Shown piece by piece: positions 1 to 64,000 of a DNA stretch of 64,000 nucleotides; positions within the stretch are counted from its first letter, which is position 1, and each line of letters starts with the position of its first letter. Source of the stretch: a virus. A program made the position numbers and the translations under genes. The stretch lies in the IMG/VR virus record IMGVR_UViG_3300010373_000002, positions 49,402-113,401 of that record; one strand, given 5' to 3'. Below the pieces are notes generated by a model. It made no database searches and was not told the DNA's origin. It worked only from the letters and a program-made list of their open reading frames with translations.

Positions 1-1
1 C

Positions 2-682
2 CAGATCGAACTCAAGCCGAACATCTTGAGCGGTTACACGGTCGCCTCGAAGAATTTGGTCGAAGATTCGCCGGAGACGGTGGGCGCGATCTTGAGCGAG
101 TTGATCTCTCAGACCGCCGCGTTCTACATCGACTACGCGATCCTCTTCGGCTCGGGCGCGAACCAGCCGCTCGGCGTCTTCAACGCTCCGGCGACGATCA
201 GCGTCAACCGGGCGGGGACGGCCAACGGCAACTACAACACCGACTTGACCGCGATGAACGCCAAGATGCTCCGCTCCAAGGGCAAGTCTTCGCCGTTCTG
301 GATCACGTCTCCCTCGGTCGAACAACTCATCTTGGAGATGACCGACTCGACCGGCCGCTTGATCTTCCTGCCCAACTTCCCGAACCCGACCGGCGGCCAG
401 GTTCAGTCGAACTACGGCGATCGGCTCTACAAGTACCCGTACATCGTCTCGCAACTCGCCGCTTCGGCCGCGACCGCAGGCGACTTGTTCCTCTTGGACT
501 TGGACAAATACTTCCTCGGTATGCGCAAGCAGCTTGAGGTTCAAGTGTCCGATCAGGTCAACTTCCTGAGCTACCAACTCGTGTGGCGGTTCATCCTCCG
601 TTGCGACGGCAAGCCGTGGCTCAACACCAGCTTAACCTTGCAGAACGGCGACGTCGTTTCCCCGTTCGTCTACCGCAATTGA
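2..682 (+). CDS. Major capsid protein, HK97 fold (5' truncated by window edge)
   Basis: Frame is open from base 2 (QIELKPNIL...). Has the motifs ILFGSGANQPLGV, DSTGRLIF and FL.YQLVWRFILRCDGKPW..SPFV typical of HK97-type capsid C-termini. Confidence 0.9.
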   Translation, partial: QIELKPNILSGYTVASKNLVEDSPETVGAILSELISQTAAFYIDYAILFGSGANQPLGVFNAPATISVNRAGTANGNYNTDLTAMNAKMLRSKGKSSPFWITSPSVEQLILEMTDSTGRLIFLPNFPNPTGGQVQSNYGDRLYKYPYIVSQLAASAATAGDLFLLDLDKYFLGMRKQLEVQVSDQVNFLSYQLVWRFILRCDGKPWLNTSLTLQNGDVVSPFVYRN

Positions 683-756
683 TCCGCACTTCAAACCCCG
701 TTCCATTCGGCTCGGGGTCTCTATTCATATATTCATTTTTGGGAGATGATTAAGCA

Positions 757-1227
757 ATGCCCGCCACTCTGCAACTGCGGATCACCGATCGGATGGCTTG
801 CGTCGGCAATGTCCTGGCGCAAAGCGTCACCACGATCCAATCGACCGACGCGATCAACTTGGGCCTCTGGAACCGGGTTCTGTTCGTCGTCAGCGTCGGA
901 GCCATCGGGGCCAGCGCCACGGTGACGTTCACGGTCACTTCGTCCACGACTTCCGGCGGCAGCTATACGGCGCTGACCGGCGTCAATATCGGCAACGATA
1001 CGACCGGCACGCACGTCTGGCTGGTCGAAGTCGATACCCAAGCCGTCTACAACGCGCTTAACCTCGCCAACGGCACGGATATCTTCATTAAAGGCAACGT
1101 CACCAGCACGACCGCCGCGACTCCTTGCGCCGTCGTCGCCCTGGCCGAAGGCGGACATTACTTGCCGCCGGTCTCCAGCACCTACGGCTCGCACGTCCAA
1201 ACGCCCGTCGTGGTCTTGGGCGGTTAA
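757..1227 (+). CDS. Putative capsid decoration/cement protein
   Basis: 156 aa, Thr/Val/Gly-rich beta protein directly after the capsid gene, with a GGGAG RBS. Confidence 0.55.
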   Translation: MPATLQLRITDRMACVGNVLAQSVTTIQSTDAINLGLWNRVLFVVSVGAIGASATVTFTVTSSTTSGGSYTALTGVNIGNDTTGTHVWLVEVDTQAVYNALNLANGTDIFIKGNVTSTTAATPCAVVALAEGGHYLPPVSSTYGSHVQTPVVVLGG

Positions 1228-1238
1228 TATTGCTTCAG

Positions 1239-1278
1239 CCGCCGCCCGGCCCATTTCGCAAGCCGGGCGGCGGTTTTC
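1239..1278 (+). terminator. Rho-independent terminator after the capsid genes
   Basis: Perfect 12-bp stem CCGCCGCCCGGC/GCCGGGCGGCGG with an 11-nt loop, followed by TTTTC. Confidence 0.8.
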
Positions 1279-1301
1279 TCAACGACGCAAAGGAGTCCGT
1301 C

Positions 1302-1442
1302 ATGTCTTGGCTCTCAAGCGTCGTCGGTAACGGAACCGGAGTGTCGGTCTCCTTGGCCGCGCTTTCGTTAGTCCTTATTACATCATTATTTAATACTGCT
1401 TGTTTGTCTATCGTCTTATTAAAGGCGATCGGCAAAAAATGA
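1302..1442 (+). CDS. Small single-TM protein (46 aa), possibly holin-like
   Basis: AGGAG RBS; MSWLSS...hydrophobic stretch...KAIGKK. Confidence 0.55.
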   Translation: MSWLSSVVGNGTGVSVSLAALSLVLITSLFNTACLSIVLLKAIGKK

Positions 1443-1459
1443 AATAAGAAAGAGAAACC

Positions 1460-1768
1460 ATGTCCGCTTTGCTCACGCACACGCTCACTCCCGAAGGTCC
1501 GGTCGGCGACAGCGCCCAAGTCGAACTCGATTACACGGTGGACGGAACCGGGGCCGCTCCCATCGTCAATCCCGTCTCCAGCCCGTTCGAGATCGACCTC
1601 GCTCCCGGCCAAGTCTTCACGGGAACCGCGTCGTTCATCTCGCCGACCGGCGTCAAGAGCGACCCGACCCCGGTCCTCTCTTTTACCGCCGTTGACGACA
1701 TCAAGCCGGCCGCGCCTTCCGATCTGAAAGTGACCGGCAAGGTAAAAAAATTGCAGGCGGCGGTCTGA
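1460..1768 (+). CDS. Hypothetical small beta-sandwich (Fn3/Ig-like) protein
   Basis: 102 aa, beta-rich, with a PAAPSDL Fn3-like boundary. Confidence 0.55.
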   Translation: MSALLTHTLTPEGPVGDSAQVELDYTVDGTGAAPIVNPVSSPFEIDLAPGQVFTGTASFISPTGVKSDPTPVLSFTAVDDIKPAAPSDLKVTGKVKKLQAAV

Positions 1769-1788
1769 AACTTTGGGTTGCTCTTGCC

Positions 1789-1992
1789 GTGTCCATCGCC
1801 ACGTCTCTTTACGAGGTTTCCCATCCCGGCGAAACCGTAACCACGCCGGACGCACCGCCGACCGCCGCCGCAGTCAAAGCGCTTGAGGACGAATTCGAGG
1901 GCTTGCTTCGCCTCAACGCCCAACTCTCCAAGGCGGCGGAGGCGGCGAAGCAAGAGAAACAACCCGTTAAAGCGACCACCGGACCTTCATAA
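1789..1992 (+). CDS. Hypothetical protein
   Basis: 67-aa co-oriented ORF filling the gap. Confidence 0.4.
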   Translation: MSIATSLYEVSHPGETVTTPDAPPTAAAVKALEDEFEGLLRLNAQLSKAAEAAKQEKQPVKATTGPS

Positions 1993-2014
1993 AACGACTT
2001 ATAAAGGGAATAAG

Positions 2015-2347
2015 ATGTCACTACTCACCGACGCGCCCTCGGTTAATTTTTGCAACAACCAAATCCGGCCGTTTTGCGACGTCTACGGCAAGGCAATCCA
2101 AGCGGCGATGCTCTTGGACGCCCAGTGGAACGCCAAAGGTCTTTCGGTTTCCATCCCCAACGACGCCGCCGTGATCATCGCGGACGGTTCTCAGGCCGGA
2201 GCCTTGCCCCAACCGGACGGGCGCACCTCGATCACCGGGGCCGACGTTCACAACGTCATGCTCGACGCCGAGGCTTTGATCGCGAACGTGCAAGCGAATC
2301 AAGGCTTGATCCAATCGCAAATCGTCAAGCCCGCCGTGAATATCTGA
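2015..2347 (+). CDS. Hypothetical phage protein
   Basis: ATG at 2015 after AAGGGA; MSLLTDAPSVNFCNNQIRP...DGRTSITGADV. Confidence 0.6.
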   Translation: MSLLTDAPSVNFCNNQIRPFCDVYGKAIQAAMLLDAQWNAKGLSVSIPNDAAVIIADGSQAGALPQPDGRTSITGADVHNVMLDAEALIANVQANQGLIQSQIVKPAVNI

Positions 2348-2351
2348 AGTC

Positions 2352-2516
2352 TCAAGTCTCGACCAAATAAGCCGTCAAGAAAAACAGCGAGACGATCGCC
2401 GCCGCCGAGCCGACAAGCAGCGGAGTCGCCCGCTCGAATACCGCGCCCGCCGCTCCCAATAAAAGCAATCCGGCGAAGCAGAAAACCGGAATCAAATCGA
2501 ATGCTTTTGATCTCAT
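2352..2516 (-). CDS. Antisense 54-aa two-TM membrane protein (absent from the ORF track)
   Basis: MRSKAFDLIPVFCFAGLLLLGAAGAVFERATPLLVGSAAAIVSLFFLTAYLVET; AAAGGA RBS upstream; fits in the intergenic gap. Confidence 0.65.
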   Translation of the reverse strand: MRSKAFDLIPVFCFAGLLLLGAAGAVFERATPLLVGSAAAIVSLFFLTAYLVET

Positions 2517-2595
2517 AAAATTATCCTTTTGTGAATCCGCCGAACACGACGACTCTTCTCCATTCTACGCGCGGAAACGGAAATAGGGACACCCC

Positions 2596-4287
2596 ATGGC
2601 CTTTAATGTCAAAGCCGCCGTCGAAGTCAACTCGTCGGGGGCCGATACCAACGGCGGCGGTTTCGACATCGGGGCCACTTTCGCGACCGACTTGGCCGCG
2701 ACCGTCGCCAATACGTCCGCTCCGGTCGTGACCGCCGCCTCTTACACCGGCGGGTTCGTCGCCGGAGACGTGGGAGCCTTTCTTTATATCGCCTCGGGAA
2801 CCAATTGGATTCCGGGATTTTATCAGATCGCCTCCGTCGCGGGCGGAGCGGCAACCCTTTCGGCCGCTTGCGCCACCGTGGCATCGCCGACCGCCGGAAC
2901 TTGGGGTCTCGATTACTCGCGATCCACGTCGCCGCGCATCTCCTACGTCGATATGGCGATCGACCCGACCACTAACACCCAATTCACTTCCTCCACTAAC
3001 GCCGTCCTGCCGAATATCGTCGGCAACTATATCAAGGTCGCCTCGGGAACCGGATTCACGGTCCAAGTCGTCGAAGTCGTCTCCGTTTCCGGCGGAAAAG
3101 CGACATGCGACAAATCGCTGGGAACCCTCTCATCGACCGGAGGACACGGCGCTCTCGGCGGGGCCTTGGCGACGATCAACGCCGGGTTTGCTCTCATCAT
3201 CGGCTCGAACCACCTTTGGATCAAGAGCGGCAACTATACGACGGCGACCACGATCTCCACGTCCGTCTCCGGCAACGATACGCTCACGACCGGGCCGACG
3301 ATGATCTCCGGCTACAAAACGGTGCGCGGCGATATCGGTTATGGGCCGCTCGGCCTGAACGCTTCGAGCAGGCCCGTCGTGACGGCCACCGCCAGTTCGT
3401 TAAACGTGATCCAGACCAGCGGTCAATTCACGATCATCGAAAATCTTGTCGTCGATTCGGTCGGCGTCACGTTCTCGGCGAACACTTGCATTACCGCCAC
3501 AGGCGCTTACACGAAAGTAAGAAACTGCCTGTTGAAAAACGGATCGAACGCAGGCGTTGCGCTCGGAGGCCAATTCCAGGCGCTTGAATACAGCGAAATC
3601 CTCGGCATGGTCGGCTCGAATCCCGCGATCAACGTCACCCAAGTCAGCACCATTGTTTACGGCTGTTCGGTCCACGACAACGCGGGCGACGGCTTCCACT
3701 CGACGAACACCGGCGACATCATTCTCAACTCCCTGTTCGCCAACAACGCGGGCGTGGGCATCAACCTGGGGACGTTCGGCGTCGGCCACTTCATCATCGG
3801 CAACACGATCGTCGGCAGCGGCTCGCACGGCATCGGCAACCCCTCGCTCGTGTTCGGCCAGTTGGTGATCCGCGACAACATCATCGCCGACAACGGCGGC
3901 TGGGGCATCTTGGCCGTATCCTCGGGAAGCGTTCCCGACGATCCCATGTGGGACGGCAACCTCTACTACAACAACACGTCGGGCGCGATCGGCAACCTTG
4001 TCTCCGGCGCTCTCAACGCGGTCCCTTACACTCATGTCTACGACGTCAATCCGGCCTCGGCCGATCCGGTCACGTCGCACACCTCGGGCACGGCCAATTT
4101 CCCCACCGATAACTTCGGCCCGGTCACGACAGCGGGACCCAAGGCGGCGACATGGCTCTCCGCGTTCCCCGGCAACACGGCCACGGCCAACTATCGCGAC
4201 ATGGGAGCCGTCCAGCATCAAGACGCGGGAAGCGGCGGTTCGCCGGGCAGACCGTTCTTCGTGCGGGGCAGCGTCATGCCGACCTAA
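2596..4287 (+). CDS. Right-handed beta-helix (pectin-lyase-like) spike or depolymerase candidate
   Basis: Repeated N-x-I-x-x-N-x-G-x-G-I parallel beta-helix units in the C-terminal half. Confidence 0.7.
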   Translation: MAFNVKAAVEVNSSGADTNGGGFDIGATFATDLAATVANTSAPVVTAASYTGGFVAGDVGAFLYIASGTNWIPGFYQIASVAGGAATLSAACATVASPTAGTWGLDYSRSTSPRISYVDMAIDPTTNTQFTSSTNAVLPNIVGNYIKVASGTGFTVQVVEVVSVSGGKATCDKSLGTLSSTGGHGALGGALATINAGFALIIGSNHLWIKSGNYTTATTISTSVSGNDTLTTGPTMISGYKTVRGDIGYGPLGLNASSRPVVTATASSLNVIQTSGQFTIIENLVVDSVGVTFSANTCITATGAYTKVRNCLLKNGSNAGVALGGQFQALEYSEILGMVGSNPAINVTQVSTIVYGCSVHDNAGDGFHSTNTGDIILNSLFANNAGVGINLGTFGVGHFIIGNTIVGSGSHGIGNPSLVFGQLVIRDNIIADNGGWGILAVSSGSVPDDPMWDGNLYYNNTSGAIGNLVSGALNAVPYTHVYDVNPASADPVTSHTSGTANFPTDNFGPVTTAGPKAATWLSAFPGNTATANYRDMGAVQHQDAGSGGSPGRPFFVRGSVMPT

Positions 4288-4297
4288 AGGAGTTGCC

Positions 4298-4390
4298 GTG
4301 CTCGCCGATTCCATGTGGGTTCTCGGTTCCTGTTACGTCCTCGTTTTGACGCTCGTTCTATTCACGTTCGCGGCGAGAGAGGGAGACTAA
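4298..4390 (+). CDS. 30-aa single-TM micro-protein
   Basis: AAGGAG RBS and GTG start; MLADSMWVLGSCYVLVLTLVLFTFAAREGD. Confidence 0.5.
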   Translation: MLADSMWVLGSCYVLVLTLVLFTFAAREGD

Positions 4391-4391
4391 T

Positions 4392-5282
4392 ATGTTTGTT
4401 CCCGGATGGAATCCCGACTTTCGCGATCAAGCCTTGGAGACGATGAAGACGGAAGGCGTCAAACTCTACCGCTCCGGTTTTCGAGCGACGCCCATCCCCA
4501 AGGCGATGTCTTTGTCATCGAAGATGATAAGATATGCAAACCAATTATCCGCAGGAACGTGCTGGGTCCACGGTCCTATTCAGGCGGTTGAAACGACCGG
4601 CAATCGTTTCGGCTTGGACGTCTTCCCGATCTGTCGGCGATTAGTCGGCTGGATCGGCAAACAGTTGGAAGGCGACGACGGCAATCCATCGGACGGCGGC
4701 AGCGGTTATGACGCCTTTATGGCGATGACTCGTAGGTTCGGCGGCGTCGCTCACGAATCGCTCTGTCCGTACACCGACAACGAAACGATCCTCGGCAAAA
4801 AGCCGCCCAAGAAAGCGTTCGAGGACGCCAAGGATCATTGGCTGGACACGATCGTTCGCGTCGAGAACTTGGACGACGCGAAACAGTGGATCGCACGCGG
4901 TCACGCGGTCGCGATCGGCTCGTGGTGGCCGACCGACTGGCAGGAACCGGACGCGATCAAGCGGTATGTCGGCGACGGCGAGTACGGCCACGAAAGATGC
5001 TTGGTAGGCTATGCCGAGGCGGGCGTGTTCGACCGGCACGAATACTTCGAAGAGATCAACTCTTGGGGCCTCGTTTACGATCCGTTGCCTACCGATCTCG
5101 CCGCCAAGGTTCCCGGCTACAAGTCGTGGACGCCCGATAAATCGGCCGGATTTTGGGTCCAAAGGGAATGCGAGGAAGAGATCACCGAAGGCAAGGGAAA
5201 CGCCGAATTCTCGACGATGACGAATCTGGACAATTTCAAACCTTTGGGCGAGGAAGTCTTCGAAATCATGGGAGCGTACTAA
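4392..5282 (+). CDS. Papain-like C1A cysteine peptidase 1
   Basis: Oxyanion Gln and catalytic Cys in NQLSAGTCW, His in GHERCLVGY, Asn in INSWG. Confidence 0.85.
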   Translation: MFVPGWNPDFRDQALETMKTEGVKLYRSGFRATPIPKAMSLSSKMIRYANQLSAGTCWVHGPIQAVETTGNRFGLDVFPICRRLVGWIGKQLEGDDGNPSDGGSGYDAFMAMTRRFGGVAHESLCPYTDNETILGKKPPKKAFEDAKDHWLDTIVRVENLDDAKQWIARGHAVAIGSWWPTDWQEPDAIKRYVGDGEYGHERCLVGYAEAGVFDRHEYFEEINSWGLVYDPLPTDLAAKVPGYKSWTPDKSAGFWVQRECEEEITEGKGNAEFSTMTNLDNFKPLGEEVFEIMGAY

Positions 5283-5879
5283 GTGAAACTTCTCATTCTC
5301 TTGGCCGCGATCCTCGGACTAGGGGCCGGCCCTAAGACTCCGGTCTCGGGCACGATCCACGTCACTCAAATCTACTCCGACATGGCGACGACGCGGAACT
5401 CGGTGGACCTGCAAATCGACAAGCCGACCCGCCGCTCGCTCGCCGCCGGCCAATGTATCTTTCGCGGTCTGACTATTTCCGACCCCTTGGTGACGAGTCT
5501 CGGCTATCAACCGACGATCCAGAACACTTTGATTCCCTTGGTCGTGTTTCAGGATAACTCGGGAGCTATCCTCGGGGCGATCCACGATCCCACTCCGGCT
5601 CAAGTCGTCGCTTATGTCGCCGGATTGCGGGCGATCACTCCGACGCCGACTCCCAACCCGACACCCACGCCGCCGCCGACTCCCGTTCCTCCTCCCGTGC
5701 CGCCGCCGATTCCGCCTCCGGTCCCGACGCCGACGCCGACGCCTCCGCCTAGTCCCTCGCCTTCTCCGTCGCCTTGCGTGATTTACGTGTACGTGACCGT
5801 GAACGTCAACATGGCCGCCGCTCAAGCTCCGACCTATTATCCTACTCCGACTCTTTATTATGTTCCGTGGTATAGATAA
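5283..5879 (+). CDS. Secreted protein with a small globular domain and a Pro/Thr-rich tail
   Basis: Signal peptide MKLLILLAAILGLGAG; long PT/PP low-complexity linker. Confidence 0.7.
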   Translation: MKLLILLAAILGLGAGPKTPVSGTIHVTQIYSDMATTRNSVDLQIDKPTRRSLAAGQCIFRGLTISDPLVTSLGYQPTIQNTLIPLVVFQDNSGAILGAIHDPTPAQVVAYVAGLRAITPTPTPNPTPTPPPTPVPPPVPPPIPPPVPTPTPTPPPSPSPSPSPCVIYVYVTVNVNMAAAQAPTYYPTPTLYYVPWYR

Positions 5880-5892
5880 CATAGGAAGTATT

Positions 5893-6711
5893 ATGTTTTA
5901 CATATCATCGGATACATCTCAAGTAAAACCGACCCCGAGCATCTACGCCGGCGGCAATTGGCGGTCGCTCTCTCGGAAAGTCTCGAAACATCAGAAACCG
6001 TGCCGCCATTTCGTCGCCGACCCGGCAACCGTTCTTCCCGCGTCGATCGACTTGGACGTGCTTAACGCGCCCATCTTGGATCAAAGCCAATACGGCTCGT
6101 GCGGCGGTTGGTCCACTGCAGGGGCCTTGATGCTCGCCAGGAACCTTGCAGGCCAAGACGCCGAGGAATTGTCGGGTAGTTATATCTACTCGTATACCAA
6201 CGGCGGCGTCGATCAAGGCTCGGCGATTTCGGACGACGTGGACGCGGCGACGACATACGGAACCTGTAGCGATTCGCTTTGCACCGCCGACATGATCTAC
6301 CGCTATCAGATTCCCGCCGGAGCCGACACGCAAGCGAAACGGTTCCGCATCGGCGACTCTTTGGCGCTCACCGACTCCACGCTGTTCCAAGCGGCCCTGG
6401 CGGCGGGGCGACCGATCGTCTGCGGTATCGAGGCCGGGCCTGACTTCTCGAACCTGGATGCAGAAGGCGTGCCGCCGGTCTCTCAAGGTCAAGGAAACCA
6501 CGCGGTCTGCCTGGTCGGCTACTTGACGCTTCCCTCGGGCCGATTCGCCTTCAAGATGCGGAACAGTTGGGGAGCGGATTGGGGCGTGAACGGCTACTGC
6601 TACTGCTTGCCGCAACACTTCTCCTCGGCCGATCAATCCGACTCAAGAGCGATCGTCTCGGCCTTGGACGATCCCCAAGATTCCTCGATACCTCCAGTCG
6701 TGTCCGCCTGA
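5893..6711 (+). CDS. Papain-like C1A cysteine peptidase 2
   Basis: LPASIDL, DQSQYGSCGGWS, NHAVCLVGY, RNSWGADWG..GY. Confidence 0.9.
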   Translation: MFYISSDTSQVKPTPSIYAGGNWRSLSRKVSKHQKPCRHFVADPATVLPASIDLDVLNAPILDQSQYGSCGGWSTAGALMLARNLAGQDAEELSGSYIYSYTNGGVDQGSAISDDVDAATTYGTCSDSLCTADMIYRYQIPAGADTQAKRFRIGDSLALTDSTLFQAALAAGRPIVCGIEAGPDFSNLDAEGVPPVSQGQGNHAVCLVGYLTLPSGRFAFKMRNSWGADWGVNGYCYCLPQHFSSADQSDSRAIVSALDDPQDSSIPPVVSA

Positions 6712-6765
6712 TATTCGCCAATTCGCATCTCTCTGAACTCGCGCAAAGCGAGAGCGAGCGCAACC

Positions 6766-9498
6766 ATGAGCAACGCGATCGGCAATATGTCCGCCGGAGG
6801 CGGCGGCGGTTCGTCCACCGCTTTAAGTTCGGGGCAGAACGTCTACGACGTATCGAAATACGGCGCGCTTCCCGACCCCGGCCACAGCAATTCGCTCAAA
6901 GGGGCAATCGACACGATCAGCGGTCTCGTCGGGTCCGGCGACCCGGTGACGATTTATATACCATCGGGCACTTATACGATTTTCGACTCGATTTGGCTGC
7001 CGTCCAATCTCTGTTCCGTCGTCGGCCAAGACATGCAAACGACGGTGATCAACGGGTTCGGCTTGCCCGCGTTCATCGTCGGTTTCCCCAAAGAGTACGG
7101 CAACCAACCGATCACGGCGGGTCACTGGCCGGCGATGCCCACCGCGCCGGGAGTCACGAACGGCATGGATTCGGCGTGGGCCAACGGCATTATCGGCAAT
7201 CGCAAGGGATTCGCGATGTACGACCCGGCGACGGGTTTAACGAATCCCGATTTGCGGTACTTTTATTTTCAGAACACGCCGATCACCCAAGGTCTCACGA
7301 ACGACTATTGGACCGTTACGAATAAGTTCACTTTAGAACTTGCCGCCCTTCATCGCACCGCTTCGCCGACCGCGAGCGTGCCCGCGATCGGGCCGGGACT
7401 GCCGCCGCTCGGCTACGGCGTCTGCTTGGCGAATTTCACCAGTCCGAGCATGACTCGGCCTTGGTCCGTCTTGGCTCAAGGAATTCAAGGGAACGTCGTC
7501 TCCAGCGCCGCCAACTCGGTCACGATCACGAAAACCTCGTCGGTCTTGGGGATCAACGGCGGCAATATTCCGGTCGGCTCCTTGATCCAAGTGACGACGG
7601 GAACCGGCGCGGGCCAGATCAACCAAATTACCTCGATCACTCCCTCCGGCGGCAATTTGATTTTTGCCGTCCAAAACTCATGGAACGTCAACCCCGGAGC
7701 AGGCGCGACCGTGGTGGTTCTTTGCGGCTTCTCTATCTCGGTCAATATCGCCACGACGCCGCTTTGCGATGGACAAATCCCCGGATACGACCCCTCGCAA
7801 GACGGCACTCAAAGCGGAATCGGCTTGATGTTCCCGACCGGCATGGGTGCTCAACTCTCGGCATTGACGTCGGCGAATTCGATCTGGCGGTTCAAGTTCC
7901 AACTCGATCTCACCGCGTCTTCCTTGGCGAATCTCGCTCAAGGCTGGGTCTCCATCAATGGGTCGGCGTCGGGAAGTTTCGCGCAAATGACGGCGGTCAG
8001 CGGTCCCGCGCTGCCTTTGCCCAATCCGCATTTCGTCGAAGCGTCGTTCGGCTTCGTCAGCGTCGGCGCGCCGATCTTGCAACCGCAACTCCAAATCTTC
8101 CCCGGCTATTCGATGGTCCCGTTCGTCTCTTGGAACGGCGGCGTCACCCCCACGTTTACCGCAGACCAAAAGGCCGCTCTGCCGGGTTGGGACGTCACCT
8201 TGCTCGGTATGTCGCTGGTCGCGGGAAACTCCGGCGGCAACGTCTACACGACCGCCGCGACTCTGGCGCTCAACACGAGCGGACCTCGGCCGACCGGAAC
8301 GATCGGCGACAACTTCTCTTACGGCCCCTCCGGCGTGGCGAACATGCTGGCTTGGCTCCCTTTCTCCGACCCCGGCCTTACCGACTCGTTCGGCGGGCGA
8401 ATGGCGGCGATCACCCCGCTCGGCGGCTCGGGAACTCGGGGCATCGTCTTGCCGATGATCTATTTGGGCGACAACTCGACGCCGATCGGCAATCAGTGCA
8501 GCGTGTCCAATCTTACCGTCAGCGGCAGTTCCAACCCCTCGGTCGGCATGGCGTTCTGGGCCGGTCCTTGCTACGACATGCACTTCGATAACATCTATGT
8601 GAATTCGTTCCAGAACGGCATCTGCCAAGTCCCGTTCAACAACGGCTACATCTTGGACGTCAGCTTCCTCGGGACCAAGAGTTGCGCCGACGCGGGAATG
8701 TTTCTCTTCAATACATACGGTCGGATCAAGAATTACCACACGACCTCGCAACGTACCGGACTCCGCTGCGTCTCGGCGACCTTGGAGGTCGGCACATGGA
8801 TCAACGGCAACGTGGTGGCGGGCCTCCATACGGCGAGAGGCCATACCGGCGAGTATAGTTCCTCTTGCTTATTCATGGAATCGTTCATCAACGACAACGA
8901 GGCGCAGTTCGGCACGCCGGCCGCGTCGATCGCCATCATCGACTACGACAACGGGCCGACCAATTCGGTCACGGCCTTGCGACTGCCGAACCTCAATCTT
9001 TCGAGTCCGAGCGGCATCGCCCCTTATATCAAGCTCCGCAATATCGTCCCCGCCGGTTGCAGTACGCTCCGCTTGACCGGCCCGGCCTGTTCGCCTAAAG
9101 GCGCTCCACTGGTCCAGATGGTCGGCGGCAACACGGGATGGGACGGCGTTATCGAAGACGTCAACTTCAACACCGTCTCGCCCGACTTCGACTACACGCC
9201 CATTCTCGATTGCACCTTCGGACCCCGCACCAGCCGCATCCGGCTCGAAATTTACTTGGACGGCCTACCGATCGCCGGACCTTGGGCGGCGGGAGCGACC
9301 GTAATCAAGATTCGCGCGAGCGCCTTGCTCCCCGGTATGCCGACCTCTTTCGTCTGCGTCCAAGGGGGTCAATACGGCACGAACTCGCCGCCGGTCTGGG
9401 ACGCTCGCGACCCTTACTCGCCCGATGGAACCAACAACGCCATTTGGATGACGACCACAAGAACCAATTATGGTTCATGCACCATTACAGGTTTATAA
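6766..9498 (+). CDS. Large tailspike-like protein (pectate-lyase-3-type N-terminus, beta-helix)
   Basis: YDVSKYGALPD...TIYIPSGTY motif; 910 aa, beta-rich. Confidence 0.7.
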   Translation: MSNAIGNMSAGGGGGSSTALSSGQNVYDVSKYGALPDPGHSNSLKGAIDTISGLVGSGDPVTIYIPSGTYTIFDSIWLPSNLCSVVGQDMQTTVINGFGLPAFIVGFPKEYGNQPITAGHWPAMPTAPGVTNGMDSAWANGIIGNRKGFAMYDPATGLTNPDLRYFYFQNTPITQGLTNDYWTVTNKFTLELAALHRTASPTASVPAIGPGLPPLGYGVCLANFTSPSMTRPWSVLAQGIQGNVVSSAANSVTITKTSSVLGINGGNIPVGSLIQVTTGTGAGQINQITSITPSGGNLIFAVQNSWNVNPGAGATVVVLCGFSISVNIATTPLCDGQIPGYDPSQDGTQSGIGLMFPTGMGAQLSALTSANSIWRFKFQLDLTASSLANLAQGWVSINGSASGSFAQMTAVSGPALPLPNPHFVEASFGFVSVGAPILQPQLQIFPGYSMVPFVSWNGGVTPTFTADQKAALPGWDVTLLGMSLVAGNSGGNVYTTAATLALNTSGPRPTGTIGDNFSYGPSGVANMLAWLPFSDPGLTDSFGGRMAAITPLGGSGTRGIVLPMIYLGDNSTPIGNQCSVSNLTVSGSSNPSVGMAFWAGPCYDMHFDNIYVNSFQNGICQVPFNNGYILDVSFLGTKSCADAGMFLFNTYGRIKNYHTTSQRTGLRCVSATLEVGTWINGNVVAGLHTARGHTGEYSSSCLFMESFINDNEAQFGTPAASIAIIDYDNGPTNSVTALRLPNLNLSSPSGIAPYIKLRNIVPAGCSTLRLTGPACSPKGAPLVQMVGGNTGWDGVIEDVNFNTVSPDFDYTPILDCTFGPRTSRIRLEIYLDGLPIAGPWAAGATVIKIRASALLPGMPTSFVCVQGGQYGTNSPPVWDARDPYSPDGTNNAIWMTTTRTNYGSCTITGL

Positions 9499-9507
9499 GG
9501 ACACATC

Positions 9508-9927
9508 ATGGTTTCCACGGGCTTTCTCACCGATTTGATCGCCAACGATTTGCAGGCGTCGATCTTCCACGGCGCATCTTTTCCGGCGTTCCCGACGAAC
9601 CTCTATCTCGCCCTCTCGCGGGTGAACCCGAACCGGCAAAACGCGATTCCCGCTCCGTTTACCGAACTAACCGGCAGCAATTATTCGCGAACCTTGATCG
9701 CTTGCACTTCGGGAAATTGGACCTTAAACGCGACCGGCCAAGCGTACAACACGCTCCAAATCACGCTTCCCGTGCCGACCGCTCCTTGGCTGACCGTTTT
9801 CGGCTGGGGCCTCTACGACGCTCCGACCGGCGGCACTCTTTGGTGGTGCGGAAATCTGCCCGGATTAGTGTTCACGACGACTTCGGCCCCGATCATCGCC
9901 GCAGGCGCTCTCATCCTCCAAATCTAA
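9508..9927 (+). CDS. Small tail/fibre-associated structural protein
   Basis: LYLALS..ELTGSNYSR..WGLYDAPTGGTLW, a common phage tail-fibre family signature. Confidence 0.7.
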   Translation: MVSTGFLTDLIANDLQASIFHGASFPAFPTNLYLALSRVNPNRQNAIPAPFTELTGSNYSRTLIACTSGNWTLNATGQAYNTLQITLPVPTAPWLTVFGWGLYDAPTGGTLWWCGNLPGLVFTTTSAPIIAAGALILQI

Positions 9928-9940
9928 GAAAGAGGAAACG

Positions 9941-11815
9941 ATGCCGCTCAGCGTCATATTTTGCGATGCCGGAGTCGCCGGTTCCTACTCGGTTCGGATC
10001 AGGCAACTCTACGGCAGCCGTTTCTTTTTCGACTTCGGCGCACTCGCCTTTTCCGCCAGTCCCGGAACCCCGTCGCACGCCTTGACGGCGACCTCGGGAG
10101 CGATCGCGGGCGCGCTCGAATACTTCCTGGCCTTGACGCCGGTCAGCACTTGGATCGACGGCCAATACGCCGCCTATATAGATAACGGTTCCAACACGGT
10201 CGATATCGCCGGTTTCATTATGATCAACGGCGACTCGATTCCGTTAAGCCTCGCCCTGATTACCTCGTCGATCTTCGGAGCGACCGCCTCGTCGTTCAAT
10301 ACCGGCGGCACGATGGGAGCCAAGATCAACGCGGCAGGATCGGCCGGAGACCCATTGGCGAACCCGACCACGACCTACTCGGCCGGCGGCACGGTCGGCA
10401 ACCTGATCGTCACCAACCTCAACGAGTCGATCACGGCGGCGGCTTCCGCAGTCACTCTGGCGGCGGGACAAGTTCCGGCTCACTTCACCGCTTTGGCGAT
10501 CGACTTGGCATCGGGCGGCGTGACCGTCAAGACGAACAACGACAAGTCTAATTATGTCTTGGCGGCGGGACAAGTTCCCGGCAATTTCACGAGCCTTCAA
10601 ATCGACGCTTCCACGGGCGGCGTCACGGTCAAAACCAATAACGACAAGACCGGCTACGCCTTGTCGGCGGGCGAGCATAACCAGATCGCCGTCGATGTCT
10701 TGGACGCTCCCGCTTTGACCCACGACATCAACCTTACGATCGGCGCGAAGATCAATCTCTCCGGTTCCGCCGTCGATCCGCTCGCCAACGCGCCTTCGGT
10801 GTACGCCGCTCCCGGCACGGTCGGTCATCAATTAGTGACCAACCTGGATGAGATGATCAGCGCCGCCGCCGCCTCGGCCACTCTGGCGGCCGGTCAAGTG
10901 CCGGCCAACTTCACCGCCTTGGCAATCGACTCGGGAACCGGCGGCGTGACGGTTCATGCGAACTCGGACAAAACCGGCTACGCCTTGACCACTTCGGAGC
11001 ATACCGCCATCGCCGGGGACGTCTTGAACGCTCCGGCGGCGAGCTACGACACGAACTTGACGATCGGGGCCAAGATCAACCTTTCCGGTTCCGCCGTCGA
11101 TCCGCTCGCCAACGCCCTTTCGGTGTACGCGAATCCGGGAACGGTCGGCAACCTGATCGTGACCAACATCGACGAGAAGATCACTCATGCCGGAGACAGC
11201 GTGACTTTGGCTCCCGGTCAAGTTCCCGCCTTCTTCACCAGTCTCGCCATCAATCAACAGACCGGCGGCGTGAACGTCTTCGAGAACCTTGATAAATCCG
11301 GTTACGCCTTGACCTCGGCCGAACATCTCGCCGTTTCCTCGGACATCTTGAACGCGGTCGCTTCCACTTACGACGTCCCTTTTTCGATCGGAGCCAAGAT
11401 CAACGCTCTAGCGGTACTTGCCCCCGGCCAACTGCCGACCAACTTCTCGGCGATGGCGATCGACGCTTCCACGGGCGGCGTGACTGTTCACACGAACCAA
11501 GACAAGACCAACTACACCATTCTCGGCTCGTCGGGAACCGGCGGCATCTCGATCAATCACAACACGCCGACCACGGACAACCTTAGAGCGGTCAACACGG
11601 CCGGAGTCGGTATTCCCAACGTCCAAATCTTCGCCTTCCTGGCGAGCGATTACCAAGCCGGCAACATCGGCTCGGCGTTCCTGCAAGCGACGGCGGTCAC
11701 GGGACCGGACGGACGCTGGCTGAACACGATGATGCTCGCGCCGCAGACGTACACGTTCCTCTTCGGCGACCCCGGCGAATTCCAAACCGGCGCGAAAACC
11801 TTAACGATCACATAA
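9941..11815 (+). CDS. Repeat-rich virion fibre-like protein
   Basis: 108-aa tandem units (GAKIN..DPLAN..GQVP.NFT.LAID..GGV.V..N.DK.GY). Confidence 0.7.
   Translation: MPLSVIFCDAGVAGSYSVRIRQLYGSRFFFDFGALAFSASPGTPSHALTATSGAIAGALEYFLALTPVSTWIDGQYAAYIDNGSNTVDIAGFIMINGDSIPLSLALITSSIFGATASSFNTGGTMGAKINAAGSAGDPLANPTTTYSAGGTVGNLIVTNLNESITAAASAVTLAAGQVPAHFTALAIDLASGGVTVKTNNDKSNYVLAAGQVPGNFTSLQIDASTGGVTVKTNNDKTGYALSAGEHNQIAVDVLDAPALTHDINLTIGAKINLSGSAVDPLANAPSVYAAPGTVGHQLVTNLDEMISAAAASATLAAGQVPANFTALAIDSGTGGVTVHANSDKTGYALTTSEHTAIAGDVLNAPAASYDTNLTIGAKINLSGSAVDPLANALSVYANPGTVGNLIVTNIDEKITHAGDSVTLAPGQVPAFFTSLAINQQTGGVNVFENLDKSGYALTSAEHLAVSSDILNAVASTYDVPFSIGAKINALAVLAPGQLPTNFSAMAIDASTGGVTVHTNQDKTNYTILGSSGTGGISINHNTPTTDNLRAVNTAGVGIPNVQIFAFLASDYQAGNIGSAFLQATAVTGPDGRWLNTMMLAPQTYTFLFGDPGEFQTGAKTLTIT
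10322..11520 (+). repeat. Intragenic 324-bp period repeats
   Basis: AAGATCAA anchors at 10322, 10748, 11072 and 11396 (spacings 426, 324, 324); the first unit has an extra 102-bp sub-repeat. Confidence 0.85.
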
Positions 11816-11825
11816 GGAGTTTTAC

Positions 11826-12806
11826 ATGCCGGTCGTCTTAAATCCGATCACGGAAAACGACAATTCGCTGATCACCTTGAGCCAGTTGACGACGGCGATT
11901 CCCAACCTGTCGGCGGCCCAACTGGCGGATGCCCCTGCGGCCATCGTCGCCGCGTCGATCGCCATCAATCAGTGGACTAAAAATATCTTCGTTTTGACCG
12001 ATTACGACGAGATTTATAGTCCGTCCGTGACCGACGGACGACTGATCCTCAAACACTTTCCCGTCAACACGGTCTACCGGGTCTCCTCGGGGAAGACGCA
12101 AGCCGCCGCCGTCTTCAACTTCGCGACCACGCTCAACCAGCGAGCCTACATGGCGTTCTCCTACACCGGCGACGTCGCCTCGGGTCTCACGTATACCGGC
12201 CTCAACCTCACGCGAGTCTCCTCGGCGGTTTCGACGACGGTCAACCTCTTATTTTCAACTTACTTGACCATTCAATCTTTGGTCGATGCGATCAATGCCC
12301 TTGGAAGCGGCTGGGACGCCACGGTAACAACCGGCATGGGTCAGTGGCCCACCACCGAGCTAACCGGCGGCGAAGCGTCTCAGGGATGTATGGGAGGCAC
12401 TGGGGCGTGTCTGGCCGTGTTCGCTCAAGACATCGCCTACACGTCGCTTGATCAGCCGACCGGCGTCATCAACATCGTCTATCCCCAGTTCACCAACTTC
12501 CTTTATCAGAACTCGGGATCGCTGATCGAGTATTTCGACGGCGAGTTGCCAGGCCAAGGCGTCATCCCTTCGTTGTCTCCCAGGCAGGTTCGAGTCGCCT
12601 ACAACTCGGGATACGCGACGATTCCCGCCGACGTTCAAAGGGCGTGCATTTTAGCGGTGAACAACATCCTCAACTTCAGTCAACAAGATATCACGCTTCT
12701 GAAAGAGGATGTGCGAAATCATAAGATCGAGTTCAACACAAAAGGCATGATCCTCACGAAAACCGTTAAGCAAATCCTCTCGCCTTACAAAGACTGGAGG
12801 GTTTGA
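11826..12806 (+). CDS. Head-tail connector (gp6/gp15-like) with a large insertion
   Basis: LITL..L, AAS.AI..W, V.Y.SGY..IPADVQRAC, ILSPYK motifs. Confidence 0.75.
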   Translation: MPVVLNPITENDNSLITLSQLTTAIPNLSAAQLADAPAAIVAASIAINQWTKNIFVLTDYDEIYSPSVTDGRLILKHFPVNTVYRVSSGKTQAAAVFNFATTLNQRAYMAFSYTGDVASGLTYTGLNLTRVSSAVSTTVNLLFSTYLTIQSLVDAINALGSGWDATVTTGMGQWPTTELTGGEASQGCMGGTGACLAVFAQDIAYTSLDQPTGVINIVYPQFTNFLYQNSGSLIEYFDGELPGQGVIPSLSPRQVRVAYNSGYATIPADVQRACILAVNNILNFSQQDITLLKEDVRNHKIEFNTKGMILTKTVKQILSPYKDWRV

Positions 12807-13153
12807 TGCGAGCCGTTTCCAACCGGATGACGCCGAACACGACGACGGTCTCTCCCTTCATCAACATCAACCAAGACGTCTCCGGCGGCAAAAACTACGA
12901 GTTCGGCGACGCGGGACCGCCGCTCAAGTGCTCGGTCCAACCGAAGTACGCGGTACGCATGGACGAGTTAGGCCGTGAAAACTTAGTCGTTTATTACGAC
13001 ATCATCTACCCGCTCGATCCGGGGATCAGGCCCCGCGACCAAATCAACTGGGTCGATAAGGGCAAGACTTTGTGGTGCGACGGCTCGATCGACGACTGCG
13101 GCATCGACAACGTGTGGCTGGTCACGGCGACGGAGCGGCCGATCTTGTCATAA
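12806..13153 (+). CDS. Head closure protein
   Basis: Position, size and CSVQP..IRPRDQI pattern. Confidence 0.6.
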   Translation: MRAVSNRMTPNTTTVSPFININQDVSGGKNYEFGDAGPPLKCSVQPKYAVRMDELGRENLVVYYDIIYPLDPGIRPRDQINWVDKGKTLWCDGSIDDCGIDNVWLVTATERPILS

Positions 13154-13163
13154 GGAAACATAA

Positions 13164-13607
13164 GTGGCAACGAAATGGCAATGGTCCGGCGACTCGCTTG
13201 AGAAAAAGATCAAGGCGCGGATCGCCGCCAACATGGCGATCGCCGGGAAACTGGTCAAAGAGAACGCTCGGAGATTGGTTTCGACAAAAGGCTACCGCAT
13301 CGTCCGAGCCGTGATCAACGTCGGCGGCGTCAGAAAAACCCGATCCCATCGCCATCTCGGCGTCACGACCTCGCGTCCCGGCCAATCGCCGTTCAAGCAG
13401 ACCGGCGACCTCCAAAATGCGATCGAATACAAGGTCGATAAGGACCAATTGATTCTCAAAGTCGGCACGAACGTCGATGCCGACGTTTATGGATACGCCC
13501 GAGCCTTGGAAGACGGGACCGCGAAGATGTTGCCGCGTCCTTGGCTCAAGAAAGCCTTCCTCGAAAAAGAAACCGAAGTCGTCAAGATCATCACCAACCT
13601 CTCCTGA
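13164..13607 (+). CDS. HK97 gp10-like neck/tail protein
   Basis: SRPGQSP..QTGDL..YARALEDGT.KM.PRPWL. Confidence 0.8.
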   Translation: MATKWQWSGDSLEKKIKARIAANMAIAGKLVKENARRLVSTKGYRIVRAVINVGGVRKTRSHRHLGVTTSRPGQSPFKQTGDLQNAIEYKVDKDQLILKVGTNVDADVYGYARALEDGTAKMLPRPWLKKAFLEKETEVVKIITNLS

Positions 13608-13650
13608 TTTCAAATCTCTATTAGTTCATTTTTCACAAGGAACGACCTTC

Positions 13651-14115
13651 ATGGCCGCCATCGACCTTTTCGTCAATTTGCCGTCCACCCCCCTGAGTGC
13701 CGGCGTTGCCAAAACCTCTTTGCAGATTACCGCGCCGACCAATCAGCGCTTGAAAGTCAAAGAATACGGCTTGTTCTTCGACGGGACCGTTTCGAACGCC
13801 TCTCCGGTCGAAATCAAGATCGCTCGCCAATCGAGTCCGGGCGTTTCTTTGGTGTCGGCGACCCCGGCCCCCAACGAGCAAGAGTTGACCGAATCGGTGC
13901 AATCGACCGCATTGACCGGCTCGCTCACCACTCAAACGGAACCGACCACCGGCTCCATTCTTGAGACGTTTACCTGTCCCGCGTTCCAAGGCCAGTACCA
14001 ATACGTCGCCACGCCGGGCCAAGAGATCATCGTCAAGGGCGGTCAGTCGCTCGGCTTCATCTGTAACTCGCCTTCCGCCATCAACGTGCGCGGCTTCGTG
14101 AAATACGAAGAGTGA
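13651..14115 (+). CDS. Hypothetical virion structural protein
   Basis: ATG after AAGGA; beta-rich, 154 aa. Confidence 0.6.
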   Translation: MAAIDLFVNLPSTPLSAGVAKTSLQITAPTNQRLKVKEYGLFFDGTVSNASPVEIKIARQSSPGVSLVSATPAPNEQELTESVQSTALTGSLTTQTEPTTGSILETFTCPAFQGQYQYVATPGQEIIVKGGQSLGFICNSPSAINVRGFVKYEE

Positions 14116-14119
14116 TCCA

Positions 14120-14169
14120 CATAGACGACCCCGTTTTTCATAATCTTATCATAAAGGGGTCGATCTATG
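14120..14169 (+). promoter_or_regulatory. Hairpin occluding the RBS and start codon of the tail terminator gene
   Basis: CATAGACGACCCC pairs with GGGGTCG(A)TCTATG: 13 bp with one bulge. Confidence 0.55.
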
Positions 14170-15192
14170 CCCAATATCATTAAACGCCGTTCCGTTTTGA
14201 CGAACAATCCTAGCGACCCGAGCACGGCTCCGGTTCCCAGCGATCTATTGATCGTCAACAAGAGGCAGATTCCTCGCCGCAGGCCGACCGAGTTATTGGA
14301 AAGCCCCGGCGAGGATTTAACCTTGCTCCGGCGGATCGGCATAGAGTTTCCGCACGCCAGGGGAGCGGTCGCCAAAAAGGGAAACGTCTTCTTGGATCAT
14401 CCCTTTGTGGTGATCAAGCAAGATTTATTTGTCGAATTCAACATGGCTCGGGCGGCGTCTCGTTACGTCGCCAAAAAAGGTTCGGTCTTCATGGCCGATC
14501 CTTTGATTCAAGCGATTCCGCCGCCTCCCAACCCGCAGCTTGCCGTCTTCAACGCGGGATATAAAGCCGCTCGCTTGGCTCGATTTGATCAGGGTAAGGC
14601 GTTCGCCGAAAGTCCGGTATTGCAAGCGGTCGGTCCAGGCGACTTTCCGGTTTCCTCCGTCTTTCGAGCCGGATACGACGCCGGCAGATTCGCCCGATTC
14701 GATCGGGGCAAGGCGTCCTCGGCGAGTCCGCTCCTTAGGTTGATCCTGCCTCCCCTGGACCTCTTGGAAGCGACGATCTCCTACCTCCAAGGTCAAACCA
14801 GTCTCAACGCCTTATTCGGCCCTCCGCCGTGGATTTGGGACGTCGCGCCGATGGGGCAGCAATTCCCCTTCGTCCGCTTGGTCGATGTCAACGAATCGCC
14901 CTATTACTATGCTTCCTCCGGGACCGAAACCGGCAACGAAATCGACCGCAACCACTTCCAAATCTCCGTGTTCACCCTCGGCTCGAAACTGCAAGCGATT
15001 CAACTCGCCAACGCGATTCGTTCCGTACTCAACGACGCGCCGCTCAACTTCCAAACCGGCACGCTGCTCATGATCCGCTGCTCGTCGCGAGCGGTGGCGA
15101 CCTTAGACCCCGATCCAGGTCCGGGCGGCCAAAACGTCTGGCATTCCACGCTCATGTTCGTCGCCGACGTCCATCGGCAACTCCCGACTTAA
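14167..15192 (+). CDS. Tail terminator/completion protein (DUF3168-like C-terminal domain) with a repetitive N-terminal extension
   Basis: IWDVAP..FPFV, FQISVF, LANAIR.VL in the C-terminal ~145 aa. Confidence 0.65.
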   Translation: MPNIIKRRSVLTNNPSDPSTAPVPSDLLIVNKRQIPRRRPTELLESPGEDLTLLRRIGIEFPHARGAVAKKGNVFLDHPFVVIKQDLFVEFNMARAASRYVAKKGSVFMADPLIQAIPPPPNPQLAVFNAGYKAARLARFDQGKAFAESPVLQAVGPGDFPVSSVFRAGYDAGRFARFDRGKASSASPLLRLILPPLDLLEATISYLQGQTSLNALFGPPPWIWDVAPMGQQFPFVRLVDVNESPYYYASSGTETGNEIDRNHFQISVFTLGSKLQAIQLANAIRSVLNDAPLNFQTGTLLMIRCSSRAVATLDPDPGPGGQNVWHSTLMFVADVHRQLPT

Positions 15193-15220
15193 TCATCATT
15201 TCTATCAAAAGAGGCTCATT

Positions 15221-15736
15221 ATGGGTGCTGTCGTCAGCGGCTCGTGCGCGTCCAATGCGCAAGCGACGCAAATTCCCGCCAATCCCAACCTGCCCGCGTA
15301 TGCCATCTCGCCGATCGTCTACACGTCATCATTCGGCAACGGCACGCTCGCCGACCAGATCGACTTCGTGTTCTACACGACGCTCTCTCTGGTCGCTTCG
15401 ACGCCGCAGACGATCACCGTCAACAGTCCCGGCAGCGACATCCTGGGAAACACCGTCACCTTTACGAAGATTCGCCGCCTGAGGATTCGCAACAACGCGA
15501 ACGCGGACGGCAAGATCGTCACCATCTCGCCGGGAGCCTCGAACCCGTGGCTGGCGATCATGGGCACTTCCACTTCGACCGTGATCATCCAGCCGAGCAC
15601 GGCCAACAACTCGGGATGGGTCGAGTTCGTCTCGCCGAACACGTCCGGCTACGCGACCAGCGGAACCAGCACCAGCCTCAAGCTCGATCCCGGCACGAAC
15701 ACGATGACCGTGGACATCGAAATTTGGGGTATCTAA
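15221..15736 (+). CDS. Hypothetical tail structural protein
   Basis: GAGG RBS; beta-rich 171 aa inside the tail module. Confidence 0.6.
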   Translation: MGAVVSGSCASNAQATQIPANPNLPAYAISPIVYTSSFGNGTLADQIDFVFYTTLSLVASTPQTITVNSPGSDILGNTVTFTKIRRLRIRNNANADGKIVTISPGASNPWLAIMGTSTSTVIIQPSTANNSGWVEFVSPNTSGYATSGTSTSLKLDPGTNTMTVDIEIWGI

Positions 15737-15761
15737 TTTTCATATCTAGGAGATTTTCTCG

Positions 15762-16175
15762 ATGACTCCCCAGAATGCTCGCGCCGCGTTCGTCACGTTC
15801 GGCGGGGTTTCCTTGCCCATCACCAAATGGGACGTTGACTCGCAAAGAGTGTTGACGGACACGACCAGTTCGGTCAATTACGATCCCACTTCCGACCTTG
15901 TTTGGTCCGCCCAATTGCCGGCGGCGGTCCACATGGCGGGCACGGTCGAAGTGATTTTGGATATCGCCACTTACGTCAGCCGATTTTCCGCCGACGTCTT
16001 CACTTCGGCCGGTGCGGTCGCCATGATTTTCGGCATCGACGCGACCCACACTTATTGTCACGGCAATTTCGACATTTCCGACTTCAAAAGCGGGGCGACG
16101 GTCGGCCCTCAGCCGGACACGATTAAAGCGACGTTTTCGTTCAAGTCGAACGGCGTCGTCACCTTTGGTTCTTGA
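15762..16175 (+). CDS. Major tail tube protein
   Basis: 137 aa, AGGAG RBS, ends ATFSFKSNGV; followed by a hairpin and the tape measure gene. Confidence 0.65.
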   Translation: MTPQNARAAFVTFGGVSLPITKWDVDSQRVLTDTTSSVNYDPTSDLVWSAQLPAAVHMAGTVEVILDIATYVSRFSADVFTSAGAVAMIFGIDATHTYCHGNFDISDFKSGATVGPQPDTIKATFSFKSNGVVTFGS

Positions 16176-16179
16176 TCTT

Positions 16180-16216
16180 ATGCGGAGCGGTTCATATCGG
16201 GCCGCTCCGCATTCTA
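16180..16216 (+). terminator. Stem-loop or terminator after the tail tube gene
   Basis: ATGCGGAGCGG/CCGCTCCGCAT inverted repeat with a weak T tract. Confidence 0.6.
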
Positions 16217-16234
16217 GTATCGCGAGGATAAGCT

Positions 16235-19200
16235 ATGGCCTCTAGCACGCTCGGATCAGTCGGTTCGGCCACGGTCGAAATCCTCGGCGATATTGCGCCT
16301 TTACAGGCGGCTCTGGCGACGGGAAAGGCGAACATTCAAAACTTCGCCAAGGAAGTAAATTCCGGCGGAAAACTCGCTCCGTTCAAGTCCGTCATTCAGG
16401 AACTCAAAGAGTTGTCCGCGAGTTCCAAGCAGATTCGGCAAGACTTCAAGAACGCTCAAGTGAGTTCGGCGGCCTTTGAGCTTTCTAATTCTAATCTAAG
16501 TTCAAGTTTAGATGTTCTATTCGAAAAGATTCATGCCGCCGCCACCGAATCCCAAAAGCTCGGGGCTTCCGAGGAGTCCGCGAATCTAGCGAGAAGTCGA
16601 TCGCTGGACATGCTTCATTCCCTGGAAAATAAAGTAACCGCGAACCGAAAGATATTAAGAGACAAAGACTCGTCCGAAACAGCTAAAGCATTCAAAGAAA
16701 AACAGAGGATTGCCGAGGAATCTTCTCAAAGGCTTTTGGATTATTCGAAAAGAGAGAGTAAATCTCGAAGCGAAGCGGCGAAAGAATTGGAGAGGATCGC
16801 TAAAAACAACGCAAGCAAAATCTCTTCTGCTTATAAAGAATCCGAGATCGAATCCGGCAAAACGGAAAAAGACTCCATCAAAGAGAAACAGAGGCTCGCC
16901 GACGAAGCCTCAAAAAGAATGATGGAGGGGTATGCTAGGCAAAACAAAGCAAGAAAAGACACAGAAGAAGAAGCGGCTCGGATTGTCGAGAACAATTCAA
17001 AGAAGATGCTTCAAGCCGAAAAAACTTCGGCGAAAGAAAGAGTGAGGACGGCAAAGGAGAGTGCGAAGGAAGAGAAGCGAGTTCGTATTGCGGCATTCGA
17101 AGAGATTACAAATAAAATTGTCGATCTTGAGCGTAAAACGGCTATTGCCGAAAGGAAGTTTACTTCCGGGAGCACGCCGACCAAAGAGTTTGCGAAACAG
17201 ACTCAGGAATTAAAGATAGCGTCGTCGAGACTCTATAAGCCCCTAGAAGACGCCGCGCTAGCCGCTCGCGATCTCGGGGTATCCTCCGAGTTCGCCGACA
17301 AGAAACTTGGCGACCTCAAATTCCGCCTTGATAAAATCAACGCGGGAATGCACAACGTCGCCAACACGACCAAGAACCGCCTCGGCCAAGGGATGCTTCA
17401 GGCCGCCTATGCCATCGACGACTTGCAGTACGGCTTTAGGGCGATCGTCAACAACATCCCCGGCGTCGTCATGTCGTTGGGCGGAGGAGCGGGCGTCGCG
17501 GGTGCGCTCGGAATCTTGGCGGTCGCGACCAACCTGGCGATTAACAATTGGGATAAGTTGATCGAAACCGGATTCCGCTGGGAGAACATCTCCGACGCGA
17601 TCGGCAAAAAGTTCAAAGAAGTCGGCGACGGAATCGCGCATATGTTTGACCGTCAAGTCAACATCAAGTCTAAACTTGAGGAACTTGAGGAGACCGTCAA
17701 AAAGTTGACGGACAAAAAACATAAAGTCGTCTTTGAACTTGATCTCTTGGATCAGGCCACCAAAAAACTAGAAGAATTCAAGAGCGCCGTCGATGAGTAC
17801 AAGTCTCTCGTCAACAAACCTTCGTCTCTCCAAGAGGCACGCGGAAAAATCATTAAGGAAGGTCTCGACGAAGAGAGCGACGAGGAGAGAACCGGCGCGG
17901 AGAAACTTGAAGACTCAATCCGCCGATATTTGACCGCGCATCCCGAAGAAATGAAAGACGAAGAGAAGTACGTCGAGAAGAAAAAGAAAGCCGACGAGAC
18001 CGAAAAGAAGCTCCGGGGAACCCAAGAAGCCTACCGCCAAGCGAACGAAGAAGCCGGAGCGGACATTTACAGCGACAAGTTTATCGAGTCTAAAACAAAG
18101 CAGATAAAAGAAGACTTGGATTTCCAGAGAAAAGAAGAATCCGAACAACTCAAACTGAGCACAAAAAACCGTAGCGAATTCCTCGCAGGGAGTCTCGCCA
18201 AAGGAAGCGCCGCGTCCTTGGCCGAAGTACGGGCGATGACCGACGCGGAACCGGGAGTATTCAAGGAAAACCTCTCTCCCGACTTCATTAAGTCTCTAGG
18301 CCAAGCCGGAGCCGCCGCCAAAAAGTTCAAGGAAGACAAGGCCATTGAAAAAGAAAAGAAGAAGAACAAGCCGATCGTCAAGGAATTCGAGGACAAGTAC
18401 AAAGAAGCCTTCCAAGACGTCCCCATGATGATCCATAGGGACGTTCCCCGAGCCGAAATCGTCAAGACGATCGAAGGCAGGTTGGCGGCGTCGGGCGTAA
18501 ATCCTAAATCGGTTCCCATTATGGCTCAGTTGGCGTTCAAGCAAGAGAGCGACCAATATACCGCAGCGGTCGCCAAAGACAAGACGGCCGCCGGAATGGG
18601 AGGAACTCCGGGAGAGGTCGATAAGGTGGTCTTCGGGCCGATCGCCAAAGACGTAAAATCGCTCGATAAAATCACCGACATGATTCCCGGTATGATCGCT
18701 AAAGGTCTTACCAAGGAAACGATCGAATCGGTTGTCGGTGGCTTGATTAGCAACACGGGGATTTCCAAGGCGAACGCCGGTCCTCTCGCCGCCAGAGCGT
18801 TCCTTCGTGGTCAAGCGAAATTGAATGCGGCGAAAGACGCCGACAATCTCGCTATGTTCAGCGGTAAAAAAGCTACCAAAGTTCAGTCTCTTTTGGGCAA
18901 TCCCGGCGCGAAAGCCGATAGGGAACTCAAGCACGACATCTCCGCCCTCAATCGCCAATACGGCAAAAACTTGGGCAGAAAGATCGCCCTTGAGCAAGAG
19001 AAGTCGGCGAGAAATAAAGAGTCGAATGACAGGCTCAAGAGGCAGATATCCGGGAAAGATAAAACCCAAAAAAGGATCGCCGAAAACGTCCTTAGAAAAC
19101 AACACGGATTCCTCCCCGAACTCTCCGCCGACGACATCCGAAGGAACTTGACCGGGGAACTCGCCGCCGGACTCGAAGGGGAACCCGGCGTCGATAAGGG

Positions 19201-19507
19201 TACTGAGTCCGCGATTGCCTCCGGCATCTACGACCGTGCCTTCGGCGACTTGGAGCATGGGAAAAAAGCCAAGTCTCTCGGCGGTCTGAAGCCTACGAAG
19301 CAAGTCAAGCCTCACCACGTCAAAACGAAAAACACCCCGGCAAGATTCGGCAAGCCCGGTAAAGCGCCTGCGGTTCCTCACGCTCCCGCGATGAACGTCT
19401 CCATGCTTGATAAATTAAATAAGGAAGTCATGAAGACAAATAAACTCCTTAGGGATGTCGTCGCGAACACCGGGAAAAACACGGTCGGCGTGGCCGCGTT
19501 CGTTTGA
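16235..19507 (+). CDS. Tape measure protein
   Basis: 1090 aa, helical and K/E-rich; N-terminal VGSATVEILGD; central YAIDDLQYG..IVNNIP..GGGAGVAG hydrophobic segment. Confidence 0.8.
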   Translation: MASSTLGSVGSATVEILGDIAPLQAALATGKANIQNFAKEVNSGGKLAPFKSVIQELKELSASSKQIRQDFKNAQVSSAAFELSNSNLSSSLDVLFEKIHAAATESQKLGASEESANLARSRSLDMLHSLENKVTANRKILRDKDSSETAKAFKEKQRIAEESSQRLLDYSKRESKSRSEAAKELERIAKNNASKISSAYKESEIESGKTEKDSIKEKQRLADEASKRMMEGYARQNKARKDTEEEAARIVENNSKKMLQAEKTSAKERVRTAKESAKEEKRVRIAAFEEITNKIVDLERKTAIAERKFTSGSTPTKEFAKQTQELKIASSRLYKPLEDAALAARDLGVSSEFADKKLGDLKFRLDKINAGMHNVANTTKNRLGQGMLQAAYAIDDLQYGFRAIVNNIPGVVMSLGGGAGVAGALGILAVATNLAINNWDKLIETGFRWENISDAIGKKFKEVGDGIAHMFDRQVNIKSKLEELEETVKKLTDKKHKVVFELDLLDQATKKLEEFKSAVDEYKSLVNKPSSLQEARGKIIKEGLDEESDEERTGAEKLEDSIRRYLTAHPEEMKDEEKYVEKKKKADETEKKLRGTQEAYRQANEEAGADIYSDKFIESKTKQIKEDLDFQRKEESEQLKLSTKNRSEFLAGSLAKGSAASLAEVRAMTDAEPGVFKENLSPDFIKSLGQAGAAAKKFKEDKAIEKEKKKNKPIVKEFEDKYKEAFQDVPMMIHRDVPRAEIVKTIEGRLAASGVNPKSVPIMAQLAFKQESDQYTAAVAKDKTAAGMGGTPGEVDKVVFGPIAKDVKSLDKITDMIPGMIAKGLTKETIESVVGGLISNTGISKANAGPLAARAFLRGQAKLNAAKDADNLAMFSGKKATKVQSLLGNPGAKADRELKHDISALNRQYGKNLGRKIALEQEKSARNKESNDRLKRQISGKDKTQKRIAENVLRKQHGFLPELSADDIRRNLTGELAAGLEGEPGVDKGTESAIASGIYDRAFGDLEHGKKAKSLGGLKPTKQVKPHHVKTKNTPARFGKPGKAPAVPHAPAMNVSMLDKLNKEVMKTNKLLRDVVANTGKNTVGVAAFV

Positions 19508-19519
19508 AAGTAAAACATT

Positions 19520-20227
19520 ATGGCTTTGCACGCTTCCGCAGGAATCAAACGGCTATTCACCGATCCGGTTCCGGTTTCGATCGGCGGTTCCGTGTATTTG
19601 GCTTCCGAGTTGACTCTCCGCGACATGGCGAGAATCGAACGCGATTGGGCCGATTCGTTCGCCGATCCGACTCTCGATATTCCCGCCGAGGACGAAGACC
19701 CGGAGCCGAACACTCGGAAGCGGCGGTTGCGTGCGGCCCTCGTTGTTTGCCGCGACAAGATGCCGCGTTGGGACAACGATACCGGAAGGACGATGCTGGC
19801 GACGGCCGAGGGGATCGCGACTCTCCTGCGTTACTCGATCGGCGGAAACCATGACGAACTCACTTTGGAAGACTTCGACGTAATGGCGTCCGAGATCACC
19901 GCGACCGAGTTTGCTCGCTTCGAGAAAGCCGCGTTCAACTCCGACCCGATGGACGAGATCGTCGAAGCCGCCGACCCCAAGCAATCGACCGAAGATAGCG
20001 AGCCGACCAACTGGGAAGAAATCCTCTCCGCGCTGGTTAAACAGTACGGCTTCAAACCTAAAGAAGTCGGCGATCTGACCATCTCCGAACTGACGATGAT
20101 CCTAGGCGACGGCAAACCAAACCATCGGCCCGTATTCACGGATATGGCCTCTTTGCTCGCTTACCACGAAGAACAAAAACGAATCTGGTTCGACGACGAA
20201 GAGTTAAAAGCGAAAGAGATTCAATAA
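19520..20227 (+). CDS. Tail assembly chaperone (G+T-like fused ORF)
   Basis: N-terminal V.IGG..Y..SELTLRD; C-terminal WEEI..L..YGF.P.EV..LTI.EL. Confidence 0.6.
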   Translation: MALHASAGIKRLFTDPVPVSIGGSVYLASELTLRDMARIERDWADSFADPTLDIPAEDEDPEPNTRKRRLRAALVVCRDKMPRWDNDTGRTMLATAEGIATLLRYSIGGNHDELTLEDFDVMASEITATEFARFEKAAFNSDPMDEIVEAADPKQSTEDSEPTNWEEILSALVKQYGFKPKEVGDLTISELTMILGDGKPNHRPVFTDMASLLAYHEEQKRIWFDDEELKAKEIQ

Positions 20228-21117
20228 TGGCAAGCGGCAATATTCAAGTCGGCTCGACTGTTTGCTCCTTTTTCTACGGCGATCCTGAGGCGAGAGATAC
20301 CGTCGTCGAGCGTGTGACCGAGTACGGGCCGGAAGCCGTCGTGAAATTCCAATGCCCTTACGCCTCTCGATTGCAAGTCGCTCAGACCTTGATGGGTACG
20401 GTCGTTTGGACCGGCAGTCAAGTCGTTCGCTTGAATCCGTTCCAATACCCGCCGCTCCCTTACCTTTATTGCTTGGAAATCGCCTCGATCGTCGGCTTGA
20501 ATCCGATCGTTGACCACACGGGTTGGCAGAGTTACAAGAGCGCCGTCATCACGGCCGTATTCCGCAGGCCGCTCTATCCTTTCATTAACGCCAGCCCAGC
20601 CACGACTCAAGCGGACCCCTCCGGTCAGCCCTACACCGTGACGCGGTTCTCTTCGACCGTGGATATGGTTCCGGCGGTCAGCGGTTCTTTTAGGTGGGCG
20701 AGCGGCAGCACTACCGGGGCGAACGCGATAGTACCCGACAACATTATTACCCAACTGCAATCTCAAACCCAAATAACAATGACAAGGTATATGATGCCAT
20801 ATATACCTTTGAATTATTTTGAGCAATTCAAGTGGAACGTCAATCTCAATCCGATCGCCTTCTCCGATCACACTTACCCCAAGGGAACCGTTTTGTTTTG
20901 GAATATCGAGTCGGAACCGACCGCCGACTCCGCCGGTAATTATTCCCAAAACGTGACCTATGTCATGCTAGCAAAAGCACATGACTGGAATATGTTTCCG
21001 AACCCTAAAGATACGGCGAACCCCGGCGCTCTCGACTTTGCCACAAGTACCGGATCGTTAAGCGGAAGTCCCGTCTATCCGTATCCATATTCAGACTTCT
21101 TCACTAACTTGCCCTGA
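20227..21117 (+). CDS. Distal tail/tail-tip protein
   Basis: Position after the TMP; VN...F....PKGTVLF pattern; translationally coupled. Confidence 0.55.
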   Translation: MASGNIQVGSTVCSFFYGDPEARDTVVERVTEYGPEAVVKFQCPYASRLQVAQTLMGTVVWTGSQVVRLNPFQYPPLPYLYCLEIASIVGLNPIVDHTGWQSYKSAVITAVFRRPLYPFINASPATTQADPSGQPYTVTRFSSTVDMVPAVSGSFRWASGSTTGANAIVPDNIITQLQSQTQITMTRYMMPYIPLNYFEQFKWNVNLNPIAFSDHTYPKGTVLFWNIESEPTADSAGNYSQNVTYVMLAKAHDWNMFPNPKDTANPGALDFATSTGSLSGSPVYPYPYSDFFTNLP

Positions 21118-21129
21118 TTTGGTGGTCCC

Positions 21130-21528
21130 ATGCCTCGCAACGGTCTTCCGCCATCGAAACAGAAACCGGGCAAGGCGATCACCGCCTCAAGGATTAACGA
21201 ATCCTCAATGGGCGTCTCCGCGCTCAATAGGATTCGCGGCGGCAACGGCGTCAACGTTCAGAATTTCGGCGGTATGCCGCTGATTACGGGGATGCCGTTC
21301 GAGGCTCTTGCCTTGGCTCAAGCCGGGGCAAGCGGCATTCTTGCAAGATCAGGCTCGACACCGAATAGCGGCGCTGTTACACTGTTATCATTGAGTGGCG
21401 GAGTTCTAGTCAACGGAAGCGCCGATATTGCGTGGAATATATCGAGCCAAGCCGTCTCGGCGAACGCTTATATCATTCTCGGAAAGATCGACGGCAACTG
21501 GTGGGTTCTGGTGGAGTCGTGTACCTAA
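21130..21528 (+). CDS. Tail-tip associated protein
   Basis: PGKAITASRIN start; ends IDGNWWVLVESC. Confidence 0.6.
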   Translation: MPRNGLPPSKQKPGKAITASRINESSMGVSALNRIRGGNGVNVQNFGGMPLITGMPFEALALAQAGASGILARSGSTPNSGAVTLLSLSGGVLVNGSADIAWNISSQAVSANAYIILGKIDGNWWVLVESCT

Positions 21529-21540
21529 CAGGGGAGTTCG

Positions 21541-21761
21541 ATGCGCAACTTCATTGCGAAGATCGGGCCGAATCAATCAAGGCGAACAAGAAGTCCGGCG
21601 AAGTGAACGCTTTCGCCTATGAGATCATGAGCGACACGCTCGTTCAAACCAAACCGATCGAAATCACAAACGATTGCCGGAATCACGATATCGCGGCAAA
21701 CTCTTTCGTTCTTGTCTCCGAAATCGCCGGTCAACTTATCGTAGTCGTGGAGGCGCTTTGA
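21541..21761 (+). pseudogene. Frameshifted paralog of the C-terminal domain of the upstream gene
   Basis: GGGGAG RBS and MRNFIAKIGPNQ; the frame changes at AATCAATCAA (21571-21580) to IKANKKSGEV...IAGQLIVVVEAL. Confidence 0.55.
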
Positions 21762-22201
21762 GCACGGCACGCGGAACATGGAAAGCCGTCGAGCGGAGGG
21801 TGGCGACCTTCTTCAAGACGAAGCGGGCCTACGGCTCGGGCAGCGGCGGCAGGCCCGACATCAGCAAGTCGGACACGACGCACCCGACCCTCTACATCGA
21901 AGCCAAACTCCGCGAGACTCATGCCGCCAGGACGCTCCACGACGACGTTCGCGAGAAGGCCAAGAAAGAGGGCAAGACTCCCGTCTTGGTCATGGCCGAC
22001 AAGTCTCGCCCCGGCTTCCTCGTCTGCGTCCATTGCGACGACTTGGCCGAGTTCATGCGGATCATGAACGAACAAGGCTTCATCGAAGACGACGATAACG
22101 AAGCGACCGCGAGAGCCGAGCGGATCACGCCGAGTAGAGAGAGAATCAGGGAACTCGCCAAAAGGTTTGCCGCGTTGCCTCCCAGGGAAGACTTGGACTG
22201 A
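21758..22201 (+). CDS. PD-(D/E)xK nuclease, Holliday-junction-resolvase-like
   Basis: WKAVERRVA..GSG..SD..YIEAK..GKTPVL; GGAGG RBS with a TTG start. Confidence 0.75.
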   Translation: MSTARGTWKAVERRVATFFKTKRAYGSGSGGRPDISKSDTTHPTLYIEAKLRETHAARTLHDDVREKAKKEGKTPVLVMADKSRPGFLVCVHCDDLAEFMRIMNEQGFIEDDDNEATARAERITPSRERIRELAKRFAALPPREDLD

Positions 22202-22282
22202 CTCTGTCGATCATCGGCGACACATAAAATAGTTTGTCGATCATATTTCGCGTTTCATGACACACAAAACAAAGACTTACTA

Positions 22283-22534
22283 ATGAAAACTGCCTTCGCT
22301 TGGACCAAAAACAATCGGATCATTATCGTTCCATTGAATCGCGTCGATCCGAGACCCGCGTATCCCTTCGCTTCGTGGATTCCGACCTTGATGTCCAATC
22401 GAATCGCCGATCAAATGGAAACCGAATTCGAGGTTCGGGTTTACGAGGACGACAACCCCAAACCCTCGGTCCAGACTTTGTTCGTCATGGATCACGACAA
22501 TCAGCGTCATTCGATCGCCATCTTTTCACATTAA
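22283..22534 (+). CDS. Hypothetical protein (83 aa)
   Basis: ATG ORF after an AT-rich spacer containing two copies of TGTCGATCAT. Confidence 0.5.
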   Translation: MKTAFAWTKNNRIIIVPLNRVDPRPAYPFASWIPTLMSNRIADQMETEFEVRVYEDDNPKPSVQTLFVMDHDNQRHSIAIFSH

Positions 22535-22538
22535 ACGA

Positions 22539-22772
22539 TAGACTCTCGTCTTCGGACGGGTTTAAGCCCTCTCTCTGGAGACTGTTTCCCTTGGGAATAG
22601 TATTTCCAAGCAACAGCAGCGGGTAGACCGGACCCACGTAACAGTGGGAACGCCTCGGAGCCGGAAACAATCTTTGGGACGAACAAGGATCGTAAATAGC
22701 CGCCGGTCGGGTTGCCAGAGAAGAACCATGGGTTCTTGGGGGACGCTTCGACGAGGGGCGTCCCTTTCTTTT
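22539..22772 (+). ncRNA. Candidate structured ncRNA or leader ending in an intrinsic terminator
   Basis: cUUCGg hairpin, nested stems closed by TCTCTGG/CCAGAGA, and a GC stem followed by TTTCTTTT. Confidence 0.55.
22740..22772 (+). terminator. Rho-independent terminator
   Basis: GGGACGCTTC/GGGGCGTCCC stem (two G-U pairs) followed by TTTCTTTT. Confidence 0.75.
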
Positions 22773-22810
22773 CTCGCCCTTTGGATCGTTGCCTGCGCCG
22801 AGGGCGAGAC

Positions 22811-24493
22811 ATGCAGTTTAAGCCGATTCAGCGCAAATCCACGTTCGCGCCTGGGAATCTTTCCGGGTCCGCAGGCTCATCGACTACGAACAACGGGCCG
22901 TCGAAACTCTTCACGCCGACGAAGCGGAAGAGTCCGTCTACCCCAGGTATGTCCGCAGGCGGTTCCTCGGGAGGCGGAGGGGGAGGCGGCGGCGGGACGG
23001 GATGGAAGAAGAACTCGCCCGGTTGCCCTTGCTGTAGCTCCGTGGGCACGTTCACGCTGACCGTGACGGTCGAAGGTTGCGACAACACTTTGCCGGAACT
23101 TCTCCTCTCGGGCGTCACCGTCACGCTTCTCCTGGGCGGATCGACGATCGGCACTTGCACGACTTCCTCGCTCGGTCAGTGCGTCTTCACGGCACTTTCC
23201 AGCGGCACGTACACCGTCCAAGTGACGGGATTGCCGACCGGATACGCCTCATTCACTTCGGCGAGCGTTTCGGTGACGGCGAACACGAATTACACCGCTC
23301 AATGCACTCCCGATTCCACCCATATTTGTTGCGGAGTCTGTCCGGGACTACCGATCCCCAAGACGCTCACCTTCAACGATTCGATCGGCGATCTCACCGC
23401 GACATGGCAATCGTCTCTCTTGGGCGGCGGCGTCATGTGTTGGGCGGGAACTCAGAACTACACGATATCGACTTGCACTTATGATTCTACTTGCACGACT
23501 TTTTCCGCGCCGAGTTCTCAAACGATACCGATTCATTATGAATTGTACTGCCATCACGACGTCGTATCCGGTCTCTATTCGTTTCAGATGGATGCCGGCT
23601 TCTGGCCGACTTGCCCATCGCTCGGGTGTTATGTTCCCGGCGGCGGCGGGTCAAGCGCCTTGTTTATCCAAGGCCCCTTCTCGCCCGCGAGCGTTTCCTG
23701 TTCTCCTTTCTGCGCCCAGGGGTTCACCGTCAATCCTTTGGGACCGCTCTACACGGTTTCCGTTCGCGACCCGGCGGTCTCTTTTTCGAGTTGCAACAAC
23801 CCCGCTCAGTTGACGGTAAACGTCCAGGGTTGCAACGCCTTGAACTTGTCGGGAGCGACCGTCACGGCATCGCTGACCGGACAGCCGAACGTCGTCGGCA
23901 CAACGGACGGCGGCGGCAATGCCACGCTCTTGTTGCCCGCCACCGGCACTTGGACGATCACGACGACATCTTCTCGATTCGGGACGGACACTTCCTCGAA
24001 GACGGTCACTGGAAACGGTCAGATTTTAACCCTGGCCGTCGTACTGACTCCCACATCCAGTTATGTCTGCGTTTCCGGGTGCGCTCAACCTCTGTCGAAG
24101 ACGCTGAAACTCACCGATCCCAACAACACGATTACGCCGCTGACGCTGACCTATGACGCCGTTTCTACGACTTGGATCGGTTGCTACGTCAAGTCGGCGG
24201 TCGTTTGCCAGCAGAACGTCGGTCTTGGTTGCAATGGAGCTATCGGCGGTTGCGCGGTCGCTTACTCGTACAATACCGCCGGATTCCTCACCGCCTACTA
24301 TAATGCTTGCGACGGGGCCGGAGTGCCCACGCCGACGAATTGTCCTCGCGGAGCGGGATTCACGAACGAGTTCACCGGCTTTCCGTCGAGCGTGACCAGC
24401 CATTGCCCGACCGCATTCGCCTACTCGGCCCACTTGGAACTGCCTTCGACTACCGGAATCTTAGTGAACGGGACCGTCTCGATCTCCGAATAA
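22811..24493 (+). CDS. Cys-rich tail-tip/receptor-binding candidate with two tandem Ig-like + Cys-rich modules
   Basis: Poly-Gly linker, PGCPCC, duplicated V.V.GC..LSG.TVT and C..C..P..KTL...D. Confidence 0.65.
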   Translation: MQFKPIQRKSTFAPGNLSGSAGSSTTNNGPSKLFTPTKRKSPSTPGMSAGGSSGGGGGGGGGTGWKKNSPGCPCCSSVGTFTLTVTVEGCDNTLPELLLSGVTVTLLLGGSTIGTCTTSSLGQCVFTALSSGTYTVQVTGLPTGYASFTSASVSVTANTNYTAQCTPDSTHICCGVCPGLPIPKTLTFNDSIGDLTATWQSSLLGGGVMCWAGTQNYTISTCTYDSTCTTFSAPSSQTIPIHYELYCHHDVVSGLYSFQMDAGFWPTCPSLGCYVPGGGGSSALFIQGPFSPASVSCSPFCAQGFTVNPLGPLYTVSVRDPAVSFSSCNNPAQLTVNVQGCNALNLSGATVTASLTGQPNVVGTTDGGGNATLLLPATGTWTITTTSSRFGTDTSSKTVTGNGQILTLAVVLTPTSSYVCVSGCAQPLSKTLKLTDPNNTITPLTLTYDAVSTTWIGCYVKSAVVCQQNVGLGCNGAIGGCAVAYSYNTAGFLTAYYNACDGAGVPTPTNCPRGAGFTNEFTGFPSSVTSHCPTAFAYSAHLELPSTTGILVNGTVSISE

Positions 24494-24508
24494 GGAGTTT
24501 CCTCTTAA

Positions 24509-24916
24509 ATGTCGTTTGTTGATAAGTGCCCCGCGTGTCCGCTGCGCCAATCGACCTTGGCGTGTCCAGCAGTCACGACGGGGCATTTTCGTTTTTGCGA
24601 ATTAGTGGCGGAAGGTCGAACCGACTATATTGACTATCTCCTAGAAGAAGCCGGAGTAAAGCCGACTATCATTCCGATAAAACCGCCGTGCGATCCCTCG
24701 GAAGACAAGAGATTGGCGGCGAGAGCACTCATGGAACTCTCCCGAGAAGCCAGGTCTTGCCCGCACCGCGAGGCTTGCGGTTGCGTCTACGCCTACTGTT
24801 TGCCCGGCGGTTTCAGGCCGGGAGAGAAGGTTTCGCTCCAAGATTGCGTTGAATGTATAAAAAATAACAAATACGATACGGCGGAAAAAGAAAAATCTCA
24901 AACAGCGCTTGACTAG
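24509..24916 (+). CDS. Cys-rich small protein
   Basis: AAGGAG RBS; several CxxC and CxC clusters. Confidence 0.65.
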   Translation: MSFVDKCPACPLRQSTLACPAVTTGHFRFCELVAEGRTDYIDYLLEEAGVKPTIIPIKPPCDPSEDKRLAARALMELSREARSCPHREACGCVYAYCLPGGFRPGEKVSLQDCVECIKNNKYDTAEKEKSQTALD

Positions 24917-24937
24917 GCGTCCTCCGTCTGCTACTAT
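24909..24937 (+). promoter_or_regulatory. Sigma70-type promoter
   Basis: TTGACT-17-TACTAT. Confidence 0.65.
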
Positions 24938-24989
24938 GTGGGTATGGAATTTAGCCCACCGAAATGAAACAAACCTTTCGGAGCCGCCC

Positions 24990-25640
24990 ATGCCGCCCGC
25001 CGAACGAGTTCTCGTTACCGACTCCAGCCTAATCAACACCTTCGAAGGCTACTCGTCCGAGTACCAATCCTTCCTCAATCGCTTATCGACTCCTAAATGT
25101 CGATACGAGTTCATGGATCGAAAAGAAGCCGAAGGGGATGTCAAGCACAAACAAATCATCCCTTATATCGCCGCTTACAAGGATGGAAAAGTTTTCTGTT
25201 ACCGCCGCAAAGGGAACGAGACTCGGCTCCACGGCCTCTGGTCTCTCGGCATCGGCGGCCACATCGCCACCCTGGACGCGGCGGGAATGCTCAACGATCT
25301 AGGCCGGATCATCCAAAAGGCGACGATCCGCGAGATGAACGAGGAAATCAAGATTATCACGCCGATGGGAAATTATTCCCAGCGGGTCAACTTCGCCAAT
25401 ATCGGCATCATCAACGACAACTCGAATCACGTTGGACAAGTCCACGTCGGCGTCCTAGTGATGATGGAGATTTTGCTCGACAACGCCACGATCAAGCCTC
25501 GGGGCCGGGAGACGAGCGTCTACGAGATGATGCCGCTCGACAAGATCGCCAAGGAGATCGACGACTTCGAGAATTGGTCCAAGATCGCCTATCCGGCCGT
25601 TTCGGCGTACATCGCGACAAAAGAGAGAGTGTCCGCATGA
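24990..25640 (+). CDS. NUDIX-family phosphoesterase
   Basis: R..AE....KQIIPY, E.RLHG..S.GIGGH, REMNEE, IINDNSN.VG.VHVG. Confidence 0.8.
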   Translation: MPPAERVLVTDSSLINTFEGYSSEYQSFLNRLSTPKCRYEFMDRKEAEGDVKHKQIIPYIAAYKDGKVFCYRRKGNETRLHGLWSLGIGGHIATLDAAGMLNDLGRIIQKATIREMNEEIKIITPMGNYSQRVNFANIGIINDNSNHVGQVHVGVLVMMEILLDNATIKPRGRETSVYEMMPLDKIAKEIDDFENWSKIAYPAVSAYIATKERVSA

Positions 25641-25837
25641 CTCCCGAGGACGTGAGACGACGGGTCGCCGAGATCAAGAAACCCAAAGTAAACGACGACG
25701 AGACGAATCACGTCCTAGAGGACAGGCTTTGGGCCGACGTCCTCGAAGCGATATGGGCAGGCTCGCCGTGGCCCGAGGCTTTGGCAGAGGAAGCCTTGAA
25801 AACAAGGGAGATCAAATTCGATCGCTGGTACTCTTAG
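25637..25837 (+). CDS. Small conserved phage protein
   Basis: ATGA overlap; DDE..H..ED.L..DVL.AI..F.RWYS. Confidence 0.65.
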   Translation: MTPEDVRRRVAEIKKPKVNDDETNHVLEDRLWADVLEAIWAGSPWPEALAEEALKTREIKFDRWYS

Positions 25838-26416
25838 TCACTCGGCGTAACCTGGATCGCCCATCGTGTAGTTGATGATCCTGCCGATAAATTTGTTCTT
25901 CCATTGCTTATCGTTCCACCAAAGAGACGACAAGACGGTGTGCCCAAGCCAAGAGTCTTCCGTCTTAGCCGACTGCGCTCCGTGAATCGCGAACGGACTG
26001 TCTTTTGTAGCGCCGACGATCAAGAGTTCGGCAACTCCTTTTTCGGCGTCGATGTTCTCGATTCTGAATATGCACCCGTAGTCCAACTCCGTCTCGTCGG
26101 ACTCTTTCTTTTTGTATGGATTCTTGATCGGAAGCGGATTAGTCTTCTCCCAAACCAGCGCAAGGAAAGGGCCGGTTCCAATCGTGCGGACCAATCCATC
26201 CAACCTCTGTCTCTGTTCCGGCGTCAGACGTTTTTGCGAGCCGAGCCAATCACGCTCCTGTTCCTCGGAACCGAAATATGGCGACTCGGCATCTGGTTTA
26301 GGCATTCCTTGTTTGGCGATTTCCGCCGGTTTCTTCGCCGACCTGGCGTACATGAGGGCGGCCACGCAAACGACCAGCACAAGGATTATGGCCGCCCGCA
26401 CTCTCGAACGTAACAT
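25838..26416 (-). CDS. Membrane-anchored protein (moron or superinfection-exclusion candidate)
   Basis: GAGGAG RBS, N-terminal TM helix, opposite strand. Confidence 0.65.
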   Translation of the reverse strand: MLRSRVRAAIILVLVVCVAALMYARSAKKPAEIAKQGMPKPDAESPYFGSEEQERDWLGSQKRLTPEQRQRLDGLVRTIGTGPFLALVWEKTNPLPIKNPYKKKESDETELDYGCIFRIENIDAEKGVAELLIVGATKDSPFAIHGAQSAKTEDSWLGHTVLSSLWWNDKQWKNKFIGRIINYTMGDPGYAE

Positions 26417-26611
26417 ATCTTCTCCTCTGAAAATCAAACAATCCAAGAAAAACAGTTGACTTATGACACACGGTTAGCGAAGATGGAAGTTAGTAACCCC
26501 CCACGCAAGTCGCCAAAGATGGCGAGTTATTCGACGCATAATGCCTATTCTTCCCCACCACGCCTAAACTACAAATCGCCACGATGCGGCGATCAACCTA
26601 AGAAAGCAACG

Positions 26612-26851
26612 ATGCGACACAACACGAATGCTTGTCGGGGTTACGACGTCAAGGGCGACTTTCGCCTGCGCATCCCGGCATCGGCCAAGGAGACGGTCGT
26701 CTATGTGCGCAGGCTTCCCAACGGAGACCTGGATGCAGTCACGGAAGACGGAATCCGTTTCGAGAAGAAGCCGACAATTAAAGTCGATTTAGGACGACAT
26801 TTTGAGCGTCCGTCTCTGCGCTTGTTTGCCGGTATCGTCGATCTTAGCTAG
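26612..26851 (+). CDS. Hypothetical protein (start uncertain)
   Basis: Open frame 26456-26851; the 3' part is protein-like. Confidence 0.4.
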   Translation: MRHNTNACRGYDVKGDFRLRIPASAKETVVYVRRLPNGDLDAVTEDGIRFEKKPTIKVDLGRHFERPSLRLFAGIVDLS

Positions 26852-27397
26852 CTCGAAAGAGCCGGAGTGACCCGGATTGTCGCCGATCGAGAGGTCGTAT
26901 CCGTTGGCTTTCTCAATGGATTCGACCATCTCTTTGATCTTGACTAACCGCATATGCGGCTTGTAGTCGAGAAAATCGTAGAGCGTCGCGGCAAGAAGCG
27001 TGGCCGAGGTCCAGTGGAAGTTAGTCTTGTCCAATCCGGCGTCCGCAAGAATCTCGTCCACGAAAGGCTTCACGGCCTTGCGCACGCGACGCAGGCCGGC
27101 CAAGCACTCTTCGACGCCGTTGGTGCGGACCTTCTTGAGTTCCCGGCCCTCGGCGATCTTCTGGTACAGCTTGGGGAAGCCTCCCTTGAGAATCTGGAAG
27201 ATTTCCTCGGTGCGGCGTGAGATCAGGTCGAACGCGAGCGCATTGAGAACGCCCGTCTTGGCGAGAGGTTCGCCGAAGCACGACAACCCTTCAGTGGTTC
27301 GGAACGTGCTGATCATGTCCTCGAACCGCTTGAGCGTGGCCGGATCGAGGTTGACGAGCAAGGAATAGGCGGAACTCCAGGGCTTAGGCTTGCGCAT
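26789..27397 (-). CDS. Putative regulator/repressor
   Basis: Divergent from the main early promoter; helical protein; no family recognised. Confidence 0.5.
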   Translation of the reverse strand: MRKPKPWSSAYSLLVNLDPATLKRFEDMISTFRTTEGLSCFGEPLAKTGVLNALAFDLISRRTEEIFQILKGGFPKLYQKIAEGRELKKVRTNGVEECLAGLRRVRKAVKPFVDEILADAGLDKTNFHWTSATLLAATLYDFLDYKPHMRLVKIKEMVESIEKANGYDLSIGDNPGHSGSFELAKIDDTGKQAQRRTLKMSS

Positions 27398-27437
27398 GTT
27401 GGAAAGGCTTTCTGTTTGGCGGTGTTCGAAATTCTTT

Positions 27438-27476
27438 CAGTGTCCCCTTGACACTGGCTTTCGAATACCGTATGAT
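27438..27476 (+). promoter_or_regulatory. Strong sigma70 promoter with an overlapping palindromic operator
   Basis: TTGACA(27448)-17-TATGAT(27471); CAGTGTC-N5-GACACTG covers the -35. Confidence 0.75.
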
Positions 27477-27606
27477 TGGTCGTGGGTGGAAGAGGAAACA
27501 ATATTCTTCCCAGATTACCCACTTCCTCAGACAGTATTGTAGACCGTGACAACAATAAGTCAATATGGTGGTTGTCTTTTTTTCTCAAAATGGTTGAGGT
27601 AGGTAA

Positions 27607-27993
27607 TTGAAAGACATAAAAAAATACAGCGGCCCCGTCCTCTCCAAGATGGTACGCGACGGAATCGCCGCTAACAGCGATCTCGCCAAGATCGGCCGGC
27701 TTCCCGACAGCGAACGTTATAGCCGCCCGAACTTGGATCGTCAAGAGACCTTGAAGGCTATTCGTGAAAAATCCCTTACCTTTATTTGGGACTTTTTCGA
27801 GGAAAACCCCGAAACCGACGTCGTGAACACGGAATACGGAACCGCGATCCGCATGATGAACGACTCCGGCGAAATGACCATTCAGATCGTGCCTCCTCGT
27901 GGAGTCATGGATGTAATGGACAGGCTTTCAGATGATCCGCGTGAGTTGCTTCCAGCACCTATTAAACACCGCCTGCAAAGGGGATGCCGTTGA
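27607..27993 (+). CDS. Hypothetical protein
   Basis: First ORF after the promoter; GAGGT RBS. Confidence 0.55.
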   Translation: MKDIKKYSGPVLSKMVRDGIAANSDLAKIGRLPDSERYSRPNLDRQETLKAIREKSLTFIWDFFEENPETDVVNTEYGTAIRMMNDSGEMTIQIVPPRGVMDVMDRLSDDPRELLPAPIKHRLQRGCR

Positions 27994-29132
27994 GCGACCG
28001 TTACCCTTCGATCGAAGACGAGCAGATCGACCAAGCATTCATCGACGAGTTTATCGACGCCACCTTCGAGTTCGGCCGCGATTACGGCCCGCTCGGCGAA
28101 TTCGAATACCCCAAAGACCTCCAGAAAGCCGCGAACGCGAAGTGGCGAATCCACTTGAGCGGCTATCAAAAATTAGGCAACTTCGTTCGGGTTGCACCTA
28201 AGTACGACCCTTTAACGACCGAACTCGACAACGGGCACGCCACCTTCTTTACGCAATGCTCCCTATTGCACTCCAAGGAAGGCTACTTTCGCGGGGCGGC
28301 TGTCGGTGAGTGTAACACGCGGGAGAAGCCCAGTACGGCAAAAGTTTGCCCGAAGTGCAATAAAGCGGCAATCGCCAAGTCTTCATACGAAGGCGAGGGC
28401 TACTACTGTAACGGCAAAAAAGGCGGCTGCTACGCCAAGTTCGGCCTAAACGATAAAGCGATCACCGAACAATCCGGGACGGAATTGCCGGGCTGGGAGA
28501 TGCGCAATAAAGCAGTCAAGATGGCGATGATCCGCAGCTACGAGAGCGCGGTCGGCTTCTTGACCGGGACCGGCGACTATTTCTCGGGCGAGGCCGGCAT
28601 CCGTCTCAAGGCGAAAGCCCTCGGCCTCAAAGCGCCGCAGCAGACTCCACGCAAGGAAGTCGCCAAACCTTCACCCAAGGCCCCTAGCGAGTCTCCCAAG
28701 GCATCGACGCCGACTCCCAAGCCGGATACCCCTAAAGAGGAGACGAAGCCTACAGCGTCAAAGGCGGACGCCAGGGCGGAAGTCGAGAAGGTAGCCAAAG
28801 AGGTATTAGAGTCTAAACTCGGCCAAGCGTCCAAGGAAGAGGTTTCGGCCCACATCAAGAAAGCGCTCGCGGATTGCGAGGCGATCTTCAAGGTCAACCA
28901 TCCCAAGATCGCGCCGCCGGTGATTAAGATCGCCTATGTCAGCGGCGAACTCTACAAGAAGATTCTCGGCGACAAGGCCGTCGAAGCCGCCGGAAAAGAC
29001 GAATGGTTCGCGGCGATCTCGGCCGACTACCAAGCGTCGCCGGCGAAGGTCAAGGATCGGATCACGGGCATCTACCAAGAGTACGTCTCCATGTTGCTCG
29101 GTGACCAATCCGAATTCGGGAAGGGGATTTGA
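27984..29132 (+). CDS. Putative ssDNA-annealing/recombination protein with a Zn-finger insert
   Basis: DYG, G.CNTREK, CPKC..C..C, N.AVKMA..RS...AV; Pro/Lys linker. Confidence 0.5.
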   Translation: MPLSDRYPSIEDEQIDQAFIDEFIDATFEFGRDYGPLGEFEYPKDLQKAANAKWRIHLSGYQKLGNFVRVAPKYDPLTTELDNGHATFFTQCSLLHSKEGYFRGAAVGECNTREKPSTAKVCPKCNKAAIAKSSYEGEGYYCNGKKGGCYAKFGLNDKAITEQSGTELPGWEMRNKAVKMAMIRSYESAVGFLTGTGDYFSGEAGIRLKAKALGLKAPQQTPRKEVAKPSPKAPSESPKASTPTPKPDTPKEETKPTASKADARAEVEKVAKEVLESKLGQASKEEVSAHIKKALADCEAIFKVNHPKIAPPVIKIAYVSGELYKKILGDKAVEAAGKDEWFAAISADYQASPAKVKDRITGIYQEYVSMLLGDQSEFGKGI

Positions 29133-29140
29133 GTTGAACT

Positions 29141-30082
29141 ATGAGCAAAGAAGAACCTACCGCAGACCACATCTTCAGCGAAGAGGATGTGGAGGCCGCA
29201 CGGATGCTGGCCCGCTTCTACCGCTCGATCGGCTTGAATCCGCTCCCGTCCTTGGGCGGCAGGCCGATGTTGAAGTTTTCCAAGTATCGCGAGGAATTGG
29301 TCCGCGACGAATTGTTTGATAAGTTTTGGACTCCCCAACTGGACGGCAGGTTTTACACTCCCTCGATCCAAGTTCTGACGGGTCGGCGTTGGCGATTGCT
29401 AGTAGTGGATTGCGACGGCGAAGAAGGCAAAGAATGGTGGTTCTCGAACCACTATCACGAGCGAACGTGGGTCATTGAAACAGGCGGAGGCGGCGTTCAT
29501 GTCTGGTACAGGCTCCCCAAAAACATTCCCTTCGAAGTCGGCTTTGCAACCCTCTGGAAAGGGGAAGGCAAACATAACGCCGTCGAGCGATTGTGCGACG
29601 GAAGACAAGCCGTCTCGCCGCCGTCGATCCATCGGAAGACAGGCGTCAAGTACCGATTCCGATCAAAAGCGGAAAGCTACGAACGGCTCAGTCAACCGGC
29701 CTTATGTCAGCCTTGGGTGTACGAGTTCCGACATGAAGTCAAGGAAGCCGAAAACCCTATTCTCTTGAAGAGGCGTCCCAACGAGGATGTCGGCGACGTC
29801 CGCGATTTGATCGACTCGATCCATGACAAGGCCGCGTTGGCGCGATCATGGGGATTGGACATCGTTGGCGACCGCGAGAACTCGGACGGCTGGATTCCTT
29901 GCCGAGTCTTCTACCGCCAAGACCGCGATCCCAGCGCGTCGTTCTCGCCGTCCACCGGCAACTATTGGGACGCGGACCAAGGTAAAGTAATCACCTTCTT
30001 GGAACTCGCCGTGATGCTTGGTCCTTACACTGATAAGCGAGACGCGGTTCAATCCTTCCAACAATACTATGGCTCTCAATAG
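29141..30082 (+). CDS. Bifunctional primase-polymerase N-terminal domain protein
   Basis: LLVVDCDG, TGGGGVHVWY, VSPPSIH..TG..Y. Confidence 0.8.
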   Translation: MSKEEPTADHIFSEEDVEAARMLARFYRSIGLNPLPSLGGRPMLKFSKYREELVRDELFDKFWTPQLDGRFYTPSIQVLTGRRWRLLVVDCDGEEGKEWWFSNHYHERTWVIETGGGGVHVWYRLPKNIPFEVGFATLWKGEGKHNAVERLCDGRQAVSPPSIHRKTGVKYRFRSKAESYERLSQPALCQPWVYEFRHEVKEAENPILLKRRPNEDVGDVRDLIDSIHDKAALARSWGLDIVGDRENSDGWIPCRVFYRQDRDPSASFSPSTGNYWDADQGKVITFLELAVMLGPYTDKRDAVQSFQQYYGSQ

Positions 30083-30090
30083 GAGTTTTT

Positions 30091-31059
30091 ATGCGATCGG
30101 CGATTATGATGGAGTTGGTGGACGAGCAAGAACTTTTGGCGACGTTGGAATCTCGGCTTGAAGCCAAGCTGTCCGCGTTCATGGAGGTAGGCGAAATCCT
30201 TTCGGAGATCATGGAGAAGCGACTCTATCGGCATGAGTACGCCACCTTCGAGGATTACGTCGAAGGCCGTTGGGATTTAGGAAAGAGACAGGCTCATCGA
30301 ATTTTAAGCGCTCACGAAACTTCTCTGGCGATTGCCAGGGAAGTAAATGGAACAGAACTCGCAAACAATAAGCATGTTAAAATTTGTGACCCAGTGGGTC
30401 ACTTTTCGGAACCCGCCGAGAAACCAATCGTGGTTCTCCCGAAGTCTGAAAGGCAGGTTCGTCCGCTGACAAAACTTCCTAAAGACGAAAGGACGGCGGC
30501 GTGGAAAGAGGCGGTCGAGAACGACGGCGGACAACCTACGGCGAAAACGATCGAAAGAGTGGTTGCCGCGAAACGCGACAATAAACGTGACAAAGACAAA
30601 GAGAAAAGTGACAATCCTGAAACGAAGTTGACTTGCGTCGTTGAAGACTCTATCGACGATTTCGCGGAAGCGACCGCCGCTCCCGAACCCACTCCGGTTC
30701 TCGCTCCCGTCATTCCGCCGGAACCGACCGACGAAGAGTGGGTCCAGTCGCTCCATCTCTACAAGCGGCTTGCCGGCCAACAGCGGGATTGGTTCGTCGA
30801 AGACGCGCTCGCTTATCGCAAGATGGAGCCGACGATCCGGCGCGATGCCGAGGAAGCCAGGGCGAAGCTGCCTAAACCGAAGAAAGGGGAGCGTCAGCCG
30901 CCGTTCTTGTACCGAGCGTGGCGCTGGGCGAGAAGCGAGCATCCTCGTCACTGGAACCTTTGCCCCGGTCCCGAGGACGGCGGATGCAACGGGACGGGAG
31001 TTCGGCCTGTGTGGAACGATACCTGCCTCAAGTGCAGAGGAGCGGGGTACTTCGCCTAA
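30091..31059 (+). CDS. Hypothetical DNA-binding protein with a C-terminal Zn finger
   Basis: G..L.EI...RLYR..Y.TFEDY...RW; ERQVRPL; C.GTG..C..CRGAG. Confidence 0.7.
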   Translation: MRSAIMMELVDEQELLATLESRLEAKLSAFMEVGEILSEIMEKRLYRHEYATFEDYVEGRWDLGKRQAHRILSAHETSLAIAREVNGTELANNKHVKICDPVGHFSEPAEKPIVVLPKSERQVRPLTKLPKDERTAAWKEAVENDGGQPTAKTIERVVAAKRDNKRDKDKEKSDNPETKLTCVVEDSIDDFAEATAAPEPTPVLAPVIPPEPTDEEWVQSLHLYKRLAGQQRDWFVEDALAYRKMEPTIRRDAEEARAKLPKPKKGERQPPFLYRAWRWARSEHPRHWNLCPGPEDGGCNGTGVRPVWNDTCLKCRGAGYFA

Positions 31060-32852
31060 TGATCGCCGGAATATTCGGCGATCCCTTTTCCCTCCGTCCG
31101 ACCGATATCAAACTCCATTATTACCAGCGTGAAGCCTTTGACGGCGTAAGGGAGGAATTCCTACGCGGCGTTATGAGGACGCTTGTCGTTATGGCGACTG
31201 GTACGGGCAAGACGATCGTCTTTGGGGCAATCGCCAGAAGCGCGGTGGAGAAGCGGAAACGAGTCTTAGTGGTAGTGCCCTGGGACTCGCTCGTAAACCA
31301 AGCCATTGAGACCTTGACCGATTACGGCATGGAGCCGGCATTAGAAAAGGCCGAGTCTTACGCCCGCGCATTCGACGATCCGGCGGTCGTTGTCGCCTCG
31401 AAGCAGTCGATGGTCGGCGAGCGGTTGGCGTCCTGGCCGAAGGACTATTTCGATTTGATCATCGACGACGAATCGCATCATATCGTCTCATCGACGGGCA
31501 TCTCCCTTATTAGCCATTTCTCCAAGGCTCGACTGGTCGGATTCACGGCGACTCCCGAGCGAGCGGACGGCGAGAACCTGGGCGATGTCTTTGAGTCGAT
31601 CGCTTACCAATACAATATGTGGAAGGGGATGGATGATCCGCAGGGACCGTTCCTGTCCAAGATGACCATCGTCGATATTCCGACCGGCGTCGATCTCCGC
31701 AACATCAAGACGACGCGGAAGAACGACTTCTCTATCACCGAGCTAGAAGAGGCGATCGGCCCTCACGTCGCCACCCTGGCGAAAGCGATCGTCGCGGCCA
31801 CGGGCGACCGCCAGACTGTTATATTCACGCCGGACGTGGGATCGGCCACCGCTTTCTATTCGGCGATGGTGGGGAACGCGGAGCGTGGCTTGAAGGGCTT
31901 GGGCGTGACTGCGGATTGGATCAGCGGCGACCGGCCGGACGGGGCCGACGTAACGAAGGCGTTCAAAAAAGGCAACATTCAGTACGTCGCGAACTGCAAC
32001 AAATACACGGAGGGGTTCGACCACGAAGGAATCCAAGCCATTGCTTTGTGCCATCCGACCAAATCAAAGTCGCGACTCATCCAGCAAATCGGCCGGGGAA
32101 CGCGGATCGACCGGAGGCCCGGTTCGAGCAAAAAGAACTTTCTTGTCTTAGACTTTCAATGGATGATGAAAGACATCAGAGATCGCATTCGGCCGGTGGA
32201 TTTAATTTACACTGGACGGTATGAACTGAAAGATGGTAAGATACAAGAAGAGTCGTGCTCGGAGAAGACCACGAAGAAACGCCGCGAAGTCATGGATATG
32301 GCCGACCAAATCATCAAAGAGAAGCCGGGGATCGAGTTGATCCAAGCGATCCACGCGGCCAAAGAGCGGATTCGCGAGCGAAACAAGAAGTCGCTGCCCG
32401 GCATCGCCGAGGACGAAGAGACGAAGCGGGGCAAGGCAAAGGGCCGGCAGGTTCTCTTGGTGGACGCGAAACCGGATGAGAAGCAAGAGTTCCGCATGAC
32501 GACATGGGAGCCGGTCGAGTACGGCGCGACGAACACGGAGACGGTCCCGACGACGAAGCGGCTCCAAGAGGCCGATCGCTGGCAAGGGACGATCACCGAA
32601 CCGCAAAAGAAAGCCTTGATGGCGCGAACCAAAGGGAAGATGCCGGACCTGGACAAGTTGTCCAAGCGGCGAGCGGGTTACTTGATCGGCTGGCTACTTG
32701 AGAGGAGCAATAAGGGATTGGCGACATACCCTCAGATGATTTCCTTGATCAAATCCGGCATCCCGGAGAACGTGGCAAACAAGTACACGTTCGAGGAAGC
32801 CGATAAACGCCTTGAGGCGCTTTTTGGAAGCAAGAAGAAGCGGAAGGCGTGA
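31059..32852 (+). CDS. SF2 DEAD/DEAH-box helicase
   Basis: ATGTGKT, DESH, TATP, TEGFD, QQIGRGTR. Confidence 0.92.
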   Translation: MIAGIFGDPFSLRPTDIKLHYYQREAFDGVREEFLRGVMRTLVVMATGTGKTIVFGAIARSAVEKRKRVLVVVPWDSLVNQAIETLTDYGMEPALEKAESYARAFDDPAVVVASKQSMVGERLASWPKDYFDLIIDDESHHIVSSTGISLISHFSKARLVGFTATPERADGENLGDVFESIAYQYNMWKGMDDPQGPFLSKMTIVDIPTGVDLRNIKTTRKNDFSITELEEAIGPHVATLAKAIVAATGDRQTVIFTPDVGSATAFYSAMVGNAERGLKGLGVTADWISGDRPDGADVTKAFKKGNIQYVANCNKYTEGFDHEGIQAIALCHPTKSKSRLIQQIGRGTRIDRRPGSSKKNFLVLDFQWMMKDIRDRIRPVDLIYTGRYELKDGKIQEESCSEKTTKKRREVMDMADQIIKEKPGIELIQAIHAAKERIRERNKKSLPGIAEDEETKRGKAKGRQVLLVDAKPDEKQEFRMTTWEPVEYGATNTETVPTTKRLQEADRWQGTITEPQKKALMARTKGKMPDLDKLSKRRAGYLIGWLLERSNKGLATYPQMISLIKSGIPENVANKYTFEEADKRLEALFGSKKKRKA

Positions 32853-32873
32853 GTAGCGAAAAACGCAGAGGAT

Positions 32874-33218
32874 AGACACAAGTTGGTTCGCCTGAAAACG
32901 GCGACAGGTTCGGGACGGCCCTTCCTGACAAAAAAAGTCTTGGCCGTGCAGTGAAAAAAGCTGCTGGGGTTACAACCTCCCCCAGCGATTGCCAGAGGTA
33001 TATCTAGCCGGGGGCCTCGTTCGCACGCCCGAAACCACCTATTATCCCGAGAAGGGTTTTCCAAGCAACGCGGAGCAGTAACGATCTGCCACAGGGGCCG
33101 CGTCTTGGTCGATATGGCATGTAGCCACTCTGATTGCCGGAGTGGTTTGAAAAAATGGTGGGTCAGTACGGTTAGTAGTGCGGGAATCTGCAATAAGTTT
33201 TTGGTAGTGCTTGTGTCT
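32874..33218 (+). ncRNA. Candidate ~345-nt multi-stem structured element (ncRNA or ssDNA origin)
   Basis: Closing helix AGACACAAGT/GCTTGTGTCT encloses at least 8 hairpins; no credible ORF. Confidence 0.55.
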
Positions 33219-33320
33219 TAACGAACGAAGAAGCAAAGCCTCCGCATAATACTAATATGCCGGGGGGATGACCCCACTCTGTATTGGTGAAATTAACTAA
33301 TTAGTTTTCAAACCAGACTC

Positions 33321-33349
33321 TTGACTTTTCATCGTGACACTGTTACTAT
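33321..33349 (+). promoter_or_regulatory. Sigma70-type promoter for the HNH gene
   Basis: TTGACT-17-TACTAT; the spacer contains a GACACTG half-site. Confidence 0.65.
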
Positions 33350-33405
33350 TATTGAGTAGAGATCGTCGAGTGGATTTCAAGCACTTCGCGAGAGGAGTGA
33401 AAGCC

Positions 33406-34083
33406 GTGAGCTACGCCAGAACAGTCACCGGCCAAAAAATCGCGTTCCGAGTAAAACTGAAAGAGATGGGTTTCTCTTCCTATGCCGACTATCTTCGATC
33501 CGCCCACTGGCGACGCATTCGAGAAGAGTACGTTGCCTCTAAACTTTCAGAGCGATGCGCTCTTTGTGGTCGCGACGAATACCAACTCCACCACAAGAGC
33601 TACGCCCGTCTGGGTCGGGAACTCTTGATGGATTTCGTCGCATTGTGCGGCCAATGCCATTCGGCTTTACACAGAGAGTCGGAATCCGAAGGAATCCAAC
33701 TCTCGACTCCTCATGCGGCGATCCGGTCAATGACTGGCATGGGCAAAGGTAAGGCGAAAAGGACGGCGTACTCTTCGACGCTGTATGGAACCCGATGGAT
33801 TCCGCGAGGGCTTAAAGACTTAAGAAGGATGTATTGCAAACTCGGGAAAACCGGAACAACGATGCAGCACGAGCGGTTAGTGGGTGGAGACCTTCCTAAT
33901 TTCTGTCTCATGACAGAAAGGAACGCTTCGGAATACTGCCGAGTTTTAACGGGAGTCGAATACAATACCGATTTCAATCCAAAGGTGGCCGACGAGAAAC
34001 CAGCCAATATTCTAATTTTTGACTCCACCCGGCCACAATCCGACAAACGGCTTTCCTTTGGAGGTTGTCTCGGCGATGACTAA
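33406..34083 (+). CDS. HNH endonuclease
   Basis: Y..YL.S.HW..R, CALC, LHHKSY.RLG.E, LCGQCH..LH; AGGAG RBS with a GTG start. Confidence 0.85.
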   Translation: MSYARTVTGQKIAFRVKLKEMGFSSYADYLRSAHWRRIREEYVASKLSERCALCGRDEYQLHHKSYARLGRELLMDFVALCGQCHSALHRESESEGIQLSTPHAAIRSMTGMGKGKAKRTAYSSTLYGTRWIPRGLKDLRRMYCKLGKTGTTMQHERLVGGDLPNFCLMTERNASEYCRVLTGVEYNTDFNPKVADEKPANILIFDSTRPQSDKRLSFGGCLGDD

Positions 34084-34348
34084 GCCTAAGTGGTATCAAA
34101 CCGGCTGGTTCCGACTCGCCTTCGTGCTCGCTCTCGGCTTTGAGGCCTGCTACGCACTCGGCGGGTTGCGGTTCTTCGGTCTCGTTTCCTTGCATGTCGG
34201 CATCGGCCTTCTGATTTTGGCCGGCGTCTTGTTGACGATCGCCGCCACATTGGCGCTTTTCTATGTCGCCGTCTCCGAGGTCTGGGAGTGGTTTCGGGAG
34301 AGGCGTTTCAAGCAGGAAGCCCTCAAAGGAAAGGCTGACGAATTATGA
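34076..34348 (+). CDS. Membrane protein
   Basis: GGAGG RBS; two hydrophobic helices. Confidence 0.6.
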   Translation: MTKPKWYQTGWFRLAFVLALGFEACYALGGLRFFGLVSLHVGIGLLILAGVLLTIAATLALFYVAVSEVWEWFRERRFKQEALKGKADEL

Positions 34349-34521
34349 AAATTCTCAAGCGGATATTACGAAACTTGCTCTTGGTCTCTCCGATCCCGAT
34401 CTTTTTCTTTATTCTCTATGCCGTTTTCTACGCCTTTCCTATTCTCGGAGGCCCTGTTTATTTCCCGGCGATATGCCTTATTGTCGTCCTTTTCGGCCTA
34501 TTACTCGGAATGAAAGTATAA
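34345..34521 (+). CDS. 58-aa two-TM protein (absent from the track)
   Basis: MKILKRILRNLLLVSPIPIFFFILYAVF...; ATGA overlap. Confidence 0.55.
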   Translation: MKILKRILRNLLLVSPIPIFFFILYAVFYAFPILGGPVYFPAICLIVVLFGLLLGMKV

Positions 34522-34523
34522 CT

Positions 34524-34754
34524 ATGACACTATTGACAGCGATCCGCATCTACGGCCCCATAGACCCCGACGTGGCGTTCTCGAAGTGTACGGGGAGTCT
34601 TCGCCAGCTCTGTGCCAGGTCGATCATCTTGGAGCGCATAGGCCACATCAAGACACTCCGGGACGGCAAACTGGACGTGACCGAGAAGGGTCGGAAATGG
34701 TGGGCCGAGACATACGCTCGGCGACGTGCCGAAACCGAATGCTGCGGGGTCTGA
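34524..34754 (+). CDS. Small winged-helix-like protein
   Basis: LERIGHI......VTEKGRKW wing motif. Confidence 0.5.
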   Translation: MTLLTAIRIYGPIDPDVAFSKCTGSLRQLCARSIILERIGHIKTLRDGKLDVTEKGRKWWAETYARRRAETECCGV

Positions 34755-34874
34755 AAGGGGATGGCGATGGTTTGTGTTCGAGAGTCGCTTAGGCCGGGGT
34801 CATGTTTGCCTGAGTGCGGTTGCCGTCAAAGATCGGAAGATTTTGATCGTTATTGGGAAGGAGTTTTTGGAACC

Positions 34875-35303
34875 ATGAGAAAGTTTTTCGGTCGGTTATG
34901 GGATTGGTTTCACCGCTGGATTCTCTGGGGTCCGGACGACTCGGTTCCCGAGTGGCAACCGGGATACGATAAGAATTCCGATCTTACGTGGGTCGAGGCG
35001 ATGCAAGCGGAAATCGCCGCGTCGGAAGAGAACATCCAAAAGACCAAAGAGGAATCGCCGCCTCCGCTTGAAGTGGAAACCGAGTACACGTTCGAGAACG
35101 AGCCTCTGACGGCTGAAGAAGAGGCGATCCTTAACGCCCTGCCTAAACCTGGCAGCCAAGACCCTAGAGAATTGTCTTTGGAGGAGTTTGCGAAAGCGCG
35201 GTACTACGCCTTTGTCGGCGATGGAATTTGGGTTGGGCCTTTCGTGGTCAAAGACGGCGATTTCAAAATAATTTGGGAACCGACTTTTCTGGCTTGCCTT
35301 TGA
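34875..35303 (+). CDS. Hypothetical protein
   Basis: AGGAG RBS upstream of MRKFFG. Confidence 0.5.
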   Translation: MRKFFGRLWDWFHRWILWGPDDSVPEWQPGYDKNSDLTWVEAMQAEIAASEENIQKTKEESPPPLEVETEYTFENEPLTAEEEAILNALPKPGSQDPRELSLEEFAKARYYAFVGDGIWVGPFVVKDGDFKIIWEPTFLACL

Positions 35304-35366
35304 CGAGTGGTAAGCGTATACTGTGTTTGTGGCAGAGAAACGATCCGCATAGAAACGGGAGCGGTC

Positions 35367-35723
35367 ATGACCGACAGACATTTCACCGTAGGCCAAGTCG
35401 TCTGGACGTGCGAACAACCTTATGAGGGATCGGCCACGGACAAGAGCGGAAAACCGGCTCGTCCGCACGAAGTCAAGATTTTAGAGGTCGCCTTCGACGG
35501 AGAACGTCTTCGGTGCGATATGGACCATATCTATAGGAAACCAGAGTCATTTCATGCGGCCCGCCTTGAAGCGTTGAGAGTTTACGTCAGATTACTTTGG
35601 GAGGAGTGGGATCGCCTCGAAGACAAAATGAGAGCCGTTGACGACGAAGAAGACTGGGTTGACTCCGAGTTGGAGACAATGCTGAATCTTGAAGACAAGG
35701 AAAGGATCGCCAATGCCTCGTGA
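35367..35723 (+). CDS. Hypothetical protein
   Basis: GGGAG RBS; FTVGQVVW start and a C-terminal coiled coil. Confidence 0.55.
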   Translation: MTDRHFTVGQVVWTCEQPYEGSATDKSGKPARPHEVKILEVAFDGERLRCDMDHIYRKPESFHAARLEALRVYVRLLWEEWDRLEDKMRAVDDEEDWVDSELETMLNLEDKERIANAS

Positions 35724-36138
35724 ACGAACGCCCGTCTCGTGTGCTTTGGAACCGGAAACCGAGTCCGATAAGGCGTTCTTGAACAAGATCGGCCAACTGT
35801 TCAATCTTTACATGAGGCAGAGAGCCGTGCCGAAATACAAGGCCGCCGCCGAGAAAACCCGCAGAGAGGTCGCCATGCGGCTGTACGCCAGGAATTATAA
35901 CGACATGATCGACTCGCCGATCAACGTCAATCGCCATGTGCGCGTCGGTTCGTACAGGTTGACGGCGATCTCTCTGAATGACTTCGACATGATTAGAGCG
36001 CCGTTCGTGAACCACGCCCGAGTCAAGGGAATCAAGTGTAGAGACACGGAATCCCTTGAATATAAAGAGAAGAATAAGTGGACCCCGACCGATCCAAGAA
36101 ATCTTTACCGCTTGAGGTTACATGAAGACTTTCAATAA
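35713..36138 (+). CDS. Hypothetical protein
   Basis: AAGGA RBS; coupled ORF. Confidence 0.55.
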   Translation: MPRERTPVSCALEPETESDKAFLNKIGQLFNLYMRQRAVPKYKAAAEKTRREVAMRLYARNYNDMIDSPINVNRHVRVGSYRLTAISLNDFDMIRAPFVNHARVKGIKCRDTESLEYKEKNKWTPTDPRNLYRLRLHEDFQ

Positions 36139-36610
36139 GTTGGTTTTTTTGTCGGTATTATCTCTGATCGGCGTTACCTTTATCGGTCAATCGGCGGCGG
36201 GATTTCCTAAGCGGTTTGTCGTCACGGAAAATCACCAAAAGGCAACGATTACTAAAGGGGTCGAGTTGCATGTGAAATTACCTGAAATAAAACTTGGGTA
36301 TACGTGGCGTATGAAGCGTAAATATATCCAGTATACGGAATACCAAAGCGAGGACGAGAACCAACCGTTCGTTTCTACCCGAATGATTCCCACGGACGAT
36401 TTTGTTTTTCCCGATGAAATCCTTTCCTTCGTGGCCGTGACGACGAACCGTGTTAAAGCCAAAAGAAAGAAGGATTATCGGCAATCGGTCATCTATTTGT
36501 TCAAAGGAAAGAAGGTCGGCTCGGGTGTGATGGAGTTTGAGAGCACGTCTTTCTCGGCCGATTTTGTCCCGCACACGCAGCGATTCGAGGTCGAGGTCGA
36601 AGTCCAATAA
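36122..36610 (+). CDS. Secreted protein resembling the chagasin/I42 cysteine-protease-inhibitor fold
   Basis: Signal peptide; ITKGVELHVKLP....GYTW; YLFKGKKVGSGVMEF; FEVEVEV. The canonical inhibitory loops are diverged. Confidence 0.5.
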   Translation: MKTFNKLVFLSVLSLIGVTFIGQSAAGFPKRFVVTENHQKATITKGVELHVKLPEIKLGYTWRMKRKYIQYTEYQSEDENQPFVSTRMIPTDDFVFPDEILSFVAVTTNRVKAKRKKDYRQSVIYLFKGKKVGSGVMEFESTSFSADFVPHTQRFEVEVEVQ

Positions 36611-36619
36611 GGATCAACA

Positions 36620-37042
36620 ATGTCTTCATCCACTTTCAGGCAAAACCCTTGCGATGGCGAACACGAGAGTAAGTATCACCGACGAAGCTATAACCGAAAG
36701 AAGCGAACCAAACCAAAAGGCATGAATCGGACGGAGGTCGCTTACCGCAAGGTTCTCGAACTAAGGAAAGGATTGGATGTCGGCGATATCGAGAGTTGCG
36801 TGTTCGAGGGTAAGACGTTTGTTTTGAGCGATAAGTACGAATGCAGTTACACGCCCGACTTTTTCGTTAAGCTGGTCGGCGGCGGAATCGAGTGCCACGA
36901 GGTCAAGGGTGGGCCGGCCAAAGACGACTCTAAGGTCAAGTTCAAGTGGGCGGCGGAAACTAATCCAACGATTAAGTTCTTTTGGTGCGTCGGCACTCGG
37001 GTAGACCGGGACATCCAATTCGATATTCGCGACCGTCCTTGA
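36620..37042 (+). CDS. PD-(D/E)xK endonuclease (DUF1064-like)
   Basis: MNRTE..Y, YTPDF, HEVKG, KVKFK.AA. Confidence 0.75.
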   Translation: MSSSTFRQNPCDGEHESKYHRRSYNRKKRTKPKGMNRTEVAYRKVLELRKGLDVGDIESCVFEGKTFVLSDKYECSYTPDFFVKLVGGGIECHEVKGGPAKDDSKVKFKWAAETNPTIKFFWCVGTRVDRDIQFDIRDRP

Positions 37043-37054
37043 AAGGAATCTTTT

Positions 37055-37246
37055 ATGTATCAATGTTTAACGTGCGGTGAAATCAGAGGCGTCTACTACT
37101 CGCCGATCCAAAAGATGATGTGCTGTAGTAAGTGCGGACTTCCCGTCACGATCGCCGCCTCGAAGAAGACAGACATGGCGAGAATTCAGATGGATAGCCT
37201 GCTCAAGACAATGACGGCCGATACCCATGAGGAGTTAAAGGACTAA
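37055..37246 (+). CDS. Small Zn-ribbon protein
   Basis: CLTC...CSKC; AAGGA RBS. Confidence 0.55.
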   Translation: MYQCLTCGEIRGVYYSPIQKMMCCSKCGLPVTIAASKKTDMARIQMDSLLKTMTADTHEELKD

Positions 37247-37247
37247 A

Positions 37248-38084
37248 ATGAAGCAATACCTTGATCTTTTACGGAAGATTTGCTTTGACGGAGAAGAGAA
37301 GGAGTCTCGGGCGGTCCTCCAAAGCACGGGGACCAAGCCGAAGACTCGGAGCATCTTCGGGTATCAGTGCCGGTACGACCTTCGCGAAGGATTCCCGATC
37401 GTCACCACGAAGCATGTCCCGTTCCGCCAAGTCGCCGTCGAATTGATCTGGTTCTTGCGCGGCGACACGAATATCTCGTATCTTCGTGGTCACGGGGTCA
37501 AGATTTGGGACCAATGGGCAGACTGTAACGGCGAACTTGGCCCGATTTATGGGAAGAAATGGCGCAAGTGGGAAGGAGGCTACGGAGAACAAGTAGATCA
37601 GATTGCGGAACTCTTAAAGGGGATCGAGGAAGTCAAAGCGGACCCGACCGCCTCTGCGTCCAGAAGGCTTATCGTGACGTCTTGGAACCCTTCCGACGTG
37701 AAAGAGTTCAAGGGGCCGAGCGGTTGTCACACGCTCTGTCAATTCTACGTGCTTAACGGTCGGCTGTCTTGCCATCTCTACCAGAGGTCCGCAGATGCCT
37801 TCCTGGGCGTTCCTTGGAACATCTCGTGCTACGCCTTGTTGACGGAGCTAGTCGCCAAGGTGACGAAACTAGAGGCTTACGAGTTCATCCACACGTTCGG
37901 CGACGCACACGTTTACGAGAACCACTTCGAGCAAGTAGCCGATCAGATGTCTCGGGAACCCAAGAAACTTCCACGGCTGATCATCGAAGAACCTCTTGAT
38001 AATTTAGATCGCATTTTTCCGTCTCAACTTAGACTCTTGAACTACCAACACTGTCCACGTCTTACCGGGGAGGTCGCCGTATGA
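37248..38084 (+). CDS. thyA: Thymidylate synthase
   Basis: MKQYLDL, FP.VTTK, ELIWFL.G, IWDQWA, SRR, CH, YQRSAD.FLGVP.N, GDAHVY.NH. Confidence 0.97.
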   Translation: MKQYLDLLRKICFDGEEKESRAVLQSTGTKPKTRSIFGYQCRYDLREGFPIVTTKHVPFRQVAVELIWFLRGDTNISYLRGHGVKIWDQWADCNGELGPIYGKKWRKWEGGYGEQVDQIAELLKGIEEVKADPTASASRRLIVTSWNPSDVKEFKGPSGCHTLCQFYVLNGRLSCHLYQRSADAFLGVPWNISCYALLTELVAKVTKLEAYEFIHTFGDAHVYENHFEQVADQMSREPKKLPRLIIEEPLDNLDRIFPSQLRLLNYQHCPRLTGEVAV

Positions 38085-38773
38085 TAATCTCCGCAATCGC
38101 CGCGATGGACGTGAACGGCGTCATCGGCTCTGGCGGAAAGATTCCTTGGCATCTCCCCGAGGACTTGAAGCGGTTCCGAGAGATCACGCTCGGATACCCG
38201 GTCATTATGGGCAGGAAGACGGCCGAGTCCTTGCCGGGACCGCTTGAGCGACGGCTGAATATTGTGTTGACTTACGATGAGGCTTATTGGAAGAAAGGAT
38301 TCGATACGGCCAATTCTATTGAATACGCTATCAAGATCGCCGAGGAGTATTCGGACGGCAAAGAAGCTTTCATCATCGGAGGCGGCAGAATCTTCACTAT
38401 GACGCCTCGATTCTGGGACCGACTATTTCTCACGGTGGTTGATGACGAAGAGGTTTCATGGGACGGAAACGACGCGACGCTCACTAAGCCGGAAGTCAAT
38501 GGCGACACTTTTTTCCCAGTCGAGTGGGCGTTAAGTCAAAGGTGGAGTCCGAGTTTCTTTTGCGAATTTCGTGATTGGTCGAAGACGAACACGAGGCGTA
38601 ACTGGTTCCTTGAACTAAACAAGCGAGAAGATGCAATATGGGATGAAGGTGGGGCCTACTTCGACATCCACAAATTCATCAAGTCCAGGCACACGCTCTT
38701 TGGAGGCAAGATCGAGTTCGGATCGGTCAAGGGAAGCACGTTCGATCACTCGGAACAGGAGCCATACGTATGA
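38081..38773 (+). CDS. folA: Dihydrofolate reductase
   Basis: IG..GKIPWHLPEDLKRF, IMGRKT.ES, R.NIVLT, IIGGG, GDTFFP. Confidence 0.95.
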   Translation: MIISAIAAMDVNGVIGSGGKIPWHLPEDLKRFREITLGYPVIMGRKTAESLPGPLERRLNIVLTYDEAYWKKGFDTANSIEYAIKIAEEYSDGKEAFIIGGGRIFTMTPRFWDRLFLTVVDDEEVSWDGNDATLTKPEVNGDTFFPVEWALSQRWSPSFFCEFRDWSKTNTRRNWFLELNKREDAIWDEGGAYFDIHKFIKSRHTLFGGKIEFGSVKGSTFDHSEQEPYV

Positions 38774-39066
38774 GCGGCGGCTACTTCGACTACAAGCAGC
38801 ACGAAATTACCGACATCGCCGATAGCGTCGAGCAGTTGATTCTCGACAACGAATCTACCTATGAAGACGAATATAATGATTCCAAGGGAAGGAACTACGG
38901 CCCGAAAGTGATTACGGCCTTCATGGAAGGGCTGGTGGCGCTCAGGGTGGCTCAGGTCTATGCACAACGCATCGACTATCTATTGACCGGCGATGACAGC
39001 GAAGAGGAGGTTCTCGGAGCGGCTGAAGGAAGAACTCGAAGGATTGACGAAGGGAGGTCCGCTTGA
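38770..39066 (+). CDS. Conserved phage protein, possibly frameshifted near its 3' end
   Basis: MSGG.FDY.Q..RIDYLL.GDD; an alternative frame after 39010 reads FSERLKEEL. Confidence 0.65.
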   Translation: MSGGYFDYKQHEITDIADSVEQLILDNESTYEDEYNDSKGRNYGPKVITAFMEGLVALRVAQVYAQRIDYLLTGDDSEEEVLGAAEGRTRRIDEGRSA

Positions 39067-40109
39067 GCGTCACCCTTAAAGCTCCCTTTCCGTACTGGGG
39101 AGGCAAACAGAAAGCAGCGTCTCTCGTATGGGAAAGACTTGGAGACGTAGACAATTATTGCGAACCGTTTTTCGGCTCTGGCGCCAACCTTTTATCGCGT
39201 CCGCATGAGCCGAAGGTTGAAACCGTCAACGATATTGACGCCATGATCGCAAACTTTTGGCGGGCGACTCAAGCCGATCCAGAAGCGGTGGCGAAGTTGG
39301 CGAACCGTCCCGTGAATGAGACCGATCAACATGCAATCCATCGTTGGCTTGTTCTGTCCGAAGAGTCTAAGCGGTTCCGCGAGAGGATGAAGACCGACCC
39401 CGACTATTTCGACGCCAAGATCGCGGCGTGGTGGTGTTGGGGAATGTGCGTGTGGATCGGCAGCGGGTTTTGTAAGAATCCAGAATCTCAACAAATTCCA
39501 CGGTTAGCCAGCCATGATGGGCGCGGAGGCGAAGGTATTCATAATGAAAATTTGCCGACTGGGAACCGCCCTCAACTCGCGGACGCCTACTCTCGCGGTC
39601 GCGGAGTTCACGGCAATGACGCTATGGGAACTTGCGAAAAACGCGAGCGGTGGTTGATCGAATGGTTTTCCGCCCTTCGTGATCGACTTCGAGCCGTCCG
39701 AGTTTGTTGTGGCGACTGGTCGAGAATCTGCGGATCGTCTTCCACTACAACAAGATTAGGACTTACTGGTTTGTTTATGGACCCCCCTTATGGTGACGCA
39801 GCCAGTCGTAATATGAGCCTGTATGCTCACGACTCGGGAACCGTTGCCGGTGAAGTTTTATCTTACTGCCTTGAACACGGCGATGACCCAATGTTCCGTA
39901 TTGTTTTGGCCGGCTACGAAGGCGAAGGCCACGACATCTTGGAAGAAAAGGGCTGGGATGTCATCGCGTGGAAGGGCGGTGGCGGTTACGGCAACCGAAC
40001 AGAGGCCGGAAAGGCGAACTCGGCTAAAGAGCGGCTATGGTGTTCACCGCACTGTATCCAAAAAGAAGAGTTGGAACTAGGCATGTTCGCGAACTGCGGA
40101 TTCAAATAA
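39063..40109 (+). CDS. DNA adenine methyltransferase (Dam/D12-like)
   Basis: PFPYWGGK, EPFFGSG, ETVND, DPPY. Confidence 0.9.
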   Translation: MSVTLKAPFPYWGGKQKAASLVWERLGDVDNYCEPFFGSGANLLSRPHEPKVETVNDIDAMIANFWRATQADPEAVAKLANRPVNETDQHAIHRWLVLSEESKRFRERMKTDPDYFDAKIAAWWCWGMCVWIGSGFCKNPESQQIPRLASHDGRGGEGIHNENLPTGNRPQLADAYSRGRGVHGNDAMGTCEKRERWLIEWFSALRDRLRAVRVCCGDWSRICGSSSTTTRLGLTGLFMDPPYGDAASRNMSLYAHDSGTVAGEVLSYCLEHGDDPMFRIVLAGYEGEGHDILEEKGWDVIAWKGGGGYGNRTEAGKANSAKERLWCSPHCIQKEELELGMFANCGFK

Positions 40110-40119
40110 GGAGAATAAC

Positions 40120-40634
40120 ATGAAGACTGTTTATCGTTCAATAAACATCGATCTCTTCGAGCCTGGCGATTGGGTTTCGATTTGCGGTAACAAAAATATG
40201 ATGGGGTATGTCCGAGAAGCCATATATCGAGAAGGGAAAGAAGAATATGGCCGCGTAAAGGTCTCTAGAAGAGAGTCTGATATGGTAGTTATTGGCACGA
40301 CTCGAAAGATTTGGTTTTAGCGAAACGACGACTGCCGCGAGAAGACCCTCTATTTGTTCGGGCGAACTATATAGGCGGAGAACTATGGGAGATGGTTTTT
40401 ACGCACGGAGATCACAACGGAAACTTCTATCTAGGTCAGCCATGTTGCGATCCCGTTAGTGAATATGCGACAGTTTTAGTTATGGATAAATCAGGGAATC
40501 TCGGAGGAGTGTTCCATAAGGGTTTCCTTCCCGGCCTCTTTGAAGGCGATGACTTTCCGTTGTTGTCCCAGTTTCTTGAGAGAGCCAACAAGCACGGATA
40601 CCGAGTCTTCCGAGAAGTGAAAGGGAACCTATGA
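40120..40634 (+). CDS. Hypothetical; two overlapping ORFs (40120-40320 and 40311-40634), possibly one frameshifted gene
   Basis: Only the first ORF has an RBS; a -1 shift near CGAAAGA at about 40303 would join them. Confidence 0.4.
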
Positions 40635-41101
40635 ACCAAGATCATATTGACGCCGCCTTGAAGCAAATCGAGTCGGCTGACGACTGCGTTGAGATCAAGT
40701 CGATCACGGGCGAAGACTGCGCTCGGGCGATGGCGAAGTTCGGATGCACGGTGACTGACAGTCTCATGTTTGAGGTTGGCGGCCAATCGCATCCCTTATT
40801 GGCTTATGTCGCGACGAATGACGTTGGCCCGATCAGTCATATCCCCCTCACGAAGATTGACTATCGAGACGTTTTCGAACCGGAGTATTACATCGCCTTA
40901 TCGTTGGCGTCATCGAAGGCTTATATTCAAGGTTGGCTTGCCGGCTGGGACGATAGGTGGCCTACGGAAAACAATATTTACTTGAAAGACGCCGAGACTC
41001 GATACGAAATGGCCCTCGGCTTCATCGACGGGATGGAAGCGAAAGGTTTCTTTGAACTATTGAAGGAGATCGAAGTTGGATCAAGTGAATCCTCTGATTG
41101 A
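40631..41101 (+). CDS. Hypothetical protein
   Basis: Coupled ORF with an AAGGGA RBS. Confidence 0.55.
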   Translation: MNQDHIDAALKQIESADDCVEIKSITGEDCARAMAKFGCTVTDSLMFEVGGQSHPLLAYVATNDVGPISHIPLTKIDYRDVFEPEYYIALSLASSKAYIQGWLAGWDDRWPTENNIYLKDAETRYEMALGFIDGMEAKGFFELLKEIEVGSSESSD

Positions 41102-42203
41102 ATACTTCTCCGGCGGCGGGACCGTGGCCGACTTACAAGCGAACCGCTGTATCCAAGTGATTCCGCACGCCAAGTTGCCGCTCGACATCCTTCTCGCCCA
41201 CAAGACGGATTCCAACAAGATCGACCCTGTGACTCGCGAGTGTCGCGGTACGGTCATTGAGCGTGGGACCAACCGGATCGTCGCCAAGTCGTTCAAGCGG
41301 TTTTTTGATTACCGCCACGCAAAGGCCGGCGACTTCGACTGGGAAGACTTCATGGCTACAGTCAAGGAAGACGGCATCATGACGCCGGTCTACTCGTGGG
41401 AAGGCCGATGGTTCTCCGGGACCAAAGGCACATTCGGCGACCGGGTTGTCTCCGGCGACAAGACTCATCAAGAGAACTTTTGGCATGTCTCGCGGATCGA
41501 CCCGCACGGACTCGATCCGGCGTGGACCTACGTCTTTGAGTTATGCGTGGACTTCCCCGGCAGGATCAAGCGGTACGCCAGGCCAAAACCAATCCTCTTG
41601 ACGATGTTCGACCCGGTGACGTGCCGGGAACTGAGCGACGGCGAGATTGCGAAGGCGGCTCGTTTTATCCGGGTGGCACGGCCGACGAAGATCGAGTTTG
41701 ATTGGGACGATCCGATCGCTGAGATCAAGAGATTTCTCGGCGACAACGATATCGCCAACGGCATGTCTCCGGCGGTCCCAGGTATCGAAGGTCTCGTCGT
41801 CAAGGACTGTAACGGCGAGCGACTGAAGTTCAAGACAAAGACTTGGGAATATCTCCACAGGCTCAATAACAACGGAATGGAAGTGGAAGATTCCGCGTTG
41901 GCCGAGTTCCACTTTAAAGTGAACAGCGGATTTCTCTGGGACTTCCCGGTGGAACGTCTCCAATTGCAAGCGGTGCAAGTTGCCGTGAAGATCGGCGACG
42001 CATACGACGAACTCAAATATGTTTGGCTTCGAGTGAAAGATATCGAAGGCCAAAAAGAATTCGCGGAGGCAGTCAAGGATGAGCCGTTTTCCTTTGTCTT
42101 ATTTAAGGCGAGGAAACTCAGAGATTTCCCTGCGGCGTGGTACGATTCCGGCAGTCAGATCGTCAAGAAGTTGTTCGGCGAGAAGAAGGAGAACGCTCAG
42201 TGA
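41076..42203 (+). CDS. T4 Rnl1-like RNA ligase
   Basis: ECRG, F.RFF, motif I KEDG, YVFEL, EGLVV, LKFK. Confidence 0.85.
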   Translation: MDQVNPLIEYFSGGGTVADLQANRCIQVIPHAKLPLDILLAHKTDSNKIDPVTRECRGTVIERGTNRIVAKSFKRFFDYRHAKAGDFDWEDFMATVKEDGIMTPVYSWEGRWFSGTKGTFGDRVVSGDKTHQENFWHVSRIDPHGLDPAWTYVFELCVDFPGRIKRYARPKPILLTMFDPVTCRELSDGEIAKAARFIRVARPTKIEFDWDDPIAEIKRFLGDNDIANGMSPAVPGIEGLVVKDCNGERLKFKTKTWEYLHRLNNNGMEVEDSALAEFHFKVNSGFLWDFPVERLQLQAVQVAVKIGDAYDELKYVWLRVKDIEGQKEFAEAVKDEPFSFVLFKARKLRDFPAAWYDSGSQIVKKLFGEKKENAQ

Positions 42204-42520
42204 CCGATACGGAAAAGCATGAATTCTTAGGAGAACTAACTGAACTTGTAGGTAATTTGAACTACAAAGGCTTTGAGTTTATCTTGAGGCCGGATCAAAG
42301 TTTTGACGGTCTTCTGGAATTTACAGTTCAAAAGAAAACATACAGCAAAGACATGGTTCTCGATAGGTCGATTTCAAGAATCTGCTTTTCCGTGGAGACT
42401 GCGTTCCACTCGAAATACTATTTCACTCCTGATTTTGTTTTCAACATGATCATGGATGTCGAGCGACTAATTTCTCGGAAGTTATTCGACGAGAACAACG
42501 CCAACCTTTTCCAATCCTAA
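42200..42520 (+). CDS. Hypothetical protein
   Basis: AAGGAG RBS; GTGA overlap. Confidence 0.55.
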   Translation: MTDTEKHEFLGELTELVGNLNYKGFEFILRPDQSFDGLLEFTVQKKTYSKDMVLDRSISRICFSVETAFHSKYYFTPDFVFNMIMDVERLISRKLFDENNANLFQS

Positions 42521-42549
42521 TCATCCCGCACGTCAACACAGAGGCTAGA

Positions 42550-45500
42550 ATGCTCAACGATAGCGTTTCCACGTCCAACGGTCACAAAAACGGCCAAGTT
42601 GCCGACGATTATCTTCACCGTCATTGCGGTATGAAGTTCGAGGCTACGTTCAACCAGACCGACCCCTTAATCACGAATAAGGATCAATTCAAGTGGGGCA
42701 AGAGGCCCATCAAGATCACGGCGGCTGACGGTAAGGTCGTGTTCGAGCGGAAAGAGTGCGAGTTCCCCGAGTCATGGTCCGACAACGCTTGCCAAGTGGT
42801 TGCGTCGAAGTATTTCTACGGGACTCCCGGCAAGGAGCCTTGCGAGAACAGCGTTGACGAACTCGTGACTCGCGTGGTCAACACGATCGCCGACTGGGGC
42901 TTCAAAGACGGTTACTTCGACCGAGCCGAGGCGTGGCGATTCGAGCGGGAATTGTACTCGCTCTGCGTCGGCCAGTATGCCAGCTTTAACTCGCCGGTTT
43001 GGTTTAACGTCGGTCTTCACGATCACTATGGAGTCTCAAGCGATTCAACTGGGTCCCGATGGGATGACGAGAAGAAGCAGGCTGTTCCTGCCGAGGATGG
43101 ATATAAGTATCCACAGGCAAGCGCATGTTTTATCTTGGGTGTCGATGACAACATGGATAGCATTCTCGAACTCGCTAAAACCGAGGGAATGTTGTTTCGT
43201 TATGGGTCTGGCGCTGGCTCTGATCTTTCCACGATCCGATCAAGTAAGGAATTTCTTACCGGCGGCGGCAAGCCTTCCGGTCCTCTTAGTTTTATGATAA
43301 TCTACGACGCCGTGGCTAGCGTAGTTAAGTCGGGTGGAAAAAACCGTCGCGCCGCGAAGATTCAGACATTGAAATGTTTTCATCCAGACGTTGTAGATTT
43401 TATCGAATGTAAGCAGAAAGAAGAGAAGAAGGCTAAAGCCCTTATCGCTCAAGGCTACGAGGCGAACTACAACGGCGAAGCGTACTCGTCTGTTTGTTTC
43501 CAAAACAGCAACCTCTCTGTTCGTCTCAGCGACGACTTCCTTTACGCCGTCGAGAACGACTTGCCGTGGACCACGAAAGCGGTGACGGACGGTCGCGACA
43601 TGGAGACGTTCCAGGCTAGAGACATCCTCCGCAAGATCGCCGAGAACGCTTGGCAATGCGGAGACCCCGGCGTCCAGTACGAGGACACGATCCAGAAGTG
43701 GCACACGCTCCCGAACACGGCCCCGATAAATTCGTCGAACCCATGCTGTTTTGTCGGCGAGACGTTAATCAAGACTTCTTTTGGTAGCCTATCTATCGAG
43801 TACCTGGCAAGCCGAGACTCCGAGGGCGGCTGTCCTCTTCCGTCCGTGGTTTCTTACGACAAAGAAGATAAATGCACGCAATGGGGAGAAATCGTTAAGG
43901 CTTGGAAGTCTGGCGAGACAACTGAACTTGTGGAAGTGACGATCCGCTCGGGAGAAAAATTTCGTTGCACGCCGGAGCACGTTTGGTACGTGGATGGGTT
44001 CCATCCATGCGAAGCTAAAGACTTAATGGGTCATCGGGTAGATTTCTACTTGGATTCCTCTAGTGCGACACAAAAAGAATTAGTTGTTTCCGTCGAAACA
44101 CTGAAATTGGCCGATCCTGTTCCGGTTTACGATATCGAGGTTAGGGACAATCACAATTTCACAATCACATCTGAAAATTCTCTTCGTGGGTATTTCGTCA
44201 GTAATTCGGAATACATGAGCATTGATGACAGCGCTTGCAATTTGTCTTCTTTGAACCTCGTTAAGTTTCTGCGTGCCGATGGAACCTTCGACACGGATCG
44301 CTATCGTGCCGCTGCTCGCCTCATGCTAACTGCCCAAGAGATTCTTGTTTCCCGTTGCGGCTACCCCACGAAGAAAATCGCCGAGAACGCACACCGCTTC
44401 CGCCAGCTTGGCCTTGGGTATGCGAACCTCGGCTGTCTCTTGATGCGTATGGGACTCCCCTACGACTCCGACGAAGGTCGCCACGTCGCCGCTTGCCTCA
44501 CGTCGCTGCTAACGGCCGAGGCGTACCGAACGAGTGCGGAGATCGCCGGAATCAAGGGACCGTTCGAGGGATTCGAGGTCAACAAAGATCCGATGCTTAA
44601 CGTGCTAGCGATGCACGCCCAAGCTGGAGACGATTTATTGAGGGCCGGAATTCCTGGAAGGCTTGACTACGCTCAGTCTGAGGCTTGGACGGAATGCTCG
44701 AAGTTGGCGCAAAAGTATGGTGTCCGCAATTCGCAAGTCACTGTTATAGCTCCAACTGGCACGATTGCACTCATGCAAGATTGCGACACAACAGGCATTG
44801 AGCCTGACCTCGGCCTTGTGAAAACTAAGTATCTTGCCGGCGGCGGCACAATGAGGATCGTCAACCAGAGCGTCAAGGCGGCGCTCAAGAACCTCGGCTA
44901 CTACGACGCACCTGTCTCGGACATCCTTGAATATATCGAACAGCATGGAACCGTCGAAGGTTGCAAGTCGATCGAATCGAAAGACCTTGCCGTCTTCGAC
45001 TGCTCGAATCCCGGCACGAAGGGCGGCCGGGCGATTCACCACATGGGCCACGTCAAAATGTTGTCGGCGGTCCAGCCGTTCGTCTCGGGCAGCATCTCGA
45101 AGACGGTCAACATGCCCGAATCCGCTACCGTCCAAGACATCTCCGATACCTATCTTGAAGGGTGGAAACTCGGCCTGAAGTGTATCGCCATCTACCGGGA
45201 CAATTCCAAGGGAAGCCAACCCCTCCAGATCGGTGACACTAAGGAAGGGGAGAAGACGGAACGGATCAAGGTCTCTACGCCGAAGGAGACTCCCGAGGAA
45301 CAACTTAAAAGGCTAATGAAGGCTCTGAATCCTCATGCGAGTCCGTCGCTAATCGAAGGCGGTATGAAATATCTCCCGGTCCCCAACAAGCGAGAGCGGC
45401 TTCCCGACACTCGCGAGAGCATCACTCACAAGTTCAACATCGGCGGCCATGAAGGCTACTTGACCGTTGGACTGTTCCCCGATGGACGCCCTGGGGAGCT

Positions 45501-45993
45501 ATTCGTGACCATCAGCAAGGAAGGCAGTACGATTGCCGGTCTAATGGATATGATCGGCGTGACGGTCTCCCTGTGCCTCCAGTACGGCGTTCCGCTGCAA
45601 GTGCTGGTGGACAAGTTCAGTCATACGAAGTTCGACCCATCCGGGTTTACAAAAGAGAAGGACATTCCGATCGCGTCCAGCATAGGCGACTATGTGTTCC
45701 GATGGTTGGCGATGAAGTTTATTCCCGGCTACCGCGAGGCGAACACACCGAAGCGAGAGGAGAAGGCGGTAATTGCCGGCGACTTATGCGACGGTTTGGC
45801 CGAACGAGAGAAGCAAGAAGAAATGTCCGACCGAGCGATGAAGAAACTGACCGACAGGCTTCATGAAGTCAAAATCTCCCATCCCAAGCCTCAGACCGAC
45901 GCCCCGATCTGTGACGTGTGCGGCTCTCTGACGGTTCGATCGGGAACCTGCTACGCTTGTCGTAATTGCGGCTCCAGCATGGGTTGCTCTTGA
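42550..45993 (+). CDS. nrdJ: Class II (adenosylcobalamin-dependent) ribonucleotide reductase, intein-containing
   Basis: FNSPVWFN, PQASACFI, NPC/SEY, SACNL.SLN, IAPTGTI, ISKTVN, TSCPD-type C-terminal domain and terminal Zn ribbon. Confidence 0.95.
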   Translation: MLNDSVSTSNGHKNGQVADDYLHRHCGMKFEATFNQTDPLITNKDQFKWGKRPIKITAADGKVVFERKECEFPESWSDNACQVVASKYFYGTPGKEPCENSVDELVTRVVNTIADWGFKDGYFDRAEAWRFERELYSLCVGQYASFNSPVWFNVGLHDHYGVSSDSTGSRWDDEKKQAVPAEDGYKYPQASACFILGVDDNMDSILELAKTEGMLFRYGSGAGSDLSTIRSSKEFLTGGGKPSGPLSFMIIYDAVASVVKSGGKNRRAAKIQTLKCFHPDVVDFIECKQKEEKKAKALIAQGYEANYNGEAYSSVCFQNSNLSVRLSDDFLYAVENDLPWTTKAVTDGRDMETFQARDILRKIAENAWQCGDPGVQYEDTIQKWHTLPNTAPINSSNPCCFVGETLIKTSFGSLSIEYLASRDSEGGCPLPSVVSYDKEDKCTQWGEIVKAWKSGETTELVEVTIRSGEKFRCTPEHVWYVDGFHPCEAKDLMGHRVDFYLDSSSATQKELVVSVETLKLADPVPVYDIEVRDNHNFTITSENSLRGYFVSNSEYMSIDDSACNLSSLNLVKFLRADGTFDTDRYRAAARLMLTAQEILVSRCGYPTKKIAENAHRFRQLGLGYANLGCLLMRMGLPYDSDEGRHVAACLTSLLTAEAYRTSAEIAGIKGPFEGFEVNKDPMLNVLAMHAQAGDDLLRAGIPGRLDYAQSEAWTECSKLAQKYGVRNSQVTVIAPTGTIALMQDCDTTGIEPDLGLVKTKYLAGGGTMRIVNQSVKAALKNLGYYDAPVSDILEYIEQHGTVEGCKSIESKDLAVFDCSNPGTKGGRAIHHMGHVKMLSAVQPFVSGSISKTVNMPESATVQDISDTYLEGWKLGLKCIAIYRDNSKGSQPLQIGDTKEGEKTERIKVSTPKETPEEQLKRLMKALNPHASPSLIEGGMKYLPVPNKRERLPDTRESITHKFNIGGHEGYLTVGLFPDGRPGELFVTISKEGSTIAGLMDMIGVTVSLCLQYGVPLQVLVDKFSHTKFDPSGFTKEKDIPIASSIGDYVFRWLAMKFIPGYREANTPKREEKAVIAGDLCDGLAEREKQEEMSDRAMKKLTDRLHEVKISHPKPQTDAPICDVCGSLTVRSGTCYACRNCGSSMGCS
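43747..44205 (+). other. Mini-intein (153 aa, no homing endonuclease)
   Basis: Starts CFVGET; block B CTPEH; block F VYDIEV..NHNF; ends VSN followed by a +1 Ser. Removal restores NPCSEY. Confidence 0.92.
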
Positions 45994-46002
45994 TAACGCC
46001 GT

Positions 46003-46036
46003 GGGCCGGTCCTCTTTATGGGGATCGGCCCTTTTT
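46003..46036 (+). terminator. Rho-independent terminator after nrdJ
   Basis: GGGCCGGTCC/GGATCGGCCC stem followed by TTTTT. Confidence 0.85.
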
Positions 46037-46048
46037 CACCGCCAGGGA

Positions 46049-46077
46049 TTGACTATGTGTTTCGTCTAGTGTATAAT
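46049..46077 (+). promoter_or_regulatory. Sigma70 promoter
   Basis: TTGACT-17-TATAAT. Confidence 0.8.
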
Positions 46078-46098
46078 TGGAACAGAAAGGGAGAATTC

Positions 46099-46317
46099 AT
46101 GGACAAAGGCTGGGTCGCTTGTCTTGCTTTCTTTGCGATCTCCGCCGCTTCGGTGGCGTGGACTACATGGCATCTCGGCGCTCTTTGGGGATTAGGTAGT
46201 GCCCAGAAGATACTGACCGACTTCGTTGAAAAGGTCGAGAGGATTTCCGAGCAACGCAAAAGTCGAATAGATCAAAGAATCGCACATTTAGAACAAAAAC
46301 TCAACAAGAAGGACTGA
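46099..46317 (+). CDS. TM plus coiled-coil protein
   Basis: AGGGAG RBS; hydrophobic N-terminus. Confidence 0.55.
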   Translation: MDKGWVACLAFFAISAASVAWTTWHLGALWGLGSAQKILTDFVEKVERISEQRKSRIDQRIAHLEQKLNKKD

Positions 46318-46321
46318 TTCA

Positions 46322-46777
46322 GTGGCTAACGTGAACAAGGTGATGCTCATCGGCCGTTTGACCGCCGATCCCGAACTTCGGCACACGGCCAACGGGACTG
46401 CCGTTTGCGACCTTCGGATGGCGACCTCGCGAGTGAGCAACAGTAAGACCGGCGAGAGCAAGGAAGAGAAGCTGTTCATCGACGTGACCGTGTGGCAGCG
46501 GGACGCCGAGAACGCTTGCCAGTATCTCGCGAAGGGTTCGATGGTCCACATTGAAGGTCATCTCAAGATGGAGCAATGGGAGGACAAGAACTCCGGCGAG
46601 AAGCGGAGCAAGATCAAGATCGAGTCCGAGCGGGTGACGTACTTGGACTCGAAGAAGAAGGATCAAGACGAGTCGCCGCGGATTCGTGACGAGGAAGACG
46701 ACGAGGTTCCCGTCAAGACGGTGAGTTCGAAGAAATCCAACAAGCCGGTCGTGGATGACGACGATATGCCGTTCTGA
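46322..46777 (+). CDS. ssb: Single-stranded DNA-binding protein
   Basis: NKVMLIGRLT.DPELR, YLAKGS.V.IEG.L, DDDMPF tail. Confidence 0.97.
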   Translation: MANVNKVMLIGRLTADPELRHTANGTAVCDLRMATSRVSNSKTGESKEEKLFIDVTVWQRDAENACQYLAKGSMVHIEGHLKMEQWEDKNSGEKRSKIKIESERVTYLDSKKKDQDESPRIRDEEDDEVPVKTVSSKKSNKPVVDDDDMPF

Positions 46778-46783
46778 GGATCA

Positions 46784-46900
46784 ATGACGACCGCCAAATC
46801 AATCGAGCACATCGTCGCCGTCGTACTGGCGGCATTCACAGTCGTATTTATGTTCTGGTACACAGAGCAAGTGGAACGGAGGAAGGACCGTGGGAGCTAA
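46784..46900 (+). CDS. 38-aa TM micro-protein
   Basis: GAGGA RBS; MTTAKSIEHIVAVVLAAFTVVFMFWY... Confidence 0.45.
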   Translation: MTTAKSIEHIVAVVLAAFTVVFMFWYTEQVERRKDRGS

Positions 46901-47093
46901 GGTTTCGCGGAAAGAATTTGTCGTTGTTCCCTTGAAATCGGTTCTCGACTTAATCAAGAAGTCAAGAGATGACGACTGGGAATGGGAGGATGGTTGGGCC
47001 GGGGAACATATCGTCAAGTGCAAAGAGATGAACAAACTAAGGCGAGCGATCCTTAAACTTCAAAAAACAACCTTATGTATAGGGAACCGATGA
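46890..47093 (+). CDS. Hypothetical protein
   Basis: GGAGG/AAGGA RBS with a GTG start. Confidence 0.5.
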   Translation: MGAKVSRKEFVVVPLKSVLDLIKKSRDDDWEWEDGWAGEHIVKCKEMNKLRRAILKLQKTTLCIGNR

Positions 47094-47679
47094 GTCGAGA
47101 AAAAAATCCATACGTCGTTGCCGGCGATAACGATGTCGCCGAAGAACTTAGGCGTGAAGGCTGGTGGAAAGAGGAGGAGGGACCGTGACCGAAGCGATCT
47201 CGCCTATCAAGGGAACAGAATCAATCCGATTCCTCAAGGATTATCGGTGTTTCAAAAAGGGAGACGAGTTCGAGTTCCGTCCCGGCTTGAATCTCTTGGT
47301 AGGCGATCAAGGCGTCGGCAAAAGTTCTCTGCTCGACTTGCTGACGAAGCACGGAAGAGACGGCAAGGAGTTGACAATCTCTGTCGTTTGCCGGGACACG
47401 ACTAGATTACGTGCCTTCGATTTCGAGAAGGGCAATCCCAGGATTCTACCGCTCGGCGGTCGAGACGGCAATTTCTCGGTCGGCATCCAAGCCAAGATGA
47501 TGTTCTCAAGCCACGGCGAGACTCATCGCGCTATCTTGAATTCCTCTATGGAGCACGAGCAAGCGATCGTCTTACTTGACGAGCCGGACACGTCTCTCTC
47601 GATCCGCAGTTGCCACGCCCTCTGCGGCATCCTTGACAAATTGGTCGAGCAAGGATGCCAAGTCGTCGCCGGCGTTCAC

Positions 47680-48974
47680 CGAATTGCGAGCAGGAAGCCC
47701 CTACGGCGAAGCCGTTGACCCCCTTGCGGGTCAACCTCTTTAGGGTAGGGGAGGAATGCGAGCCTCAAAAGAAAATCCGAACTACATTGAAGAATAATCA
47801 ATAAACCTACACTATAATACCAACATGAAGACCATCGCCAAGATCGACATGAAAGCAGATGGAAGCGGCAAGAAGAGGCTCCTCGACACGATGGAGTCCT
47901 TCAATGCCGCTTGCGATGATATCGCTGCCGTCTGTTTCCAGGAACACTCGGCGAGTAAGTTTCGTATCCAAAAATTGGTCTACCATGACATCCGTGAGAA
48001 ACATGGATTGTCCGCTCAACTTGTGATTCGTGCTATTGCAAAGACGTGCGAAGCATACAAGCGTGACAAGAACATCCAACCCAAGTTCAAGGAGCACGGC
48101 AGCATTACCTATGATGCTCGCATCCTGACGTTCAAGGGGTTGAACACGGAGTTTGCCCAAGTTAGCCTGACTACACTGGATGGTAGACGGAATTACGAAG
48201 TCAACGTCAGAGCCTACTTCGCTGGCAGGACTGATCGCATCAATGGTCAAGTAGACCTTGTGTATCGTGATGGCAAATTCTCCCTCTATGCTACATGCGA
48301 CATGCCAGAAGATACACCCATCGAACCGGATGACGTTCTGGGTATTGATCTTGGAGTTGTCAATGTTGCCGTAGACTCCACGGGAGAAGTGTTCAGCAAC
48401 GAGAAGGTGGAAACGGCTAGAGTTCGCATCCATCGCCATCGTGCGAAGCTCCAGCGAAGGAATACTAAGTCATCGAAGAGGAAACTGAAGAAGGTTAGCG
48501 GTAAGGAAGCCAGGTTCAGAAGTAACACGAATCATTGCATCAGCAAACATCTTGTTGAGAAAGCCAAGGACACGAACTCTGCGATTGCGTTGGAAGACCT
48601 GACGTACATCCAGAGCAGGACACGGTGCAGGAAATCTCAACGGGCAGAGCGTATGTCATGGGCGTTCTTCCAACTGCGATCGTTCCTGACCTACAAGGCG
48701 AAACTTGTCGGTATCCCCGTAGTTCTTGTTGATCCTCGCAATACGAGTCGTCAATGCTCGTGCTGCGGACACATCGACAAAGCGAACAGGCGAAGCCAGA
48801 GCAAGTTCCTGTGCGTAAGTTGCGGACATCATGAAAATGCCGATTACAACGCTGCGAAAAACATTAGAACACGGGGCGTTTCAACCGTCCTATTGTCGTC
48901 CGCTACCGATCTGTTAAAGGTCGGATAGAGATGGAATGACAAGCCCCGCCCTCTTTAGGGGCGGGGTAGTTGAC
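47680..48974 (+). mobile_element. IS200/IS605-family tnpB-only (IS1341-like) element, 1295 bp
   Basis: Inserted 3' of TTCAC with no target duplication; related subterminal hairpins at both ends (AAGCCCC...CCTCTTTAGGG..GGGG); right end TAGTTGAC; no tnpA. Confidence 0.9.
47825..48928 (+). CDS. tnpB: TnpB RNA-guided endonuclease
   Basis: RuvC-I GIDLG, RuvC-II ALEDL, Zn finger CSCCG/CVSCG, RuvC-III ADYNAAKNI; all catalytic acidic residues present. Confidence 0.95.
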   Translation: MKTIAKIDMKADGSGKKRLLDTMESFNAACDDIAAVCFQEHSASKFRIQKLVYHDIREKHGLSAQLVIRAIAKTCEAYKRDKNIQPKFKEHGSITYDARILTFKGLNTEFAQVSLTTLDGRRNYEVNVRAYFAGRTDRINGQVDLVYRDGKFSLYATCDMPEDTPIEPDDVLGIDLGVVNVAVDSTGEVFSNEKVETARVRIHRHRAKLQRRNTKSSKRKLKKVSGKEARFRSNTNHCISKHLVEKAKDTNSAIALEDLTYIQSRTRCRKSQRAERMSWAFFQLRSFLTYKAKLVGIPVVLVDPRNTSRQCSCCGHIDKANRRSQSKFLCVSCGHHENADYNAAKNIRTRGVSTVLLSSATDLLKVG

Positions 48975-48992
48975 AACCCAACCGTTATCGCC
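48800..48992 (+). ncRNA. Predicted TnpB omega/reRNA scaffold plus guide (5' boundary approximate)
   Basis: Right-end hairpins TTGTC/GACAA and CCGATCT/AGGTCGG; CGGGGC (~48872) is complementary to GCCCCG (~48943); the guide would be the flank AACCCAACCGTTATCG. Confidence 0.6.
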
Positions 48993-49094
48993 CATGCGAC
49001 GGAAGTTTTGAGCCTTGAACATCGCCGGTGGATGACGGCGGAAGAGTTCATGGAAGAGATGAAGAATCCTATAAAATCATGACATGGAGCAAAA

Positions 49095-49304
49095 ATGTCC
49101 ATCAAAAACATCCTTCGCATGATGGCATTTACGTGCCTAATGCTTGGATCGGCCTTCATCTACAAGGCGATGGCGCTTCCCAAGAAAGCCGACATTTATG
49201 TTGGACTGACGATTGTTTCGTTCGCTCTGGCGGTCGTTGTGGTGGGAGCGGGCGACATTCAAAGGGATAGCGACCAAGAGGATGAGGAACAAATCGGTGA
49301 TTGA
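49095..49304 (+). CDS. Two-TM membrane protein
   Basis: GGAG RBS; two hydrophobic helices and an acidic tail. Confidence 0.55.
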   Translation: MSIKNILRMMAFTCLMLGSAFIYKAMALPKKADIYVGLTIVSFALAVVVVGAGDIQRDSDQEDEEQIGD

Positions 49305-50280
49305 TTTTAATGCGTATTTCAGTAAATACGAACAACCCAAAGGGAATGACACCCTCGGCGGCTATCCAGTGCCGGCTTACGCTATTCCTCTGGTAAAAAA
49401 CAGGAAATCGTGGACCGAGACTGTTATTTACGATGAAACTCTTGGAGGGTATCGCGGAGTCATAGAGATTATGGGTGGCAACGAAATCTTTGCAGTGGCC
49501 GATAAGGGCGACAAACCGCCCGACTCTTTCTCGGCGTTGATCAACGCTTTGATTTCTCGGCTGAGAATTGAGCGTGACCGTTCTTCAAAAACGGTAAGCA
49601 TAGACAGGCTTACAAAGGATATCTCCGGCAAGAATTTCCACCAATCAGACATCGCTTGGGACAGATGGATTGTTTTAGCGATCAAGTTCTTGCGGGGGTC
49701 TGAAATTTTGATCGCTCCCGAGTTTCAGATCGACGGTGAGTTCCCTTTTGAACTCGTTGAATCGAAAATCCCGGATGGCGGTTTCTATCCTCCGAACTTC
49801 AACAAGGAGAAGGTTGGGGATGACGTGGCCGAGCACTACGGCGTGTGGAAAAACGAGCCAGACGCAATGGGGAAAGACTCCGAACCAAACAAGGCCGATC
49901 CGATCCTTTGCTACGTTCATGACAGTTCGGCCTACTTTACGACGCAGGCCCTTGCCGACCAAAGCGGCGAAGATTGGTACAAGCGTCCTTACGAGTACAA
50001 TGCCAGGCCACCGTGGGAACCTTATGAGGATGACGAGTTTTGGTCGATCATCAAAATTCATTTCGGCGGCGATTACCGACAGCCGTGCTCGGGCCGCGCG
50101 AGTTCGCCTTATAGCGTCGAACAGATCAACGCGGGCGAAGTCCCTTGGCTGGATCACACGTCATTAGGTGACAGTGAACCCGCAACTTCAATCATGGCCG
50201 GAACGCCTTTGAGCGAGTTCAAGCGGATCATTTGGGAAACCGGCGGCGAGATTTTCGAGAAGACACCCAAACCCGAGTAA
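49297..50280 (+). CDS. Hypothetical multi-domain phage protein
   Basis: C-terminal LCYV...AYFTT..L..Q.G.DW..PYE.NA..P..SV.QIN.G.VPWL pattern. Confidence 0.6.
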   Translation: MIDFNAYFSKYEQPKGNDTLGGYPVPAYAIPLVKNRKSWTETVIYDETLGGYRGVIEIMGGNEIFAVADKGDKPPDSFSALINALISRLRIERDRSSKTVSIDRLTKDISGKNFHQSDIAWDRWIVLAIKFLRGSEILIAPEFQIDGEFPFELVESKIPDGGFYPPNFNKEKVGDDVAEHYGVWKNEPDAMGKDSEPNKADPILCYVHDSSAYFTTQALADQSGEDWYKRPYEYNARPPWEPYEDDEFWSIIKIHFGGDYRQPCSGRASSPYSVEQINAGEVPWLDHTSLGDSEPATSIMAGTPLSEFKRIIWETGGEIFEKTPKPE

Positions 50281-50388
50281 GTAACCTCTATGTCTGTTTT
50301 CGACAAACTGCCGCTGCGTCTCAACTAGATAAACTCGTTTTGAAGTCTGTCAGCGCCGACTATCTATCCCGTAAGGACGCCGAAGACA

Positions 50389-50625
50389 ATTAAGTACAAC
50401 GACTCCGACAAGAACCGCTCTAAGCCAGGCCCCAAAGTCAAGGTCGGCGACAAGCGGGTATGTGACAAGCTGAGCGTGATCCACGTCGAGACCGCCGTCA
50501 AAGACAAACTCAACGCCCTGAGTAAGTTGACCGGCAAGCCCGCCTACGAAATCGCCACGACCGTCCTAGGAGAATACACGAGCGCTCAGATGTGGAAGTA
50601 TTTAGAGAAGGAATTACTGAAATGA
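50389..50625 (+). CDS. Ribbon-helix-helix-like DNA-binding protein with a probable ATT start (absent from the track)
   Basis: 78-codon frame IKYND...VIHVETAVKDKLNALSKLTGKPAYEIATTVL...; TAAGGA 11 nt upstream; ATGA overlap with the next gene. Confidence 0.55.
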   Translation: MKYNDSDKNRSKPGPKVKVGDKRVCDKLSVIHVETAVKDKLNALSKLTGKPAYEIATTVLGEYTSAQMWKYLEKELLK

Positions 50626-50897
50626 TCGGAGACGGGAATCACGTCAGCGAAAGCTACCGTCACGCCAATTGCTGTTCCGAGAGAGATGACTGTTTTCGGC
50701 TCCCAGACAACACTCCCGACGATCCTTGCTGGGGACAAGTCGGCCTAGAGGAAGCCATAGACACCGATGGCGGCGATATTTTCGTCCACTCTTGCGAGGG
50801 GCATCGCGATATGTATGATTATTCGCCTCCCTATCCTGTAACCTACAAGCCGGAGCCACCAAAAGAAATCTCCGAAAATTCCGGGTCTACCCCTTGA
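50622..50897 (+). CDS. Small Cys/His-rich protein
   Basis: AAGGA RBS; PCWGQV..H.CEGH. Confidence 0.55.
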   Translation: MIGDGNHVSESYRHANCCSERDDCFRLPDNTPDDPCWGQVGLEEAIDTDGGDIFVHSCEGHRDMYDYSPPYPVTYKPEPPKEISENSGSTP

Positions 50898-50921
50898 TTA
50901 GTGGTTTTCGTCTGCTATGAT
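50894..50921 (+). promoter_or_regulatory. Sigma70-type promoter with an extended -10
   Basis: TTGATT-16-TATGAT with TG immediately upstream of the -10 spacer base. Confidence 0.5.
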
Positions 50922-50965
50922 ATAGACAGTGAAAGTGAGGTTCGGGACACAAACAGGAAGCCGAC

Positions 50966-51286
50966 ATGCACTATCAATTTCAACCGCCTACCGCCGAAGA
51001 GAGCCAAGAGTGGGCCGACCAGACAGCCGAGGATGACGAGCCGATCGCCGAGAAGAAGAGGGTCTGCCGGTTGGTTCTCGTGATTCCCAAGGTGGCGTAC
51101 TTTGTCAAGCCGTGCGAACCGAAGGAAACCGAGCGAAAGAAGTTCGTCCTTCGGGGAGACGACGGCTCCAAGCTGGTCGTTCGCGAGTATTTCGAGCACG
51201 TCGAATGCTCAGGATGCCTCTCCCTGGATTGTGATCACGCTCGGGCTATGGCGGCGTGTGGATTGATCTCTTCTTTTGACTCGTGA
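50966..51286 (+). CDS. SWIM-like Zn-finger protein
   Basis: CSGC...CDH..A near the C-terminus. Confidence 0.5.
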   Translation: MHYQFQPPTAEESQEWADQTAEDDEPIAEKKRVCRLVLVIPKVAYFVKPCEPKETERKKFVLRGDDGSKLVVREYFEHVECSGCLSLDCDHARAMAACGLISSFDS

Positions 51287-51295
51287 AAGGCTCCG

Positions 51296-52926
51296 ATGGA
51301 AATCAAGACGATCGAGGATTTGAACGATCTCGCCTTCAAGAAAGAGGCGGAACTGAAGTCGATGCGAGAATCGCAAAAGTTTCTCCAAGATCAACTCGAA
51401 GAATCCAATAATCGTATCAACGCCTTGGTTGGCGAGATTTACAAGATAGACAATCTGATCATCGCCTCTATCGGAAGTCCTTTATCTAAATGCTTCGTGG
51501 ATTCTTGCCAGAAATGGATCATGTTCCTAAGTAGAGATGGAAGCAAGATTAAGGTCGAGAGAATGCGAATCGGCGACATGGAACGAGCGTACAACGTCAA
51601 AGTTTCTTCGTGACACTATCGAAAGGTAAAAATGAGCGACACTGATAAAAATGAACCCAAGGAATTAGTGGACATCACCGACCCGATCACCTTGGAAGAG
51701 TTACTGGAAAAAACTTTTGGCGGCGGGTTTCCCGTCATCAGGCTCTACGACGTCCGCGCTATTATCGACACGGAAATAGAGCACTGGGAATCTCTTGCCG
51801 ACAAGTACAACTCGGACACGCTTCGTCTTCGGGCGATGGCTCTCCGCGAGGAAATCGACACCCTTCCTTTTCGTGTGATGTGGGAACGGGAAGAAATTGC
51901 TCCGTGTGATCTCAGGGATTCTTGGAACCCCGGAGAAGCAAGAGAGATCGCTTTAAGGTTGCACGGATTTCTGTGCGATTTCAAATCCAACGATTTCGAC
52001 GCCACCAAAGAGAGCGCTCGTTCGCATGTTCGGAATCTCATTAAGCAACTTGCGGCCTATATTTAATATTCACTATCGAAAGGGAATTATGGACGATTAC
52101 AAGAAGTTGAATCTGCCGACCAATTTCACCGAATCCATCGAAAAGCTGGAAGGCACGCCCGAGGGCGAGATCATCAAGCAAGCGCTTGCCGCTTGTAATT
52201 TCGCGATGGAGAACGAGGGCGGCGACGAATTGCTCCGCAACATGCTCGTGAGTTTGATCGAGGATTGCGACCGAGAGCAGTTATTCGCCTATACGATCGG
52301 CTGGGCGATCGGCTTGGCCGCGATCAAGCGAGCGCAATTCGAGATGGACGCTAAGGCCGGGAAAACAGATGGGAGCGCAAAATGAGACCTCATCCTACTT
52401 TTTTTAGCGTAGCGCTTGGCTTGGCCGGCTTGCTTGTGATGGTCGCTTACTTCTATTTTTTGCGTGCTTATCACAAGAAAACTTGCAGGTTATACCCAAA
52501 AGACAGGGAGTTTGAGGAATGAGCGAAACAAGTCAAATACTCAAGGGAACCAAAGAAGACATTCTCGAAGCTATTGAGAATATTTTCCTTGATTTCTGGA
52601 ATTCCTCCGAAGACAAGATTGAAGAACTGGTCGAATCTCAAATCCGAGACAGGTTCGCCGAAGAGATTAAACAACACGAGAGAGAACGGTACGATATCAA
52701 GGAAAAACTCGAACTATTCAACAGGGAATTCGATCGTTACCAGAAGATCGAGGCGGCGGCGGATAGGGTCGTGGAGTCGTTTCTTTCGACCTCGGCATAC
52801 AAACTAGGGGTGGATGGAGATATCGACTTAGGAACAATATTGGACCTAAGTAACACCCTTCTTCCCACTAAAGATGAACCCAAAACAGCGGCGGAGAGAA
52901 TTTATGAAAATCACTGTCGATCGTAA
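51296..52926 (+). CDS. Run of small hypothetical genes (51296-51613, 51632-52066, 52089-52385, 52382-52522 TM, 52519-52926)
   Basis: Tightly packed, RBS-preceded, co-oriented ORFs with no recognised families. Confidence 0.55.
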
Positions 52927-54088
52927 ATCGTTTCTGGATGCTTGCCAAGACATTATCGGCGTCGTACCGTCGAAGTCGAATAAGCCGATCCTGCGCAACA
53001 TGAAATTGGTCGTTGACGAAGGCGACTCTCAGATCATGGCGACCGACGAAGAGGTCTCCATTTCTCGCTACGTTCACGGCGTCGAGATCGACCAACCCGG
53101 CGGCGTTTTATTGCCGGCCGATCGTCTCATGAAGATTCTCAAGGCCGGCGACGATCCTACGATCACGATCCAGAGCGACGGCGACTCCTTGGCGATCGGC
53201 GATACGACTTGCGACTATAAAATCCCCACGGAGGATGCGGACCTTTACCCGAACGTTCCCGAGTTCAACAAGTTGAACTATTGGATTGTGGCCGCTCGCG
53301 ACATTAAGCGGTCGATCAAGCGAACCATCTTCGCGACGGAACTTAACTCGACCCGTTATGCTTTGGGCGGAGTCTACTTCGGCATCAAGGACGACTTGGA
53401 AGACCTTTTAGACTTGGTTGCTCTCGACGGCCGGAGGATGGCGAACTCGACGATCGGCTACGAGCAAGAGGGGACGCCGGACAAGTACGAAGGGAATCTG
53501 GTCGTTCCCACTCGCACGCTCAAGATGCTCGGCGGGATGCTCGACGACGGCGACCCTCCGGTCCATATCGCGACCGTATCGAATCCCAAGCTGAGCGCGA
53601 TCCTGTTCCGCACGGGGAACTCGGTCATCCATAGCCGGTTGGTCGAAGGCCGGTTTCCGAGGTTTGAGGATGTCTTGCCGAAGTTCCATAACGCCGTGGC
53701 GACGATCGAGGCGGGGCTACTCTTGGCGACGATCGAGAAGGTGTCGGTCACAACCGGCGAAGAATCCAGGGGCATTCACTTCGAGTTCGAGGAAGGCCGG
53801 TTGACTGTCCGAAGCGAATCGGCCGACCTCGGCAAGTCCCGAGCGACCGCGCCGATCGAATACGAGGGCGGTCCCGTATCACTTGAGATGGATTCGGCTT
53901 ACTTGATCGACATGCTTCGGGCGGTCGGCAAAGAAGAGAAGTTCGCGATCAAGATGATCGACGATCGGGAGTCTGTCATGTTTCACTTGGAAGGATATCA
54001 ATACATGATGCAGCCACTCAGTTCCAAGGCGGCGGCGGAATTCAAAGCGAAGCAAGAGGCTGAGAAATTGGCGTCCACAAAGAAGTGA
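52904..54088 (+). CDS. dnaN: DNA polymerase III beta sliding clamp
   Basis: PIL..., ATD.E, RYALGGV, VALDGRRMA, SRLVEGRFP, YL.D.L, YMMQP. Confidence 0.93.
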   Translation: MKITVDRKSFLDACQDIIGVVPSKSNKPILRNMKLVVDEGDSQIMATDEEVSISRYVHGVEIDQPGGVLLPADRLMKILKAGDDPTITIQSDGDSLAIGDTTCDYKIPTEDADLYPNVPEFNKLNYWIVAARDIKRSIKRTIFATELNSTRYALGGVYFGIKDDLEDLLDLVALDGRRMANSTIGYEQEGTPDKYEGNLVVPTRTLKMLGGMLDDGDPPVHIATVSNPKLSAILFRTGNSVIHSRLVEGRFPRFEDVLPKFHNAVATIEAGLLLATIEKVSVTTGEESRGIHFEFEEGRLTVRSESADLGKSRATAPIEYEGGPVSLEMDSAYLIDMLRAVGKEEKFAIKMIDDRESVMFHLEGYQYMMQPLSSKAAAEFKAKQEAEKLASTKK

Positions 54089-54113
54089 CTTGAGACCAAG
54101 AAAGGGGATCGGG

Positions 54114-54818
54114 ATGAGGGTAGTGAAAGACATCACGGGAGAGCGTATCGGGAAACTGGTGGCAAAACGATTGGTTGGTAAAAAGCGTGGCGTATTTATT
54201 TGGTTGTTCGATTGCGATTGCGGCGGGTCCAGAATTGGTTGTCCCTCTGTAATTAGACGATCAAGTTTACCTGCATGTAAAAAATGCTGCTTATGTTCAC
54301 CGTGTAAACGGAAAGACATCACAGGAAAGCGTATTGGAAAATTAGTGGCGAAAAGTATCGTTGGGAAATATCGTGGCGCATATCTTTGGTTGTTCGGATG
54401 CGATTGCGGAGGATCAAGGACTGGAAATACGAGTGTATTTGTAAATGGTTGCGTAGTTTCGTGTTCGAAATGTTCCAGAAACAAGAAAGAGAGAAAAGAA
54501 TTAGCGATCAAATTTTATGGAGAAAAGTCTTATAATGAATATATAAATAGGAATACGATAGTAAGATATGGGAATCTTTCTAAAGAATCTATCGAATCAA
54601 GGGAAAAAAGATTAATGATGTCAAATATTTGTAGGAGAGAACGAAGATTAAGGTTTTCCCAACAAGAAAGAGAGGAATACAACGAAAAAGAGAGAAACCG
54701 GGAAAGGAAACTTAGAGAGCGCAAACGTCTCGCACAACTATCTAACCTCGCATCAACCATCAGCAGAAAGATGAAAGAACATGAGCAACTTCAAGAACAA
54801 TCCTCAATCACGGCGTGA
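54114..54818 (+). CDS. Protein with a duplicated homing-endonuclease-type N-terminal Zn domain; no nuclease domain seen
   Basis: KDITG.RIGKLVAK..W...CDCGGS occurs twice; visibly AT-rich DNA. Confidence 0.7.
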   Translation: MRVVKDITGERIGKLVAKRLVGKKRGVFIWLFDCDCGGSRIGCPSVIRRSSLPACKKCCLCSPCKRKDITGKRIGKLVAKSIVGKYRGAYLWLFGCDCGGSRTGNTSVFVNGCVVSCSKCSRNKKERKELAIKFYGEKSYNEYINRNTIVRYGNLSKESIESREKRLMMSNICRRERRLRFSQQEREEYNEKERNRERKLRERKRLAQLSNLASTISRKMKEHEQLQEQSSITA

Positions 54819-55584
54819 AGAATTCCAAGCTAAAATCCGAGGCTTGAACAAACCGGCCCAAGTGCAAGCGGAAATTCACGCCGAAAACGCAAAAAGCGTA
54901 GAAGGCATCTGGAGGACCGCAATGTTGGTCGCAAGATTCAAGGAAGTCGGAGGCGATACTTCGACCCTCGGCATGGACATGATCCCGGAACTCTTGATGA
55001 TCGCCAAAAACCAACTACTCCCTGAAGTTATGCTTCGGTTTCTTGACAATAGAAACACCTTGGTTGCCGTCGCCAGGCTTCCCCTTTCAGGCCAATCCGA
55101 TGTTCTAGAGAAAGGAGAAATTGTCGTCGCTGTTCCGTCGAAAAACGGAAAGTTCGAGGAGAAGAAGGTCTCTATCGACAAGGCGAAGAAGAAAGAAGTC
55201 GATCAAGCATTCAAAGGCGGTCGTGTTCGAACCTTTTCCGAGCAAGCCGCCGCTATTACCGCTCGTGCGGCGATGCAGCCGAAACCGGCGACATCGGACG
55301 CCGATGGTTTTCTGATCAACTACGAACGCGGCGAAGTGACGGTGACTAGGGGTCAAATCTTCGCAATCGACAAGCTCCGGGAGTTGTTGATGGAGTTGGA
55401 AGGCCAAGAGTCTTCTGTCGGTGTTGGAGAAAATCTGTCGAAATCAATCAGTGTCCCTTGTACTCCATCGGAACACCACAACATCGAAGTTCTTGCCGCC
55501 GCAAACAAAACCACAATGGGCCACACTGTTCGCCGGTTCGCGGTACGTGGCGGTGCGTTCCGGAAGATCGGTATCTCGGCGTGA
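54781..55584 (+). CDS. Hypothetical protein
   Basis: 267-aa ORF; LP.S.Q..QAF..G.VRT..EQ pattern. Confidence 0.6.
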   Translation: MSNFKNNPQSRREEFQAKIRGLNKPAQVQAEIHAENAKSVEGIWRTAMLVARFKEVGGDTSTLGMDMIPELLMIAKNQLLPEVMLRFLDNRNTLVAVARLPLSGQSDVLEKGEIVVAVPSKNGKFEEKKVSIDKAKKKEVDQAFKGGRVRTFSEQAAAITARAAMQPKPATSDADGFLINYERGEVTVTRGQIFAIDKLRELLMELEGQESSVGVGENLSKSISVPCTPSEHHNIEVLAAANKTTMGHTVRRFAVRGGAFRKIGISA

Positions 55585-55609
55585 AATCCCCAACAGAAAG
55601 GGAATCCGA

Positions 55610-56313
55610 ATGAGCCGGTACATCTACGAAAAATTCGGTCATCTCCAAGAACCCGAGAAAAGCAACGCGATGATCCGGTCGCTTCGGGATTCTATCGTGG
55701 AGTTGCACGAGAAACAACTCGTGATCACTGAAACCACGCGAGACATCCGACGCGCTCAATGCAATATCTCTCAATTAATGGACATGGAAGACGGCGGGTT
55801 TGATTTCGGAGACAAGTTTGCAACTAGAAGCCCGAGCGGAGAGCTTCTTTTGTATATCTCTGGGGAAAAATACTTTGATGGAAGGGTCGAAGTCGTTCCC
55901 GAAGATTATCGAGCCGTCCCCGAGGAGTATCGGTGGAATTCAGATAAGAAAGAATTAGACAAATGAAATGCAATGTGATCTTGTTAGTTGATCGCCGCCC
56001 TTATAACAACTCGGAAATGGGTTTCTTCAGCGGCAACATCGACGGACCCTTCTCGCTCAAGCGCGATGTCGCCAAGAAGTATTATACACAAGCCGAGATC
56101 GACGCCGACTTGGAGAAATTCTGGCCTACCGATGGCGGCGAACCAGAGAACCCCAAGATGCGGCGATGGCTCCCCGTCGTCGAAGATTACGACAAGACGG
56201 TCGCTTATGCCGTCGAGACTCCCGAGAGCGACCGACCAAAGAAGGCGACTGAAAAAGATAACCACGCGATCGAACGTCACATGCGAGAGAAGTGCAAGAA
56301 CAGGAGTCGTTAA
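55610..56313 (+). CDS. Two hypothetical genes (55610-55966 and 55963-56313)
   Basis: RBS plus ATGA coupling. Confidence 0.55.
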
Positions 56314-57146
56314 TGCTTGCCGAGGTTGCCGCAGAAGAGAAGGTCGCCGAGGTTCCCAGGGATGCCGCTTGGGTCGGTCGGATGCTCCGTAAGCGTTTCG
56401 AGTATCCCGCCTATATTGTTCGCTCGGAGGTCTCTGAATCGACCGGCTTCGACTCAGGCCGGCGTGCCGACGCCTTGATCGTGTCATGTTATCCGTCCCA
56501 GGGCGGTCCCGCTCTGATCGGCGTGGAGATTAAGGCGTCTCGGGGAGACTGGATGAACGAGTTAAAGCAACCCGACAAAGCCGACGCCTTCTTCCGCTAT
56601 TGCGACCAGTGGTACTTGGCGGTCACGGACAAGAAGATCGTTAAAGATGGCGAGTTGCCTTCGACGTGGGGCCTCCTGACCCCTCACGGCGAGTCCCTAA
56701 AGATCAGTGTCGCCGCTCCCAAACTGGAATCCGAACCGACGCCTCGGGGCTTACTGGTGTCTCTGGTGCGTAATGCTTTCGAGGCCAATGAGGATCGCCA
56801 AGTCGTCGAGAAGATGAAGCAAGAGGAATACGCTAAAGGTTACAAGCAAGGCAAGGAATCTGGGACTACCATTGAGAAACAAAACACGAAGCGACTCCAG
56901 CACGAACACGAAAACCTCAAGTCGGTCGTTTTAAGGTTTGAGCGGGAGAGCGGAGTCAAGCTCGATATTTGGGGCGGTACTCAAAAACAGGGGGAGAAGT
57001 TCGCCAAGCTGTCCTCGATCCTTTCTAGGCGTGAGGCGATTGATTGGGACAACATCCTGCGGAACCTTGAGAGCGTCGCGATGGCGGCCAACGGTGCGGC
57101 GGCGAACGTGCGAGAGGCGATTAGTGCGATGGGAGAACAAGCATGA
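56313..57146 (+). CDS. MmcB-like PD-(D/E)xK nuclease
   Basis: EV...G..RRADA, GVEIKASRGDW..EL..PDK, ELP.TWGL. Confidence 0.8.
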   Translation: MLAEVAAEEKVAEVPRDAAWVGRMLRKRFEYPAYIVRSEVSESTGFDSGRRADALIVSCYPSQGGPALIGVEIKASRGDWMNELKQPDKADAFFRYCDQWYLAVTDKKIVKDGELPSTWGLLTPHGESLKISVAAPKLESEPTPRGLLVSLVRNAFEANEDRQVVEKMKQEEYAKGYKQGKESGTTIEKQNTKRLQHEHENLKSVVLRFERESGVKLDIWGGTQKQGEKFAKLSSILSRREAIDWDNILRNLESVAMAANGAAANVREAISAMGEQA

Positions 57147-57767
57147 ACGTCTTGCAATTGGTTCTCAAACTCACTTGGATGATGATCACTCGTAAAATCA
57201 GTCATGATTCTCCTGTCGTGAGAGAAATGAGTAATTTTGGCGAGTATAAGATCGTGAAATGGGTCAATATCCGCCAAGGCGCTTTGGCCGGCGGAAACGA
57301 CAAGTACGGTCATCAAAGGTGGAGGACGAATATCGTTTGTAGCGCCAAGATGGAAATCATTGCGTTGGATTGAACGCTTCCAAAGGAGAATGAGTATGAA
57401 ATTCGAAGAACTGGTTGTGGGCGAAAAAGTTTATATCAACAGTATCGGCAGTAATGTGGTGATCCGTGGTCTTGAGAGAACCTTTCTGGACCAAGGCTTC
57501 ATTTTGGTGGACAAAGGGCTGATTGGCAACCACCCCAATGAAAGCCGGGTCCAAATCCAGGTCGGCGGCGAGACGATGGAATTTGACCGTCTCTGGTTCG
57601 AGAGAGCGGAACCGCCTATTCCCGACGATATCACTCCTTTGGACATGCTTTTCCGGGAAGTGGACTTGATCGCCGGTAGAGAAAGTCGGTGTTCCGAAGG
57701 CGAGGCGTACAAGAGGCTGATTCATCGGATCGAGGCCGTTCGTGCGGTTCATGGAGACGACAAATGA
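57143..57767 (+). CDS. Two hypothetical genes (57143-57373 and 57390-57767)
   Basis: RBS-preceded, co-oriented ORFs. Confidence 0.5.
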
Positions 57768-58065
57768 ATCACCCTCTTCAGTGCCAAGAATTAGTTCACG
57801 CTCTTGTGTCCGAATGGCTCAACGGTATGGGTCCATCCTCGAACCCAGACGAACTCAAGGATCATTGGGCGTATCGAAACATTATTTCAAAAAGAGATTG
57901 GATCGTCCCTTTCCTTTTGAGGGAGGTCGCATGGAATCCTAGTTTTATCGTGTGGGCCTTGCACGACATTACCGGGGAGAACCCGGTCCCCAGGAATCGC
58001 TAGGTAATATCAATGAGGCGACGAAGGCTTGGGTTGACTGGGGAAGGCTTAAAAGGTTGATTTAA
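57764..58065 (+). pseudogene. Frameshifted hypothetical gene
   Basis: ITGENPVP then a -1 shift at CCCC (57988-57991) continues QESLGNINEATKAWVDWGR. Confidence 0.65.
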
Positions 58066-58123
58066 TAATTATTTCATGAAATGGCGACCGTCTAGTTTTT
58101 TTGGTGGAAAACTTGACAACCCC

Positions 58124-58151
58124 TTGACTTCTAGTAGCAGATAGCTAGAAT
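58124..58151 (+). promoter_or_regulatory. Sigma70-type promoter
   Basis: TTGACT-16-TAGAAT in an AT-rich gap; a second TTGACA lies just upstream. Confidence 0.5.
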
Positions 58152-58196
58152 GTTATTGTTGGTAGAGGAGAACCACGCTTAAACCAAAGGCCGAAA

Positions 58197-58874
58197 ATGA
58201 GCCATTTCCACTTAGAAATCATTATGCCTCCGGTCGAAGACGTCAAGGAAGCGGTTCGACAAATCATGAATCCGTTCAGGGAATACGGCCAAGACGAGGA
58301 TGGGGTTCCTAACTCGCATCCTTTCTTTGAATGGTATGTCATCGGTGGACGTTGGGACGGCGCGAAGTCGGAGGCTTTGTTGGACACCGAGAAACGTAAA
58401 CAGTTTTGCGAGGAGTTGGCAAAAAGAAAAATCACGGTCGCCGCAGCACAATTCTGGAAGCCGACGCTTGATCCGTCAAGCCAGATTCCGATGGTGAACA
58501 AACCCTGGCGAAAGTTCTTTCCCGAGTCGCCGCTGAAGGTTTGCCCTTTATTCTCCCACTTCAAGGACCAATATAAAGACAACGACGGGCCACCGAACGT
58601 CATGAGACTCAAAGATGTCTCGATGTCAACGAAAGCCGCTCGCGTCATCATCGCCGGCCCTCAATTTGAGAACGGGGGAGTTTTAGAAGCGGAATATATG
58701 ACCCAAGACTCGACATGGAACGGTGTCACCTACGTCAATTCTGCATGGGACGGAACGATCGGCGCGGCGATAAAGGAGCATAAAGCTCACACGGAGGGTT
58801 ATACGCCGAAATATCTAGCGAAATACATCCCTCGTGACGATTGGCTTTGCGTCACCGTCGATTATCGCTCTTAA
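58197..58874 (+). CDS. Conserved phage hypothetical protein
   Basis: MSHF..., WYVIGGRW.G, W..VTVDY. Confidence 0.7.
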   Translation: MSHFHLEIIMPPVEDVKEAVRQIMNPFREYGQDEDGVPNSHPFFEWYVIGGRWDGAKSEALLDTEKRKQFCEELAKRKITVAAAQFWKPTLDPSSQIPMVNKPWRKFFPESPLKVCPLFSHFKDQYKDNDGPPNVMRLKDVSMSTKAARVIIAGPQFENGGVLEAEYMTQDSTWNGVTYVNSAWDGTIGAAIKEHKAHTEGYTPKYLAKYIPRDDWLCVTVDYRS

Positions 58875-58901
58875 AAACAACACTCAAACCAAGGGCCGAA
58901 A

Positions 58902-59312
58902 ATGGAAGCCTTCCTGACTGGATCGCGAGCATACGGGACGCCGCGAGAGGACTCGGATATCGACCTTGTTGTTTTGATGTCGCCGGCAGACTCGCGAACC
59001 CTTTGCGATCATGTTCAAGGCGACGACATGGCTGAGCGTGGCGAATACGATAGCGGCGGACACTCATTCGCCCTTCGGTTTGGCAACCTTAATCTGATCG
59101 TGACAACCGGCTGGCGTCACTACGCCTGTTGGCGGGCCGGGACCGAGGAGTTGGTTAAGCGTCGTCCTGTGACGCGAGAGGAAGCTGTGACTCACTTCAC
59201 GCAACGGCGTAAGGAATTCAGCCAGGGAAACACGGAAGCCTCTGCGGTAGCCGAAGAGGCCGGAGTAGAAACCGAACTTTGCGGCACCGAAGACGCTTTG
59301 GGATATCCTTGA
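58902..59312 (+). CDS. Minimal pol-beta-type nucleotidyltransferase
   Basis: LTGSRAYG....SDIDLVV. Confidence 0.75.
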   Translation: MEAFLTGSRAYGTPREDSDIDLVVLMSPADSRTLCDHVQGDDMAERGEYDSGGHSFALRFGNLNLIVTTGWRHYACWRAGTEELVKRRPVTREEAVTHFTQRRKEFSQGNTEASAVAEEAGVETELCGTEDALGYP

Positions 59313-59327
59313 TAAATGGAGCGGGCG

Positions 59328-59555
59328 ATGGCGACATTCCGAATCTCTAGCGTCTACGGTAGTGACGACGACTTCAGGCTGAACGCCTACAAATATGAAG
59401 CCACCGACGCCGGGGATGCCTTCTAACGATACCTGAACGACATCGACAGCCCATCCTCTCATGAAACGGCGATGGTAGAGTCGCCCGATGGAACTCGGAA
59501 AGTGTATCACGGAGAGATGGCGTTTTGCTGGAAGGTGTACCGCGAGAAAGGGTGA
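59328..59555 (+). pseudogene. 75-codon gene with an in-frame TAA
   Basis: GGAG RBS; MATFRIS...AGDAF*RYLND...YREKG; the stop is at 59424-59426. Confidence 0.55.
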
Positions 59556-59637
59556 TGATGATAGCTCAATGGAACGTCGAGTGTCCTGAGTGCGAGGGTC
59601 GCGGACGAGTTATGTTTATCTCGCCGAAGGATGGTGA

Positions 59638-59988
59638 GTGATGGGGCAACGCAACGAACACCCGATCGCCAGAAAAGAGCACTCGTGCTCGTTCTGTTGG
59701 GAACCGATCGCCGTCGGCGAGAAGCACTTCTCGAAATCGTTCGGGCCGATGGATCACTCGGTGAATGAGGGGTTTTTCCGTGTCCGCGCCCACGAAATAT
59801 GTTGGGAACTTCGCGAGGAAGCGGGAGGCCAAGACGAGGACGGAATCTTCAATTTCGATTCCCCCGACAATTTCAAGCAGGGCTTGGCCGAGACGGGCAA
59901 TGTCGAAGTTTTCGCGGCGCGCGACGGCGGAATTCCGCCCGGCCCGCCGAGACGCAAGGAACCAACACCGGAAAGGATCGAAGCATGA
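59638..59988 (+). CDS. Zn-finger protein
   Basis: ARKEH.C.FC...I..GE..H..C. Confidence 0.65.
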   Translation: MMGQRNEHPIARKEHSCSFCWEPIAVGEKHFSKSFGPMDHSVNEGFFRVRAHEICWELREEAGGQDEDGIFNFDSPDNFKQGLAETGNVEVFAARDGGIPPGPPRRKEPTPERIEA

Positions 59989-60272
59989 TTGATCAATGGA
60001 ACGTCGTGTGCCCCGAGTGCGAAGGGCTTCATGGATGCGATTCATACGATGGAACAAGTGAAGTCCCCAACCCCGCGCTCGTCGCCGAACTGACGCGGCT
60101 GCGGAGGTTGAAAGAGTTGGCTCGCGAGTTCGTAATTTCCTTGGGGCGTCCCGATTCCTTCACCGCGACGACTCCGCTTCGAGAGTTGATTTTCGCTCTC
60201 GCCGACACGCCGGAAACCCCCGGTCGTTTCAAAGAGCCGGTCGCGACGGAACGAAAGGAAGGTGAAGCGTGA
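59985..60272 (+). CDS. Zn-ribbon plus coiled-coil cassette gene
   Basis: MIDQWNVVCPEC..AEL.RLR; ends in the repeat-encoded PVATERKEGEA. Confidence 0.6.
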   Translation: MIDQWNVVCPECEGLHGCDSYDGTSEVPNPALVAELTRLRRLKELAREFVISLGRPDSFTATTPLRELIFALADTPETPGRFKEPVATERKEGEA

Positions 60273-61463
60273 ATTCCGACCTCTCCGTTTGCCCTGAGTG
60301 CGGCGACAAAAACTTCCTGACGATCCACGATTACGATCAAAAGGTTGTTTTCGAATGCACCGCTTGCGGCGAATCCTTGGAACTTTGGATCGGTGAAATT
60401 GCCGACGAATTCCACGATCTACGGGCCGAACTCGTGAAATCCGCCGCCGCCAACGCCGCCCTCCAAGCCGAGTGCGACCGGCTGCGGGAGGTGGAACGGC
60501 TGGCGAAAGAGATGGTTCAAAGATGCAAGGAGCATTCTGATATGATGATCCCTGTTGGAGAACTCGTGATGGAGTTCCATGAGGAACCGTTTAACGCCCC
60601 GAGCAGCACAACTTACGCTTCTCTGGCCACGGCTTTCGAGGCTTATCGCGACGCGAAAAAGGCTTTCGAAGCCGCTCTCGCTCAAGAGTCGGTCGCGACT
60701 TCCGCTCCGGCCGAAGTCAAACCCCGTCGCACCATTGTCTGCCTTTGCGGTTCGACACGGTTCCGCGAGGCGTTCCTTGCCGCGAACTATCGCGAATCGC
60801 GGGATGGAAAGATCGTGCTCACGGTGGGCTGTTTCACTCACTCGCCGGAACAGGCCGAAGGGGAAACGCTCGGTTTCACCGAGGAGCAAAAATGCCGCGC
60901 CGACGTGCTTCATTTCGACAAGATCGAACTTGCCGACGAAGTGTTGATCCTCAACGTCGGCGGCTACATAGGCGAATCGACACGTCGCGAACTCAATCAT
61001 GCGATCGCGCAAGGAAAACGCGTTCGGTTCCTTGAAGAACAACAGCCGGTCGCGACGGAACGAAAGGAAGGGGAAGCGTGATCCACGTTGAAGTGACGCA
61101 GGAGGACATTGACAAGGGGGAACCGGGCGATCCCGGTTGTTGCCCGGTCGCGATGGCCGCGACAAGAGCGATTCCCGACGGCGTTCCGCGAGTCCGTTTC
61201 ACCAAGTTCGAGCTTCGCACGGAAAGGATTGTTCTGCAACTTTCCTCGCCTGACGAAGTGGTGAAATTCGTTCGCGCTTTCGATTACGAAAGATCGTCGC
61301 CCGAGGTGAGACCATTTTCTTTCGACTTACCCGATCTCTCGGAGCCGGTTTGGAAAGCGGCGTGCGCCTGCTGTCGTGGGCTTTTCGATCGCGCCGAACT
61401 CGACGACGAAGGCTTTTGCGAAGAGTGCCGGTCGCGACCGAACGAAAGGAGGGGGAAGCGTGA
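60236..61463 (+). repeat. Three 37-bp direct repeats at gene junctions (60236-60272, 61045-61081, 61427-61463) plus a partial copy at 60684-60699
   Basis: GCCGGTCGCGAC(G/C)GAACGAAAGGA(A/G)GG(T/G)GAAGCGTGA. Confidence 0.92.
60269..61081 (+). CDS. Zn-ribbon, coiled coil and DUF4406/nucleoside-deoxyribosyltransferase-like domain
   Basis: CPEC..CTAC; IVCLCGSTRF..H..KI..ADE...LNVGGYIGEST..E. Confidence 0.75.
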   Translation: MNSDLSVCPECGDKNFLTIHDYDQKVVFECTACGESLELWIGEIADEFHDLRAELVKSAAANAALQAECDRLREVERLAKEMVQRCKEHSDMMIPVGELVMEFHEEPFNAPSSTTYASLATAFEAYRDAKKAFEAALAQESVATSAPAEVKPRRTIVCLCGSTRFREAFLAANYRESRDGKIVLTVGCFTHSPEQAEGETLGFTEEQKCRADVLHFDKIELADEVLILNVGGYIGESTRRELNHAIAQGKRVRFLEEQQPVATERKEGEA

Positions 61464-61479
61464 GAATCTCCAAGCGTAA
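61078..61479 (+). CDS. Hypothetical protein with a C-terminal Zn ribbon
   Basis: VTQEDIDKG....CPVA.A..FDY..PFSF.L. Confidence 0.65.
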   Translation: MIHVEVTQEDIDKGEPGDPGCCPVAMAATRAIPDGVPRVRFTKFELRTERIVLQLSSPDEVVKFVRAFDYERSSPEVRPFSFDLPDLSEPVWKAACACCRGLFDRAELDDEGFCEECRSRPNERRGKRENLQA

Positions 61480-61927
61480 ATGCGTAAAGTGCGGGCATGT
61501 TTTAGATTCGCTGGACTTCCCGCAACTTGTCGCATCGCTCCGGGCCGACCTTGACGATCTTCGAACCGAGCAATATCGCCTCCGCGCCCGGAACACCGTG
61601 CTTCACCAGAAACTTGCCGTCGCCGAGTCTGGCCTTCAAACGGTGGAGTGTCCTACGTGCAAGGGAAACGGAGGCGATGGAATTGATCGGGGCGAAGGGC
61701 ATCGGTTTCGGTTCGGCCCGTGCAAGAGATGCGGCGGGCATGGAAGGTTGACGTTCGACGATCTACTAGAAGAGATCGTCGCGTTCGAGGATTGCGAGGA
61801 AATCAGCCAGGCGAGATACGAAATCATGAATGAACTCTATGAGAAACTTCGCGAGCGTGACGCGAGGATCAGGGAACTAGAGGACCAAATCCACGACGAC
61901 GCACTTCAATCAAGGGAGACTTACTGA
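61460..61927 (+). CDS. Zn-ribbon, coiled coil and DnaJ-type Zn finger protein
   Basis: GTG start inside repeat 3; CVKC, CPTCKGNG, CKRCGGHG. Confidence 0.65.
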   Translation: MRISKRKCVKCGHVLDSLDFPQLVASLRADLDDLRTEQYRLRARNTVLHQKLAVAESGLQTVECPTCKGNGGDGIDRGEGHRFRFGPCKRCGGHGRLTFDDLLEEIVAFEDCEEISQARYEIMNELYEKLRERDARIRELEDQIHDDALQSRETY

Positions 61928-62043
61928 TGGATTACGATGACTACAATGACGACTGGGACTTCGACGACGAAGAGGAAGACGAGGACTGGGATGATGATGA
62001 CTTCGATGTAGACGAAGACGAACTTGAAGACGTGGAGTATTGA
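61927..62043 (+). CDS. 38-aa hyper-acidic micro-protein (absent from the track)
   Basis: MDYDDYNDDWDFDDEEEDEDWDDDDFDVDEDELEDVEY; AGGGAG RBS; TGATG coupling. Confidence 0.6.
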   Translation: MDYDDYNDDWDFDDEEEDEDWDDDDFDVDEDELEDVEY

Positions 62044-62046
62044 ACC

Positions 62047-62346
62047 GTGAGCGCCAAAACCGAACCGCCGTGGCTTGATCGGAGAAAAGGCGAGAACGAT
62101 GACGGCGAAGCGTTTTATCCCGCCTTCTCGCAATTCACAGGCAACAAAAATGGACCATATCGTTATGTTGTTTCTCAAGAAGAACGGAGCGGCGGCGGTT
62201 TTGTTTGGATCGCCGAATGTTTCGACTTGATTGATGAGGATGATCGCGGAAAGCGATATGACTCAGCGGAAGAAGCAATGAAGGCTTGCGATGAGTGCGA
62301 GAGATGTATAATCGTGGACGCTATGTACGGAGTTGACTATGAGTAA
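62047..62346 (+). CDS. Hypothetical protein
   Basis: GGAG RBS with a GTG start. Confidence 0.55.
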   Translation: MSAKTEPPWLDRRKGENDDGEAFYPAFSQFTGNKNGPYRYVVSQEERSGGGFVWIAECFDLIDEDDRGKRYDSAEEAMKACDECERCIIVDAMYGVDYE

Positions 62347-62638
62347 GACGGCGACCAAAAAGAAACCGAATCAAGCCAAACCCAAGCTGGACCAATCACA
62401 ACTTCCGGTTGGATTAGAGTGCCTACTCACAACCCAGGCGGTTGCGGTGTGCATTTCGAGTTCTCCTGCCCACGTTCGCAAGATCGTCCGCAATAAAGAG
62501 TTCCCGGCTCCCGACAAGGTTTTCGGCGGCACTCAGCCGCGATGGTGCGTTTCCACCGTCAACGAATGGATGAGAAACCAAGAAGCGAAAAACATTCGCG
62601 GTTTCCTCACGAGCGATCTTGATGAGGAGGGAGGTTGA
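62339..62638 (+). CDS. Excisionase/AlpA-like HTH protein
   Basis: LLT..VA.....FPAP......RW..STV.EW; directly upstream of the integrase. Confidence 0.8.
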   Translation: MSKTATKKKPNQAKPKLDQSQLPVGLECLLTTQAVAVCISSSPAHVRKIVRNKEFPAPDKVFGGTQPRWCVSTVNEWMRNQEAKNIRGFLTSDLDEEGG

Positions 62639-63921
62639 TGGCCGGAGTTTGGCGACGAAAGACAAGAGACGGAAAACCCGGAAAATATATTGCATGGTGG
62701 ATCGACGATAAAGGGGTTCGGCATACAAAGACATGCTCTACGTCCGAACGTGACGCCGAGCGGATTGCTCAAAAGAACGAGGAGGCCGGAGTCCGCTTAC
62801 GGGAAGGCTTAATTTCCCCTCGCGAGAAAATGAGTTTAGAGGCGGCAAAGAAACCGATCGAGGTCCATATCGAGGATTACCGTCTCGCTTTATTGGCAAA
62901 AGCAGACGGACTCCAACATACGAAGCATGTCGCCGGAGCCATTAAAAGGATTCTCGAATACGCATCAATCCGTTCTTTGGACGAATTGAATGCGGTCGAT
63001 CGCTTACAGGCGGCACTCGGAAGACTTCACTCGGAGCGATCCCCTCGCACCGCGAACCATGCCAGGAATTGCATCATTGCGTTCGTTCGTTGGCTTGAAG
63101 ACTCAAGCCGGATTATCGAACTGCCTCGCGGCATCAAGAAATTAGCTCACTACAACCAGAAAGTCGGTCGCCGCCTCATCCGTTCTCCTTTGACGGTCGC
63201 CGAGTTGAAGCGACTCTTGGAAGTCACCGCCTCGGGGCCAGATGTCGCCACCAAGCGCGCTCGCGTCGGCAGGGGAGGGGATATCCTTGAGAGTATGAGC
63301 GGCAAAGATCGTTCGGTCCTTTATTTGACGGCTTGTTCCACGGGATTTCGCTTCTCGGAACTCGCCAGCCTTACTCCCGAGTCGTTCAAGCTAGATGGCG
63401 ATTCTCCCACCATCACTTGCGCCGCCGCCTACACGAAAAACGGTGCTTTGGCGATTCAGCCGATATCCATCCATGTCGCCAAGACGATCGCGGAATGGAT
63501 CAAGGGAAAGGTCGCCGGGAAACCCGTCTTTCTTTTGCCCAGGCACGGCGTCTATATGATCCAGGCCGACCTCCGCCGATGCGGAATCTCTCCGTTGCGT
63601 CCTAACGGTGAGCGTGTCGATTTCCATAGTCTTAGACATACTTATGTGACAAATCTGATCGACGCCGGGGCCACCATGAAAGAGGCTCAAAAGTTGGCAA
63701 GGCATTCAAGCATCGTCTTGACCGGCGACATCTACGCTCATGCCTCCGAAGACAATCTCAGGCGAGCGGTCGAAAGATTGTCTCAAGGGTCCGAAGCCGC
63801 CGCCGAAAAAGATGCACCTGCGCTGCAAACCCTGTTTTCACCCACCGCCATCGAATCGTATCCATTGATGAGCGGAAAATCGACTAAAGAGGGAAACGAC
63901 GGTCGGCAGGCCGAGGAGTAA
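62638..63921 (+). CDS. int: Tyrosine recombinase/integrase
   Basis: Catalytic set present: TGFRFSEL (R), TKNG (K), HSLRHT (HxxR), ARHS (H), DIYAH (Y). Confidence 0.95.
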   Translation: MAGVWRRKTRDGKPGKYIAWWIDDKGVRHTKTCSTSERDAERIAQKNEEAGVRLREGLISPREKMSLEAAKKPIEVHIEDYRLALLAKADGLQHTKHVAGAIKRILEYASIRSLDELNAVDRLQAALGRLHSERSPRTANHARNCIIAFVRWLEDSSRIIELPRGIKKLAHYNQKVGRRLIRSPLTVAELKRLLEVTASGPDVATKRARVGRGGDILESMSGKDRSVLYLTACSTGFRFSELASLTPESFKLDGDSPTITCAAAYTKNGALAIQPISIHVAKTIAEWIKGKVAGKPVFLLPRHGVYMIQADLRRCGISPLRPNGERVDFHSLRHTYVTNLIDAGATMKEAQKLARHSSIVLTGDIYAHASEDNLRRAVERLSQGSEAAAEKDAPALQTLFSPTAIESYPLMSGKSTKEGNDGRQAEE

Positions 63922-64000
63922 GTTCGCATTCGGCTGATTACCATAGGTTTACAGAAAATCCAATACAGTCCAAAAAAAATAGGTTCTGACGACCGATCAA

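Follow-up and report, generated by a model that had tools for sequence, protein, structure and literature searches.

A stretch of 276 bases, lying in the tail module of a phage between a small orphan reading frame (ORF83) and a Cys-rich gene, raises the question of what it is for: whether it is translated, whether it gives rise to an RNA of its own, or whether it controls the gene that follows. The window in which it was analysed comprises 64,000 nucleotides (bases 49402-113401), the last 64 kb of a complete virus record of 113,401 bp, which has direct terminal repeats and was recovered from a soil metagenome assembly. Over roughly the first 26,000 positions of the window practically all long ORFs lie on the + strand, as do all genes around the gap at 22535-22810. 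In addition to the tail-completion protein listed in Table 1, this block includes an ORF of tape-measure size (1090 aa) and a number of small ORFs of the tail module.

Table 1. Features in and around the gap, in positions of the window.
Feature	Position	Strand	Description
Tail-completion protein	14167-15192		Pfam PF11367
PD-(D/E)xK-type nuclease	21758-22201		PHROG 'Holliday junction resolvase', E 1.6e-6; motifs visible in sequence
AT-rich spacer (82 nt)	22200-22282	+	3' of nuclease gene; two exact TGTCGATCAT copies
ORF83	22283-22534	+	83-aa orphan; no SD; unstructured start region
Non-coding gap (276 bases)	22535-22810	+	Between ORF83 and the Cys-rich 560-aa tail-module gene
Spacer part of gap	22535-22737	+	Local hairpins 22582-22616, 22633-22648, 22670-22690, 22722-22736; tentative closing helix 22572-22578/22715-22721
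Intrinsic terminator	22738-22775	+	Stem 22738-22766, then tract UUCUUUUCU
SD-sequestering hairpin	22772-22809	+	Covers GAGGG 22800-22804
Cys-rich 560-aa tail-module gene	22811-24493	+	Presumed target of the control region

Upstream of the nuclease gene, the Logan contig of the source run carries an extra C after position 21573 with respect to the window. With this base ATG 21541 opens a 74-aa ORF whose stop overlaps the nuclease start TTG 21758 (CTTTGA), and without it the ORF from ATG 21541 ends after 22 codons. The extra C may be a genuine polymorphism or a difference of 1 nt between assemblies.

Coding potential of the gap

Open frames do exist in the gap, and three coding readings can be formulated. 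A - strand ORF of 93 aa (22812..22531) spans the gap exactly and has, at 0.031, the highest codon score of the six frames. A + strand ORF from ATG 22728 starts with MGSWGTLRRGASLSFLALWIVAC, a charged-hydrophobic-IVAC pattern which, as read from the sequence, would fit a lipobox. Finally, the tail gene itself could be extended upstream to TTG 22712. That the gap codes for protein in any of these forms is nevertheless extremely improbable. The score of the - strand ORF is below that of most real genes, and the + frames in the gap score from -0.19 to -0.26. The - strand ORF has no SD, no Pfam hit and no homolog among 5.8 billion protein clusters, where even a self-entry is missing, which means that it was called by neither gene pipeline. 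Within a 26-kb block of + strand genes it would stand alone in the reverse direction, and by our estimate an open frame of 93 codons has at this GC about a 3% chance per frame. The hydrophobic stretch, in turn, is the translation of the terminator U-tract and a hairpin arm. On the codon scores, the homolog and Pfam searches and the lack of an SD, a coding function of the gap was rejected.

The + strand ORF (22728-23060) runs across the terminator and, in a different frame, into the first part of the Cys-rich gene; it has a codon score of -0.25 and no Pfam hit, and is probably a by-product of the pyrimidine-rich terminator tail. Reading of the sequence showed no slippery site of the X XXY YYZ type, and a programmed frameshift from this lipoprotein-like frame into the tail gene is unlikely.

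The predicted intrinsic terminator

An intrinsic terminator had been proposed within the gap by a first-pass annotation made from the letters of the sequence, and this assignment holds. The GC-rich stem of 11-12 bp, with 7 G-C pairs and the 5-nt loop GACGA, has a predicted energy of -20 kcal/mol (z -4.5) and a pairing probability of 0.99 in every context folded. It is directly followed by the U-rich tract, which is the sequence arrangement of an intrinsic (Rho-independent) terminator. In a genome-wide scan for hairpins with a T-run, the site at 22765 reached -24.3 kcal/mol over the preceding 43 nt; about four + strand candidates in 113 kb, this one included, attain -24 kcal/mol or lower. The feature is specific for the + strand, the hairpin being followed on the - strand by CCCCCAAG and no U-run, and it is situated 204 nt beyond the stop of ORF83.

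The other very strong + strand candidates are found at 1230-1285 and 45990-46045 of the window and at about 26030-26085 of the genome (-30.6, -25.5 and -27.1 kcal/mol, with the T-runs at window positions 1274 and 46032 and genome position 26074). Those at 1274 and 46032 sit just past the ORFs 757-1227 and 42550-45993, respectively, which suggests that the phage uses intrinsic terminators at a few operon boundaries.

The end of the U-tract overlaps the 5' arm of the hairpin that follows, so that RNAs released at the terminator would stop at the foot of this hairpin, which would be present in read-through RNAs only. On the + strand from 21384 to 24908 the promoter scan, whose consensus may not be that of the host or of the phage itself, gave no sigma-70-like site; as far as this consensus applies, the downstream gene must therefore depend on read-through. 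The source sequence occurs in DNA contig runs only, no RNA run being listed among the runs that carry it.

The hairpin over the SD of the Cys-rich gene

Immediately downstream, a perfect 9-bp stem ending 1 nt before ATG 22811 had been noted. The stem, TCTCGCCCT/AGGGCGAGA at 22772-22780/22801-22809, was confirmed and found to cover GAGGG, the SD of this ATG at 6-nt spacing. The hairpin has a predicted energy of -20.4 kcal/mol (z -3.3); in longer contexts it forms with P 0.63-0.94, and the GAGGG is paired with P 0.92-1.00. Folding of the region from -50 to +20 at each of 38 gene starts of the window gave the SD zone of ATG 22811 a pairing probability of 0.98, which ranked first, and the whole initiation region ranked second. 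The SD is located inside a stable helix, which is the arrangement of the translational operators of the T4 e / I-TevI type. Since most genes of the phage have GGAG-type SDs, occlusion of the SD should matter. By our own estimate about 7 perfect 9-bp stems with short loops are expected by chance per 64 kb, and the argument for this hairpin therefore rests on its position and not on the existence of the stem. No sigma-70-like site is present in or near 22740-22810, again with a consensus that may not be the host's or the phage's own.

The two available start calls for the Cys-rich gene differ: Logan/ENA has ATG 22811 (560 aa) and JGI has GTG 23042 (483 aa). ATG 22811 is preceded by an SD and GTG 23042 is not; if GTG 23042 were the true start, the hairpin would not cover a used SD. 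The 77-aa extension that separates the two calls is Gly/Ser-rich and includes a run of nine Gly. The gene product is also Thr/Ser-rich and contains CarboxypepD_reg and SpaA prealbumin-like domains. The label of receptor-binding gene which it had been given is only a putative one, derived from the position of the gene plus the prealbumin-like domains.

Folding of the part upstream of the terminator

The 203 nt ahead of the terminator (22535-22737) had been described as a candidate novel structured RNA, with a multibranch domain closed by TCTCTGG/CCAGAGA. All sequence elements listed in that description are present in the window at the positions given for them. Most of the helices, among them the closing helix, the nested CTGTT/AACAG helix with the CTTGGGAA/TTTCCAAG hairpin, the terminator and the 9-bp SD hairpin, recur in the MFE fold of 22535-22812 (-112.6 kcal/mol). 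The local hairpins of this fold are CTTGGGAA/TTTCCAAG (P 0.89), CCCAC/GTGGG (P 1.0), ATCTTTG/CAAGGAT (P 0.92) and AAGAACC/GGTTCTT (P 0.88). For two further elements the letters are present but the predicted ensemble does not favour the pairing. The cUUCGg hairpin has a P of 0.02, because GGG 22558-22560 is used by a GGGT-TTAA-GCCC hairpin (P 0.95), and the GACCGG/CCGGTC helix (P 0.18) is a minority conformer whose enforcement costs just 0.7 kcal/mol.

Folding better than shuffled controls is seen for the whole 278 nt, with z = -2.86 on the + strand versus -1.46 on the - strand and 11 G-U pairs among the 94 of the fold. Most of this z derives, however, from the terminator and the SD hairpin, of about -20 kcal/mol each; the 203 nt ahead of the terminator have a z of -1.67, with 9 of 200 shuffles equally stable, and the 150-nt multibranch core has a z of -2.29. 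In a GC-corrected ranking among about 1,500 windows of the phage's genome, the 150-nt core falls in the top 4.8%, compared with the top 7% for the 204-nt stretch, and several other gaps of the genome have z values of -3 or below. The closing helix depends on the context, its P being 0.70 in the terminated RNA and 0.00 once 22813-22900 is included. With these approximately 90 nt of downstream mRNA the P of the ATCTTTG hairpin drops to about 0; the CCCAC hairpin is retained, and so are the terminator and the SD hairpin. The multibranch domain thus appears in the MFE fold but is context-dependent and only within the top 4.8% of windows. We regard the local hairpins, the terminator and the SD hairpin as solid predictions, and the multibranch domain as a plausible but unremarkable one.

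More extreme + strand fold z values were recorded at 27398-27606 (-3.25) and at genome positions of about 22499-22891 (-3.66) and 11777-11953 (-3.41). Two further relations of the gap sequence were considered and discarded. An imperfect complementarity of 35 nt exists between 22656-22690 and codons 9-20 of the downstream gene; antisense pairing of the gap RNA with the downstream mRNA is not special, its duplex energy ranking 423 among 2260 genome windows. Kinship with the gap 32853-33333 (481 nt, between a 644-aa and an HNH-like ORF) was also rejected, as the 12-mer and the 9-mer which the two gaps have in common occur in reversed order and are for this reason chance matches. The + strand fold z of that second gap is -0.37.

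Searches for relatives and known families

The element had not been matched to a known riboswitch or ribozyme from its letters, and a scan of the whole window against Rfam 15, in which the families covered include riboswitches, ribozymes, sRNAs, introns and GOLLD/ROOL/HEARO, agrees with this, giving no hit at the gathering thresholds. At E values up to 10 the region 21400-23200 returned only RF00519 (suhB/mmgR; E = 6.3). Like that family, 22719-22778 has a terminator hairpin with a U-run behind it and a small hairpin in front; unlike a member, it scores 15 bits against a gathering threshold of 41, and membership was rejected since the alignment rests on the generic terminator.

ARAGORN detected no tRNA or tmRNA. 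Neither repeats nor paralogs of the element above 15 nt occur in the 113-kb genome, and a template/variable repeat of the DGR type was rejected because the genome holds no second copy. A covariance model built from the single sequence of the core found only itself in its own genome and had no match in the records of two distant relatives. At the DNA level there are no relatives in 50,697 phage GenBank records (blastn 'distant' mode), and sequence patterns of the element matched nothing in IMG/VR or GTDB genomes. The single match in JGI metagenomes was dismissed, as it consists of a 20-mer with nothing else common to the phage and is expected by chance.

The flanking proteins were followed as well. 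For the downstream gene, ORF83 and the 296-aa tail protein, no IMG/VR protein relative was confirmed. The profile of the tail protein retrieved two loci at 24-38% identity, with a different downstream gene order, and none in GTDB genomes; in an exhaustive HMMER search of 1.84 billion representatives its best non-self relative had 37-39% identity. At 90% identity, the clusters of five flanking proteins have no members from outside the two assemblies of this phage. The phage is an orphan, and phage GenBank, IMG/VR, the JGI metagenomes and the GTDB genomes yielded no homolog usable for covariation. To our knowledge, phage-encoded structured RNAs outside the known families are few. The 296-aa tail-module protein (20227-21117) matches nothing in Pfam or PHROG; its family comprises 179 relatives detected at E up to 1e-3, none more than about 39% identical, and its conserved motifs include DPSGQPWTTT and DWN.

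A further reading of the gap is that of a conditional switch, in which the multibranch domain would sense a ligand, a protein or a phage antiterminator and thereby set termination versus read-through and exposure versus occlusion of the SD. The order of the parts (structured domain, terminator, SD hairpin) would fit, as would the apparent dependence of the downstream gene on read-through. With the terminator pairs forbidden, however, no upstream segment pairs with either arm: the arms stay single-stranded, and the fold loses the full 20 kcal/mol with nothing replacing it. In view of the lack of any competing terminator/antiterminator or anti-sequestor pairing, a switch of the riboswitch type is unsupported. 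Furthermore, no Rfam riboswitch matched even at E up to 10, no homologs show a conserved aptamer core, and the multibranch domain is not robust to the presence of downstream mRNA. We therefore consider a conditional switch very unlikely. Of the original proposal of an attenuator gating the Cys-rich gene, what stands is the presence of the terminator and the SD hairpin directly before ATG 22811; what does not is the alternative pairing.

ORF83, the AT-rich spacer and a variant from a second soil

ORF83 has a codon score of +0.185 and a TIR pairing of 0.04, and its sole protein match is itself. In the AT-rich spacer upstream of it the exact copies of TGTCGATCAT are located at 22205-22214 and 22235-22244, 30 nt apart. 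Allowing up to one mismatch, the motif occurs 16 times in the window versus 5.2 expected, and it may be an operator or a phage-specific promoter element. The spacer as a whole may serve ORF83 and the gap RNA as a promoter or operator. In 22200-22282 the promoter scan gave no sigma-70-like site, with a consensus that may not be the host's; the best -10 candidate is TAAAAT at 22225-22230. A TGTCG-N8-CGACA palindrome is located at 22205-22222.

A second soil run, from a different study, contains a low-coverage population about 98% identical to the phage, in which the gap stretch is covered by a few contigs of 150-200 nt. One of these, a variant contig of 193 nt, joins 22154-22265 to 22533-22613 and skips 267 nt (ORF83 and its leader), with a 3-nt AAA microhomology at the junction. 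ORF83 is an indel, polymorphic and dispensable, and in the variant the AT-rich repeat region abuts the gap sequence; this shows the gap, in its 5' part at least, to be more than just a trailing end of ORF83. Variant and window have no difference in the 81 nt of the gap and five in the 112 nt upstream, one of which turns T22225 of the -10 candidate into C. With an overall divergence of about 1.8%, zero changes in 81 nt are expected about one time in four, so that this is no evidence of constraint.

The variant also bears on the reading of the gap as a small RNA of approximately 240 nt (22535 to about 22775), with or without ORF83, stand-alone or derived from a 3'-UTR, which would be transcribed from a promoter in the AT-rich 22200-22265, end at the terminator and act in trans or bind a protein, ORF83 being a later insertion between promoter and RNA. 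In its favour, the AT-rich region adjoins the gap sequence where ORF83 is missing, the 81 nt are unchanged against 5 differences in 112, and a strong terminator follows the stop of ORF83 at a distance of 204 nt. Folding is better on the + than on the - strand (z -2.86 versus -1.46; 11 G-U of 94 pairs), the closing helix reaches its P of 0.70 in the terminated RNA, and the absence of an SD and the open start region of ORF83 are as expected near a transcription start. On the other side, 22200-22282 has no sigma-70-like promoter, and the best -10 candidate is altered in the variant (T22225C). The unchanged 81 nt carry no sign of constraint, and the fold is unexceptional (top 5-7% of windows), other gaps scoring better. 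The complementarity to the downstream mRNA is ordinary (rank 423 of 2260), and paralogs in the genome, matches in distant relatives and an Rfam family are all lacking. On balance such an RNA appears rather unlikely. A more specific form of it would be an undescribed phage sRNA of about 240 nt (22535 to about 22775) with a four-arm core closed by TCTCTGG/CCAGAGA, transcribed from the AT-rich repeats at 22200-22265, its 5' part kept in the absence of ORF83, and acting on targets of the host or the phage, either as a protein scaffold or in trans, with the SD hairpin separately silencing read-through; this we regard as quite improbable.

The same indel suggests a comparison with the phage morons, which are promoter-gene-terminator cassettes between late genes of temperate phages (Hendrix and colleagues). 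ORF83 resembles them in being an orphan with presence/absence polymorphism inside a tail module, with an AT-rich region upstream and a terminator downstream. It differs in that the terminator is 204 nt past ORF83 and stays with the gap sequence kept by the variant without ORF83, and in that the promoter is not demonstrated. Of the moron features, the terminator and a dispensable, polymorphic ORF83 were found, and no sigma-70-like promoter was scored, a consensus from which that of the host may differ. In the corresponding reading the terminator would close an ORF83 moron unit, and the rest of the gap would be a recombination scar with chance hairpins and without any control of the downstream gene. 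This would agree with an ORFan that is present in one strain and absent in the other with AAA microhomology at the junction, with the presence immediately upstream of the PD-(D/E)xK nuclease and a further small ORF, where the tail module is otherwise compact, and with spacer fold statistics near background. It is at odds with the SD hairpin, which is positioned exactly over the SD and extreme among the 38 starts, with the terminator staying on the gap side of the indel, 204 nt from ORF83, and with the variant, in which the 5' part of the gap is still present without ORF83. We take a moron boundary to be distinctly unlikely.

A proposed two-step brake on the Cys-rich gene

The best explanation of the gap is, in our opinion, a cis-acting two-step brake on the Cys-rich gene, made up of a leaky terminator and translational occlusion; judged from the sequence, we would give it about an even chance of being correct. 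From the features with their computed stabilities and ranks we infer termination, read-through and reduced translation as follows. Transcription would arrive on the + strand from the tail operon, and possibly also from a promoter in the AT-rich 22200-22282. The polymerase would then meet the terminator at 22738-22775, which is strong but has an imperfect U-tract, and a share of the polymerases would stop. Transcripts reading through would carry the hairpin of -20 kcal/mol that buries GAGGG 6 nt upstream of ATG 22811, so that few ribosomes would load. As a result, the output of the Cys-rich gene would be kept low relative to that of the upstream tail genes. The approximately 200 nt of 22535-22737 would be a non-coding spacer with a few stable local hairpins, no global fold being needed. 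The brake does not explain why some 200 nt of extra non-coding sequence are retained, nor why the variant without ORF83 keeps at least 81 nt of the 5' end of the gap.

Both steps of the proposed brake have counterparts in well-studied phages. In the T4 genes e, soc, 49 and I-TevI the SD or AUG is sequestered in a helix in transcripts initiated upstream, which limits 30S binding, and shorter transcripts that can be translated start from a late promoter within the structure (PMC3014915). As in these genes, the element studied here stands directly before a phage gene for which level or timing counts, and its stable helix takes in the SD and the bases that follow it up to the AUG. In distinction to T4, no promoter-like site was found in or after the hairpin by the sigma-70-like consensus, from which that of the host may differ, and there is no sequence similarity.

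For the first step, the closest analogy is the PR'-tR' region of lambda, where a 194-nt leader, the '6S' RNA, ends at a terminator that is read through by Q antitermination before the late genes. The gap would share with it a leader of a couple of hundred nucleotides, a strong intrinsic terminator directly upstream of the gene and the need of the downstream region for read-through. It differs from PR'-tR' in being located in the middle of a tail module and not at the head of a late operon, and neither a Q-like gene nor a qut site or a mapped promoter was found.

After this analysis the terminator and the SD hairpin are what remains of the candidate RNA, and both belong to familiar classes of cis-regulatory element. 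The potentially novel part is the one upstream of them: the element matches no described RNA family, and its fold is supported neither by its statistics nor by comparison with relatives. The locus would matter more if these upstream 200 nt were a discrete conserved RNA, a stronger claim that the present data do not support. If the brake is true, the phage would be one more example of tuning the ratio of a tail-tip or fibre protein to the bulk tail proteins, a reading which is unsurprising and is useful for the annotation of an orphan phage.
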